Assembly (NCBI RefSeq): GCF_963921235.1
Contig: NC_086097.1
Location: 160,086,001 to 160,150,000 of the forward strand
DNA from: Mobula hypostoma
Lineage: Eukaryota
Length of the DNA: 64,000 nt
Reading direction: 5' to 3'
Shown here: piece by piece, positions 1 through 64,000 of the stretch
Layout: every line of letters starts with the position of its first letter
Position numbering within the stretch: the stretch's first letter is position 1
Position numbers and translations under genes: made by a program
Notes under the pieces: model-generated
The model's input: the letters and a program-made list of their open reading frames with translations, nothing else
Told to the model about the DNA's origin: nothing
Databases searched by the model: none

Positions 1-1248
1 AGTAGTTGTCAAGATGTTAGAGTCAATTATTAAGGATGGCGTTAGGGATACTTAGAGCACAATAGATGGAAGACAGCATGGTTTCCTTAAGGAGCACTCT
101 TACCTGACGAATCTGTGGGAATTCTTTGAAGAAATAACAGGAAAGATAGAGAACGGAGAATCAATGGGTTTTCAGAAGGTACCATACATGAGACTGCTAA
201 ACATGATAAGAGCACATGGTATTACAGGAAAGATACTAGCATGGATAGAAGATTGGCTGACTGGCAAGAGGCAAAGAATGGGAATAAAGGCGGCCTTTTC
301 TGGTTGGCTGCTGGTGACTAGTGGTAATCCACCACTGTTGGCGCTAGATCTGCTGTTTTTCATGTTGTATGTTAGATGACAGAAATAATGACTTTGTGGC
401 CAAGTTTACAGATGACTCAAAGATTTTTGTAAGAGCAGGTAATGTTGAGGAAGAAGAGCAGTGCAGTAGGACTTGGACAAATTAGAAGAATGGGCAAAGA
501 AGTGGCAGATGGAATACTGTGTGGGGAAATGTATAGTAATACACTTTGGTAGATGGAATAAAAGAGGAATAATTCAGAAACCAGAGGTGCAAAGAGACTT
601 AGGAGTCCTCTAGTGCAGGATTCCCTAAAGTTAACTTGCAGGGAGTATGGGAGGCAAATGCAATGTTAGCATGTAATGCTGAGGCTTTGTAAGGCATTTA
701 TATTGTGAGTAGTTTTGGGCCTCCCATCTAAGATTGGATGTGTTGCATTAGAGAGGCTCCAGAGGAGGTGTACAAGATTGATCCTTGGAATAAAAAGGCT
801 AATGTATGATGGGTGATTGATGGTCATAGGCCTGTACTCACTGGAGTTTAGAAGAATGAGGGGGGATCTCAATGAAACATACTAAATATTGAAAAGTCTG
901 GATGAAATGAATGTGTGGTGGACACTTCCATTAGTGGGAGAGTTTAGGGCGACAGTGCACAGCCTCAGAATAGGATAATCTTCTACAACAGCGATGAGAA
1001 AGAATTTATTTAGCCAGAGTATGGTGAGTCTGTGGGGTCCATTACTATGGACAGTTGTAGAGGCCAATTCATTTGGTATGTTTAAAGTGCAGATTACTTG
1101 GTTCTTGATTACTAAGGGCATCAAAGGTTACAGGGAGATGACAGATAAATGGGTTTGAGAGGGAAAGTAATTCAGCTATGATCGAATTGCAAAGATTTAA
1201 CAGATGAATGGCCTGATTCTATTTCTATGTCTTATGTTCTTGTGGTCT
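1..1248 (+). mobile_element. Decayed CR1 LINE, 3' part of ORF2 (RT region) and 3' UTR
   Basis: Residual CR1 RT peptide FQKVPYMRLLNMIRAHGITGKILAWIEDWLTGKRQR; many stops and frameshifts; ends in ctatgtcttatgttctt-type tail. Confidence 0.9.
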
Positions 1249-1255
1249 GAACATA

Positions 1256-2358
1256 CAGCACTGTGCACATATGTCTTAGGCACATATATAGATAGAGTAT
1301 TTGTCAACGTGGAGCAGAAAGTGAGTTTGTAAATCTGACAGGAATGAAGGATGTTGGGAATGATGAGGGTGGAGAACTGTGGGAGGTGTATGGGACTGAT
1401 AGCAGCGAAGGAGTGCCGGGGCAGGGGGCGATGCAGGTGCAGGTGCAGACACACACAACCCTCAGACACCAGGCAAGGTCACTTGATTCCAAAGAATTGG
1501 TTTATTGATCATTACAGGAAGTCTCTCTGGTGCTTCGCACACTTTCTCCTCTCCTTTCCACTTTTCCCAACCATAATTCCCCTCTCCTTGCCCCTTCCCA
1601 CTCTCAGTCCACAATAGAGACCGATATCCAAACCAGGTTTATCATCACTCACATATGTCATGAAATGTGTTTATTTTTGTGGCAGTACAGTGCAATAAAC
1701 AAAATTACTATTGTAAGGGGTTTTTTCTTTATGTTAAAATTAAAATGGCTTCTTTGTTATGTTAAATGCTGAGAAAGTTTCTAGCTAGCACTTTGCTTGG
1801 GTTATAACAGATAACAGGATAAATGAACCAATAGGTGTCCATGTTATTCTTTCTTGGGGTGTTATGCTGTCTCATATGGCTGGGAACCAGGGGGTTTTGG
1901 CGGGGAGATGGAGGAGAGACCATGAGGATGACGGATGTGTGGGAAGTTTCAGGTTGATCACTCCGGTGGTCCTGAGCTGCGAGTCGACAGGGTCAGAGTG
2001 GTCCCAAAGAGGTCCCCGAGCTCCAACGTGTGCATGAAGAAATTGAACTTTGATAAGTCTGGCGCCTTTTCCATTCCTTTTTTTGTATTGAACTTCTATT
2101 GATCTCATAGACTTAGTAATATCTATAAAGTGTAATTGGTAAAAGGTTCATCGTGTGCTGGCTGATGATTGATGTTTGAAGCTGAATCAGGTGGCAGTTG
2201 TACAGCAACCAATGTAACCGGGAGACAAGGTGGGCGTGAGACGGGATTTCCCCCAGATAAATACGAGTCAATATAGCTGAGCGTTACACTACAGTATGGT
2301 GCAAAAGGTTTAGGCTCCCTGGTTATATATATGTACACAAGACTTTTGAACAGTACTC
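1256..2358. mobile_element. Non-autonomous Tc1/mariner-type element with degenerate TIRs, interrupted by a solo LTR
   Basis: Left end TA-cagcactgtgcacatatgtcttaggcacatatata and right end tatatatgtacacaagacttttgaacagtactc-TA are imperfect inverted repeats flanked by TA; 2290-2360 is itself a short palindrome. Confidence 0.6.
1712..2288. mobile_element. Solo LTR (Gypsy-like)
   Basis: Termini TGTAA...TTACA; flanks ctat/ctac (4-bp TSD, one mismatch); removing it restores the host element. Confidence 0.7.
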
Positions 2359-2499
2359 TAATTAATCTAAATGCTGAGCCAAATATTCAAGTATGCTGAT
2401 GCAAGCACAATTGGCATTGTAGCAGTGTCAGCAGACAACTCCCTATTGACAGGAACAGCAGTGCTCACATTGGAGATACAAGACACCAAAGTTACTGGA

Positions 2500-2660
2500 T
2501 CTGGATGAACTCAGCAGTTCACATAAATTCTTTGGAGGGGAACAGACAGACAATGGTTCAGATTTAGAACCTTCACCTGAACTGGAATCAAAGCATCTGC
2601 TGTCCATTCCCCTGCATAGATGCTGGCTGACCCAGAGTTCCTCTAGTGCGCAGTGTTTAC
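2500..2660. mobile_element. Old palindromic mini-element made of two inverted PLE-type 3' termini
   Basis: ctggatgaactcagc...ggaggggaacagacag pairs imperfectly with ctgtccattcccctgc...gagttcctctag. Confidence 0.5.
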
Positions 2661-4109
2661 AGCGTTTGACTGCTCTGATGTCCCTCACAATCAGCACCAG
2701 CAATAGCACAAGGACTAGTTTGATGAGAATAAGCAAAAGATCAAGGAGCTACAAACTCAACGTATTGGATTAGAAACTCCATCACATTATAAGGGAAAAG
2801 TACATAGCTTACTTAGTTACTTACTGCCTACCTGTTACACTGTAGGCATGTAGAGAACAATGAAGGTCCTCCATCCCTAGCAGTATTCAGGGCTTCCTTC
2901 ATTGTGTCAGTGGCTTCCTCTTGGTTTTCACTACTGTCAGTCATGCATCTCCCAGGTGGAGACTCAGGAATACCATCACACTCAGATGTAGGATTCTTCA
3001 TTGCTGTTTCCATAGCAATTTCATTTGGCCAGTCAGGTTTGCTAGCCCTAAGCAGAACCCCAGAAGCTGGAGGACTGTTGCACCACTCTTGGTCTGGTCT
3101 CTGCTCTTCATTCTATTTGACATGGGTGACTATCAAGAGCAAAAGCATAAAACCCTGACTCCAGCCAGCATTGCTCTCTGGGTCATTGAGGCACGCAAGC
3201 CTGCAAACCACAAAAAGGATGAGGTCCTCTTGAGCATCAACCAAAAAGGACAGTAGCAAATCATTCTCAAATTTATCTGCCCTCAGAGATTCCTTACTAC
3301 TTTACATCTGTATGTGATGAAATGCAAGCTGTGATCATCAGTAATTGATCTACCAGTTGCCCAATCCCAATGCAGACTGAGATCAAATAACGCCGTATCA
3401 TTGCTCCAATCCTTCCCCCTACTCTTTTTCACTGTGTTCCCATTGAGGTAGAGTTAATACACAGGCCTACTGGTAAAACAGTTCAGAAACTATCCAACCC
3501 ACATTAATTTCACTTGGCAATCTCAGCTATTTAGCACAGAACATAGTTGGGGATTGCATATGGACCCAAAAGTCTTTACCAGATGATCCACTGAAGCAAA
3601 TCAGAGAATGAGCTTTGCATTAAACAGGTTGAAGTGAAAGGTGATTCAAGAGACATATTTTTCTAGTGATAGTGAAGACACAACACTAAGGTAGTACTAT
3701 GTAAAATGTACAGTGGTTCATCATTAAACTTCTTAGAAATTTTCCAGCATTGATTTCAAAAGTTCAGCATTCAAGGCTCAAAGTCAATATATTACTGACC
3801 CTAAGATTCGTTTTTGTCTGGGCATGCATAGTAAATCCAAGAAAGACAATAGAATCAATGAAATACCACACTCTCCTCCTAATGCCATGCTGAGTATATA
3901 TATCACGGGTCTCCTACAGTTAAAACAGTTCAGAACAAAAAACATGTTCATCAGGGAAAAGTTATATTTGTTTTGTGGGATGGAAACACTTGCCCAATTT
4001 ATTGAAGTAGTTAAAATTAAAATAAATTGCCAAAGGAACTCAAAGCTTTAGGCAGCATCTGTGGAGGGAAATGGACAGTTGATATTTCAGATTGAGACCC
4101 TTCATCTGG

Positions 4110-4750
4110 TTTCTGGAAAACATTTGACAAGATGCCATATCAAAGGTTACTGTGATATATCAAAGCTCATGTACATGAGTTATGCATTAAGTGAATAGAG
4201 GATTGGTTGAACAACAGGAGACAGGGAAAAGCCATAAATGTGCCTTTTCCTATTTGAAAGGATACCTCTAACAATGGGCCACAGGGTGTAATGCTGGACC
4301 TCAGCATTTTAAAAAATTTATGTCATTAGGATGAAGGCACCAAAGGTACATTTCCTAAATATTCTGATGACATAAAAACTAGTGAGAAAACTCCATTGTG
4401 AAGTTGACATAATAGGCTACAAAGGAATATAGAGATGTTAACTGTAAGTGCATAAGTTCGACCACGTGAGGATAATAGAGAGTGGTAAATTGACCATTTT
4501 GCCTTTAAAACATAAAGCAAACGTATTATGTGAATAGTGAAACACTGGAGCATGGAGAGGCAGAATGATCTGTGTGTAGTGCATGATATTTAATGCAGAG
4601 GTGAAGAGATTCCAGATAAGGTAATGAAGGATGAACATGGGCAGATGCAACTATGAGCCCAAGTTAGAATTAGAGAAGTTGTGGTCATTTTAAATAGCAA
4701 AAGTGGCTCAAGATCTGAGTATTGTACTCCTATTCCTGATTCATGTATTC
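4110..4750 (+). mobile_element. Highly decayed CR1 fragment
   Basis: Remnants of AFDKVPH and VPQGSVLGP coding (catttgacaagatgccatatc, ccacagggtgtaatgctggacc). Confidence 0.65.
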
Positions 4751-6008
4751 ATTACTAGCACAGTTGTTATGTTACTCAACAAGGTAAAGCTGTGGACCAT
4801 CGATCCATAGACATAAATTCAAATCCCATGTTGGCAACAGAGGAATGTACATTCAAGTAATTACATACATCTTGAATGATAGGCATGCAACTACTCAATT
4901 GTTAGAAGAAAAACCCTATCTGAAACACCAGTGATATTAGGAAGGAAAATCTTTTGGTCTAGTCTATATGTGAATCCAGACTCAGTGCCAATTAGAGATG
5001 GACAATAACTGCCAATATTGCAATCAATGTCTAAATTGCATGAACAAATAAATAAAAATAACTAATGGTCTGCTAGGCAAAAGGCTGGCAAGAACTTTCA
5101 CTTCTTCTCATGAACATACTTACCATATGTTGCAATTAACCACCTGATCAGTATGTGTTAGTTCATAGCTGCTCCACAGTATGGTGGAACGTCATATATA
5201 CTCAACCATGACTAATCTACTGATCTGCCTGATGTCTTTTAACTAAAGTATCTGTGGACCTGGATTCAGAGTACCAGGCTTTCTCAAAGCATTTAATTCA
5301 TGCTTGACTGAATAACAAACTGTTATCAACTGTCTGCTCAGTCGAGAAAACTGTAAAATAGCTGTTATCAACTCTTGGCCAGGCAAATGAGAACATTCAG
5401 CTCATGACCTCCTTTTCAAACTGACAGGCATACTGTTGTCATTCCCTGTTGAAACTAAAGAACGCCAAGTGATTTTGTACATTCATACCTCCCCTCGTAT
5501 TAAACTAACCATTATAGTACATGCAAGCACATGGAGATACACAATACAATTTAGCCTCTTAACATCTTACCTCATTTTAACCATTAGTACTTACACTGCA
5601 CTAGTTATATTAGTCGAATCAAAAGGTCGGGTACAGGTCAAATTGAGGCAGTGGGGTCTGGGTACCAAAACATATCGAGGTGACTGAACTGAATGTTTGG
5701 GCGATGATTTACGTGCCATGCCAGATTGAAAAAGTTAGGGTGTTGGGGCCTGAGGTAAGGGACGGGGCAGTTCAGCTCACTGCTTTGTGTCGTTAACTTA
5801 GCTCTGTATTGAACTGTGGGTCTTGGACTCTTTGTGGACTTCTGTTCACAACACTATTAACTTGTGGTTATTGCTTGCATGTTTTTTTTTCCTCTTTTCT
5901 CTGCATATTGGGGTGTTTGACAACCCTTTTATGGGTTCTTTTGGGTTCCTTTGTTTTGTGGCAGCCTGTTAGGGGGATGAATCTGAATCTCAAAGTTGTA
6001 TCATGTAT

Positions 6009-6192
6009 GCAACACATACAAAATGCTGGAGGAACTCAGCAGGCCAGGCACCAACTAAGAAAAGAGTACAGTTGACGCTTCAGGCTGAACCCCTTCAGCA
6101 GGACTCTTTCCAAGATGCTGCCTGGCCTGCCGAGTTTCTCCAGCATTTTATGTGTGTTACCCAGATTTCCAGCATCTGCAGACCTTCTCCTG
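6009..6192. mobile_element. Palindromic PLE-derived mini-element with 14-bp TSD
   Basis: aacacatacaaaatgctggaggaactcagcaggccaggca is inverted with tgcctggcctgccgagtttctccagcattttatgtgtgtt; TSD gttgtat(c/a)atgtat at 5995-6008 and 6193-6206. Confidence 0.85.
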
Positions 6193-6329
6193 GTTGTATA
6201 ATGTATACATACTTTGGTAATTAATGTACTTTGAACTTTAATTTTGAACTTTGATATATATTTTCCAGATAATGTTTCTGATATTCCATCAAAAACCTGA
6301 CATCTAAGTAAAATAAGGTAATATGCTTT

Positions 6330-7105
6330 AATGACAGTGGCTCTGACATCAACCATCATGAAATGCCTTGAAATCGGATCATGGCGCACATCACCACCAG
6401 CCTCCCACTGCACTACCACCAAAACAGGTCCATGGAGAATGTCATCTCTCTGGCTCTTCGTTCATCTGAAGGGTAAAGGCACCTATATTTGACTATTGTT
6501 TATTTATTAAACACTTCAATACTATATTTAAAAGTAAACAACACCAGACCTCTGGATCTGGGACTCATCACCTCCCTTTGCAGCTGGATCTTTGACTTCC
6601 TGAACAACAGACCATAACCAGTAAGGAATAGCAGCAACACCTCTGCCATGATTCTCTTCAGCCCTGGTGCTCCACAAGGCTGTATCCGCAGCCTCTACTC
6701 TACTCACAACCATGTGGCCACATTCTGCGCTAACTTCATCTACAGACGAAACCATCATAATGGACCAAATCTCAAATAACTGAGTCAGAATACAGGAAAG
6801 AGACAGGGAGCCAAGTGATATGAGGTCATGACAGCAACCTTTCCCTTAACGTTAGCAAATCAAAAGAACTGGTCATTGACTTCAGGAAGGGTTGGTAGTG
6901 CCCATGATCCTGTTTACATTAACAGTGATGAGGGTGAGAGCTTTGAATGCTTCAAGTTCCAATGAGTGAACATCACCACTAAATTGTCCTGCTTAAACTG
7001 CAGACACTATGGACAAGAAAACGCATCAGCATTTCTACTTCCCCAGGAGACAAGAAATTTGGCATGAACACTTCAACACTCACTTATTTTTAGACATGCT
7101 GCATC
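6330..7105 (+). mobile_element. Decayed Rex1/Babar LINE RT fragment
   Basis: Encodes VALTSTIMKCLE (Rex1 PVALTS..MKCFE motif), WIFDFL, GAPQG and KELVIDFRK. Confidence 0.8.
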
Positions 7106-7913
7106 ATCCAGTAGTTTGTATTTCACTCCAGATTACTGCATTTGCAGTCTCTTGAGTTTCAATTAATTAATCCCCACCTATCCTATGCCATTTCTGTTGA
7201 GTAGAGAATGAAAAAGCTAAGTGGAATAATTTAGCTGAGCTCAAATGACAGAGACATCAAAATGAAATACAACTATTCATTTTGGTGTGATTGAACTAAT
7301 ATTTGCAATATGAAGAATTATCAATAATTTACAAAAATGTGATTAAAAATGTTAATTACAATGATGGGAATATGATAGCTAAAGTGCACATAATAATTGT
7401 GTTGTGACTGGAATCAATAATTCAGGGCACTATGATTGAAGAAGCATGATTAAAACAAAACAAAGATTCACTCGTAAAGTTACTTTAGGATGAAGTAGTA
7501 AATTTGATTCAAAATTGGCTTAGCAGGAAAAGTCAGAGTGGTGGTAGATAGTTGCCTCTTTGACTGGAGATCTTTGACTAGAGGTGTGCTGCAGGGATCA
7601 GTGCTGGGTCCATTGTTTCTTTATAATCTCTACTATATTAATAATAGTTGTTTGATAATGTGGTGCCCTGAATCAGCAAATCTGCAGATGATACAAAAAT
7701 TGGAGGTGTAGTTGATAGCAAGGAAGACTATCAAAGCCTACAGCAGGACGAAGGGTCGCGGCCTGAAACGTCGACTGTACCTCTTCCTAGAGATGCTGCC
7801 TGGCCTGCTGTGTTCACCAGCAACTTTGATGTGGGTTACTTGAATTTCCAGCATCTGCAGAATTCCTGTTGTTTGCGTTTTTAAAATTCACTACTGCGAA
7901 GCCTCTTCCGGTG

Positions 7914-8980
7914 ATGCCTACACTGAAGAAGTTTAAATCTTCTCTTCGACGGAGTTCAGTGAAACCATCTTTCACTGCTCCCCATCTGTAATTTCTTCGG
8001 CTCTTCAACTTTTCAACCACATTTTGACTCAGACTCGCTATCACAGCCATATATCCTTTCTTGGAACGTGCCTCCATCGCCAACTTACTCCAGTTGGCTT
8101 TAGGATTCGTTTCCGAGCCTCTCAATTTGGACCTTCTGAGGATCCCAGGTACTCACATTTTATTGACTCTGCCTCTCGTCGCTTCTCCCGTCAAGCTCTG
8201 AAGGCGACCCTCTCCGCCATGAGGAGTTGTTTGGTGTCCCTATCCCAGACCCTTGCACACCTTCGGGACACTTTCTTCACCGTCTGTAATGGTCCTACCC
8301 GTTATTTCATCCTCTGTCGGATTCACACCTGCAATCGCCGTTTTTTTGACTTTGTCATGTTAGGCAAAGATCGCAAGATTCTATATCTACGGACTCCAGA
8401 GCCCGCTGGCCATGAAACTAGCAGGCATGAACTTCAGATTGCGGCCCCTGCCATTGATCTCGCCGGCTCCAACACCTCAGGGCATATTCAAAATCCGGAC
8501 TCCAGCAACGACCATGGGCACCTTCAAAGCGATTGCGCAACCACCAACTGCGACTCCAGCCTTGAACTCCAGGCCGTGTCTTTATGTGCTGCTATTGTGA
8601 CTCCCGTCTCCCCTTCCCCCACCAATACTCTGCAATCCCGTCTCCTTCAGATCCCATCGTCAGCTCCTGGGTCCTCAGAGGCTCCATCTTCCTCTCACCC
8701 CAACCCTCCCCTCTCCATTGACACCCCCAGCCTCCCCCCTCTGATTCCAGCTCATCCGTGCCGGGTCTTTACCATCCCCTCAGACCTTCAACTGTCGGAG
8801 GCAGAACGCTCTGTCCGCAATAAGGGCCTCACCTTTGTCCCCCTTCGCCCACACCTCAGCGAGTTCTGTGTTCGCCACGATGCGGAACTCTTCTTCCGCC
8901 GTCTCCGTCTCCGAGCCTACTTCTTCGGCAAGGACTCTTCCACCCCCACCAATGACCCCTTCTCTCATCTTCAACCCTCC
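7914..8980 (+). pseudogene. N-terminal part of a PLE ORF, frameshift near 7952, truncated before the RT domain
   Basis: ATG at 7914 (MPTLKKFKSSLRR); one added base joins it to the frame of the 8024 ORF; the homologous copy near 47490 reads cgacgggagttt, which supports a 1-bp deletion here. Confidence 0.75.
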
Positions 8981-9017
8981 AGTCCTGACGAACGGTCTCG
9001 GCTTGAAACGTCGACTG
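8980..9017 (+). ncRNA. Minimal type I hammerhead ribozyme motif (stem II partly mutated)
   Basis: cagtc-CTGACGA-acggtctcggctt-GAAA-cgTC-gactg; stem I cagtc/gactg is perfect. Confidence 0.7.
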
Positions 9018-10716
9018 TACCTATTCCTAGAGATGCTGCCTGGCCTGCTGCATTCACCAGCAACTTTGATGTGTGTAGCAGGACCTGGACCTGCTGGAAC
9101 AATGGGCCAATAAATGGGAGATGGAATTTAATGCAGACAAGTGTGAGGTGTTGCACTTCAGAAGGACAAAACAGGGTAGGCTATACAAAGTGAAGGGTAG
9201 GACGCTGAGGAGTACAGTGGAACAAAGGGATCTAGGAATGTAGATCCATAATTCCTTGAAACTGGTGTCACAGGTAGATAGGATCATAAAAAGACCTTTA
9301 GGCACATTGCCTTCGTAAATCACAGCACTGAGAGAAGGAGATAGGATGTTATATTGGGGTTGTATAAAACATTGATGAAGCCAAATTTTGAGTGATGTGT
9401 GCAGTTTTGGTCACCCTCCTACAGGAAAGGTATCAGTAAGATTCAAAGAGTATCAAGAAAATATATAAGGATGTTGCCACGACTTGAGGATCTGTGTGAG
9501 AGGGAAAGAATAAACAGGTCAGGATTTTATTACTTGGTTGAAGGAGAATGAGGGAAGGTTTGACAGAGGTAAACAAAATTATGAGGGGTGTAGATAAGTC
9601 AGATTTTTACCCTAGGGTTTGGGGAGACCAGAAAGGGGTCATAGGTTAAAGGTGAAAGGTGAAATATTTAAGAGCTCCTGAAAAAAACTTCTTCACTCAA
9701 GATAGTGTGAATGTGAAATAAGCTGCCAGTGGAAGTAGTGGATGCAGGATTGATTGCAATATTTAATAGAAGTTTAGGAAAGCACATGGATGGGAGGGAT
9801 ATGTAGATCTATGAGCCAGGTGCAGGTGAATGGAACTGGGCAGAATAAGAGTTTGGCATAGGCTAGATGGGCCAAAAGGCCGGTTTCTGTGCAGTAGTGC
9901 TCGAGGACGATGACTATTGTTTCAGACAAACTTAGAGTCAGGGCAAATCACTTACCAAGCTGTGCTGGTCTCTATTTGATACGGGTAAAATTCTCATGGG
10001 ACTTGACAAGATAGATATAGAGTTGATGTTTGCTGAGCTGGGATGTTTAGAACCAGCAATAGTCTCAGAATGAAGACTCAGCTACTCAAGAATTAGAGGA
10101 TTGTGAACCTTTGAAATTTTCTGCCTCAAAAGACTGCAGCGGCTGTTACTATTTCAAAACAGATCACTAGATTTTTATATATTAATGAAATGAAAATAAA
10201 TGGAAATTTAGAAATTGAGGTTTGCTGAGGCTTGAAACCAATCATGATCTTATTAATGGAATGGACACGGGGGACCAAATGTCATTCACCTGCTTCTATT
10301 TCTTGATTCTTTACTTTAATAAAGTGAGGATACAGGTGATACTCCTGTGTAGAGTGAAGAAGCTGCAGATATGGGGAGTTTAAATACTCAAAGACACAAA
10401 CAAGTTGTCTTGAAGTATGTGTATAAAAAAAATTATCCAAATTATGCAAAGGAAGAAAATAGAAGCCAAGTTAATTTTATTTAGAATGGAATTCAATTTG
10501 TTATCACTGATTCATGACATTAAATCAATTGTTTTACAGCAGCAAAGTGTAAACTTAAAATTAATATAAATTACAAAAATAAATAAATATTGGCAAAAAT
10601 GGAATAATGAGATTGTGTCCATGGGTTTATGGACCAGAGAGATCAATGTTTCTATCATTAATTGAATTGAAATTGAGAGACTAATACTCTGTTACATTTG
10701 CAATATAATCACCTGT

Positions 10717-11355
10717 TTGGAAAGATGGGAGCTTATGTTGAAATTGTGTAAGACATTGGTGAAGTCTAATTTGGAGTATTGTGCACAGTTTTGGTCACCT
10801 ACCTACAGGAGAAATGTAGATAAACATCGAAAACCTACAGCACAATACGGGTCCTTCAGCCCACAAAGCTGTGCTGAATGTGCCCATAATATAGAAATTA
10901 CCTAGGGTTACCCATAGCTCTCTATTTTTCTGAGCTCTATGTAGCTGTCCAGGAGTCTCTTAAAAAGACCCTATCGAATCCGCGTTCACCACTGTCGTCG
11001 GCAGCCCATTCCACGCACTCACCACTCTCTGCATAAAAAAAAACTTACCCCTGACATCTCCTTTGTACCTACCTTTAAGCACCTTAAAACTGTGCCCTCT
11101 CGTGCTAGTCATTTCAGCCCTGGGAAAAAGCCTCAAACTAACCACACAATCAATGCCTCTCATCATCTTATACACCTCTATCAGGTCACCTCTCATCCTC
11201 CATTGCTTCAAGGAAATAAGGCCAAGTACACTCAACCTATTCTCATAAGGTAAGCTCCCCAATCCAGGCAAAATAAGATTAAAAGACTACAGAGGAAGTT
11301 TCCAAGAAGGCTGCTGGATCTGGAAGACCTGAATTATAAGATTGAATAGGTTCAG
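10717..11355. mobile_element. Plus-strand CR1 fragment interrupted by a minus-strand CR1 3' end (about 10822-11270)
   Basis: LEYCAQFWSP on +; MPGL...RGDLIEVYKMMRG...TRGHSFK...RVVSAWNGLP on -. Confidence 0.85.
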
Positions 11356-11575
11356 ACTTTACAGCCATTTGCTTCATTATTAACCTACTTTTCAGAGCTC
11401 TACTAAAACCACACAGCTCACGTTTACCAGTTTCACGCTTGACAATCAGACTATCAGATGTTTCCTTCATTCTCTCCACCTTCACCCCCCCCACCCAACA
11501 ACTTAAAATATACTTTTCTTTACAATTCTCACATCTGAAGGGGCTATGAGCCTTAATGATACTTCCCCCATTGCT

Positions 11576-11809
11576 TGTTATGTTTTGTAACTTCAAATCA
11601 TTAAACTAATTTAAAAGAAAAGCTAGAGAGTCTGAAATACGAGTCTAACTTAGTTTTACTTTAAGCAAGGCATGCACGCATGACACGGCAGTGTGATGAC
11701 GTATGTCATTTGCGTACTTTTAAATATAACCCATAATGCATTATGTAAACAGCAAAGAATGCTTAATCAAATATATTTAAAATATCATTGAAATATTAAA
11801 TACACAACA
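11576..11809 (-). mobile_element. 3' LTR of a minus-strand LTR retroelement
   Basis: TGTT...AACA termini; adjacent ctcctccct is a polypurine tract AGGGAGGAG on the minus strand. Confidence 0.75.
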
Positions 11810-13260
11810 CTCCTCCCTACTGTGATATAAATTTCAACTCAATATAGAATGCATCTCAACTTATATACACAGTATACTACCACTATATAAACATCCACAT
11901 CATGCTAAATTTAAATTGTCCTTTTCAAACCTAAAGATTTGATCACTGTCGGGGATTTCTTGCTCATTGAGATAATATCTTTGTGACAAGGGGGATTTCT
12001 CTGCATGGCAACTGAGATCTGGGTCTGTGAAACAATCTCAGGTTCTGTGACCTCCTCTGTGGTTGTTGTAGGAGTTGACTTTAGGACGGCAGGAAGTGGT
12101 TCTGACAGCCTTGGCCACATTTCTCCTCCTTTCCTTGGCTTTTCTTTCTGAATCTATTTCAAACTTTGCTTATTTTCTGGTCCCAGCTTCCTTCTCTTTA
12201 TCCTCAATTCCTTTCTCAATCGTACTCCCTTTCCTCATTCTTGGTTCTCTCACAATCTTACTCACGGTCCTTTTCCTGATCACTCTCGTTCCAACTCATT
12301 TTCTTTCTCTTTCTTACTCATGTTCTTTCTATCTCTCCTCTCCTTTTCAGCTTTTCGTTTTTCCTTCTGGTTTCTTCTGTGTATCTCTGAATTTGCTAAT
12401 TGGCTAATTTTTAGATGATATTTCCTAATATCCTTTTCCATTTTCATAGCACACATGTCATCCTCCTCTTTCTTTTCCTTTTTTTCCACTTTCTATTTTT
12501 TTTGCATCTTTATCTTGGAAAGGTGCATTCAGTTCACTGGATTATTCTCTTAATAATGCTTCCATTGTTCCCTTTACAATCTGAATTCTCTTGGTTTCCA
12601 CATTCACATCATCATCTGACAAAGCCTCTGTTTTGGTATGTCCATTGACTCCTTTCATTTTAGCCTTCCATTCTTCCAGCTGGGCTTTTGTCTTTGCATC
12701 TACTTATACAACCAGCTTTTTTCTCTCCCACTTGAAGTCCTCGCAATGAGCTTAATGCACTCAGAGCAGATTCTGATTCTTTATATTCACAAAAGCCGAA
12801 TGCTTGCAACTTTCCTGAAGCTCATTGAACTCTCAACTAGCTTAAAACCAAATCTCATTTTGCAAATCACTGCCTGATTAACATATCAGAAGCTTTCTCA
12901 GATACATTGCCTATAAGACCTGTTGTAGTCAGACCATTGCTTTCATCACTTCCACACTTCCTTTGAGCAGTATGCTCCTTCTTTGGGCCAACATGTTTTC
13001 CAACCAGAGGCAAAGAGGCCATCACCTGTTTGCCCTCTGTTCAGCAATGGTTCATAGTGTACAGCATGGAGACAGTTGTAGGATCAGCCTTTGTTAATTC
13101 ACTTATATAACTCTATTATAGCAGATGTGGCATGCAAATGGAGGATGGATCTCTAATTCAAGTTGTAGTTATCTCAGCCAACCACATCTCCACAATGCTG
13201 GCTCCCCAGTTCCTGGAAAGTAAAGGTGTAATAGTTTAAGACTTGTCATTAATAATTGTT
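11810..13260 (-). mobile_element. Internal region of a non-autonomous Gypsy-like element with a K/E-rich block (copy 1)
   Basis: Colinear homology with 56270-57370; integrase-tail-like peptide PTTTTEEVTEPEIVSQ next to the PPT; distal boundary uncertain. Confidence 0.65.
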
Positions 13261-13519
13261 ATGTACATTGTCTAATTAAGCTTCTTAACTCAGGACTCGA
13301 AGCTCATCTCAGAATGACTTGCACATCTCCACAGCAAAAAATATTACAGCACAATGTTTTCAAAGGTCCAACTCCTGACTGCAAACTGTAATTATTAAAA
13401 ACATTGCCAGCATGGTTTTAGAGTCACTTACAACTATTGAATTAAGCTTTTATTCTTAAAATGGTTTATTATAACATTATTACTTGAAGGGGGTATGCTG
13501 GACTGGTATTGTTGCAATG

Positions 13520-14095
13520 GGACAAGTTTTTCATGAGACTACACTTGTAGTATTCTGTACAGTTCTGGTCACCCAGCTCTAGGAAGGATCTTATTGAGCT
13601 GGAAGGGTACAGGAAAAAAAAAATCATGAGGATGTTACCCACACTGGAGGTTTTGAAAAATAAAGAAAGGTTGGATAGGCTGGAACATTTTAACTCTGGA
13701 GTGTAGGAGGCTGATGAGTGACTTTATAGATGCTTATAAAATCATGAGGCATAGGTAAGGTGAATGGTGACAAACATTTGTCAAGGTAGGAGAAACTAAA
13801 ACTAATGGCCAAAGGTTTAAGGTGAGAGCAGAAAAATTTAAGAGATCTGATCAGCAATCTTTTCATACCGAGGGTAAAGGGTGTACAGAATGAGCTTCTG
13901 GAGGAAGCTGTAGAGGTGGGGTTGATTACAATGTTTAAAGGATATTTGAATAGATACATGGTAGGAAAGGTTTAGAAGGATATGGTCCAAATGCAGGCAA
14001 ATGAGGCTCAGTCAATAAGACAACCCGATTGCCATAAATGAGTTGGGATGATGCATTCATTTCCATGTCGTAAAACTCCAAGGTTCTATGACGAG
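13520..14095 (+). mobile_element. CR1 3' fragment
   Basis: YSVQFWSP and DAYKIMR remnants; CR1-like 3' UTR. Confidence 0.8.
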
Positions 14096-14375
14096 CAGTA
14101 TTTTAGTCTCTGTTACACATTTTCAGCTGAGAATATCTGTCATCTGGTTATCATTCCATGCCAGGGAGATCAGTGTGTAAATATGATAGGGACAGGTAGC
14201 ATGGAAGTGGATGGTTGGGCATTGGGCTGACCAGTAATATTCCGGGGGGCATGCCAAGATTACCAGAGGCAAGCATCAGGAGACGGGAAAGAAAAGCAGT
14301 GAAGGTGTCTTCATGTCTGAGAGGTCAGGGATGGAGGCCAACTCATGGTGCTGTGGAAAAGAATATAGATCTTTA

Positions 14376-14620
14376 TAAGACCATAAGACATAGGAGCAAA
14401 ATTAGGTCATTGACCCATCAAGTCTACTCCACCATTCAATCATGGCTAATCCATTTTCCCCCCACTTCAGCCCCACTCCCTGGCCTTCCCCCTGTAACCT
14501 TTAATGCCATGTTCAATCAAGAGCCTATATCTCTGCCTTAAATGCACCCAATGACCTGGCCTCTACAGCTGCCTGTGGTAACAGATTCCACAAATTCACC
14601 ACCCTCTAGCTAAAGAAATT
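14376..14620 (-). mobile_element. CR1 3' terminal fragment
   Basis: Begins with ataagaccataagacataggagc (reverse complement of the CR1 tail); similar to 54421 and 61757. Confidence 0.8.
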
Positions 14621-16889
14621 TATCAACGATTGAAGACAGGAGGAGGAGAATGGTAACAGATTGGTGGAGTTGTGAAGGGCAGTCCAGTGCAGATAGTTGA
14701 GCAAGCACAAGGATTTAAGTAAGAGATTTACATTGGGGAAAGAGAAATTTGTCCCAGGAATAGTCTTGTTCCCCAGTTCCCCAGCAAAGATCCAAAGTGA
14801 GAGGTGCATGGGAAAAGCTCATCAGGGTTGCAAGGATGACACATTCAACTACAACATGAAAGACAGACAGAGACACACTCACTTGCCTGCCTGGGTACAT
14901 CACCTGCACTCTGAAAAAACTTGGCACCATTCTAGACAAAATAGTTTACATGACTGGCACCTGTTTCACCTAAGATTTTCTAACCCTCCACTATCAAGGC
15001 ATTGTGTACAGGATACACTGCAACAATACATTAGTATTTAATTGGCAGTAACTCCCAAATGTGAATTTTAATTATCTAAAAAGCAGAGGACAGAAGAATG
15101 AAAAACCATCCTACCCAAGAGTACCGAAGGAGTACCTTCAGTGGATAACATGCTACTCTTACATATGGCATAAGCTTTTCAAAAGTTTGAGATGTCCAGT
15201 AAATGTTGGCCTCACCAATATAAACATAATAATGCCTTCCTGGTATCAGACCAATTGAAAGGGCACACTTTCAAATGTTTTGTATGAGTGGATTCACATT
15301 CTAGATGTACTTAGAGGTATGGACAAACGCTAAAACTTATGCCACTTATTTGACTCTCACTAACAATAATGGATATTTGCATGCACAGCACAAGTTACAA
15401 TGTGTATGTGCATTATAAGAACACTGCTTTCCCTTTATAAAAAAGTGATACACAGATTTGCAGTACTTACTAATCTAATTTCTCTACAAGTTTTATGAAT
15501 CTCTCTAATCTACTCAAAGGAGGAAATCATTGATGTGTCCTCTTCTTTATGAGGAAGATCTCACTTCAGTAGAACTTCTGCAGTTTGCTCTAGGGCCACC
15601 ATAACAAAATGATATGGACTTTGGGTAGACAGTAGAAATCAATTTAGTTAAGCATTTACTTACCAGTTTAATTAGTTCAACAGAACATTGAGCTGAGGGA
15701 TTTGCTCCAGTGCTGTACTATTCTCTGTTCTACGTTTGTATTAAGGCATTGACTCCTGCCAACTGTGAAAATAGATAGAGGGTTTATCGTCAACAACTTG
15801 AGACACTATGTCTGCTGAGAAGGTTAGAGTAAGGTAGGTTAGGCAGCCCTCATTCCTTAGTGGTATAATTTATGTCTCAAAGATCAAGAATCTGTGTTAA
15901 TGCAGCTTGAAAGGAAATATGCACTCAGATTTCCTGGGTCAGCTCACTTGCTTCAATAATTGCAAATTTACATACAAATGCAGTCAAAGGTAATGAGATA
16001 CATTAATAGTGAGAAATTGTTGATTGCATGATTCATAGAAAAAGTAAATGAAGAGAATTCTAGATTTTATTGTACTGAGATTTAACCTTCAGGAAATTCA
16101 ATTGGCCATATGAGCAATAGGAAGCCAAATTCGAAAAAAACTATTCAGCACAAAAAAAACATTCAGATTTACCATGGAAAGGGACAAATAGACTAGCAAA
16201 TGTTTCAAATTTACTATGGATACAAGAAAAAGTGTATGAACTACAACACAATCATAACAATATCATCACACAATATCAAAATACTGCATGGAACACTTGA
16301 GGTACTACGATTATACCCATAACAACCAGAAAATCTCAAGAGCACAGTCATTGTACAATTGTGTGATCACACTAAAATGGCTTCAGAAAACTAAGTGAAA
16401 AGTAAAATGCAGTTAACACTTCAGTTAGAACTTCACCATCAGAACTTAGTTTGAAGTTAGAGAGTGGGGCAGAAGGTTTGGCTAATACAAAGAACATCTC
16501 TGATTGACTGAGACCAGAGTGTTTACAGAACCATTGGGTTAATAGATAATAAACTAAGAGGGAAAGAGGGAGGGAAAACAAGCAAAGGGTCATGTTAAAG
16601 CAGTGAAAATGTAGGTTAGAGTTGTTGCTGAACCCATGAAATGAAAAGACAAAATTTGGAAGTGCCCAGCAGGTTGGAAGTGTGCCCAAGAGAAATTTTG
16701 CAAATGGATTACATTACTGCTAAAGTGCCAGTTAAGTACACACAGAAGAAACTGAAATTTTAGAATTCAGTATTGAGTCTGAGGATGGAACTTGCCCAGA
16801 TATAATGCAGCATGTTGTTACTCAAACTTATGCTAGTTTTCTTTGAACAGTATGTCATAGATAGACAGGTGAGAGTGGTGTGGACAATA

Positions 16890-17440
16890 GATTCAAAATT
16901 CAAGTAAACTCATTATCAAAGTACTATATGTCACCATATACCAACTTGAAATTAATATCTTGTGGGCATTCACAGTAAATAAAAGAAACTCAGTCAAATC
17001 AATGAGACACTGCTGCCAATAGGATGAACAAAAACCAATGTGCAAAAGACAACCAACTGTGCAAGCACAAAGTGAGGAAAATATACAATAAATAAGCAAT
17101 ATGAAAGTTAGTCATTGTGTTCTTGAATATGAGTTCATAGGTTGTGAGAATGGTTCAGTGATGGGGCAAGTGAAGTTATCCACTTGGGCTCAAAACTCTG
17201 ATGGTTGTAGAGCAATAACTGTTTCTGAACATGGTGGTGTGGGTCTTGAGGCTGCTGTACCTACTTCCTGATGGTAGCAGTAAGAAGAGAGCTTAACCTG
17301 GAAAGTAGGGTGGGTCTTTAATTATGGATGCTGCTTTCCTACGACAACACTCCACACGTATGTGCTCAATGGTGAAAAGGGCTTGACCCGTGATGGACTG
17401 AGCTGTATGCATAACTTTTTGTAAGAGCTTCCATTCAAGG
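16890..17440 (-). mobile_element. Rex1/Babar 3' fragment
   Basis: LQKVMHTAQSITG...CCRRKAASIIKDP on the minus strand. Confidence 0.75.
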
Positions 17441-18164
17441 TTACACTTAGACTGAACAGTGATTTTAAGTGAAGCAGTCAACTAATCTGCATTTGTTTCC
17501 AATTTTGAAGCAAATACATCGCCACCACCAAATGCAATATACTGGAATGGTACAAAACATTGTAGAAAACCTTCAACAGGTTAGTTGGTGTTTGTAGGAA
17601 AAAGTAGTATAGTTAACAGTACAGTTTACAGGATTTTCTACTTCTAAGACATTTCATAGACTCATTTTAGATCTGCTGAGGTTTTTCAGCTTTGGAAGTG
17701 AATAATATAAGAGGCATCACAGCGTATGGAATGCACTGCCATGAGTGGTGATAGACCAACTATATTAGGGACATTAAAGAGCCTTCTAGATAGGTACATG
17801 GATGAAAGAAAAATTGAGGATTATGTAGGGAAGAGTTGTATTGATCCTAGTGTCTTTAAAGGTTATCACAACATTGTAGCCTGACATGCCTGTACTGAGC
17901 TGTTTTATATCCCCCTGTACTTGCACAAATATTGCTGTTTACTTTAGTACAATAAGAGTAGGGAGGGAAGATGTTCATTCTAAAGGGATTTCATTAATGC
18001 AATGAAAATTAAAGGTTTTTGGATTCAGAATACAGTAGCTTAGAATATTCTCATTTATGCAATAAACTATCTCACTCCTTATGTTCCTATACAGTGGAAT
18101 GTATTTGCAATGCTAAAAGCTAAATACCTAACTTCCATCCTGCTCTGAACTACTTAAGCCATAG

Positions 18165-19590
18165 TCAGAGTCAGAGTACTACAGCATAGAAACAGGCCAT
18201 TTGGCCCATTTAGTCAATGGCCTGTTTTTTCTGCCTAGCCACATCTGCCTGCACCCAGACTATAGCCTTCCATTACTCTTCCATGTACCTATCCAAACTT
18301 CTTAAATGTTGCAATTGTACTTCATCCATGATTTCCTCTAACTCATTCCACACTCACACAACTGCCTGAGTGAAGTTTTCCCTGATCCCAAACCCATGAC
18401 CTTTTGTTCCAGTCTTCACCCCAGTGAAGAAGCCCACTTGCATTCACCCTATCCCCATCTATGCCCCTCAGTTTTGAATACCTCCACAAGATCTCCCTTC
18501 ATTCTACTATGAGCCAGGGAATACAAGCACAAACCTATTCAATCTTTACCTGTAACTCAAGTCCACAAGTTCTAGCAATATCCTGGCAAATTTTCTCTGC
18601 ACTCACGCAAGCTTATTGGTACCTTTCCTGAAGGAAAGCAAATTGAACTACACAACACTCCAAATTAGGCCTCACCAGAATCTTGTACAGCTTCAACACA
18701 ACATTGCAACTCCTGCACTTAATACATTTATATACAAAGGCCAATATGCCAAAAATCTCCTTACAAACCCATCTACCTGTGACTCCACTTTCAAGAAATT
18801 ATGGATTGGTATTCCCAGATGTTCTACTGCACACCTCAGTGCCCTACCATTTCACTGTGCAACTCGTACTCTGATTTGTCCTGCCAAAGTGAAACACCTC
18901 AAATGCCTGTATTAAATTCCATCTGCCACTTTCCTGCCCATTTTCCCCAACTGACTCAAATCACACTTCAAACTTTGATAGCTTTCCTTGCTGCCCACTA
19001 AGCCCCCAAATATCTGCAAATTTGCAGATCCAGTTTACCACATTATCATCCAAATTATTGACAGATAAATAATGGACCCAGCACTGCTCCCAGTGGCAGA
19101 CCACTAGTCACAGGCCTCCAGTTAGAGAGACAACCATCTAACACCACTTTCTGGCTTCTCCCACCAAGACAATGCTGAAACCCATTTAGTACTTCATCCT
19201 GAATGCCAAACAATTGAACCTTTTAGACCAGTTTCCATGCAGGAGTTTGTCAAAGGTCAAAGAATAGTCAATGTAGACAACATTCACTGACTTGCTTTCA
19301 TTAATATTCCTGGTAACCTCTTGGAAAAAAAACAAGATTAGTTAGACATAAATAGCTTTGATGACTATTCCCAGTCAGGCCCCATTTATCCAAATAATTA
19401 TTGATCCAGTCCCTCAGCATACCCTCCAATAACTCACCCACCAATGACACCAGGCTCACCAGCATAGAAATTCTGTTTATTTTTAAAGGCTTTCTTGAAC
19501 AACATTAGTTATCCTCCAGTCCTCTGGCACATCACCCATAACCAAGGATGTTTTAAATATCTCTGCCAGTGCCACTGCAATTTACACCAC
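18165..19590 (-). mobile_element. Decayed CR1 copy
   Basis: Reverse-complement CR1 tail (catagtcagagtcagag) followed by RT remnants. Confidence 0.8.
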
Positions 19591-21740
19591 AGGACCATAA
19601 GACACAAGAGCAGAATTAGGCCATTGGGCCCATTGTGTCTGCTCCACCATTTCATCATAGCTGATTCATTTCCCTTTCAAGATTTGCCTTCTCCTTGCAA
19701 TCCTTTACATCATAAGAAATCAAGAATCTGTCAACTTACACCTTAAATGCACCCAATAACCCATCAACCTCCACTTTAAATACTCAATGAATTTGCCTTC
19801 ACAGCCACCTGTGGCAGCAAATTCTACAGATTGATCACCCTCAGGCTAAGATCTCCACATCTGTTCTAAATGGATGTCCCTCTATTCTGAGGCTGTGCCC
19901 ACTGGTCCTAGAATCCCCCCAAACAAAATATTCTCTCCATATCAACTCTTTCTAGGCCTATCAACATTAGATATTTCAATGAGATCCCTTTTCTTCTAAA
20001 CTCCAGCAAGGCACAGAGCCATCATATGCACAGCAACTGATAAGCATTTCATTCCAGGAAATATTCCCATGAACCTCCTCCAATCTCAGCACATCCTTTC
20101 TTAACCAAGGGACCCAAAACGGCACACAATACTCCTGGTGAGGTCTCCCCAGTGCCTTACAAAACTTCAGCATTACATTCTTGCTTTATATTCTAGTCCT
20201 CTTGAAATGAATGCTAACATTGCACTTGCTTTCCTCACCAGACTCAACCTGCAAATTAACCTTTAATGAACCCTGCACAAGAATTCCCAAGTCCCTTTGT
20301 GCCTCAGACTTTATAGAAAAGTATTTGCTTTTATCCCTTCAAAGTGCATGACCATACACTTCAACACTTTCATCTGCCATTTTCCCATTCTCCTAATCTG
20401 TCCAAGCTTTGAGGTTTTTCTGCTTCCTCAAAACTATCTGTGACTCCACCTATATTTGTAATCTTCCACAAGTGTGGCTACAAAGCCATACATTCTGACA
20501 TCCAAATCATTGACATAAAATGCAAGTACTAACAGCAATCCCTGTAGACCACCACTAGTCGCTAGTAGTCAGTCAGTAAAGGCTCCCTTTATTCCCAGTC
20601 TTTGCCTCCTGCCAATCAGTCAATGCTCCACACATGCTAGTACCTTTCCTGTACCAGTATGGGCACTTATTTTAAGCAGCCTCATTTGCTGCACTTTGTC
20701 AAAGGCCTTCTGAAAATCCAAGAGTGCAACATCCACTGATTCTCCTTTGTCTATCCTGTTTTATTATTTCCTCAAAGAACTAACAGATTTGTCAGGTAAG
20801 ATTTTCTCTTAATGAAACCATGCTGACTTTGACCCATTTTGCCAATTGCCTCCAAGTGCTCAAAATCACATCATTAATCATCTCCTACATCTTCCCAGCC
20901 ACTGAGGTCAGACTAATTTCCTTTTTGCCTTTCTCCCATCTTCAGCAGGGTGACATTTGCCATTTTCAGGTTCTGCAGAACCATTTAAAAATCTAAATCT
21001 AATGATTCAATCTCTTCAGCCAGCTCTTCTGAAAAAAGTAGAGTGTAGTCCACCTGATCTGGGTAACACATCTACCTTCAGATCTTAGTTTCCCAAACAC
21101 CTTCTCTCCAGTAATAGCAAGTGCATTCACTTCAGACCGCCAAAACCAACGTCTGGCACACTGCTAGCCACCCCTCCCCAACAGTGACAACTGATGCAAA
21201 ATCCACACCCCACAGTAAAGACCGATGCAAAATCCTTATTCAGTTCATCCACCATGTACTTGTCCCCTATTATCATCTCACCAGCATTTTCCAGCAGTCC
21301 AATACTTACTCCTGGTTCTATTCTTTATATGTATTAAAAAACTTCTGGTGTCCTTTTTGATATTGCTGATAAGCTTACCTTCATATTCCATCTTTTCCTC
21401 CTTACAATTTTTAAAAATTTTTTTTAAGTTGCCTTCTGTTGGTATTTAAAAGCTTCCCAAGTATCTATCTTCCCACTAACTTTTGTGCTATTATATGCCC
21501 TCCTTTGCTTTTATGTTGGCTTTGAGTTCCCTAGTCAGCCCCAGCTGAGTCATCCTGCCTTTCAAATACCACCTCTTTGGGATGCATCATCCAGACTACT
21601 CCCAGAAACTCCAGCCATTGCTACTCTTCTGTCTTTGCTGCTGGTATCCCCTTCCAATCAATTCTGCCAGCTCCTCTCTTGTGCTTCCAATTCCTTTACT
21701 CCACTGTAATAACAATGCATCTGACTTTAGTTTATCCCTC
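19590..21740 (-). mobile_element. Decayed CR1 copy
   Basis: ALGRPHQEYCVPFWVPWLRKDVL; LDFQKAFDKV remnant near 20700-20720. Confidence 0.85.
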
Positions 21741-21759
21741 CAAGGTAAATCCCATATGG

Positions 21760-22330
21760 AATAAAGCAGCTAGTGCTTGCATATTGCAAACATGCTGGCC
21801 AAGGTATGAAGTTCTATAGAATAATCAGCCACAGACCAATTTCCCTTGCACAAGCTGAGGAGATTTATCAGAGACCCATGTCCTCTAGCAGGGAGATAGA
21901 ACACATTTCTCAAAGTCTCTAAAAAGAGGTCTACAATGGGGTAGACTAGCAAGGCCTTCTCCCAGAGCACAATGGCCCAAACAAGGGCTCTTCCAGCAAG
22001 GAGCAAGATGATATAGGATACCTTACTGTATTCTAACAACTTGGATGGCTACAACTCAAAGGTCAAGGAGCATAGCACCAGGAATCCTCAGCATAACCAT
22101 TGTAGTGGTCAGAAGCCAGTAGGTACAGCAATTGCTCACAAGTATTGACAACCTCTCCAGCCTGAACATACCTGAAAACAACAGCCACTCCAGCCAAACT
22201 CAGATCCTGCCTACCTCACTATGAGTAGTGAGGACCTCCTGAAGTATCTTGTCATATTTGCCTATGATTGCTCCCTAGTGAGCAAACACAGTTAACAGAT
22301 ATTCACACTCCACTAGTTTCATAAAGGCTC
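21760..22330 (-). mobile_element. Ty3/Gypsy (sushi-like) gag fragment
   Basis: KVSYIILLLAGRALVWAIVLWE...LLSLCKGNWSVADYSIELHTLA resembles the retrotransposon-gag L.QG.SV.DY..EF..LA motif. Confidence 0.75.
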
Positions 22331-22869
22331 AATTGTGCTGTAATAAGAGAGCTATGAATGTGGTGAATCCCAATGCAAAATAAGAATTAGCATAAACTCA
22401 GACTCAAAATGATACAAACAAAATCCAAAGGCAAAATCACAAACAGCAGTATTAGATTTGAACTTTCACAAATGAGTACCAAGTATTCAGCATGAGGCCT
22501 TTAAGTACAGACTTTCCATGATGGAATGTGACAGGCAATAATTGTCTGTCTGAGGCTTAAAGGGACAGTGGCAGCTAAACGTACTCTGGGGAAATGGAGC
22601 ACCGAAACTTGGATGCTTGTTGCTGTTCAGACACAGATCCCACACAAAGAACACAACACAGCCACTAGAGCCATTCTCACTGATCTAACTAAGTATTAAC
22701 AAGAATGTAGAAGAAGAAATTTACCAAATATTTACCTCACCCAATCCTGATGAGCCAAAACCTTCCCGCTCTAACACTGGTCCACTACCACAATATGGCC
22801 GCTCCATTTGTCCTTACCTAATTTTTATTTTCCTTTGCTAATGTGAGGCCTCCTGCACTGATTCAACTG

Positions 22870-23520
22870 TTGCACTAGTCTCCTGCAATGACCTTGTCAG
22901 GACCTGGGACCTTATCCATCTAATTTGTCTCAAGAAAACAAGCATCTCCTGTTCTATAATGTGAATACAGTCCATGATCTCACTACTCTTTTGCCTCAGT
23001 TCTATAGACCCTGCTTCTGTCCCCCAAGTAAATACTGATGCAAAAATTTCATTTAAGATTTCTCCCGTCTCTTTCGATTCCATATATAGATGACCATACT
23101 GATCATCCAGAGGACAAATTTAGTCCCCTGCTACCCTTTTGCTCTTGATTTAATTGCAGAACCACTTGAGATTCTCTTTCACTTTGTCTACCAGAGCAAC
23201 CTCATGCCTTTTTGTTAGCATTCCTGATTTCCTACTTAAGTGTTCTCTTGCATTTTTAATTAGTCCTCATGTGCTCCATTTGATCCTAACAGCCTATACC
23301 TGCTATGCACCTCCTTCTTCTTCTTAATCAGGGCTTCAGAATCTCTTGAAAACTAAGGTTCCAGTAATTTGTTATCCTTCCTCTTTATGTTGACAGTAAT
23401 ACGCAAACTCTGTACTCCCAATACTTCACTTCTGAAGGCCCCCCCACATGCTAAAATAACGCCTATCCCAATCCACACCTGCCAGATCCCTTCTGATGTT
23501 TCAAAGGTCCAGAGGTTCCA
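22870..23520 (-). mobile_element. CR1 ORF2 mid-region fragment
   Basis: ETGEILNEIFASVFT is a typical CR1 EN-RT linker. Confidence 0.8.
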
Positions 23521-23547
23521 TTTAGTATCAGAGAATGTATACACTAT

Positions 23548-23945
23548 ACAAATAAACGCTTCTCGGGCTTCCAGCCAGACACGGGTTTCAACTATAACCA
23601 ACATTTCTATGACAAACTCTGCCATCTTCATCAGGGATGATGGCTGGTCATGTCTAGTCCAGTGGTATTTATACCTCCATAGTCCACCCCTCCTGATTAG
23701 TTGGTCCTCATCCAATCAGGTTTCTGCTCACCCACCTTGTTTACAATCAATTTCCAGTTCTAACTTAGAGCGAGACCTTCATCTTTATTGATATTTTATT
23801 CCTCTAGTTTCATTTCAATGGCTTCTTTTACTAGATGGTCCCAAAAGCCATTGGCACGGCATAGTAGTTTTGTGCCATCAAAGTCAATCCTATAGCCATT
23901 GTGAAAGCAGTGCTCTGCTACCGCTAGTTTCTCTGGGTAATTTCT
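23548..23945 (-). mobile_element. 3' end of a second PLE family (Poseidon-like GIY-YIG C-terminus plus terminal repeat)
   Basis: PEKLAVAEHC..GYRIDFDGTKLL...LVKEAIEMKLE.*NINKDEGL. Confidence 0.75.
23596..23638 (-). ncRNA. Degenerate minimal hammerhead motif of a second type
   Basis: Minus strand atcc-CTGATGA-ag-atggca(gagtt)tgtcat-a-GAAA-tgTT-ggtt. Confidence 0.55.
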
Positions 23946-26383
23946 ATGGCCATTTGCAATATGACTCTGAGCTATGGTCTCTGTCAAGGTCGCAGCTCAG
24001 ATTTAGTTTTTTTTAAGGTTTGTAGGGATGATTTGGGGGACAGAGAGAGGAGTTAGGGGTCAGGTTAGGCTTTAAGGACAGGAATGTGAGGGGATTAGAG
24101 AACAGGCTGGAGGCTAAGCCTCTGCCAATAATGGATGTTTGGCTGGCACAACATCAAGGAGAAGGGCTGGTACCTGCCCCCAGTCCCAGGGCAGCGAGTC
24201 GTTGCAGGTTCTGGGATTGGAGTTTCATATGGGCAGGTGGTATGAGCAAAGGTGAGACCATGGTAAGCAAATCGGGGAGCCTAGAGTATGAGGCCTAGTA
24301 TTCAGGTGTCGTCAGCGAGTTTGAAGCTCAAGGCCTGGAGTCTGAGTCTGTATCCAGGGTCCTCATTGATCATCATCAAAGCCCAAAGGTCAATCAAAGG
24401 TTAGAAGTCATAGGCCAATGGCTGTGAATCTCTGCAAGTCCACTGGGAAAATTAAAGGCCCATTGTCTGTGAATCCATGAGTGCACTGGAAGATGAAGGC
24501 CAAAGGTGGTGTATCCTGGGGTTGGAGAACTAGGGATGCATGTGGTTGGGTGGGAGGGAGGAACAGAGCCTGTTTTGCTGTTGCTGCTTTGTCGCTTTGA
24601 TTTGTCTCATTGTGGTCTGTGTCGTTCTGTCAAGTGTAGTTAGCATGCTATGTTGGTGCTGGAAGGTATGTTTCAATGTACAATCAGCTCAAAAGTAACT
24701 AGTCAGCTCAATGATCCCCGCTGGGCTCACTGAAATTTCTAAACCATTCATCCCTTTCCTGTGCCCTTCCCCATAATCCTGTAAAATCTTCCAATTAAAA
24801 CCAACCAATTCCATTTTGAAAGTTATTATGGAATCTGCTTCCACCACCTTTTTAGGTTAATAACACTCACTGAATAAAATAAAAATGTTTCATCTCCCTT
24901 CACTAATTATCATAAATCTGTTTTCTAAAGTCATTTTTTGTCAGTGGTAAAGGACTCTATCAGAACATTTCAGAATTTTGAACATTGCTATTAGGTTTTC
25001 ACATCGTTTACAGAAATGTTTCCACATTGAATCCCGCTGGTGAAATAAAAAGGGGGGCATCCAGCCCATTGCATTATTTAGAAGTTTAAGTTTGGGTAAG
25101 TATTATGCAGCAAAATTGTGACAGATTGCTCATATCTATCCCCAAAAGACCCTTAATGGTTCCACAAATTAAAGAGCTGGATTCCAGTTTAAATGCATCC
25201 CCACATTACAAGTGTAATTAAAGCATGGATTGGCCTACACATTCTTATGATCCCGAGAGCATAAATTTGCATGCTTTCACATTTCAGGGATGTCAGTAAC
25301 ATTGTGAGGGAACGAGAAATGAAGTTTAAAGGACAAAATGGTGCAGATTGCAAATGCTCCTCCAGAAAAATGTAATTTGTAACATTATAACTAACTCATT
25401 AAAGTCTGCTGTGAGATTCTCAGTTCTCCAAACTGCAGTGGAATTTCTTCCTTAATAACAGCACAAAACACCATGGAATATGCTCCACTTTTAAAATTGG
25501 TTAAGAAAGTTTTTTGAATATTAGTCGTGATAAATCATTTTTGTCTGCATTTCAGCCATTATCTTTGTGTATCATCAAACGGTTAAGAATAATTTAAAAG
25601 TATTAAGCAATGAATTAAGACATACAACATGAGGGACCTCATTAGAAGCTAGAGCTGCAGAACAGAGTTGTCAGAATTAGCAATCTATCCCTAAAAGATT
25701 GGCAGTAAAGTCAGAAAATATATTCAAGGGGCAACATAAAGGGATTTCAACATATACTAGGCTGAGTTTAACTAGTGCAACAGTGTCCCTTCTGTCAATA
25801 TCTGCACTGTACGAGCTTATTTTCTTCTTGGCATTTGAGATATAATGATATAACCATGATTTTTGCTCTAAAATTTGACAGTAATTACAGCATTGGCCTA
25901 TTTACTGTCAGTTTGCGTTTTTTATCATGCACTAAACACCAGCGGTAATTCTGGCTGCCAGTCTAATTGACTGCCCCTTGAGACCCCATTGAGAGGACGT
26001 TAAGGCAATAAATATGTCACCCACATAAAATTTAATGATTAATTTCAGTTAGGATTCCTGGTGGCTTTCAGAGCTAACGTAAAACAGCTTAAATTATGCC
26101 AAAGACCATTCTGAATGTGGGAAGAGGTGAAAGTTCCACTCAAGCCAGATGTACTGAGCCAACTCCTCCAGAGTTTTACGTTTCCCTGAGATTCCTTTTT
26201 ACATCCGAAATGGTAATGATGGCATGAGCTGCTTCTCCAGCTCACTTTCCTCCTGTAAGATACCTTCTTAAACCTTCCTCTTGAACATGCTTTTGGATCT
26301 CTTTCCTCATATTTTTATTTGTCCACCTGCACTGTAGTTTCCCTATAACTGTAACATTATATTCTGCATTATGTTTATTCTTT

Positions 26384-26653
26384 GTGTTGGCATTTGGCCA
26401 AGTGGTTAAGGCGTTCGTCTAGTGATTCGAAGGTCGCAGTTCGAGCCTTGGCTGAGGTAGCGTGTGTGTCCTTGAGCAAGTCACTTAACCACACATTGCT
26501 TTGCAACAATATTGGTGCCAAGCCATGGAGAGGGGAGTCTTGCAGCATGGGCAACTGCTGGTCTTCCAGACAACCTTGCCCAGGCCTGTGCCCTGGAAAC
26601 CTTCCAAGGCACAAATCCATGGTCTCATGAGACTAACGGAAGCCTATAAAAAA
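26384..26653 (+). mobile_element. tRNA-derived SINE with CORE-like segment and 13-bp TSD
   Basis: A box tggccaagtgg 26395-26405; B box gttcgagcc 26439-26447; gtgtccttgagcaagtcacttaacc; A-rich end; TSD atgtttattcttt at 26371-26383 and 26654-26666. Confidence 0.85.
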
Positions 26654-27037
26654 ATGTTTATTCTTTAAAACCGCAGTGTAATTATATATGGTGTGATATG
26701 TCAGAGTGGCACATGACACATAAGCTTTATCTTGGTACGTATGACCATAATGGATGGGAGAGTTATAGAGTGCTATGCTGTAGGTGTGGTTTGATGGACT
26801 AGGCAGAACAACCATTCTGCACAGACTAGATAGGCCAAAGGGCTTGTTTCTGTGCTAATGTGCTCTATGACCCTACCATAAACCGACTTCCGGTAGCGCT
26901 CATGGAGTGAAGTCGCGTTCTTGACTCGCTCCATTACCTCTGAGTTTTTTTTCTCTATGGTCAGCTATACTTTAATTAACCATTAAGGCATCAACTCTTA
27001 CAATACTTTGAATTAAACTGAATTCTCTGACAACTGG

Positions 27038-27937
27038 ATGGAACTTAGATCTGCTATGTCTAAGAACGGGAAAAACGGCAAGGATGGTAAACCTTCGGTT
27101 AAACTGAAAGGTATGGATCTCCCTCCGACTGAATCACCGGTGACTTTGAAAGCGATATCGGAGTTAATTCAGAGGGAAATTTCAACCTCTGTTAGGGAGA
27201 TGATTCGTACGGAAATTGCAGACTCTGTTAAAGACCTGATTCATACGGAAATCTCAATTAATCTCCAGAAAATTGCCGATTCAATTGATAAGATGCAAAC
27301 ATTTATTGCGGAACATCAGTCGGCTATATCTGATCTTCAAAAATTCGCGCAACAAAGTGAGCTTAAGATGGGGAAAATCGAAGAAACAATTAATGTAATG
27401 AAGAAGAAACGTGACTTTCTGACTTTTAAAAACTCAGACTTGGAATCTAGAATGCGACGGCAGAATTTACGAATGATTGGGGTGCGTGAAGCTGTGGAAT
27501 CTAACAACCCCATGAAGTATTTTTCTCAACTTTTAAAAGATGCATTCCCTACTGTATTTCCTGACCAACCACCGCTACTGGATCGTGTTCACAGAATCCC
27601 ATCATACTCGTCTAGGTCAGATAGACCTAGGCATGTTATCTTACGTTTTCATTACTTTCAAGACAAGGAGAGACTGTTTCGATTCGCTCGATCTAAAGGT
27701 TTCATTGATTTTTCGGATCTTAGGTTCCGATTCGTGGAAGATTTCAGTAAACCAATCTGGGACCAACGGGTTCGCTACAGATCTGTGATGTCGGAATTCT
27801 ATAAGATGGATTTAAGACCAGCGTTGCTGTACCCTGCAGGTCTAAGGATTCGCATGTCAGATGGAGTCCTTCGTTTTTTTGATTCTCCATCGGATGCCCA
27901 GAGTTATCTGGATCAACTTTCACCTTCAACATCTTAA
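27038..27937 (+). CDS. L1 ORF1p (coiled coil, RRM, CTD), 299 aa, intact
   Basis: DLESRMRRQNLRMIGV, LDRVHRIP, PRHVILRFHYFQDKE, FVEDFS and LLYPA motifs of L1 ORF1 (Transposase_22-type). Confidence 0.93.
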   Translation: MELRSAMSKNGKNGKDGKPSVKLKGMDLPPTESPVTLKAISELIQREISTSVREMIRTEIADSVKDLIHTEISINLQKIADSIDKMQTFIAEHQSAISDLQKFAQQSELKMGKIEETINVMKKKRDFLTFKNSDLESRMRRQNLRMIGVREAVESNNPMKYFSQLLKDAFPTVFPDQPPLLDRVHRIPSYSSRSDRPRHVILRFHYFQDKERLFRFARSKGFIDFSDLRFRFVEDFSKPIWDQRVRYRSVMSEFYKMDLRPALLYPAGLRIRMSDGVLRFFDSPSDAQSYLDQLSPSTS

Positions 27938-28654
27938 TTGCTATTTTTTTTAATTATCTCCGTTGATCAGAGGCTGTGAATTGGTTGGTTTTAACTTTTT
28001 CGTGCCCTATTTGGGCAGAAAAGTTTATTTTTGATTTCTTAATATGGTTGCTAAACTTTCTTTTCAACTGCGTCATTTCTTTCTTTTCCCAGGGGATTCT
28101 GGGTGGTTACTTCCTTTTTGTCATCTTACGTATTTCCTGTGTGGCCTTAAATTTTGTAGTTTTTTTAAATTTTATTCTGTTTTGCTTTTTATAACCACTT
28201 TATGTCAATAATCTTATTTTTTCTTGTTGTTGTGTTTATTCATGGGTTTGGGGTTTATTGTGGTTTTTTTTAATATATATTTTCTGGCTTTTGTTCTGTT
28301 GTGTGTGTATTTTAATTGAGTTACCTTTTTTTTATTTTTTTACTGTTTTACAATTAGCTGATCTTTTTCATATTTATACCTTTTTTTTAGGGAGCGTATA
28401 CCGGAAGTCATGGGGGTAGTTTTAGCGCTTGCTTCTTTCGGGCGGGTCTGCTTTAGATTTTGCCTTGGGGTCTTGGGGTGGGGGGTGGTGGGAGGGGCTT
28501 CACGTTTTAGTTTTTTTCTCTTTGGGCTATATACATTATTGAAGTACTGGTTGCGTCCTTTTTCCCGGTATCTTTCGTATGTTCTGTTTCCTCTCCGGGT
28601 TCGTGGGTCGAGCCTATCGTCAATCCTCCTTGTTGTGGGTTGACTTTAGGATTT

Positions 28655-31600
28655 ATGGAGTCTATTATTAATTTTGTCTCCTGGAATACTAACGGTCTTA
28701 ATCATCCTATTAAAAGGAAAAAAGTTTTTAAAGTGTTCCGGAGACTTAAAGCACAAATTTTATTTTTACAAGAGACCCATGTACGGAGGGGGGACAGACT
28801 ACGTTTTTTTAAATTCTGGAAGGAACAACAATTTCATTCGAACTCCAATGCTAAGATTCGAGGCGTCTCTATTTTTATAGATTCCTCAGTTACTTTTATA
28901 CAACAGGATATTATTTCTGATCCGAATGGTAGATTTTTATTGGTTAGTGGTTTACTATTTAATAAAAAAGTAGTTTTGGTTAATGTTTATGCTCCTAATA
29001 TGGATTGTCCGGAATTTTATAAATCATTGTTTAATCAGTTTCCGAATTTGAACGAGTTTTCATTGATCTGGGGCGGAGATCTTAATACCTGTTTGTCTCC
29101 AGCTTTGGACCGTTCGGCTCCTTTACGGACCTTACCTAATAAATCTGCAAATTTGATTAATTTTTTCCTTTCTGATTCTGGGGCGACGGACATTTGGCGT
29201 TTTCTGCATCCTCAGGAAAAAGATTTTTCCTTCTTTTCACATGTTCATCATTCCTATTCAAGAATTGATTATTTTTTTATTGATTCTCGTCTTATTCCTT
29301 CAGTGATTAAATGTGATTATGATTCTATAACCATTTCGGATCATGCTCCACTTAAGCTTTCTATTAAAATTATGGCCAATATACCAAATAATAGACAATG
29401 GCGTTTTAATTCGCTGTTGCTTCAGGACTCAGACTTTGTTAACTTTATGAATGAACAGATTGAGCTTTTTTTTACAATTAACCATACAGAGGATATTTCG
29501 GTTAACACTCTTTGGGACACTTTTAAAGCCTATATTCGGGGTCAGATTATTTCGTATTCTGCTGCTTTGAGGAAGAAACAGAAGCAGGAGGAGATGGCAA
29601 TTGTGGACAAGATTAAAGAAATTGATAAGAAATATGTTATGGCTCCTTCTGAGGAGTTATACAAACAAAGAACTGAACTTCAAATGGAACACAGTTTACT
29701 ACTCTCGTCCTCGATTGTAAAGCAATTAAAGAAAACAAGAAGTGACTTTTATGTTCACAGTGACAAAATTGGCAAGCTGCTGGCTAATCAATTGAAATCT
29801 AATTATGTTAAATCTCAAATCAATCAGATTTATAACCAAAATGATCGATTGATACTGGATCATGTGGGGATTAATCAAACCTTTTGTGATTTTTATTCTT
29901 CTTTATATCAATCAGAGTCTCCTCGAGATTCTAAATATATGAATGATTTTTTAGATAAGTTAGACTTCCCTCAGATTTCACAGGATATGTCTTCTTTATT
30001 AGATACTTCCATTACAATGGATGAGATTAAGAATGTTATTTTTTCTATGAATCTGGGGAAAGCTCCTGGCCCGGATGGGTTTACCGTTGAATTTTATAAA
30101 TGTTTTGCTTCTTTATTGATCCCTTGGCTCTGTAGGGTTTTTGAGGCTTCTTTGAAACTTGGTAAACTTCCTGAATCTTTTAATAGAGCATCAATTTCTC
30201 TAATACTAAAGAAGGATAAAGACCCTGCTCAATGTGCATCTTATAGACCAATATCTTTATTAAATGTTGATTCTAAAGTTTTTTCTAAGTTATTAGCAAA
30301 TAGACTAGAAAAAGTACTTCCTTCTATTATTTCGGAAGACCAAACGGGTTTTATTAAAGGTCGTTACTCTTTTTATAATATTCGTACATTGTTAAATATC
30401 GTTTATACTCCCTCACAAAATGTTCCTGAGTGTGTTATTTCTTTAGATGCCGAGAAAGCTTTTGATAGAGTAGAATGGCCTTATTTATTTAAGGTGCTTG
30501 AAATGTTTAATTTTAGCTTGAAATTTATATCCTGGATTAAACTGTTATATCATTCCCCTGTAGCCTCGGTTCGTACTAACTCTTTAAACTCACCTTTTTT
30601 TCCTCTCTTTCGAGGTACTCGACAAGGCTGTCCTCTTAGTCCCCTATTATTTGATATTGCATTAGAACCTCTTGCAATTGCTATTCGAGAATCTTCAAAT
30701 ATTACTGGGATAACTCGGGGATTAAAGTCCCATAAATTATCACTCTATGCTGATGATTTACTTTTATATATCTCTAATCCTGAGAAATCCATTCCTGCTG
30801 TTTTAGAGTTATTAGCACAATTTGGTTTTTTTTCAGGTTATAAATTAAATCTTAGTAAGAGTGAACTTTTTCCGATTAATAAACATCTTCCCTTATATTA
30901 TAAATTTCCATTTAAATTGATTAATAATTATTTTTCATATCTTGGGATTAAAATTACTTGTAAATACAAAGATTTATTTAAGACTAACTTTTTACCATTA
31001 ATAGACCATATTACTCAACTTTCATCTAAATGGTTTCCCTTATATTTAACTTTGATTGGTCGTATTAATGCAGTTAAGATGTTTTTTTTGCCAAAATTTT
31101 TATATGTGTTTCAGGCATTACCAATTTTCGTTCCAAAATCTTTCTTTGATAAAGTTGATTCTAAAATTTCTTCATTTATTTGGCAGAATAAGAATCCGAG
31201 ACTGGGTAAAATACATTTACAGAAAGCTAAGAGAGATGGAGGTTTAGCATTACCTAACTTTAGATTCTATTATTGGGCTATTAATATTCGACATATGAAA
31301 TTTTGGTTACTTGATCAGGACATACTATCTATTCCTAAATGGGTAGCATTGGAACTACAATCTGTTCAGGGTTATACACTTGGCTCTATTTTAGGCTCCT
31401 CTCTCCCTTTTGATTCGAAACGCCTTAAGCAGGTCTCTAACCCGATAGTTAAATATGCTTTGCGCATTTGGTTTCAATTCAGAAAATTTTTTGATCTTAA
31501 TCAATTCGGGTTAGCGATTCCTATTTTAGGTAACATATTTTTTCCTCCCTCTTTTACGGATCGCGCTTTTCAAACTTGGAAGACTAAGGGTATTTTACGG

Positions 31601-32430
31601 TTTTTGGATTTATTTTTAGATGGTTCCCTTATGTCTTTTGAACAATTATCTAATAAATATAACTTATCAAGAATACATTTTTTTAGATATTTACAAGTTA
31701 GAAATTTCCTAAGTACTATACTTTCTTCCTTTCCAATGCTTCCTCCTACATATATTTTAGATTCGATAATTAACCTCAATCCATGTCAGAAAGGTGCATC
31801 GGCTATGATTTATAATATTATTATGAAACTTAGGAAAGCTCCATTTGATAAGATTAGGGTAGATTGGGAACAGGAGTTGGGGCTTACCATTTCTGTGATG
31901 ATTGGGGGCAGATTTTACAATTAGTTAATACTTCCTCTATTTGTGCTAAACATTCCCTAATTCAATTTAAAGTGGTTCATAGAGCACATATGTCCAAAGA
32001 TAAGTTAGTGCGTTTTTACTCGCATATTAATCCTTTCTGTGATAGATGTTCGGGGCAGAGAGCCTCTTTAACTCATATGTTTTGGTCTTGCCCTACTTTG
32101 GAAACTTTTTGGAGAGATATTTTTAATATTATTTCTAAGGTATTAAATATAGATATCTCTCCTCACCCTATTACTGCTATCTTTGGACTACCTAAAATTT
32201 CTAGTAATCTTTCCCCTTCAGCCTGTAGAATGATTGCATTTCTTACTTTAATGGTGAAAAGATGTATTTTACAACATTGGAAAGAGCTTAATGCTACAAC
32301 TACCTTTTTTTGGTTTTCTCAGACGATTTTATGTTTGAATTTGGAGAAAATTAGAAGTAACCTTTATGATTCTTCATTTAAATTTGAACAGATTTGGGGA
32401 CCTTTTATTCGATATTTTCATTTAATGTAA
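28655..32430 (+). CDS. L1 ORF2p (APE endonuclease, RT, Cys-rich C-terminus) with one frameshift near 31895
   Basis: SWNTNGL, LQETH, GGDLN, SRIDY, SDH (EN); KAPGPDG, YRPISLLN, SLDAEKAFDRV, RQGCPLSP, LYADD (RT); CDRC...HMFWSC continues in the 31864-32430 frame. Confidence 0.95.
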
Positions 32431-33244
32431 TATTTACCCTTCTTGTTTTTTTTTCACTGTTTTTAATGGAGGTCGGGATTGAGGACGTGATTTTAAGTTT
32501 AACTCTGTTTGGTTTCAAGTTAGCCCATTGCTTTGCTTTGCTTTTAGTTAGTTGCACGGTGGGTTTTTTTTGGGGGTTTTTTTTTCTTTTTTTTCCATTG
32601 ATATATATAAAATTTAGTATACTATTATGTTATCTTGGTTTCTTATGTTTAAATTACATTGTTTGTAGTATTTTTTTTGGTATTGATACCTTTTGGAATT
32701 TTATTATACTTTAACATTGTATTAATGTTTATATGGCTTACCTTTTTTGTATACTTATTCAATAAAAAGATTTAAAAAGAAAGAAAGAAAGACCCTACCA
32801 TAAACCAACATCTAATATTCAATATCTCCTAGACATTATTGTTGATATTGATCCTGTGATGAATCAAGGAACATTTTATGTTTAAGGTGCTACATAAATG
32901 CAAATTATTATTATTGCATTAGCCAGTTATTTGCTATCTATTCCCACTATTGCACCTGTCCACCTAGCCAGTAGCAATTGGTTTCAATAAAATGAAAAAG
33001 TGTCCCTTACTGTGAAGTTCGTCAAACACTGTTGAATCTGTCACCTTCAGAAAAACATTTTTCAATTTATTAAGAGATATTAAAGCTGCACACTCAGCAG
33101 TTCCTCATCAGTTTTTATCTTTCATATTATATTATGACATAGAAGGATTCCATTAAACCCATCAGATCTACATAGATCCTCTCAGTTCAATTTCCAATTT
33201 AGTCCTGACTCTACAGATGCCAATTAATAGGCCCTTAATCCTCA

Positions 33245-33430
33245 GCCCACCCCTTATCCTAACCATCAGTACACTTTGGCATCTGAGTTTGAAGTGGAGT
33301 ACTATGGAGGAAACCCATGTGGTCACGGAGTAAACCTGCAAACTCCCCACAATTAGCACAGGAGGTCAGAAACATACCTAGTTTGCTGGAACTCAGAGGC
33401 AGCTTAATACCACCATGTTGCCCACCTGAA
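33245..33430 (-). mobile_element. V-SINE/HE1-like fragment
   Basis: ggaggaaacccatgtggtcacggagtaaacctgcaaactcc is the reverse complement of a V-domain-like segment. Confidence 0.55.
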
Positions 33431-34127
33431 GCAGCCCTAGTCATTTCAGGTCCTCTATGTAGTATTACACCCATTATTGATGGAACAAATACATTTGACC
33501 CACCCAACAATACTTAATGAGATAAGAGTGTTTCAAGGCATCAGTTTAGTTTCATGCTGTTGAATTAATCAACTGCATTGTACCACCAGTGAGAGATCAT
33601 GGATACTCTGGGACATGACCTGGAGTTAAAATTTAAATTAAATTTAATGCAATCGGACAGACTAAGAAGAGATTAATCATAATTATCACAGTAACCAATA
33701 TGAAGATTAATTTAAACATAAAAACATCAATGTCGGGAAATGTAAAGGAAACTATACACAAATGCAGAGCCATGGAGATGATTTAGTAGTGAGTGATCAC
33801 TTTAATAATAAACTGCAAAATAACAAACCACAATGGACCACAAAACAAGTGAGAACAGATACTAAACATGACAAGACAACAAGGTAACTGAAGGCTAGGA
33901 GCAACTTGTTGAGGCTGGCTAGTTTGACGAGTGAACAAAGATTGTCTGTCTGTCTGTATCTTGTTTTACGGTGGTTGGAACAAAGATTGTACATGAGAAC
34001 TGGGTTTAAATAGGCTACAGGTGATGAGTTGGAATAGGCTGCAGGTGATGAGGCAGCTGGCTCCTGTTAGCTAGGTGGAGCCTGAAAGTGCCTGCCTATA
34101 CAAGCCTAACACATCAGAGACTTTGAT

Positions 34128-34328
34128 AAACACGCAGAATATGCCAAAGGAATTCTGCAAATCAGGCATCGTCTATAGTGAGGAATAAACTGTCAACGTT
34201 TCAGGCTGAGACCCTCCCGACTCATCAACTGTTACTCCTCTCTATACATGATGTTCAACTTGCTGAGTTCCTCCAGCATTTTATGTCGACTGCTCAATAT
34301 TTCCAGAAGCTGCAAAATCACTTGCTTT
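34128..34328. mobile_element. Decayed palindromic PLE-derived mini-element
   Basis: Same two-arm layout as 6009-6192; hammerhead remnant gtcaacgtttcaggctgagaccct. Confidence 0.65.
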
Positions 34329-35705
34329 TTAGTGATGTTGGTAAGATGAAAGAAAGGCAAGAGTTGCAACTAGACATAAGAAGAAACTGAAAAATTAATG
34401 AAAGTCTGAAAGCAAATGTTAGGGAGCAATGAAAGCTGTTAAAATATCTATGCAAAAATAAAACACATTTTTGAGGGACTTTTATGAATGCAAATATTGT
34501 AAAGGATGAAAACTGTCTATGTATGCAGTTTACAGTATCTTCAGAAAATCCAGGGCTGAAGGCGTAGAAAGAAATCAATAGATATTTTAAGCAACATTCA
34601 GGATCTATTTTGTGATCAGAGCCTCATGTATGAGAAGCATATTTCAATTCTCACAAGGAACACTCCCCTGTTACCAGCATTTGTAGGCTCCAAACTTTCT
34701 GCTCCACAAGAAGCCCAAACATCAAAGCACTACTGAGTTGCAGGGATAATATTCAAATACCTCTGAATCAAACCCTGTAGTGTGCTATTTGCAACATGTT
34801 GGTACAAAATACCTCTTAAAAGTCATTAATCTGGTCAATAGGTTAACAAGGTAACAAAAGCAAAATGCTACAGATACTTCACCTCCATTATAATCACAGA
34901 AAACACTGGAACTATTCAGTGAGTCAGACAATATACAGTATGCAGAGAAAGACAGGGTTAACACCCTGTTGGAATAAAGCTTTGGAATTTTGTGCAAATA
35001 TATCAGGTGATGCTTTGCAAATAGCATACATGAGTGATTTTAATCCCCTGAAGATAGTGGCTGCTAATTAATAGTCAGAACAGGAATGAGAAATGAATCA
35101 TGAAATTGTGGGATACATTTACGTTACAGCTATGCCATTGGTGTGAAGTGGTTCCATTTTGCACCTTTGCTAAGAAGTTGCAGTGCAAAATCTATCTTAG
35201 AATAATTCAATCTTAGAATATAGTCAAATATATTAGTAGAGCTACTAGGACTTGATGTTTCAGTCCCTATGGTAAGTTGGCACTCTCGATGTTGGCATGT
35301 TGGTCTTGGTCTTGAGGCTTGAGCTAGGAGACAGGCTTGGGATCTTGGTCTTGAGGCTTGAGGATGGAGGCTTGGAGGCTTGGAGGCAGGCTTGGTGTCT
35401 TGGTCTTGGGGCTTGAGGCCTGCAGGCTGGGGTCTTGGCGGAGGCTTGGGTATCGACTCAGAGCCAGAGACTGGGGAAGGACCCAGAACCTGGGACTTGA
35501 CTTGGGCTTGGACTCCGGAACTAAGTGAGGACAAGATGAGGCTATAGGACTGGACATGGCTTGGGTGAGGAACTCCTGGGTAGGACGAGACACAAAGACA
35601 AGTAAAGGCACATGGACAGGACTCGGAAAGGACTGGAATAGGCACCGACTGGACGCACGGAGCATGGAGCACGGAGCCTTGGACTAGAAGAGACAGGAGC
35701 ATAGA

Positions 35706-35822
35706 ACACAGAGCCAGGACCCCTCCTTGGGAACAGGACATAGGGCCGGGACTCACACACATAACACAGAGCCAGGACCCCTCCTTGGAAACAGGACATA
35801 GGGCCAGGACTCACACAATAAC
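35706..35822. repeat. Tandem duplication of about 58 bp inside the LTR
   Basis: acacagagccaggacccctccttgg(g/a)aacaggacatagggcc(g/a)ggactcacaca occurs twice. Confidence 0.9.
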
Positions 35823-36026
35823 ACTGAATGTGAAGAGACAAATCCCAACACAATGTGGCGGCAAACAGCCAGACCCACATAGCAAAGGCATGGACACAGA
35901 GAGACAATTCCACACAAAAGACAGTTCCTTATCTTGACCTAACAAGGCTCTGGTCTTGCTCTGGTGGTAAAACTTCAGTGGTACTGGCAGGGTATACAGG
36001 CTAGGTGAGCAGGCAGAGAGTCAGAT

Positions 36027-36107
36027 GAGGGGGAAGAGGGGGAAGAGGGGGAAGAGGGGGAAGAGGGGGAAGAGGGGGAAGAGGGGGAAGAGGGGGAAGA
36101 GGGGGAA
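36027..36107 (+). repeat. Perfect (GAGGGGGAA)9 tandem repeat
   Basis: Read directly from the sequence; gives RGK x9 in the ORF track. Confidence 0.95.
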
Positions 36108-36276
36108 GAACAGTCCAGCAGGGAATCCCTGGTTTGCAGAGGTATTTATGTCTCAGCCCCATAATGAGAAACATGTGCCCACAACAGAAACTGGGGAAAA
36201 CCAGAAATCCCGGAACAAGGAACCATGGACCAGACCGTGAACCAGAACATGGACTTCATGGACCGGACTATGACAT

Positions 36277-36890
36277 TCATAAATCAAAGTATTAAGTATT
36301 GGAGATGGGCTGCTATGTTGAAGTAGTATAAAATGTTTCTAAGGCCTAATTTGGAGTACTGACTGCAGTTTTGGTAATCTACTTACAGGAAAGATGTAAA
36401 TAAGGTTCAAAGAGTACAGAGAAAATTTGCAAGGATGATGCCAGGACTGGAGGACCTGAGTTCTAAGGAAAGATTGAATAGGTTACGACTTCATTCCTTT
36501 GAATGTAGAAGATTGGGGGGGATATTTGATAGAGGTATACAAAGTTATGAGGGTATGGATAGGTAAATGCAAGCAGGCTTTTTCCACTGAGGTTGGGTGA
36601 GACTACAACTAAAAGCCAGGGGTTAAGGGTGAAAGGTGAAAGTTTAAGGAGAACACGAGCGGTAATTTCTTCACTCAGAGAGAGAGTGTGGAACAAGCTG
36701 CCAGCGTAAGTGAGGCATACAAACTCGATTTCAACATTTAAAAGAGGGTTGGATAGGTACTTGGATGGTGGTGGTATGGAGGGCTATGGTGTCAGTGCAG
36801 ATCAATGGGAGTTGGCAAATTAAATGGTTCAGCACAAACTAGAGGGCCCAAAGGACCTGTTTCTGTGCTGTCATTCTCTGTGACTCCATC
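36277..36890 (+). mobile_element. CR1 3' fragment
   Basis: RPNLEY..QFW and DLIEVYKVMR remnants; tail ctgtttctgtgctg... Confidence 0.85.
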
Positions 36891-37515
36891 ACTCTGTTTT
36901 CCGTTCAAGGGCATATATGTTTCCATACCAGGCTGTGATGCAATCAGTCAATATACTCACCACCACACATCTATAGAAGTCTGTCAAAATATTAGATGTC
37001 ATGCTGAATCTTTGCAAACTTCTAAGGTCATTAGGCGCTGCTGTGCTTTACATGCTGGGCCCAAGATAGATGCTCTGAAATTATAACACCAAGGAATTCA
37101 AAGTTCCTGACCATCTCTGCCTGTGATCCCCAGATGAAAACTGACTTATGGACCTCCTGTTTCCTCTTACTAAAGTCAATAATCAGCTCCTTGTTCTTAT
37201 TGATATTGACTGAGAAGTTGTTGTTGTGAAGCCACTCAGCCAGATTTTCAATCTCCCTGCTATATGCTGATCCGTTACCACATTTATTTCAGCTGACAAC
37301 AGTGGTGTCATCAGCCAACTTAAATATGGCATTGGAGCTGTGCTTGGCCTCACAATCATAAGTATAAAGCGAGTAGAGCAGGGGGTTAAACACACACTCT
37401 CGTGGTTCACTGGACTGAGGGAGATTGTGGAGGAAATGTTGTTGCCAATCTGAACTGACTGGGGTCTGCAAGTGAGGAAATTGAGGATCGAGTTGCACAA
37501 AGAGTTATTGAAGCA
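36890..37515 (-). mobile_element. Rex1/Babar RT fragments
   Basis: PLLYSLYTYDC...IFKLADDTTVV. Confidence 0.8.
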
Positions 37516-39119
37516 ATGATTTAAGAAAAATGGAGGATTGTGGGCTGTGTAGAAGGAATGAGTTAGATTGATTGTGAAGTACTGAAATGTAGATCAGCAC
37601 AACATCATGGGACAAAGGGACCATGCCATACGTAGAGCATACTGTCTATGATCTAATCTCAGAGTATTTCCCTTCTGCTCTCCTTATAGAACCCTGGTTT
37701 GATAATAGTAGCAAAGAGAGGCATGCGCCAAGCCATTGGATTACAGAAATTCATGGATGCTTAGTTCCGAGAGGCTAGAACAGTTCTATAGCAATTACTG
37801 TAAAGAAAATCTAAACCAAGAGTTGGACATTTTGCCAGCACTAACAAGAAAGTAGGTGGAACCAATTTATAATTGATAGTTGAAGGTTTAGTTATGCTGA
37901 AGGAAAAATACTCACTGTATGAAAACATAGTGAAAATTGAAACCCTCTATCTGCTTAGATATACCTGGATGGCACTTAGTAATACTATAACTTAATATAC
38001 CAAAAACTGAAAAGTGAAATTAATTTCTTTCACTTTGCTATAAATATGATGGACTAGAATCATTCTTCAACGCTGAAGATTCCTGTGGTTCTATCAAATT
38101 GGTCACTTAACAGCATTGAAAACAAGCTATCAAGGTTTGTGATAACGTATTATCAAGGTGGACTTTCAAAGAATCTTTCATTCCTCCAATATTTATTGGA
38201 GTTATTTAAGAAAGTCCAAATCAAAGAATGAAAAGCACTTAAATTTCAGCAGTCATCTCATGAAATTGCCACACATGGGACTGTTAATAAACATCAAAAC
38301 TAATTAGCCAGCTGTTAAAATATTGTAATAATAGGACAGAAAACATGTTGATGGATAGAGACCGATCTAGCCGATGACAATGATTGATAGACTCTGTTCC
38401 ACATGTCCCATTTCATGCACTATTTATTAATGATAAGGAATTTCATTGTTATTTGGTAACATATATAAGTAATGCTAGTTCATTCAGCCATTTGACCAGA
38501 ATAAAGAATGTTAACTTTAGTCAAAAGCCTTTAAGTCAGTAGAAAGTAGATTCCAAGGAGAGTAAGAGCATGAACTAAACAGCTATTCTTCGGTCATGTT
38601 GAAATTTGGAGTGATTAATTACTATTGAGTAGAACTAATCAATGTGAAGTCATTAACAGAGCTACTCTCCCATTGGAATACATGGAAAGAATATTTCAAA
38701 AGTAACTTTCCGAGTTACTGCAACTTCATGTTTTAATTATTCATTGAAATGTTGGAGATATCACTGTCAAAGCCACCATTTATTATTGATTGCTAATCTC
38801 CTCTGACCAGGCGACCCAGTAGTTCCATTTGACTTTCACAGTATTTATTTATTTATATTTAGAGATACAGCACAGAACAGGCCTTTCACCAAATGAGCCA
38901 GACCACCCAGCAAACCAGCTATTTGTTATACAAATAGAATATACAAACTTCTTATAGAGGATGCCAGAATTGAACTCCGAACTCTGACCCCCCCCGCCCC
39001 CCAAGCTATAATAATGTTGCACTGACCACTATGCTACCGAGGAAACATGAAGTAAGAAGCTGGAAAGATCCATTCTTTTTCAGCCTGTCTTTTTTGTTGA
39101 GGATGAGGAGCAGTTCATT

Positions 39120-40520
39120 TTCAAAGCCTTCCCTCAGTAATGCACCCCAACTCTTCTTGTGTTACATTGATGACTGCATTGGTGCTGCTTCATGCACCCA
39201 TGCTGAGCTTGTCAGCTTCATCAACTTTCCCTCCAACTTCCACCCTGCTCTTAAATTCACTTGGTCCATTTCTGACACCCTCCTCCCCTTTCTTGATCTC
39301 TCTGGAGACAAACTGGAGACCGACATCTTTTATAAACCTATTGATTCCTATGGCTATGTTAATTATACCTCTTTGCACCCTGTCTCCTGTAAAAATGCTA
39401 TTTCAGCTTTTTCATCTCCGCTGCATCTGTTCCCAGGATGTGGCTTGTCTTTACAGAATATCAGAAATGTCTTCCTTTTCAAAGAACGGGGTTTCCTTTC
39501 CTCCACCATTGATGCTGCCCTCATACACATCTCCTCCATTTCCCAAACATCCACGCTCACTCCATATTCCCACAACCTTATCAGTAATACGGATTCTCAT
39601 GTCCTTACCTACCACCCCATTAGCTCTGCATCTAACACACCCTCTGCAACTTCTGGCATCTTCAAAAAGATCCTAATACCAAACACATCTTTACCTCCCC
39701 ACCTCTATCCACATTCCAAAGGAATCATTCCCTCCATGATTCCCTTGTCCATTCGTCTCTCCCCTCTAATCTCCCTCTCGGCACATCCCTGCAAGCGACC
39801 AAAGTGCTACACCTGCCCATACACCTCCATTCAGGGCTCAAACAGTGCTTCCAACTGAGGCAACACTTCTGCTGCAATCTTCTGGGGTTGTCTATTGTAT
39901 CTAGTGTTCCTGTTGCAGCCTTCTCTATATTGGTGCAACCGGTCGCAAACTGGGGGACCACTTTATTGAGCACCTTTACTCCATCTGCCAGAAGCGGAAA
40001 TTCCTGATGGCCAAACATTTAAATTCCGATTCCCATTCCCATTCGGACATGTGAATCTATGACCTCCTTCTGTGCGATGATGAAGCCACCCTCAGGGTGG
40101 AGGAGCAACACTTTACCCTCTGTCAGGATAGCCTCCAATCTGATGGATTTCTCCTTCGAGTAAATATGTTTTTTCCTCTTCTTCTATTCCTCACTCTAAT
40201 ATCTTACCTCTTCTCACTTGCCTGTCACCTCCCTCTAGTGCTCCTTCTCCTTCCCTTTCTCCTATGATCCACTCTCCTCTCATATCAGATTCCTTCCTCT
40301 CCAGCCTTTACCTTTCTGACTAACTTGGTTTCACCTATCACCTTCTAGCTATCCTCCTTCCCCTCCCACCGATTTTTCATTCATGTCCAGAAGAACGGTC
40401 CATTCCAGTCATCAAGAAGAGTCTCAGCCTAAGATATTGATTGTATGGACTGTTTATTCACCTCCATGGACGCTGCCTGATCTGCTGCATTCCTCCACCA
40501 TTTTGTGTGTGTTGTTTTTG
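39120..40520 (+). mobile_element. Decayed 5'-truncated PLE: RT C-terminal half, GIY-YIG endonuclease, 3' repeat
   Basis: LFLCYIDDCIG (YIDD), NFHPALKFTW, LPFLDL, DIFYKP and CKRPKCYTC; homologous to 44651-45911. Confidence 0.9.
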
Positions 40521-43500
40521 AGTTCAATACACTTTCCCACTTAGCTCTTTAACATACTGCATTCATTCATTTCTGTTTGAAGAATAGTCGATCCTGGCCT
40601 ACCATCATCTTTAGGTAAGAAACATTTCTACTGAAGCTAAGTATTTTCAGTCATCTTTTTCTAAAGGTTAACTTTGAATAATATGCCGAGGATAATGGAA
40701 ATAATATTCCTTTGAGTGATTATTTTACCTCCAGGAATTAACGTGTGCCTCTCTTGCCAAATGATTTTCTTGTCTTATCTGATGAGTACAATAGAGTCAT
40801 TTCTTCATATTGTTATAACAGAGTTGATCTCCATCTGTTCTACATTTTCCCACTGGTGTCCTTGATCTGTTAGTGAAGACAATGTTAGCAGACCCTAGAG
40901 CATTCCACAATTCTGAAGACAAAGTTTTGTAATTTCTTTCTTGGAGAAGGAGGGTGGAATCCGAATACTGCTGGCAAAGCTAGCATCTCTGTTCTGCATC
41001 ATTTATTTCCCTGGACATTGGGGTGGTGAGCTTCCTTCATGAACTGCTGCAGTCATTCTGCATAGAGGTTCCAGGATCTAGTCAAATGATGGCAATATAC
41101 TTCCAAAGCAGGATGGTGTACGACTTGGAGAGGACTTCTGTAGTGTTTATGCTGACTGCACCCCACAGAAGCTCAGCTGTAACCTGCCACACGAAGGATG
41201 GATTTCTCCCCCTCTGTGATTCAGCTCACTGGAAAATAGTGGACGATCTTAGTATACCATTTTACTAAGGATACATTATTTTATTGGAGATAGGCCTGCT
41301 CAATTTGGCTCTCACTGTAGGCTGTCAGGATACCTCCAAAGGTAGAGTTTTGCTAAAATGCCAGGGATAATGAGCACAGCAACTTCGCATTAATCATTTT
41401 ATCCACCACAGTGATCTTTTACTTTCAAAGTAAATGTTAAAGATAAGGTAGTTGGATTTTGATGCTTCATTGCCCACTCGAAGGTAACTTGAATATGCAA
41501 TAACGCATCAAAATCTGACCACTTTCAATTTAAATATTAAACAGACCTTGTATAATTGATGAAGAAGTAAATAAATAAGTGACACAATTAATTTAATTCA
41601 ATATTTGCTGAAGAAATCCTTCAATCTAGCTGCTTACAAGGAAAACATCAGAAGGTCACAATCTATTCCTTTGTCAACAACTTTTCAATAAATGGTGTCT
41701 GTATTATTTCAATTCTTATCAATGAGAGAGTTACTCTGTCCAAAATATATAACATTCCAGATTGAAAACAGCCATATCATTGTAACTATCACTGCCCAAT
41801 AATTGTTGTGGTCATTCTGATGTGGATAACTTATCACATTGAAAAATTGGCCATTGTATACAGCATGTAACTTTATTAAAATATTTTTTGTTTGTTCAGT
41901 AATTGGTTACCTTAGGAATTAATGAAATCCATTACACTTGTATTTAGAGAGAACTTTTGACTTTTGACTGAGTTTCTAATGAACCAGGTATCTTGTCCCA
42001 TGAGAAAGAAAAACAGGGCTTTAAGATTTCGCAGAATTTTGAACGAGTACTTCTTTGTATTGAGTTAGGAAAAAAACTTTTGATTCTTAACTGGATCTCT
42101 AATGAGTTAAACACAAAACTTCCCTTTGAAGAATGAAAGCTGAGGGTAACCTCATTGGGGAATTTTAAATTAATCACAGTTTTGGATTGAGTGAATACTG
42201 AGAGGATATTTTACATTGCAGGGCAGCATCATTAGAGATGAACAAATTGAGATAGTTACCAAGAAATCATATGCAGAATGCAAAATACCCATTAACCCGA
42301 AGAGTAGCAAGAACATCAACTTACTACCAAGGGGAGCAACTGAAGCAAAGAGTGTAGATGCATTTAATGGGAGGGGTTGGTTGAACAGTAAATAAAAGAA
42401 AAAGGAATAGATGGTTAAAGTTATAGATTTGGATGAGGAAAGAAAAGAAGCTTGACTCATCACAAACACATGTGGATAGATCGAGCCTAAGTCTATAGGT
42501 TTGCATCTTAACTGATCATTCGAACTGTAAACCATCGCTTTGTGATATTAATATATTTTTTATCTCTCCATTACCACAATATGATCTGCTGGTCATATCC
42601 TACGGTTATGCACTTTACCACAACCTATACTCCCATGAAATTATTATTACTCTCTAACAGTCACTATCCACCAGTATTTTGCCCTATATCAACTCAATCC
42701 AATCCTGCCTTCTCCATATCACAGATATGCCCCTTGTCCTATTTATCTCTGCCCATCTTCCCTACAACTTAAAACTAATTTGGTTTTCCATCATTCCAGG
42801 TTTTGATGAAGGGCCTCTGACCAGGAACATGAATTTTGTTTCTCTGTACGTTGATACTACCTGACCTGCTGAGTGCATCCAATATTTTCTGCTTCATCTG
42901 CTGCTTTCATACTTGTGATCTGCACATTCCTTTTCTGTGTTACACATCCAATGTAAACTGATGGAATTTTTATGTATAGCTCCTGCACCTACGGCAGACA
43001 TGATCTTTGATCTCTTGTGCTAGGTGATACACATGCAGTTGCAGTCAACCTCCATATATGCAAAATCTCAAAAGATACAACAGTATAGAAATGAGTACAA
43101 CCAGATGACCAACACTTGAACAAGAAACCAGAGATAAACTTCTCCCCCATTGAAATAAACGTACCTTTCTATAACAACTATGGAATCACAGAAATATATG
43201 GTTAAGGAGCAAGTCATTCTTCATATTGTACATATGTAAACTCTTTAAAATGAATTATATTTTTCATGCTGTAACACTCTTCTTTTCAATTACTTAATTG
43301 AAGCAGAATCTTTCTCCCTCACAATTTCCATAGGCAATTGTCCTTGTTAAATCACCATACTACAAAATAAAAATAACACTCCAATTATTTAGAGCAGCAG
43401 AACCTTGACAGCAAACTGCAGGATATTCAAGCCTCTGTGTATGATGACTTATGTTTATTTTTGCCTGAGGAAGTAAGGAAGAGCAAGAAACACATAGATT

Positions 43501-43606
43501 TATAGACACAAACACGAGGAATTCTGCAGATGCTGGAAATTCAAGCAACACACATCAAAGTTGCTGGTGAATGCAACAGGCCAGGTAGCATCTCTAGGAA
43601 GAGGTA

Positions 43607-43644
43607 CAGTCAACGTTTCGGGCCGAGACCCTTCGTCAGGACTA
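43607..43644 (-). ncRNA. Minimal type I hammerhead ribozyme motif (intact core)
   Basis: Minus strand agtc-CTGACGA-a-gggt(ctcg)gccc-GAAA-cgTT-gact. Confidence 0.8.
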
Positions 43645-43940
43645 ACTGAAGGAGGAACTAGTAAGAGATTTGAAAGTGGGAGGGGGACGGGGAGATCCAA
43701 AATGATAGGAGAAGACAGGAGGTGTAGGGATGGAGCCAAGAGCTGGAGAGGTGATTGGCAAAAGGAGTATGAGAGGATCATGGGACAGAAGGCCCAGGGA
43801 GAAGGAAAAGGGAGTGGGGGGGAATCCAGAGGATGGGCAAGGGGTATAGTCAGAGGGACAGAGGGAGAAAAAGGAGAGAGAGAGAAAGAATGTGTATTTA
43901 TAAATAAATAACGGATGGGGTACGAGGGGGAGGTGGGGCC

Positions 43941-44267
43941 TTAGCGGAAGTTAGAGAAGTCAATGTTCATGCCATCAGGTTGGAGGCTACCCAGACGGAA
44001 TATAAGGTGTTGTTCCTCCAACCTGAGTGTGGCTTCTTCTTTACAGTAGAGGAGGCCGTGGATAGACATATCAGAATGGGAATGGGATGTGGAATTGAAA
44101 TGTGTGGCCACTGGGAGATCCTGCTTTCTCTGGTGGACAGAGCATAGGTGTTCAGCAAAACCATCTCCCAGTCTGCGTCGGGTCTCGCCAATATATAGAA
44201 AGCCACATCGGGAGCACCAGACGCAGTATATCACCCCAGCCGACTCACAGGTGAAGTTTTGCCTCAC
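43941..44267 (-). pseudogene. PLE GIY-YIG endonuclease domain (left arm)
   Basis: GVIYCVWCSRCGFLYIGETRRRLGDGFAEH...EEQHLIFRLGSLQPDGMN. Confidence 0.9.
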
Positions 44268-44659
44268 CTGGAAGGACTGTCTGGGGCTCTGAATGGTGGT
44301 AAGGGAGGAAGTGTAAGGGCATGTGTAGTACTTGTTCCACTTACAAGGATAAGTGCCAGGAGGGAGATCAGTGGGGAGGGATGGGGGGGACTAATGGACA
44401 AGGGAGTTGCGTAGGGAGCGATCCCTGCGGAATGCAGTGGGGGGGGGGAGGGAAAGATGTGTTTAGTGCTGAGATCCTGTTGGAGGTGGCGGAAGTTACG
44501 GAGAATAATATGTTGGACCCGAAGGCTGGTGGGGTGGTAGGTGAGGACCAGGGGAACCCTATTCCTAGTGGGGTGGCGGGAGGATGGAGTGAGAGCAGAT
44601 ATGCGTGAAATGGGGGAGATGCGGTTGAGAGCAGAATTGATGGTGGAAGCTATCTGGGT

Positions 44660-45512
44660 TATTCCTCTTCTCACCCTGTCTCTTGCAAAAACGCCATCCC
44701 CTTCTCGCAATTCCTCCGTCTCCGCCGCATCTGCTCTCAGGATGAGGCTTTTCATTCCAGGACAAGGGAGATGTCCTCCTTTTTTAAAGAAAGGGGCTTC
44801 CCTTCCTCCACTATCAACTCTGCTCTCAAACGCATCTCCCCCATTTCACGCGCATCTGCTCTCACTCCATCCTCCCGCCACCCCACTAGGAATAGGGTTC
44901 CCCTGGTCCTCACCTACCACCCCACCAGCCTCCGGGTCCAACATATTATTCTCCGTAACTTCCGCCACCTCCAACAGGATCCCGCCACTCAGCACATCCT
45001 TCCCTCCCCCCCCCCCGCATTCTGCAGGGATCGCTCCCTACGCAACTCCCTTGTCCATTCGTCCCCCCCCATCCCTCCCCACTGATCTCCCTCCTGGCAC
45101 TTATCCTTGTAAGTGGAACAAGTGCTACACATGCCCTTACACTTCCTCCCTTACCACCATTCAGGGCCCCAGACAGTCCTTCCAGGTGAGGCAACACTTC
45201 ACCTGTGAGTCGGCTGGGGTGATATACTGCGTCCGGTGCTCCCAATGTGGTCTTCTATATATTGGCGAGACCCGACGCAGACTGGGAGATCATTTTGCTG
45301 AACACCTACGTTCTGTCTGCCAGAGAAAGCAGGATCTCCCAGTGACCACACATTTTAATTCCACATCCCATTCCCATTCTGACATGTCTATCCACGGCCT
45401 CCTCTACTGTAAAGATGAAGCCACACTCAGGTTGGAGGAACAACAACTTATATTCCGTCTGGGTAGCCTCCAACTTGATGGCATGAACATTGACTTCTCT
45501 AACTTCCGCTAA
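44660..45512 (+). pseudogene. PLE RT thumb/linker plus GIY-YIG endonuclease (right arm, frameshifted)
   Basis: FFKERGFP, RVPLVLTYHP, Cys-rich linker CKWNKCYTC (Neptune-like) and VIYCVRCSQCGLLYIGETRRRL. Confidence 0.9.
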
Positions 45513-45813
45513 TGCCCCACCTTCCCCTCGTACCCCATCCATTATTTATTTATATATACACATTCTTTCTCTCTCTCTCCTTTTTCTCCCTCTGTCCCTC
45601 TGACTATACCCCTTGCCCATCCTCTGGGTTTTTCCCCCGCCTCTCCCTTTTCCTTCTCCCTGGGCCTCCTGTCCCATGATCCTCTCATACTCCTTTTGCC
45701 AATCACCTGTCTAGCTCTCGGCTCCATCCCTCCCCCTCCTGTCTTCTCCTATCATTTTGGATCTCCTCCTCCCCCTCCCACTTTCAAATCTCTTACTAAC
45801 TCTTCCTTCAGTT

Positions 45814-45850
45814 AGTCCTGACGAAGGGTCTCGGCCCGAAACGTCAACTG
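45814..45850 (+). ncRNA. Minimal type I hammerhead ribozyme motif (one stem I mismatch)
   Basis: agtc-CTGACGA-a-gggt(ctcg)gccc-GAAA-cgTC-aact. Confidence 0.75.
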
Positions 45851-47301
45851 TACCTCTTCCTAGAGATGCTGCCTGGCCTGCTGCGTTCACCAGCAACTTT
45901 GATGTCTGTTGCATAGATTTATAGAGTGTTCTTTCCCATATTATGCAGGATATTCCATAATACAAGTTTGAACTAAATGAAGTAGCTTGAAGTATAGTTT
46001 CCACTCTTCATTAGCTTTCCCTGTGGGTCTCTTACATCACCCTTTCATGTTCTTATCAGTTCTATTATTCTGTAAAAAGTGAGTGAATGTGATTCAATGA
46101 GACTGTGGTGCAGATCTCCAGAAGCAAGTTGAAGAACATTTATTAATGTGTGGCAATGCTTTTTTTCACCCAAAAGCTTTGAAATCGTGGGGTTAGGTGA
46201 CAGACATCATGAAACAAACACTTCCAGCATGTAACATTACTATCTATTAGTGGCAACTAGTCTTTGCTACAGTTATCATGGAAAATGCATGAGCTATTTA
46301 TGCAATGATGAAAAACCTCTTTTCACTTTGTGTTTCTCGTAAGAAGCTTGTCACTGTATATATATTTTGCTCTCCCATGTGAAAGCAACAATGTGATACA
46401 GGGAACAAGGCATTGTCTCGATGGCATTAGCTTACACCTCAGTATCCAAATATAGATAATGCAAATGAATTATGGCTAGTAGGGTGTTTTTCACTGATTT
46501 ACCAGGTGGGTGCTTGACTAGATAATCCCTACAGACATCTGCCAGGGAAAGAAAACAGCTGGCATATTGTCTTTGCTCTGTTTCAGCTGCAGTTAAATGT
46601 AACCTGGGCTCATAGAACAGAATTAATCTTTCTCTGAATGCTAACTTGCAGAATTAAGAAGTGAAATATGTATGATCTAAAGGCATGGCAGATAATAGGT
46701 TTATATTGTGACTGTTCAGTAATGATTAGTTGTCACTGTGTTAACAGAGGAGAGCTATATAGTTTGATGGTGAAGGAAAAGGGAAAATACTTTCTCAAGT
46801 GGGTGATCAAGAACAAACTAAAAATTAAAGCTAATTGATTCAGTGATGCCAAGAACTGCACTCAAATTACATTGAAAATCTGTTATTTTCTCATTTGCTA
46901 GGGCAATTAAAATTTTCAAACCAATAAAAAGATCTAACAAAAATATATTAAACATTACAAAAGAGTTACAACACAGATAGCCAATTGAACAATGAATAGG
47001 AAACAGATCCAGGCATGAGCATTAGTTTTCTGTCAGCATTAAGAAAATATATTAGGCAGTGAATTATTCTAAGTTCATCACTTGGAGCATTTGAACTCTG
47101 ACGCTTAAAATTTTATTGGCATTTGCCAAGACAAGTTAAAGACTAACAGTGTGGGGAACCTTTTGGCATTTTATCTGAGGACACACTGTAAGAAATAGAG
47201 CAGTGCAGCTTCTAATGAATGAACTCCTAAACTGGGGTGGGTGGAGCGCAGTGGGATTTGCAATAAGAAAGTTGAGCGAAATCCAAGGATAGAGGAAGGT
47301 T

Positions 47302-47741
47302 CACAAACAAGAGAAAATCTGCAGATGCTGGAGATCCAAAGCAACACAAACAAAATGCTGGAGGAACTCAGCAAGCCAGGCAGTATCTATGGAAAGAAGT
47401 ACAGGTGACGTTTCGGGCCGAGACCCTTCGGCAAGACTGGAGAGCAGCGAGCTCACAAAGGGGGAGCAGTGAGAGAGGGTTTCACTAAACTCCCGTCGAA
47501 GGGAAGTTTTAAACTACGTCAGGGTAAGCATCCTTGGAAGAGACTTCGCAGTGTAATAATCAAATCACAAACAAGGAAAATCTGCAAATGCTAGAAATCC
47601 AAGCAACCCACACAAAATGCTAGAAGAACTCAGCAGCATCTATGGAAAGAGGTACAAAGAGTACTGCCGAAGGGTCTCGTACTGTACTTTTTATAGATGC
47701 TGCCTGGCCTGCTGAGTTCCTCCAGTATTTTGTGAATGTTG
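47302..47741 (-). mobile_element. Mini-PLE (repeat, ORF start, repeat on minus) plus a short inverted arm
   Basis: 47445-47560 (reverse complement) is homologous to 7885-8005 (ATG at 47531, ..SLRREFSETLSHCSP); terminal repeats on both sides; inverted arm at about 47661-47741. Confidence 0.8.
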
Positions 47742-48039
47742 TATGGAGAAAAGGTTAATTGATTGGGTTGGGGGATCAAGGCAAGAGATGTCTGCTCAGG
47801 ATGGAGGGGTAGGAGTTCACAAGTCAGGAATCTGCAAACGCTGGCTGAAATTTTGATTAGTAAGTCAGAAAGCTGCAAATAAAACTGGTTAGGGATGGCG
47901 AATGCAAGGTGTTGAGAGAGAATGAAGGAACAGGTCAGGCAAGAAAATCAATGGGTAGAAGGGAGGGGACAGTGCAATCCAGTTCCAACACATGATTTTC
48001 TGCTCTCTAATTACTGTCATTAACCTTCCTCTATCTTGC

Positions 48040-49492
48040 AAGTGACACTCTTCAAGAAAGGAGAGAGGCAGCAGAAAGAAAATTATGGGCCAGTTAGCCT
48101 GTCTTCAGTGGTTGGGAAGATGTTGGACTCCATCATTGAGGATGAGGTCTCAGGGTACTTGGAGGCACAATATAAAATAAACCAAAGTCAGCATGGCTTC
48201 CTTAGGAAGAAATCTTGCCCAAAAAAATCTGTTGGAGTTATTTGAGGATATAACAGACGGGATAGACAAAAGACAGTCAGTGGATGTTGTGCAGCTGGAT
48301 TTTCAGAAGATCTTTGACAAGGTGCTGCACATGAGGCTGCTTACAAGATAAGATGCCATGGTATTACAGGAAAGGTACTTGCACAGATAGAAAATTGGCT
48401 GAATGGTGGGAGGCAAAGCATGGGAATAAAGGGGGCCTATTCTGGTTGGCTGCTAGTGACTAGATGTGTTCCGCAAGGGTCAGTATTAGGACCATTTCTT
48501 TTTACATTGTATGTCACTGATTTGGATGATGGAATTGATGGCATTGTGGCTAAGTTTGCAAATGATACAAAGATAGGTGGAGGGGTAAGTAGTTTTGAGG
48601 AAGCAGGGAATCTGCAGAAGGACAGACAAATTGGGAGAATGAGTAAAGAAATGGTAGATGGAATATAGTGGAGGGAAGTGTATGATCATGAACTTTGATA
48701 GAAGGAATAAAGGCATAGATTATTTTCTGAACAGGGGGAAGAATTCAAAGATCAGAGGTGTATATGGACTTTGGAGTCCTTAGGGAGTCCTTCTCTAATC
48801 TAAAGTTTAACTTGTAGGTTGAGTCGGTGGTAAAGAAGGCAGAGGCAATGTTAACTTTTATTTGAAGATGACAAAAATATAAGAGCAAGGATGTAATGCT
48901 GAGGCTTTATAAGGTATCGGTCAGGCTGTACTTGGTGTATTGTGAGCAGTTTTGGGCCCCCAATCTAAGAAAAGACATGCTAGCATGGGAGAGGGTCATG
49001 TGGAAGTTCACCAGAATGAATCCAGGAATGAAAGGGTTAACATACAAGGAGTGTCTGATGGCTCTAGGCCTGTATTTGTTGGAATTTATAAGAATGAGGA
49101 GGGATTTCACTGAAACCTATTGAATATTGAAAGGCCTAGATAGAGTGGATGTGGAGAAGATGTTTTCTACAGCGGGTGAGTCTAGGACCAGGGGACACAG
49201 CCTCAGAATAGAGGAATATTCATTAAAACAAAGATGAGAAGGAATTTCTGTAGCCAATTGGGTGATGAATCTGTGAAATTCATTGCCACGAACATTCGTG
49301 TAGGCAAATTCATTGAACGTATTTAAAGCGGAGGTTAATAGGTTTGTGATTAGTCAGACCTTCAAAGGTTGTGAGGAGAAGGCAAGAGAATGGGTTTGAT
49401 AGAGATGAGAATCAGCATTGATGGAATGGTGGCGCAGACTCAATGGACCAAATGGCTTGATTCTGCTCCTATGTCTTATGGTCTTATGATCT
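48040..49492 (+). mobile_element. CR1 3' half
   Basis: VPQGSVLGPFLFTLYVTDLD, FANDTKIGG and YCEQFWAP; tail tatgtcttatggtcttatg. Confidence 0.92.
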
Positions 49493-51419
49493 TATTTATA
49501 CTCCTACAGGCTGTTTTGATTAGCAATCATTCATTTCCCACTCTTGGATGGCCCCTGGGAAAACCTTTGTCCCCACCTCATTCTCTTTATTATCCCTATT
49601 CTTCCTCCTCTCTGCAACTTAAAGCACACTTGTTTACACACATTTCCTGTTCTAATGAAACAGCATAGATCCAATACGTTATTGTTATCCATTTTTATCC
49701 ATTTCTCCAACAAATACAAATAGAAATAACTATATTTCTCTCCATTGATGTGGTCAGACCTGCCAATATCCTCAGCATTTTTGGTTATTTCAGATTTCCA
49801 GCATCTGCAGGTAATTTTTTTTTCAATGATTGATGTTTAGTTTTAACAATCTACACTCAATGATGCAAATAACTCAGCCGTGGCAATGTTTTCTAAACCT
49901 GGGTTAAAAGCCTTCCCATTGCACATAATTATTCCACAGCCTTGAATGTTTTCTGAAATATGCTTGAGGAATCACAGAAGATAGGATACCCATGACTATT
50001 CTGTTTAAATCCTTTGCTTATGTGATTGTGCAGTTCTAATCTTAACTACTGATGCCAATTTCACATCCCTCCCTTAGCAGGAGAACATCATCGTCTGCTG
50101 CAGAAGATTATTTAAAAATTGTTACAATACTAGCATGGCAAATGTCCAAATTTAAATAAAAACATACAAGCCTGCACTAGTGAGGTTATCATTATTCCCA
50201 GAGAGTTATTTCACTTGGAAGCAGGACTAACATGCCAATCTCCTGGGGAACTATAATAGGTAAGGCTTGCAAGTTATAAGCCATGTGCCAGTAAAGTCGA
50301 GTTTATTGGCAACTGCATGAGAATGGTGAGATACAGACCTAATGGAAAAAATGCTTGCAGCAGCATCACAGACACATAGGTTCAGACATACAATAAACTC
50401 AAGTTATACAAGACAGTGAGAAAAAGATTGCAAAATGAAATAATAGTGCAAAAAAGGAATCAGAGACAAATCCACAGTAGTGCGAGGGGTGGCCATGTTG
50501 TTACATTCCTGAAGTAGAATTAGGGTGGTACAGGTCAATTCAAGAACCTGATGGTCGATGGGACGTAATTGTCCCTGAACGTGGTGGTGAGGGACTTCAG
50601 GCTTCTGGATTTCCTGCTTCATGGTAGCAGCAGGGAGAGGACATAACTCACATATTGGGGATCCTTTTTAATACTATATCTTAAGTGCCACAGACAGGGG
50701 TGGAAAGCACATTGTGAGCCTATAGAGGCTGGTTGTAAAGTTTTGCTTCCTGATTACTGTGTAGAACCTACTCTGTCATCATGGAGGCTGCAAATAAAAG
50801 AGCCATCACAGAGGCTATTGAGTGACCCTCTAGATGGTTATGGATCAAGAGTGTGGACCAATGCAACTGGACACAAGCCAGGGCCTGATCAACCGTGGCT
50901 GAGTCACCTGGCAAAGGTCTCTCATGTTGAAAGATCTGATGACCCCAGGTGACATCACTCACAATGTGTCCTAGTGCATCCTGTGATGTATCTCAGCATC
51001 AAGAAAGTAGAAGTAAAAGCAAGCTACAGGAAGGTTTTCTCTGTTTTGTTTTCATTGTTTGATCATGGGAAACGAGCACTGATGGCAAGCCAGTATTTTA
51101 GGATTACCTCATGTCACGGAGAACTGTAAGTTGTGCAGAGCTTCTACCTCTGTTCACTACTTTAGAAGTCAAACCATATGGAATAACAAACCAAAGCATC
51201 AGCACCCGCCACTGAGCACTCAAGTGTGAGCAAAGCAACAGCAAAGACACGGACTTGCAGTTACTCCAAAAACGTTGCGTTTCACCCGGTATTCAACATA
51301 CCACAGGTTCCCTTTGGCTTAGGCTGAGCCCTTGGCATGCCGAACAACGGCCAGTTATGAAACTCCGAGAGCAGGACCCATTCCCGCAAAGGACCGACCT
51401 CTCTCATTAGCAAGGCAGT

Positions 51420-51739
51420 TTTGCCCATAGAACTGTTGCTCACTAAATGTTATTTTGCTTTTCATACCATCTTCTGTAAGCTCTAGAGACTGTTGTACAT
51501 GAAAATCCCAGGAGATCAGCAGTTTCTGAGATACTCAAACCACCCCATCTAGCACCAACAATCATTCTTTGACAAAGTCATATCAAATTTCTTTCCCATT
51601 CTGATGTATTATGTGAACAACAACAGAACCTCCTGACCATGTCTGTATGCACTAACGCACTGAGTTGCTGCCACATGGTGGATATTTACTTTAACAAGCA
51701 GGTGTACAGGTGTACCTAATAATGTAGCCACTGAGTGTA
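51420..51739. mobile_element. Tc1-like non-autonomous fragment (one TIR)
   Basis: Ends ggtgtacctaataatgtagccactgagtg-TA, resembling a Tc1-type TIR; recognised by pattern only. Confidence 0.5.
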
Positions 51740-51789
51740 CTGTGTATCAATGGTGCTGACGTTGAGGGGTTTCACAGTTTCACTTTTCT

Positions 51790-52390
51790 TGAAGTTTATC
51801 ATGGTCCCAGCACATTGACCCCACAGTCAAGAAAGCTCATCAATACCTTTATTTCCTCAGGAGGCTAAAGAAATTTGATATCTCCCATTTGAACCTCACC
51901 AATTTGTTTTTGATGCACCATGGAAGGCATCATGTCTGGATGCATAACAGTTTGATATGGCAGCTTTGCCCATGATTGCAAACAAAAATGCAGAGTTGGG
52001 GACTCAGCACAGCACATCATGGAAACAAGACTCTGACTGTACTTCTTGCTGCCTCAGTAACGTAGCCCTGTCATGCAGAAGATACAAAAGCCTGAAAGCA
52101 TATAGCACCAGACTCAAGGACAGCTTTCATCCTGTTATTATGAGACTTCTGAATGGTTTCTCTAGAATTATGATGTGGACTCCTGACCTCCCAGTCTATG
52201 TCGTTGTGCCCATGCACTTGCTGTCTACCTGCACTGCACTTCCTCTCTACTTTAACACTGCATTCTCCACCCTATTATTTTTTAACCTTGCACTCCCTAA
52301 TGCACTGTAATGAATTGATCTCTGTGCATGGTGTGCAAGACAGGTTTTTCACTGTAGCTCAGTACAAATGACAGTAACAAACCAATTCAC
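51790..52390 (+). mobile_element. Rex1/Babar 3' fragment
   Basis: LYFLRRLKKF and RRYKSLKAYSTRLKDSF. Confidence 0.75.
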
Positions 52391-52444
52391 CAACTTGCCA
52401 AATTAGTAATCAACTGCCTAACTAAATTAATACATATTCTTCTA

Positions 52445-53550
52445 CCGACACAAGTTCCATATTCTGCATATTCATGTGAGTATCTAAGGATCTCTTAAAG
52501 ACTAATCATATTTGCCTCCACCACTACCTCTGGCAGTTCATTTCAGGCATACATCACACCATGTGTAAAAAAGCTTGCCCACATCTCCTTTAAAATTACT
52601 TCCTCTCACCTTAAATGCATGCCCTCTGGTATCAGATATTTCGATCCTGGTTAAAAAAAAGTGGCTGTCTACTTTTTCTATGCCTATTATAAAATTCAGT
52701 CAGGTCTCTCTCCAGCTTCTGCTCCTCCAGGTAACACAATTCAAGGGGGACAATTGAGAACATCCTGACTGTCTGCATCACTGCCTGGTATGGAAATTGT
52801 ACTTACCTCGATCACAAGACATTGTAGACAGTGGTGTGGACAGCCCAGAGCATCTGTCGTTGTGAACTTCCCACTATTCAGGACATTTACAAAGACAGGT
52901 GAGTAAAAAGGGCCCAAAGGATCACTGGGGACCCCAGTCACTCCAACCACAAACTGTTCCAGCTGCTACCATCTGGGAAATGGTACCACAGCATAAAAGC
53001 AGGACCAATATGCTCTGGGACAGCTTTTTCCACCAGGCCATCAGACTGCTTAATTCGTGCTGACACAACTGAATTTCTATGTTATCTTTACTATCCTGTT
53101 GTACATACTATTTATTATAAATTACTATAAATTGCACATTGCATATTTAGATGGAGGCATGAGGAATTTTACTCCTGATGTATATGAAGGATGTAAGTAA
53201 TAAAGTCAATTCAATTCAATCCTTATAGCATACAGCCTCTGATCCAGATGGAACCCTCTTCTGCACCCTCTCCAAAGCCTCCACATCCTTCCTATATTGA
53301 AGCAACCAGAATTAAATGGTAACACACTTGAAAAGCACAACTAGAGTTTTATAAAGCTACCACAAAACTTCCAGACTCTTGAATGTAATGCCTTAATTAA
53401 TAAAAGCAAGAATGCTTTATGCCTTCTTAAACGTCCTATTGACACACGTGACTGCTTTCAGCAAGTGATGGAGTTGGATCCTAAGGTCCATCTGTTCATC
53501 TACACTGCTAATGGTCCCGTTATTAACTGTGTACTGCCCATTACTTTTGA
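52445..53550. mobile_element. Minus-strand CR1 fragment containing a plus-strand Rex1 3' end (about 52735-53220)
   Basis: IENILTVCITAWYG and HPNHKLFQLLPSG; (aattc)n tail at 53207-53221. Confidence 0.75.
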
Positions 53551-53639
53551 TGGGTTGTAAGCCACCTTGAAGAAATGAAATAACCCCTGATTATTGAATA
53601 TTCCTTGTAAGTGACTGTTTTAAGTGAAAAAGGAGAAAA

Positions 53640-53850
53640 ACTCAAAGCACTGATTCAAGATTACAGAGAGTGACAACAAACATTGGAAGGAACACACAGC
53701 CTCACCAACGATCCACTCTCTCAGTCCTGGCAGCCACTCCTGCTCCAGCTGTGGAAAAGTCTACAGTATCCACACTCTCATCATTAACCACTACAGAACT
53801 AATAAAACAGAAAAGTTGCCCTCTGTCGATGAAGAAACGAACTTGTAAAT
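53640..53850 (+). mobile_element. Probable RTE-clade LINE 3' end (C2H2-like remnant)
   Basis: One frame reads HSCSSCGKVYSIHTLIINHYRT, similar to the C-terminal CxxC...SH.R.H of RTE elements. Confidence 0.45.
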
Positions 53851-54420
53851 CCAGGCCAGAGCATTTGGTTTCTATGAGCATTGAGAAATAACTTTGCAAA
53901 ATTCCATGGGAGGGGCGAGATATTTTGAATAGGACATTAATTCAAGGCCTTGAATTACTTTATCAGCCATATGTTGAACTGAGCTGATGCTTTCTAATGT
54001 CAGCCAATATAAAGTATGTGACTCCTGGAATTTATTGAATCTACTACATCCAGAAGGATTTGACAGGTAAATTACAGTGTACCTGCCATTCTCATCTCTC
54101 CTAAAATGTGGACTCCAGACGTGGATCTTCATCCTTCCAACAAGCCAATTGACTTGAAGAGGGATTAGTAATTTAGCAGATTAGACAAGAAAAGGTAAAT
54201 CCTATTACCTAATCTTTTTTAAGAGTTTTTTATTATTCTTAATTTTTAAAGCTATTAATAGTCATCAAGTGTCAAATACTGCCAAGGAATTCAGAACTGG
54301 GACCTCAGCTATACCTCTCTTGGGCTGCTCCTTTACCTCCACATCCCAGTTCGTTTGACCCTTCTTGCATCCAGCTCAGGTAAATGTGCACAGTCACAGA
54401 CAATTGTTGGCAAGTAAAAG

Positions 54421-56045
54421 ACCATAAGACCACAAGATATAGGAGCAGAATTGGGCCACTTGACCCATCGAGTCTGCTCCACATTTCATCATGGACAATC
54501 CAATGTTCCTCTCAGCCCCAGTCTCCTGCCTTCTCCCTATATCCCTTTATGCCCTGACCAATCAAGAATCTATCATCCTCTGCCTTAAATATACACAACG
54601 ATTTAGCCTCTACAGCTGCCTGTTGCAAAGAATTCCATAGATTCACCACCTTCTGTCATAAGGCGGTGGCTCGGAACGGACCCAAGTTCAAGACACAGAC
54701 ACTGAAGTACTAGGGACAGGACTAGGATACAGGGAGAGGGCAAAGACATGGACATGAAAACCGGGTACCCGCAACAGGACTGGACAAGAGAGCTAGGAGC
54801 CCGAGCTTGGACTCCGAGCCAGAGACTGTTCAAGGACCCAGTACCTGGGTCTTGCCTCTGGCTCGGACCCCAGAACTAGGCAAGGGTGAGGCTTGGCTGG
54901 CAGGCAGGATGAGGCTGGAGTCTTCAGGCTTGAGGCTAGAGACTAGAGGCTAGGCTTGGCAGGAGGCAGGAGGCTGGAGTCTGCAGGCTTGAGGCTAGAG
55001 GCCAGAGACTTGAGGCGAGGCTTGGCAGGGGGCAGGAGGCTGGAGTTTTCAGGCTTGAGGCTACAGGCTAGAGACTTGAGGCAAGGCTTGGCAGGGAGTC
55101 TTCAGGCTTGAGCCTAGAGGCTAGAGACTTGAAGCAAGGCTTGGCAGGAGGCAGGAGGCTGGAGACTTGACTGGAGGCCGGAGGCTAGAAGCTCCTCCTG
55201 GGCAGGGCGTGGTACTCCTGGGCAGGGCGCGGATCACCACCCGACAGAGGAAAGGGACAGGATGGGGCAGAACCAACCGCAGGTAACGGCAAGATGGCCT
55301 GGCTTACCTGACGGAGGCAAGGGTTAGGAAGGGACAGAACCAACCGTAGGTAATGGCAATACTGCCTGGCTTACCCAACGGAGGCAAGGGACAGGAAGGG
55401 ACAGAACCAACCGCAGGTAACGGCAAGGTGGCCTGGCTTACCTGTCAGAGGCAAGGGACAGGAAGGGAGCTAGGTAAGGGTGGCTCCAGGACAAGACTGC
55501 AGGCGAGACGAGGCGTGAGTTACCAGCAAGACAAGGCAAGGCTTCAGGCAATGCAAGTCGAGACAAGAACTTCAGGTGAGGCTAGAGTTACCGGCAAGAC
55601 AAGGCAAGGCTTCTGGCGAAGCAAGGCAATACGAGAACTTCAGGCAAGGCGAGGGTTACTGGCAAGACAAGGCAGGGCTTCAGGCAAGGAAACAGAAGGC
55701 AGAGGAAGAGATACAAGGAGTAAGGACAAGAACAATCCAGCGGCCACACCCTGGTCTCAGAAGGTATTTATGCAGTCAGCCCCAATGAGCATCAGCTGTC
55801 TCAATTAGAGCTCAACAAGAACAGAAACATGGTAGAAAGGAAAACCTGGAGCAAGGGTCGATGGACTGGACCGTGAACCGGAATACGGACTGCACGGACC
55901 AGACCGGACCATGACACCTTCTGGCTAAAGAAAGTCTTCTTTATCTCCATTCTAAAAGGATGCTCCTCTATTCTGAGGCTCTGTCCTCTGATATTAAACT
56001 CTCTCACCATAGGAAGCATCCTCTCCTCATCCACTCTATCAAGGC
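54421..56045 (-). mobile_element. CR1 3' fragment hosting a solo LTR
   Basis: CR1 sequence ...ttcaccaccttc|tggctaaagaaa... is continuous once 54654-55921 is removed. Confidence 0.85.
54654..55916 (-). mobile_element. Complete solo LTR (1263 bp) with 5-bp TSD and internal tandem repeats
   Basis: TGTCAT...ATGACA termini; TSD ccttc at 54649-54653 and 55917-55921; TATA-like cataaata on the minus strand. Confidence 0.9.
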
Positions 56046-56269
56046 CTTTGTCATTAGTTTGTTTGTATGTTCAGCATTAAGTTGTCAGTCCAGAGTCAAG
56101 AGCCAATTCACACCTGATTACATGCGAAAATCAATGAGGCTGAGGTAATGATGCAACTTTGATGCAATGATGCAACTTTGTCTTGCTGGGTAACAAAATG
56201 TCTGCATGCTAACAAGCCAGCTCAGCGAGACACTCAACAACACAAAGAGAAATGCTTGTGAGATTACAC

Positions 56270-57370
56270 AAATAATATTGAAATATTAAATACACAACAC
56301 TCCTCCCTGCTTAGCTGTAAACCCCAACTCAACAGAGAATAAATCTCAACTATATACATCGTATATTATGGAATACAACTACTATATAGACATCCACAGC
56401 ATAGTAAATTTAAAATTGTCCCATTCAGGGCTAAAGATTTAATCATTGTGGACAATTTCTTACTCTTCTAGGATAATGATGAGACTTGTTGCTGTGAAAT
56501 AATCTCAGGCTGTGGGTGATTGTAGGAGTTGACTCAGACCGCAGGAAGTGGTTCTCACAGTGGTGGCCACTTTTTGTTCCTTTCTCAGCTTTTCCTTCTG
56601 GATCTACTTCAATCCATACTTCTGTCCCAGTCCTGGTTTCTTTCTCCTTTTTCGTTTTTCTCAAGTTTCTTCTCTTTCGTGCCCTTTTCTTTACCATTCT
56701 CATCCTTTCTCTCTATCACTTCCTTTTCAACTTGTCTTTTTATTCTCACCTTCATTTTCTTCTTTCTATGATGTGCACCTTGATCTTGGGAAGATGCATT
56801 CAGTTCACTGGAGTACTCTCTTATTATTCCTTCTATTGCTCTCTTTCCAGTCTGATCTCTCCTCTTCGTTTCCACATCCACAACATCATCTACTCCTTTT
56901 TTTGCCTTCCCTTCATCCAGCTGGCCTTTGGTCTTTTCATTTACTTTTACAAACAGCTTTTTTGTCTCCCTGTTGATGTCCTTAATGGACACAGATTAGA
57001 TTCTGGTTCTTTATTCTCACAAAAGCCAAACACTTGCAAATTTACTGAAGCTCCTTGGACTATCTTCCATCTTAAAACCAAATCACATTTTTCAAGCAAC
57101 TGCCTGATTAAATGCCAGAAGCTTTCTCAGATATATTGCCTACAAAAAACTGTTGAAGTTTGACAGCTGTTTTCATCACTTTTCTGATTCCTCTGAGCAG
57201 CATGGCTCGTCGTTGGTCCAATATGTTTTCCATCCAGAGGCACAGAGGTTGGCACCAGTGACTATTTGTCCTCTGTTTGACAACAGTTCATGTTGTCTAG
57301 TACATAAGTGCCATTACAAAGGAAGCAGGGTAGCTACTCTACTCTCTTTGACGTTTGCGAATATTCACCA
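56270..57370 (-). mobile_element. Non-autonomous Gypsy-like element with K/E-rich block (copy 2)
   Basis: Same LTR edge and PPT (aaatattaaatacacaaca-ctcctccct) and colinear interior as 11810-13260; HYPRRVRNCPQ tail. Confidence 0.7.
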
Positions 57371-57377
57371 TGTTATC

Positions 57378-57962
57378 TAAAACATTGACAAACTTCTATG
57401 GATTTGTGGTGGAGAGTATATTGACTGCTTTCATCACAGACTGGCATGGAAACGCCTATGCCCTTGAATAGAAAAGCCTACAAAAAGTAATGGATACAAC
57501 CCAGTCCATCACAGGTAAAGCTGTCACAGGAAAGCAGCATCCATCATCAGGACCTCCACTGTCCAGGTCATGCTCTTCTCTCACTGCTATCATCAGGAAG
57601 AAGGTACAGCAGCCTCAGAACCTGCACCACCAGGTTCAGGGACAGAATTGCCCCTCAAACATCAGGCTCTTGAAACAGAGAGGATAGCCTCACTTAACTT
57701 CACTCGCCCCATCACTGAAATGTTCCCACAATGGACTCACTTTCAAGGACTCCTCATTTCATGTTCTCAATGTTTACTCTTTTTTTCCTTTTTGTATTTG
57801 CACAGTTTGTTATATTTTGCTCATTGCTTGTTTTTCTGTACTGCTGGTGGCAGGTTTTCATTGATTCTATTGTTTCTTGTATTTACAGTGAATACCAATG
57901 AATCTCAGGGTTATATACGGTGCCATATATGTACTTTGATAATAAATTTACCCTGAACTTCA
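57378..57962 (+). mobile_element. Rex1/Babar 3' fragment
   Basis: VESILTAFIT.W and LQKVMDTTQSITG; 3' UTR ending aataaattta..ctgaactt. Confidence 0.8.
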
Positions 57963-60079
57963 AATCTGAATACAAACACCCAAGTATAGTTTCACCACCT
58001 CTCAATCTATGCATCACAACCTTCCAATTGTTAAACTCAGTGCCCTGATTAAAATAGGGCAGCATGCCATATCACCAACTTGTCTACTTGTGATTCCACT
58101 TCCAGTGAACCACGGTCATCACCTCCAAGGTCTCTTTGTTCTACAACACTCACTAGTTGATAAATAATGAGCGAAGCTGGTGATTGGGATGTGCTTGATT
58201 GATAGTCACATATACACTCTAGCTGCAATGCTGAGGTAAGCATTAGTTCAGTACAGAAGATCATATAGGTAAAACAGTTTTGCATTAATTCTGTAGATTA
58301 GCTACAATCCAGCATCCGTTAATATGAAATATTGTCACATTATACCCTGAGACATGAGGAACTCGAACTAAGTGTTTAGCTTATTCATGAGTTTCTCAGA
58401 AACTGCTTCTGGACTTTTGATACACAGTGATCGTATCAGCAAACTGAAAGGCCATATGCAGTTGGCATTTGAATTAACAGACCACTTATTAAAACTGGTT
58501 TTCACCTGGAGACTAGTAAAAGCTGATCTAGCTGAGCTTTAGAACAGCTTTCCCTTTCTCGGTTGATGAGATTACTCAAAGACAGTAAAACTGGGTTTTG
58601 ATAAGAGAACAGTAGTTACACTTAATTAATTAACAGATTAGATTTTGATTACAAAATAAAAGGATTATCCGGAAGTCTAACTTTGTTTATAGTAAATCCA
58701 ATATTTTATTACAACAATGGGTGTATGCTCCATCTCCTGAAACTTGGACGTCCTCACTGTTGCACTCCACGTCTCTATGTTTAGGCAACTCCATTTCCCC
58801 GTTATTACATTAGCATAATCCACGTCCTTATTAGCCCGCGCTATTCTTTCATTTATAACACTGATATAGCCCAAAGACGAAGGGCTCAATCCTTAAAGGG
58901 ATGACAGCCAACGTAAGAAAATAATTATTCAAATTAATATTGTATTTTTCCTCAGACAGTCTTGTACTGGGGGTCCAGACTAGTTTCAAAGCCAAAAATG
59001 AATTGAAACAGGAACTCATTGGGTTGAGAAGCATTTATGAAGGCAAAGGGATGGATTAGTATTTCAGGTTGACATCTGTACTTGGACCTAGAGGTCCAGA
59101 GGTGAAGTTAGGCCAGTTTAGGAAGGAAGGAGGGGGGAAGTGTTGAGACAGAGAGAGTCAGGTCATAGTTAGAGAGAAATAAAGAAGTGATGATGGGCAG
59201 TAAGAACCAGGTGGGGAAGGGTAATGAGTCTTGGTGACAAGTGGGGGGGGGGGTGAATGGATGAGAAAGGAGAACAAAGGAGAGGGAACCTGTATGGACT
59301 GGTAGGAGTGGGGAAAGAATACAGGGAGTATGGGTGACCTGAAACTCGAAAATTCAATGTCCTTGAAGTTATTGTGCACATAATAGACACTTGTTTCAGA
59401 TCTTCAGCATGGGGCCATGATTTGACTCCGTTTATGTTCAGAGACATGACAAAAAGTACCAATTTATTTCTGTAATGGTAGGACCACTTGAGGTAATTTA
59501 TTTTAATAGAATCCTCTACTTCAACAGAGGAACTGAATGTGCTAACGTAACTTGTGTGATAGGAGGGCCATGGGAGTAAGTATCCTACTTTTCAAACAGA
59601 AAGTCAGCCCTATTGCATCACAGGATGGCACTATGTGTATATTTTTATGTGATCCAAGAGGCTGTCCCCCTAATGAAAACAGAAGACCTATGGACACATC
59701 AGGTCCATTGGGGAACAACCCAAGACTGTCTTCAGTGACAGTCATCCAAACAATTTAGAGGTGGTGATTGTCACTTTAACTCAAGCTCAAGCAGGCTGTA
59801 ATGCACACAGTATGACCTCCTTTCATTATTAATGCCCATACAGTTTCTCCAACGTTCTTCAGAGTTGTAGCAGCAGTTCTGGACTCTAACTGATTGTCAC
59901 ATTGTGCATCAGGTGGACAGACAATAGACACATAGAAGCCTGCAATCCAATATCAGGTTATGCATATGTTCTCACAGAAATGCTAAAAAATGAAAGATCA
60001 ACTTTGTTTAGCACAAGTACATCAAAACATCTAAACATACAGTTATATGGGTTGTTTGCATTAATGATAAACACTGTCT

Positions 60080-60330
60080 GTGGATGTACTAGGGGCAGCC
60101 TGTAAGATTCGCCATGCTTCCAGTGCCAACATAGGATGCCCACAACTGACAAACCCTGAGCTATATGCCCTTGGAATGTGGAAGGAAACTGGAGCACCCA
60201 GAGAAAACCAAAACAACCAAAACCTGGAGAACATGCAAACTTCTTACAGACAGCGGTGGGAATTAAACCCTGATCAGTTATTGCTGGCACTGTGAAGAAT
60301 TGTGCTAATTGCTATGATACTATGCGCATT
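60080..60330 (-). mobile_element. V-SINE/HE1-like fragment
   Basis: ggaatgtggaaggaaactggagcacccagagaaaacc...ggagaacatgcaaactt. Confidence 0.6.
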
Positions 60331-60899
60331 AATGATCATTTGAGATTAATCTTGCATTACTATTCTTTCTCCACAAAATTCAAATTCAAGTTCAAAGTCA
60401 ATACAAGTTTACTGACTGATGCACAAGTGCATGTGTGCCTGGATTCAGTGAATGATTTACCTGCAGCAGCATCTCAGGCACATAGCATGCCATAAGCAGC
60501 ATTTGCAAGTTCAGTTTTGTTGTCATGGACATACGTACCCGTGGAATAAATACCATGTCAGTTTTCTTTTCCTAGGCTATAGGCTTTTCCTTGCCTCTGC
60601 AATCAGAATCCTTCACAGGAAATTTATAACATCGGACAAGCTATCCTGTCCAAATGGTTAATGCTGATGTTTTTGTCAAACATGATCCTTCTCCCGTCCT
60701 ATATAATTCAGATCCTACAGCATATCTTGCTCTCTGTTCTTCCTCATGTACTTGCAGTACCTAACTTCTGCTGCAATCCACCCGTTCTATTTACATCAGT
60801 GATTCCTTACAAAAGTAAACGCATCATTTTAATCAGTGCCTAGGAAAATATGTTTCAGAGACATTTTAAAATCATCTGTGCACACAAAGCAAATTAAGT

Positions 60900-61088
60900 G
60901 CAAACAACAGGAATTCTGCAGATGCTGGAAATTCAAGCAACACACATCAAAGTTGCTGGTGAACGCAGCAGGCCAGGCAGCATCTCTAGGAAGAGGTGCA
61001 GTCGACGTTTTGGGCCGAGACCCTTCGTCAGGACTAACTGAAGGAAGAGTGAGTAAGGGATTTGAAAGCTGGAGGGGGAGGGGGAGAT
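60900..61088 (-). mobile_element. Solo PLE 3' terminus with 11-bp TSD; hammerhead GAAA mutated to AAAA
   Basis: Near-identical to 43507-43700; TSD gcaaattaagt at 60889-60899 and 61089-61099. Confidence 0.9.
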
Positions 61089-61756
61089 GCAAATTAAGTC
61101 ATCAATCTAAAATGCAGCACTGAGTTTAGTTCTGTTAACTATTTTCTGAACTAGAATAACAAAGTATGGAATTCTCAGAGCCCCTTAACCCTGGCCTAGA
61201 CATTGAATATATTTTTAGACTAACTGATGTATTTCTATTTAATGGGATCTGTTTTGGGGCAATGGATGAACTCAGGGCACTGAAAATTTGTCTAAAACAA
61301 TTTACATTTAACACAACAGAGCAAATCCCTGTTTGCAGGACTATCACTCAAGCCATCTCACAGAAAGAAGTGGAGCTACTTGAACTGGGTGTATCTTGCT
61401 GAGTGAATGTTTGTGTCTCTTCTAATTTAGCTTTAAGGATATAAAAAAAATCAGAAAGTCCTTGCAAACTGTAGCCCCTCAACTTCTGGCTCCACTCCAG
61501 TTGCAGAGCTATGATCTTGAACCACCTTGCATGGGCAGGGATAAAATGATTATTTCCCTGGTAAAGCAACTTCTTCTGGATATCCCTCAATGCAAATGTA
61601 ATAAACAGGACAAGGCAAACATAATCTTTATAACTATGAGCAGAGGATCAATTTTAAGTAAAGGTATAAAAGAAAGCAATAATGTTACTACAGGAAAGGA
61701 TGGCACTTTAGTTAAAATGTCATATTAATGTCATATACAACAGCCTTTTCAATATT

Positions 61757-62830
61757 AGACCATAAGACATTGGAGCTAAATTAGGCCATTCGGCCCTTTT
61801 AGTCTGCTCCACCATTCCATCATGACTGATTTATTATCCCTCTCAACCCCATTCTCCTGCCTTCTTCTTGTCACAGCTGATGTTCTGATTAATCAATAAC
61901 CTATCAACCTCTGCTTTAAATATACCCAAAGACTTAGCTAGATTAGCTGTCTGTGGTAATGAATTCCACAGATTCACCACCCTTGGGCTAAAGAAATTTT
62001 TCCTTATCTCCGTTGTAAATGGATGTGCCAATATTCTGAGACTGTGCTCTCTGGTCCTCGACTCCCCCAGTATAGGACACATCCTCTCCACATCCACTTT
62101 ACCCAGATCTTTCAATGTGTGGTAGGTCTCAGTGAGAATGCCCTTCCACCTTCCTTCTAAACTCCAGTGAGTACAGGTCCAGAGCTATCAAGTTCTCCTC
62201 ATATGTTAACTTTTTCATTACTGGGATCATTCTTGTGAACTTCGTCTGGACCCTCTCCAATGCCACGTTTCTTTTCTGATGTAAGGGGCCCAAAACTGCT
62301 CACAGTACTCCGAGTGCAGTCTAAGCAATGCTTTATCGAGCCTCAGCATTACATCCTTGCTTTTGTGTTCTAGTCCTCTCGAGATAAATACTTACATTGT
62401 ATTTGCTTTCCTTACCACTGACTCAACTTGCAAGTTAACCTTTAGGGAACTCAGCACAAGGACTTCCAAGTCCCTCTGCACCTCTGATTATTGAATCTTC
62501 TCTCCTTTTAGAAAATTGTCCCCATTTTCATTCCTTTTGCCGAAGTGCATGACCATACACTTACCTATATTATATTCCATCTGCCACTTCTTTGCCCAAT
62601 CTCCCAATCTGTGTAAGTCCTGCTGCAGACACCCTGCTACCTGCCCCTCCAACTATCTTTGTATCATTCGCAAACTTAGCCACAAAGCCATCAATTCCTT
62701 CATTCAGATCATTGACGTACAATGTAAAAAGAAGTGGACACAATGCCAACCCCTGGGGTTCACCACTAGTCACCGGCAACCAACAAGAAAAGTTCCCCTC
62801 TACCCCCACTCTTTGCCTTCTGCCAGTCCG
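61757..62830 (-). mobile_element. CR1 3' half
   Basis: PQGLALCPLLFTLYVNDL, FANDTKIVG and RVVNLWNSLP. Confidence 0.9.
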
Positions 62831-62837
62831 CCAGCCT

Positions 62838-63725
62838 TCTATGATGACAAAACAGTGGTTGGTCTCATCAATAACAACGAGGAGACAATGTACAGAGAGG
62901 AGGCAGAGCAGCTGATAGAATGGTGTGAGCACAGCAACTTGAGTCTCAATGTGGACAAGACCGAAGAAACGATTGCGGTCTTCAGGAAGAGCAGGCTGAC
63001 CACCCCTCACTGTACATACATGGTTCATATGTGGAGAGAGTCAGGAGTACCAAGTTTCTGGGAATGCATGTACCAGACAATCTCACCTGATCCCTTAGCA
63101 CCACCTCGTTGGTCAGCTCCTGAGGAGTTTGAGGTGAATGAGGTTCCCTGCGCTCCCCCCCGCCCCCCATTCTAACCAATTTTTATTGGACCATCATCAA
63201 GAGTGTCCTGAACAGCTGTATCACTATCTGGTACAGGAAGTATAAGATACCTGACCACAAGTCCCAAGAAGGATTGCAAGGACTGTTGAAAGGATCATTA
63301 TGGTCTCTCTTCCATCCTTCAGAAATATTCATCAAGAGCACTGTGTACACAGCTCCCTTAGTATTGTAAATGATCCCCCCCATCCATTCAACAATCTGCT
63401 TGACTCCCTATCATCAGGCAGGAGGTACTGTAGCATTAGGACAAGAAGAGTTAACAGTTTCTTCCTCCAGGCCAAGAGACAACTGAACTCTCTGCCACCA
63501 CCCAGGTCTCATCACCACAAAGTGCCAGTAGTGTAGCACTGTTTACTTTTTAACTTGTGTCACAAATGCACCTTATCATTTGTTAATTTACTAGTGGTAA
63601 TATTACTTCATGTGTTATGTGTGTGAGTTATATGTACTGTGTTGTGCACCTTCGTCCAATGGAACATCATTTCATTCGGTGGTACACATGTATTGAATGA
63701 CAATTAACTGAACTTGAACTGGAAC
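62838..63725 (+). mobile_element. Rex1/Babar 3' fragment
   Basis: DDKTVVGLI...LSLNVDKTEE and IVNDPPHP...SGRRYCSI; (gaactt)n tail. Confidence 0.85.
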
Positions 63726-63975
63726 TCACTGAGTTTAAAATGAGTGTCAAAGCAAGAACACAATGAGCTTATGAGGAGAGTGGGAACAGGGCCCTGATGA
63801 GTTAAAAAGATGTATGGGATTGTAGTTTTGGTGAGTCTTTAAGTGTAGCAATTGGGTCCCAGAGAACTTAAAGGGAGCATATGGAAGTGTCCTTAGTGAG
63901 TTGAATTGAAGTATGGGAATGGGGCCCCAATGAGTTTATAAAGAGCAGAGATATCATCAGTAGTGAGCTAAATAC
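63726..63975. repeat. Degenerate minisatellite, period about 34 bp
   Basis: TGAG cores at 63730, 63764, 63798, 63832, 63897, 63931 and 63964. Confidence 0.65.
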
Positions 63976-64000
63976 TGAATCTGTGGGATTTCCAAACAAT

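What the first reader, a model, noticed from the sequence alone, without database searches (positions are those of the whole stretch)
7750..9076. Retrozyme-like non-autonomous mini-PLE: ORF N-terminus between two hammerhead repeats
Seen: one TSD-flanked unit consisting of a hammerhead repeat, about 1.07 kb of ORF N-terminus with no RT or endonuclease, and a second hammerhead repeat. The two predicted cleavage sites are about 1.24 kb apart. Inference: cleavage at both sites would release a unit-length, possibly circular RNA mobilised in trans, as for retrozymes, but here still carrying coding sequence. The upstream hammerhead of this copy is 5'-truncated, so the copy itself is probably inactive.
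Basis: partly seen in the sequence, partly recalled or inferred. Interest (0 to 1): 0.7.

Follow-up and report, generated by a model that had tools for sequence, protein, structure and literature searches.

The report
Penelope mini-copy from template jumping
This shrunken jumping gene has a join found nowhere else in the genome, yet dozens of sibling copies have the same layout with their own joins, likely because the copying enzyme runs off the front of an uncut RNA and jumps to its far end, a testable clue to how Penelope elements and their small ribozyme-bearing parasites arise.

Summary
The unit is real: 8-nt TSD, two minimal hammerhead repeats, predicted cut sites 1,240 nt apart, 1,067 nt of ORF start. 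It is a Neptune-type Penelope-like element lacking about 2.27 kb (RT, endonuclease, 3' UTR). The copy looks dead: ORF frameshifted at codon 13, both ribozymes damaged. The layout, however, recurs: 36 of 82 sampled copies retaining the ORF start are minis, with 36 different junctions (a further 8 copies gave none). No junction lands at the cut site (+33); 13 land at the hammerhead's front edge (-3..+1), as this one does, and the upstream end almost never passes the landing point (1 of 29, 16.7 expected). Best reading: reverse transcription starts in the tail, runs off an uncut RNA's 5' end and jumps to its 3' end. One short (310-nt) sibling does recur at two loci, retrozyme-like. No RNA evidence was obtained. 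This scan noted run-off at the hammerhead edge before, here and in other genomes, and single shrunken copies elsewhere.

The parts
7742..7749 (+). left target-site duplication (8 nt); its last 3 nt also match element positions +7..+9
7750..7873 (+). upstream pLTR, 5'-truncated at +7/+10 (+1 = first base of hammerhead stem I); hammerhead lacks stem I 5' arm, C3, U4; predicted cut after 7772; includes the 34-nt tail to +133
7874..7913 (+). rest of 5' UTR
   Evidence: alignment with L058-L060
7914..8980 (+). N-terminal 1,067 nt of the PLE ORF; family ATG at 7914; one-base loss at 7951-7952 gives a stop at 7989-7991; stop-free frame 7937-9193 remains in the other phase
8980..8981 (+). blunt junction (0 nt microhomology, no filler) from ORF position +1249 to +1; about 2,272-2,278 nt of the parent missing
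8981..9076 (+). downstream pLTR starting exactly at +1; minimal type I hammerhead 8981-9016 with intact core letters but broken stem II; predicted cut after 9012; ends at the first tail site (+96..+99)
9077..9084 (+). right target-site duplication
7545..7741 (+). host: decayed LINE RT fragment, left part (CR1-like by recalled motifs GVLQGSVLGP and ADDTK)
9085..9240 (+). host: decayed LINE RT fragment, right part
   Evidence: RVT_1, E 0.03, weak

Best explanation
This is a dead, single-copy mini-insertion of a very abundant Neptune-type Penelope-like element, likely made when the parent's reverse transcriptase began at the tail site behind the hammerhead, ran off the 5' end of an uncut, prematurely ended RNA and jumped to that RNA's 3' end. 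Shown: the layout, the TSD, the unique blunt junction landing at +1, the damage, and many siblings with other junctions. From the literature: start of reverse transcription at internal tail sites on uncut RNA (in vitro, a Poseidon element, PMC11167929). Inferred: that +1 is an RNA 5' end (probably the transcription start), that the RNA ended at about +1249 inside the ORF, that the jump was end to end, and that the second pass stopped at +7..+10 near the same end. The two hammerhead repeats would thus be two copies of one RNA segment, and cleavage would play no part. The same jump on a full-length RNA would give the normal two-pLTR element.
For: (a) Class: 36 of 82 loci holding the ORF start are minis, 36 distinct junctions; my search found exact flanking repeats of 10 nt or more at 18 of 35 non-edge loci, all different (no control run for TSD length). 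(b) Landing: 9 of 36 exactly +1, 13 in -3..+1, 0 in +28..+38; P about 2e-15 against a uniform spread over -300..+45; 8 of 10 long minis, the class of this copy, land in -3..+1 against 5 of 26 short ones (P 0.0013). (c) In 1.2 Mb of evenly spaced genome, 14 of 44 family copies end 5' within -10..+10, 22 times the upstream rate per base (P 4e-13), and 1 ends at +33. (d) The upstream end passes the landing point by more than 5 nt in 1 of 29 minis where 16.7 are expected from 26 non-mini copies; it coincides with the landing (3 nt or less) in 7 of 34, shuffled mean 1.8, and in 3 of 21 with landings away from the hot spot, shuffled mean 0.5, P 0.008. (e) L291 has 8 A's right before +1, as at a polyadenylated RNA end. 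(f) Microhomology is 0-2 nt or replaced by short fillers in 35 of 36; the one case with 14-20 nt of microhomology (L341) is the clear breach of rule (d), as a DNA deletion would be. (g) 3' ends cluster at about +99 and +133, matching the two-site tail initiation of PMC11167929.
Against: All evidence is from genomic copies; no RNA end was observed. A reverse-transcriptase stall at the hammerhead's folded edge would give the same +1 pile-up, and for this copy rule (d) cannot tell the two apart. The 8 loci fetched as a prospective check were all long copies (0 of 8 minis), so the predicted sizeable share was not met there and the other predictions went untested; 44% is an upper-leaning figure from top-scoring hits (19 of 28, 10 of 27, 7 of 27 in the three sets). 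Landings upstream of -3 show no purine preference (C 8, A 3, T 3), so they do not look like transcription starts, and no cap-derived G excess was shown (3 of 18 fillers). Tandem siblings repeat the same junction at each turn (L255, L261, L278, L287, L289), which a sealed circle or later DNA duplication explains as well as repeated jumps. The internal-start result comes from another PLE clade.
Confidence: 0.6

Rival explanations
1. Stall and skip on a longer RNA: RT starts in the 3' pLTR tail, stalls at the 5' edge of the folded hammerhead and re-anneals at an internal ORF site of the same or another full-length RNA.
For: Explains the +1 landing and the +7..+10 upstream stop of this copy without a special RNA; 5' ends spread over -25..+27, not one base.
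Against: Does not predict the A-tract in L291, nor coincident ends at -33, -89 and -39; internal re-annealing would be expected (inference) to use more microhomology than the 0 nt seen here; no ORF to 3' UTR pairing near +1249 (58 of 100 shuffles as good).
Confidence: 0.2
2. DNA-level deletion of 2.27 kb from a full-length pLTR-ORF-pLTR copy after insertion.
For: Unique junction; microhomology deletions occur in this family (L341; L062 with about 9 nt) and in other PLEs (PMC3846280, passages).
Against: A repair deletion has no reason to end at +1, yet 9 of 36 siblings do, and their upstream ends obey rule (d).
Confidence: 0.1
3. One reading: a retrozyme-like family whose unit RNA is released by hammerhead cleavage at both ends, circularised and mobilised in trans.
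For: The family motif can form a double hammerhead with 18 of 18 canonical pairs (L058); circles from cleaved PLE RNA were proposed in PMC4209133; one 310-nt sibling with intact motif letters occurs in tandem at two loci with different TSDs.
Against: This junction is unique; so is that of the long sibling L270; no tandem repeat here; a cleaved-circle route needs a parent mini that was not found; 4 of 18 pairs of the upstream-downstream dimer are non-canonical.
Confidence: 0.05
4. The truncated RNA was covalently circularised end to end by a host ligase (not at the ribozyme cut) and copied more than once around.
For: Identical junctions at each turn in 5 tandem siblings and in inverted arms of L260 and L322.
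Against: A sealed circle gives no reason for cDNA to stop at the seal, yet ends coincide with it above chance.
Confidence: 0.05

Closest known systems
EN+ Penelope-like elements, Neptune clade, with minimal hammerheads in both pLTRs (PMC4209133; PMC8557442)
   Same: Direct pLTRs with min-HHR (palindromic ACGU in place of helix III, extra base after A9), single RT plus GIY-YIG ORF in the parent, CX4CXXC linker, 34-nt optional tail, inverted pLTRs, TSDs.
   Different: This copy lacks RT, EN and 3' UTR; minis with private junctions make up a large share of copies that keep the ORF start, which I did not find described in the papers read.
Poseidon PAc of Anolis, internal initiation of reverse transcription (PMC11167929)
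   Same: 3' ends at two tail sites; uncut RNA as template; protein-binding region near the ORF start, which every mini keeps.
   Different: That paper assumes a multi-copy mRNA and does not describe a 5'-to-3' end jump in the main text I read; other clade; ORF starts downstream of the hammerhead here.
Non-LTR retrozymes of animals (PMC7229834; bioRxiv 10.64898/2026.07.22.740005)
   Same: PLE-derived, type I hammerhead, non-autonomous; the short siblings (232-512 nt units for 18 of 20) fall near the 150-450 bp monomer range and some are tandem.
   Different: This unit is 1,240 nt, single, 54% GC, holds ORF sequence, has damaged ribozymes and no sister loci; junctions avoid the cut site.
R2 SIDEs and R2 template jumps (PMC3414825)
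   Same: Internally deleted derivative keeping ribozyme and end; RT jumps from the 5' end of one RNA to another RNA end.
   Different: SIDEs are amplified families from rare events, and the authors favour recombination; here junctions are mostly private and recurrent.

Membership tests
EN+ PLE, Neptune clade (parent family) | single ORF with RT and C-terminal GIY-YIG | tested here: met
   L065: RVT_1 E 6e-4 and GIY-YIG E 0.002, below curated cut-offs; absent from this copy
EN+ PLE, Neptune clade (parent family) | CX2-5CXXC Zn-finger-like linker between RT and EN | tested here: met
   CKRNKCYTC in L065 and L067; feature shared with Nematis per PMC8557442
EN+ PLE, Neptune clade (parent family) | RT phylogeny groups with Neptune | not tested
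   no tree built; vertebrate PLEs were Neptune or Poseidon in bioRxiv 2026.07.22.740005 (passages)
EN+ PLE, Neptune clade (parent family) | pLTRs, partial tandems, inverted pLTR, 30-40 bp tail | tested here: met
Minimal type I hammerhead (PMC4209133) | conserved core, short helices I and II, palindromic 15.2-16.2, dimer folding | tested here: met
   family majority carries all core letters in 60 matches; double-hammerhead pairing canonical for L058; not met by the two copies at this locus
Minimal type I hammerhead (PMC4209133) | self-cleavage | not testable with these tools
   needs in vitro transcription
Non-LTR retrozyme | [quoted passage not shown] | tested here: not met
   one unit; upstream core lost, downstream stem II broken
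Non-LTR retrozyme | amplified family sharing one unit sequence | tested here: not met
   met by the 310-nt sibling at two loci
Non-LTR retrozyme | short (150-450 bp), low-GC, non-coding monomer | tested here: not met
   1,240 nt, GC 0.54 in 8001-9000, ORF-derived
Non-LTR retrozyme | circular RNA produced by ribozyme cleavage and ligation | not testable with these tools
   no run on record as RNA; contigs only

The most novel reading that the evidence does not exclude
Penelope-type RT routinely copies from the tail to the 5' end of an uncut RNA and jumps to its 3' end. That single step would build the pLTRs of full-length copies and, on truncated RNAs, mint hundreds of private mini-elements; the short ones with intact hammerheads occasionally re-amplify (310-nt unit at two loci), so this genome would record retrozymes being born, without ribozyme cleavage defining their ends.
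Probability: 0.35. Interest if true: 0.7.

Novelty: new variant of a known kind. Interest (0 to 1): 0.45.

Why it matters
How PLEs acquire their pseudo-LTRs and tandems, and whether the hammerhead cut defines the template, are open questions (PMC4209133 proposes cleaved circles; PMC11167929 finds uncut RNA is the main substrate and leaves later steps unvalidated). The mini-copies give a large natural record that separates these models: junctions land 32 nt upstream of the cut, never at it. They also suggest a concrete route from PLEs to animal retrozymes. The locus itself is a dead copy with no sign of function.

Tried and rejected
Rfam: no hammerhead family matched. Monomer folding gave no hammerhead-like or unusually stable structure for 4 of 4 stretches (z -0.39 to 1.11), as expected for a dimer-type motif. 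Junction search at 2 mismatches: 26 matches against 18 for the control; none of the 25 others had ORF joined to the hammerhead. Splicing as the cause: the missing part has no GT..AG ends on either strand (sequence, read by eye). Sequencing runs: no RNA holder listed; four RNA-guess runs are contigs and say nothing on ends or circles. A run X1 contig with 0 differences covers 8951-9023 at depth 7.9 (flank contig 10.7), but has 30 letters on the left, one short of the tool's bar, and X1 may be the assembly's own sample; an X5 contig over 8935-9007 with 6 differences is unresolved. Long-range RNA pairing as a guide for short-mini junctions: weak duplex signal (3 of 100 shuffles) but the fold puts no helix near the junctions (P 0.47). 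Cap-derived G and purine-start tests negative (that walker was thrown off by indels at 6 loci, for which values are used). One search was mis-aimed (ORF-only piece) and served only as a list of further loci. The prospective check was cut to 8 loci and none was a mini. No protein homology search, tree or structure prediction was run. Supplements of the papers were not opened; they could hold junction data bearing on novelty.

Full report
Setting. The window lies at G000:C1:160086001-160150000 in a 3.48-Gb genome; the repeat content looks like a cartilaginous fish (recalled, not tested). Positions written +n count from the first A of the hammerhead's stem I (window 8981 = +1); the predicted cut lies between +32 and +33.

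Observation. The unit 7750-9076 is flanked by the 8-nt duplication AGCAGGAC inside a decayed LINE RT fragment; 10 of 12 host relatives hit by both flanks show exactly this overlap. The two repeats differ at 7 of 87 positions, and the body differs from the per-site majority of relatives at 53 of 1,231 sites (4.3%), so the copy is old. Cut sites are 1,240 nt apart. The parent unit is 3,518 nt in L060 and 3,512 nt in L059, with RT, a CX4CXXC linker and GIY-YIG: a Neptune-type PLE by the linker criterion of PMC8557442 (passages read). About 2.27 kb is missing here. The family is abundant: 49 hammerhead-tail copies and 2 copies spanning the junction site in 1.2 Mb of evenly spaced stretches, roughly 140,000 and a few thousand genome-wide (the second figure is very rough).

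State of this copy. The family ATG is at 7914; the other loci listed with this region (6 distinct) read on in frame, while this copy lacks one G at 7951-7952 and stops at codon 26. An assembly error in the G run is not excluded. The hammerhead is of the minimal, dimer-type kind (PMC4209133, results and discussion read): 60 family matches carry all core letters as majority, and an intact copy forms a double hammerhead with 18 of 18 canonical pairs. Here the upstream copy has lost C3, U4 and the stem I arm, and the downstream copy has two stem II changes; 4 of 18 pairs fail in their dimer. Cleavage at either site is unlikely (inference).

Is the junction amplified? No. One exact match in the genome; at up to 3 mismatches in 29 nt, this locus and one other place, L103, which holds no ORF-to-hammerhead join at the match; 29 of 29 best other copies of the 201 nt before the junction continue into the ORF. 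A junction-spanning DNA search found a near neighbour with its own join 4 nt further on plus filler (L073) and a diverged stub without ORF (L075) among 40 scored of 2,122 candidates.

But the layout recurs. I took the top 30 loci from three searches with ORF-start pieces, dropped the window itself (2 rows), the reference locus L060 (1) and duplicates (L262, L288, L290, L326, L337), leaving 82. Three loci first called mini (L311, L323, L324) carry an internal 200-nt duplication and were moved to non-mini. Of 82, 36 join an ORF 5' piece directly to the 3' UTR or hammerhead (19 of 28, 10 of 27, 7 of 27); the rest run to the locus edge or end in the ORF. All 36 junctions differ. 'Continues' means only to about +1,700-1,900. 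Eight further loci fetched as a prospective check were all long, which lowers the share to 36 of 90 and left my written predictions on landings untested.

What the junctions say. Landings: 9 at +1, 13 in -3..+1, one at +11, the rest to -292, none near +33. Long minis such as this one land at -3..+1 in 8 of 10. The same spot is where ordinary copies end: 14 of 44 in the even sample, 22-fold above the upstream rate. If the template had been cut by the ribozyme, RT starting at +99 or +133 would run off at +33; it does not. The upstream end of a mini passes its own landing in 1 of 29 cases against 16.7 expected, and coincides with it above chance even away from the hot spot (L261, L266, L300). L291 has an A-tract at the join. 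L341, with long microhomology, breaks the rule and looks like a DNA deletion. These patterns fit a linear RNA with a fixed 5' end that is copied from the tail to that end, then from its 3' end round again. For this locus: start at +96..+99, run to +1, blunt jump to +1249, stop at +7..+10 using 3 nt of target microhomology. Tail initiation on uncut RNA is shown in vitro for a Poseidon element (PMC11167929, main text read); end-to-end jumps are known for R2 (PMC3414825, passages). That +1 is a transcription start is inference: Penelope has an internal promoter in its pLTR (PMC2377424, PMC8557442, passages), and TTAGTCC fits the recalled initiator pattern YYANWYY; a stall at the folded hammerhead remains the main rival.

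A 310-nt sibling (ORF about +310 joined to -1, intact motif letters) stands as a 4-fold tandem on C2 and with the junction twice on C50, with different TSDs and starts away from the junction: re-mobilisation or a shared circular template. The join +304 to +1 occurs at three loci with different TSDs, but +304 also joins -15 at a fourth, so independent recurrence at two hot ends explains it as well. The long sibling L270 is unique like this copy.

Literature. Searches; in the texts and passages read I found ribozymes in both pLTRs, retrozymes as PLE derivatives (PMC7229834 passages; bioRxiv 2026.07.22.740005 parts 1 and 3 of 5 and passages), single internally deleted PLE copies and template jumps invoked for inserts (PMC3846280 passages), but no description of recurrent minis with landings at the hammerhead's front edge. 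Most subscription papers are outside the library, so this is limited. Earlier scan notes report the run-off at the hammerhead edge in this and other genomes; I had noted that idea before seeing them, and they are not independent support.

Verdict. Observation confirmed; amplified, cleavage-released retrozyme not supported for this junction; the locus is a dead member of a recurrent class that bears on the PLE replication mechanism. New variant of a known kind, interest 0.45.

Noticed in passing
L289 (G000:C2:157815471-157818571) and L346 (G000:C50:58411256-58414355): Same 310-nt mini unit with intact hammerhead letters at two loci with different TSDs, tandem at both; the best candidate for a true retrozyme-like derivative.
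   Followed up: partly
L350, L351, L352, L349: Junction +304 to +1 at three loci with different TSDs; +304 to -15 at a fourth; ORF ends pile up at +290..+310 (8 of 36), suggesting a preferred RNA 3' end.
   Followed up: partly
short minis among L255-L322: In 20 short minis landing upstream of -5, a later ORF end goes with a more upstream landing (Spearman -0.79, P 4e-5; -0.71 without the two extremes); predicted folding does not explain it.
   Followed up: partly
L105-L133: About half of 29 tail-selected loci are head-to-head pairs, typically one arm ending near +99 and the other at +133, joined near the hammerhead (read by eye).
   Followed up: no
window 43499-45920: Large head-to-head insertion of the same family (EN region and 3' UTR in both arms, 92-95% complementary).
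   Followed up: partly
window 60900-61093: Short reverse-strand stub of the same family, -57..+133.
   Followed up: partly
L311, L323, L324, L358, L018, L077, L084: Shared internal duplication of about 200 nt (+815..+1023) in the Pro/Ser-rich ORF region: probably a subfamily mark.
   Followed up: no
window 27017-27937 and 28511-31924: L1-type element with open ORF1 piece (Transposase_22) and a 1,137-aa open ORF2 (endonuclease plus RVT_1), possibly young.
   Followed up: no
window 54910-55713: Three adjacent tandem repeat families (about 66-68-nt units).
   Followed up: no

Follow-up and report, generated by a model that had tools for sequence, protein, structure and literature searches.

The motif that recurs in the window, the whole 64,000-nucleotide stretch of Mobula hypostoma DNA that was analysed (positions 160,086,001-160,150,000 of its contig), is by its sequence a minimal type I hammerhead of an already known kind, and its host is likely, judging from the frames that it encodes, a high-copy EN+ Penelope-like element (PLE) of the Neptune clade. 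The explanation that we consider probable is a slow hammerhead, working as a dimer or with protein help, in a Neptune-like pLTR, with the RNA that is copied into insertions continuous across the cut. Cleavage itself is predicted, and new insertions are likely shaped by some step other than cutting. The region 43607-45850, which had been singled out for the motif, was composed of parts of one dead insertion (43507-45911), in which two copies stand back to back at 44647/44648, and the hammerhead copies of the window are passengers.

The copy at 43607-43643(-) had a stem I of four Watson-Crick pairs and one G-U pair, which was followed by CUGACGA and an unpaired A; its stem II was composed of three G-C pairs and one U-G pair with a 4-nt loop and led into GAAA-CG-UU, with the predicted cut between 43612 and 43611. 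The core C3 U4 G5 A6 N7 G8 A9 ... G12 A13 A14 A15.1 ... U16.1 H17 was found in the copies 43643(-), 45814(+), and 8981(+), and was departed from in the C6 lineage and at 61011. A helix I of 4-5 bp together with a helix II of at least 3-4 bp was found in 43643(-) and in the family majority, and an unpaired A between positions 9 and 10.1, followed by G10.1, was present in the motif. The palindrome ACGT (A15.1-C-G-U16.1), which the sequence-only reading had described as stem III, was present and formed no stable helix III, and the position given by that reading for the predicted cut was correct. The same reading had described stem I as agtc/gact and stem II as a 4-bp stem at all three copies. The first description did not hold at 45814(+), where the strands were agtc/aact and the first stem I pair, the one adjoining the predicted cut (45845/45846), was C-A; the second did not hold at 8981(+), where the first stem II pair was C-T. 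A natural GAAA>AAAA change had been noticed near 61011, and G12 was indeed A at 61011 in the copy 61035(-).

Table 1. Hammerhead copies, element copies, and target site duplications in the window
Feature	Positions	Strand	Remarks
Older-lineage remnant	6069-6105	-	30/37; C at core position 6; in short fold-back 6011-6158
Remnant	7741-7777	+	29/37 to query
Same-family copy, internally deleted	7747-9080	+	upstream pLTR begins inside hammerhead (-26 from cut)
Hammerhead	8981-9017	+	33/37; core intact, stem II broken (C10.1-U11.1)
Older remnant, decayed, 5'-truncated	34148-34226	-	CUGA half missing
TSD, left copy, 14 bp	43493-43506	.	identical 14-mer at 45912-45925
Left arm, 5'-truncated PLE copy	43507-44647	-	GIY-YIG end, 3' UTR, hammerhead, tail
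Hammerhead	43607-43643	-	35/37 to query; only intact copy in window
Right arm, 5'-truncated PLE copy	44648-45911	+	frame ending 45512: CX4CxxC linker, GIY-YIG/CCHH endonuclease
Hammerhead	45814-45850	+	core intact; G1.1>A (CpG decay); fails strict descriptor
TSD, right copy	45912-45925	.	matches 43493-43506
Older-lineage remnant	47402-47438	-	34/37; C at core position 6, also C3>U
Young-family hammerhead	60999-61035	-	35/37; G12>A at 61011

An ungapped scan of the window with the copy 45814-45850 as query scored 29-35 of 37 positions at six sites, against a best score of 24/37 in 50 shuffles, and the motif was thereby recovered where it had been reported. The remnant at 34190-34226(-) scored 23/37, which is within the shuffle range, and its family membership was taken from the 3' flank (51 bits). 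A strict minimal-hammerhead descriptor, run on 864 kb (the window and 80 10-kb stretches), found 18 sites, every one of them in the PLE family of 43607-45850, whereas each of 10 dinucleotide shuffles gave 0-2. A single one of these sites, 43639(-), was in the window. An Rfam scan of the window at E<=5 gave no hammerhead match and three chance matches only. A loose CTGANGA..GAAA pattern was dropped as unspecific (16 matches against a shuffle mean of 7.6).

The left arm of the insertion was 93.9% identical to 44807-45920 inverted, with its 5' end at -1035 from the cut and its 3' end 105 nt past the cut. The 3' end of the right arm was 66 nt past the cut, and the tail was one-sided, being ~39 nt longer in the left arm. 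The GIY-YIG match of the right-arm frame (E 0.011) was below the Pfam cut-off. The hammerheads at 43607(-) and 45850(+) lie on opposite strands and therefore give no tandem dimer in one transcript. A cis dimer between 43607 and 45850 was ruled out on this ground, and the idea that the two main copies form a dimer pair had to be given up, since they belong to oppositely oriented arms of a single insertion. Full-length relatives, unlike the window arms, have same-strand motif pairs able to form a cis dimer.

In the copy at 7747-9080(+), the sequence passed from the 5' part of the ORF straight to the 3' hammerhead, at its front edge. Internally deleted copies with 5' ORF sequence joined to the 3' pLTR were seen in the window (8980/8981) and at the sampled loci L101, L110, and L117, and the deletion junction was at or just inside the hammerhead front edge in three of the four cases (window, L101, and L117). 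Junctions at the front edge suggest template switching from a stop there. The hammerhead at 60999-61035(-) sits in a short 3' fragment starting at 61093. Short fold-backs of two inverted pLTR ends, turning in or near the hammerhead, were observed at 6011-6158, at 47301-47741, and at many sampled loci. The window also contained an older PLE copy at 38974-40497(+), ~70% identical to the young family, with an RT remnant and a decayed hammerhead at 40407, and an L1-type LINE at 27017-32430(+), which looks young and was composed of ORF1 (Transposase_22), a 1137-codon APE-RT frame, and a zf-RVT frame past a break.

The exact 35-place pattern of the intact motif matched the 3.48-Gb genome 44,581 times, against 0 matches for the reversed control; these dispersed copies and the TSD ruled out chance or an assembly artefact as the source of the motif. 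A profile search found 275 relatives in 1.464 Mb sampled, or ~650,000 genome-wide by simple scaling. Copies at least 85% identical made up 3.24% of the sampled 1.464 Mb, and all relatives made up 5.46%. Among 20 long relatives, chosen by similarity to window positions 7890-8970, same-strand hammerheads flanked a 3.5-kb unit on both sides in 14, and an inverted upstream copy was present in 7. One relative (L113) had a natural 1043-codon open frame with RT (RVT_1, E 3.9e-6) and GIY-YIG (E 0.0011), CCHH, and a CX4CxxC linker; the RVT_1 and GIY-YIG scores were both under the Pfam curated cut-offs, with the motifs visible. The CX4CxxC linker was found in the translated frames P0001 and P0004. A CX2-5CxxC linker marks Neptune and Nematis and is absent in Penelope/Poseidon (PMC8557442). 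The first ATG was 138 nt 3' of the predicted cut. Pfam on 12 window ORFs gave no PLE domain at E<=0.01, and a PDB search with the element ORF returned nothing relevant. The frame with RT and GIY-YIG, CCHH, and the CX4CxxC linker therefore identifies an EN+ PLE, likely Neptune. Other traits of such elements were found too, namely partial tandems of the pLTR, inverted copies, an optional tail, a variable TSD, and, in L113, a single ORF with RT and, at its C-terminus, GIY-YIG with CCHH. The description of the motif as a minimal type I hammerhead of PLEs whose helix III is palindromic was borne out by the core, the ACGU, and the position in the pLTR of an RT and GIY-YIG unit.

One sampled locus, L280 (G000:C2:157,815,500-157,818,500), was a tandem array of 310-nt units. 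Each unit contained an intact hammerhead and the first ~140 nt of the ORF, with 0-1 differences among three units, and the units joined at the stem I front edge instead of the cut. This array is retrozyme-like as Li et al. 2026 (10.64898/2026.07.22.740005) define the term. Non-LTR retrozymes are defined by a non-coding tandem array, which was the form of L280, whereas the window copies were dispersed or inverted and joined to the ORF.

The 5' ends were taken from BLAST, and were uncertain by a few bases, in 87 copies including the ORF start (90 minus 3 duplicates; L280 excluded). Relative to the cut, 21 were downstream, one was within 5 nt (-3), none was at the cut, and 65 were upstream. The upstream ends were distributed as 23 at -6 to -54, 17 at -55 to -327, and 25 running to the reference end at -328, and the stops at -6 to -54 corresponded to the front edge of the motif. 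An unselected sample contained 63 of 66 copies, three at stretch edges being left out. None of these 63 ended exactly at the cut, two ended within 5 nt (-2 and +4), and stops at -23 to -55 were found in 14 of 49 copies at risk, compared with 3 of 35 over the following 45 nt. Of 51 copies, 49 had their 3' end between +47 and +113, 17 of them falling at +63 to +70 and 21 between +95 and +113. These cDNAs therefore all started on the 3' side of the predicted cut site and crossed it. Since nearly all sampled 3' ends were 47-113 nt 3' of the cut, the templates were uncut or re-ligated, and copy ends cannot separate uncut linear RNA from cut-and-ligated circles.

A model of the second kind has been proposed in PMC4209133. 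A tandem transcript would be cut at both hammerheads, the 3.5-kb unit would be ligated, and more-than-unit reverse transcription would rebuild the pLTR, so that cleavage would be essential and scarless. Copying of more than a unit length is compatible with the 25 of 87 copies that reached 328 nt or more upstream of the cut, in many cases into the ORF, and the pLTRs within an element were slightly more alike than those of different elements (mean 7.9 vs 10.3 mismatches, 11 elements, p=0.07). However, a unit circle has no end at the front edge, where the stops clustered (23 of 65 within 49 nt, compared with 17 of 42 over the following 273 nt, and 14 of 49 in the unselected sample); in addition, the junction of the 310-nt array L280 was at the front edge instead of the cut, and the C6 lineage spread. 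Because it would be scarless, the cut-and-ligate circle keeps a share of the probability, and we hold it to be unlikely.

In 110 young copies, decay tracked CpG, with 5-11% at CpG and 1-2.4% elsewhere. Changes at A/U were found at 0 of 684 core positions against 35 of 3294 flank positions in these copies, which are not independent, and G/C core positions showed no difference. Among genome-wide copies with a single change, the core A9 (252) was changed as often as the non-core A9.1 (264, p=0.63), whereas the core U4 (354) was changed less often than a loop U (487, p=5e-6), in the expected direction. Excess conservation of core bases across genomic copies, which the sequence-only reading had made its test, gave a mixed picture, with U4 leaning towards it and A9 not. 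Core conservation across genomic copies is a weak test, because copies decay after insertion (dead on arrival).

When copies were sorted by the 3' flank, 138 of 188 anchored copies fell into four lineages and 50 were unsorted. Across the four lineages, 32-36 of 37 positions of the block were kept, with 11-19 of 25 in the upstream flank and 13-17 of 20 in the downstream flank. The lineages differed in the block only at N7, loop II, 11.1 (G-C/G-U), H17, and position 6, and all 11 core positions were canonical in three of the four. In contigs from four sequencing runs of four organisms, the other lineages parted from the sequence precisely at 45814 and at 45851, which bound stem I on the outside. 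These patterns support selection that would act on the 37-nt block. No two-sided compensatory change in stems I and II was found among the four lineage majorities, and the lineages may be too close. With no two-sided covariation and with the 3' flank partly kept, selection on catalysis as such is not proven.

Position 6 was counted in the unselected sample, where 175 of the 275 profile matches were complete enough, 63 of them unsorted by lineage. In one older lineage, 9 of 12 copies had C6, compared with 0 of 54 young copies and 3 of 46 copies from another older lineage. When the flank of the older lineage was included in the pattern, the genome contained 1,370 C6 and 853 A6 matches; the otherwise exact motif was matched 187 times with C6, 107 times with U6, and 44,581 times with A6. 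Several C6 copies with the older flank carried ORF sequence upstream. An older lineage spread with a C6 core. In other hammerheads, the A6C change causes a strong slowdown in Mg2+ and a preference for Mn2+ (PMC7151607, PMC3088659). A literature search, with supplements and PMC5785218 outside its scope, found no report of a C6 PLE lineage. Position 11.1 was C in the three older lineages, and 73 of 100 young copies had G10.1-U11.1 where G-C is usual. CpG decay, which reached ~10% at other CpG sites, does not account for such a frequency, and U11.1 must therefore have been fixed in an active master.

When the motif was folded with ViennaRNA, the monomer gave a non-hammerhead hairpin at -11.9 kcal/mol, compared with -9.5 kcal/mol for the hammerhead, and the dimer gave an extended duplex at -32.1 kcal/mol, compared with -17.3 kcal/mol for the double hammerhead. 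The modelled folds give no support for a spontaneously active form. More stable competing folds would also be compatible with a motif that no longer cleaves in this lineage, the block being kept as a promoter or start-site element or as a protein-binding RNA structure with a ribozyme ancestor. The amplification of the C6 lineage, the absence of two-sided covariation, the G10.1-U11.1 pair in 73 of 100 young copies, and the clustering of stops at the block front edge, as a start site would give, agree with such a relic. It is nevertheless quite unlikely, with the 11 core positions canonical in three of four lineages, the conserved block ending exactly at the two stem I strands, changes confined to free positions (N7, loop II, and H17), and the hammerhead of a related element reported to cleave with protein help (PMC11167929). 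As for the strong form of the sequence-only reading, in which the copied RNA gets its 5' end from linear processing at GAAACGU(C/U), the canonical core and palindromic helix III are intact in the young family and same-strand pairs exist in full-length elements, but such processing left no trace in copy ends, with 0 of 87 and 0 of 63 5' ends exactly at the cut and no more than one and two, respectively, within 5 nt of it, and we consider it highly improbable.

The preferred reading is the slow hammerhead in a Neptune-like pLTR whose RNA is copied across the cut. Reverse transcription would start 65-110 nt 3' of the cut, at the tail, and would read through the uncut motif; copying would often run off at the motif front edge, where the RNA likely has its 5' end. 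Helix III may form by ACGU pairing between two motifs, either 3.5 kb from each other in one pLTR-ORF-pLTR transcript or on separate RNAs. If the RNA is cut at all, this would happen to a minor extent or at a later stage (release, circle formation, or turnover) and would not set the insertion ends. A bolder extension, which we offer tentatively and regard as rather doubtful, is that the hammerhead is not a processing step of retrotransposition. Transcription would start at the front edge, uncut RNA alone would be copied, and the hammerhead would act as a self-destruct or counting switch when two RNAs meet; the blunted C6 lineage still spread. If this is true, the spread of C6 to thousands of copies, possibly Mn2+-tuned, would be a natural in vivo test in which PLE cleavage was dispensable.

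The tens of thousands of near-identical copies form a very large natural data set that bears on the function of PLE hammerheads. They record templates crossing the cut, the start and stop points of copying, and the amplification of a lineage whose core is weakened. Natural variants for a cleavage assay are on hand (A6/C6, C11.1/U11.1, and G12A).

The motif class is already published (PMC4209133), where min-HHRs were described in metazoan PLE pLTRs, including Xena, Poseidon, and Neptune of fishes. As monomers, PLE minimal hammerheads were reported to show no activity, and as dimers a low one (Cervera and de la Pena 2014, PMC4209133). The present motif shares with these min-HHRs the pLTR location, the CUGANGA/GAAA core, the short helix I, the unpaired base between 9 and 10.1, G10.1 opening stem II, and the palindromic 15.2/16.2, and the PLEs of both works consist mostly of solo truncated copies with some close pairs on opposite strands. 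In contrast, 44,581 exact copies were found here against up to ~9,000 reported there, and U11.1 is present in most young copies here; in the passages of PMC4209133 that were compared, no C6 lineage is mentioned and the host lineage is not named.

The partial tandems, the inverted 5'-truncated arm, and the one-sided tail were like those of EN+ PLE insertions (Craig et al. 2021, PMC8557442), and the CCHH GIY-YIG and CX4CxxC linker were like those of Neptune/Nematis in the same work, with nothing different in kind. A C at core position 6 is shared with the A6C hammerhead of phage Bcep176 (PMC3088659, PMC7151607). The Bcep176 hammerhead is a single natural ribozyme, slow in Mg2+ and Mn2+-preferring, whereas the C6 core described here belongs to a lineage of retrotransposons, matched at least 1,370 times in the genome and known from sequence alone. 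Non-LTR retrozymes, which were described in one cartilaginous fish sampled (Li et al. 2026, 10.64898/2026.07.22.740005), likewise have a type I hammerhead of PLE origin, as the present motif does. Unlike them, the window copies are dispersed PLE ends and not tandem non-coding arrays, which only L280 resembles.

A parallel in mechanism was PAc, which is a Poseidon element from Anolis (Frangieh et al. 2024, PMC11167929). The hammerhead of this anole element needs the element protein in order to cleave, its mutants leave in vitro insertion unaffected, and reverse transcription starts at two internal sites bounding the tail (PMC11167929). Unlike PAc, the element described here has a Neptune-type linker and its first ATG is outside the motif, 138 nt 3' of the cut. 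As in PAc, the hammerhead is upstream of the tail, with uncut RNA as the insertion substrate, and two 3' end positions, known here from genomic copies, bound a tail of 30-40 nt with no ends at the cut. The copy-end pattern thus agrees with that of one in vitro study of an active PLE (PMC11167929).
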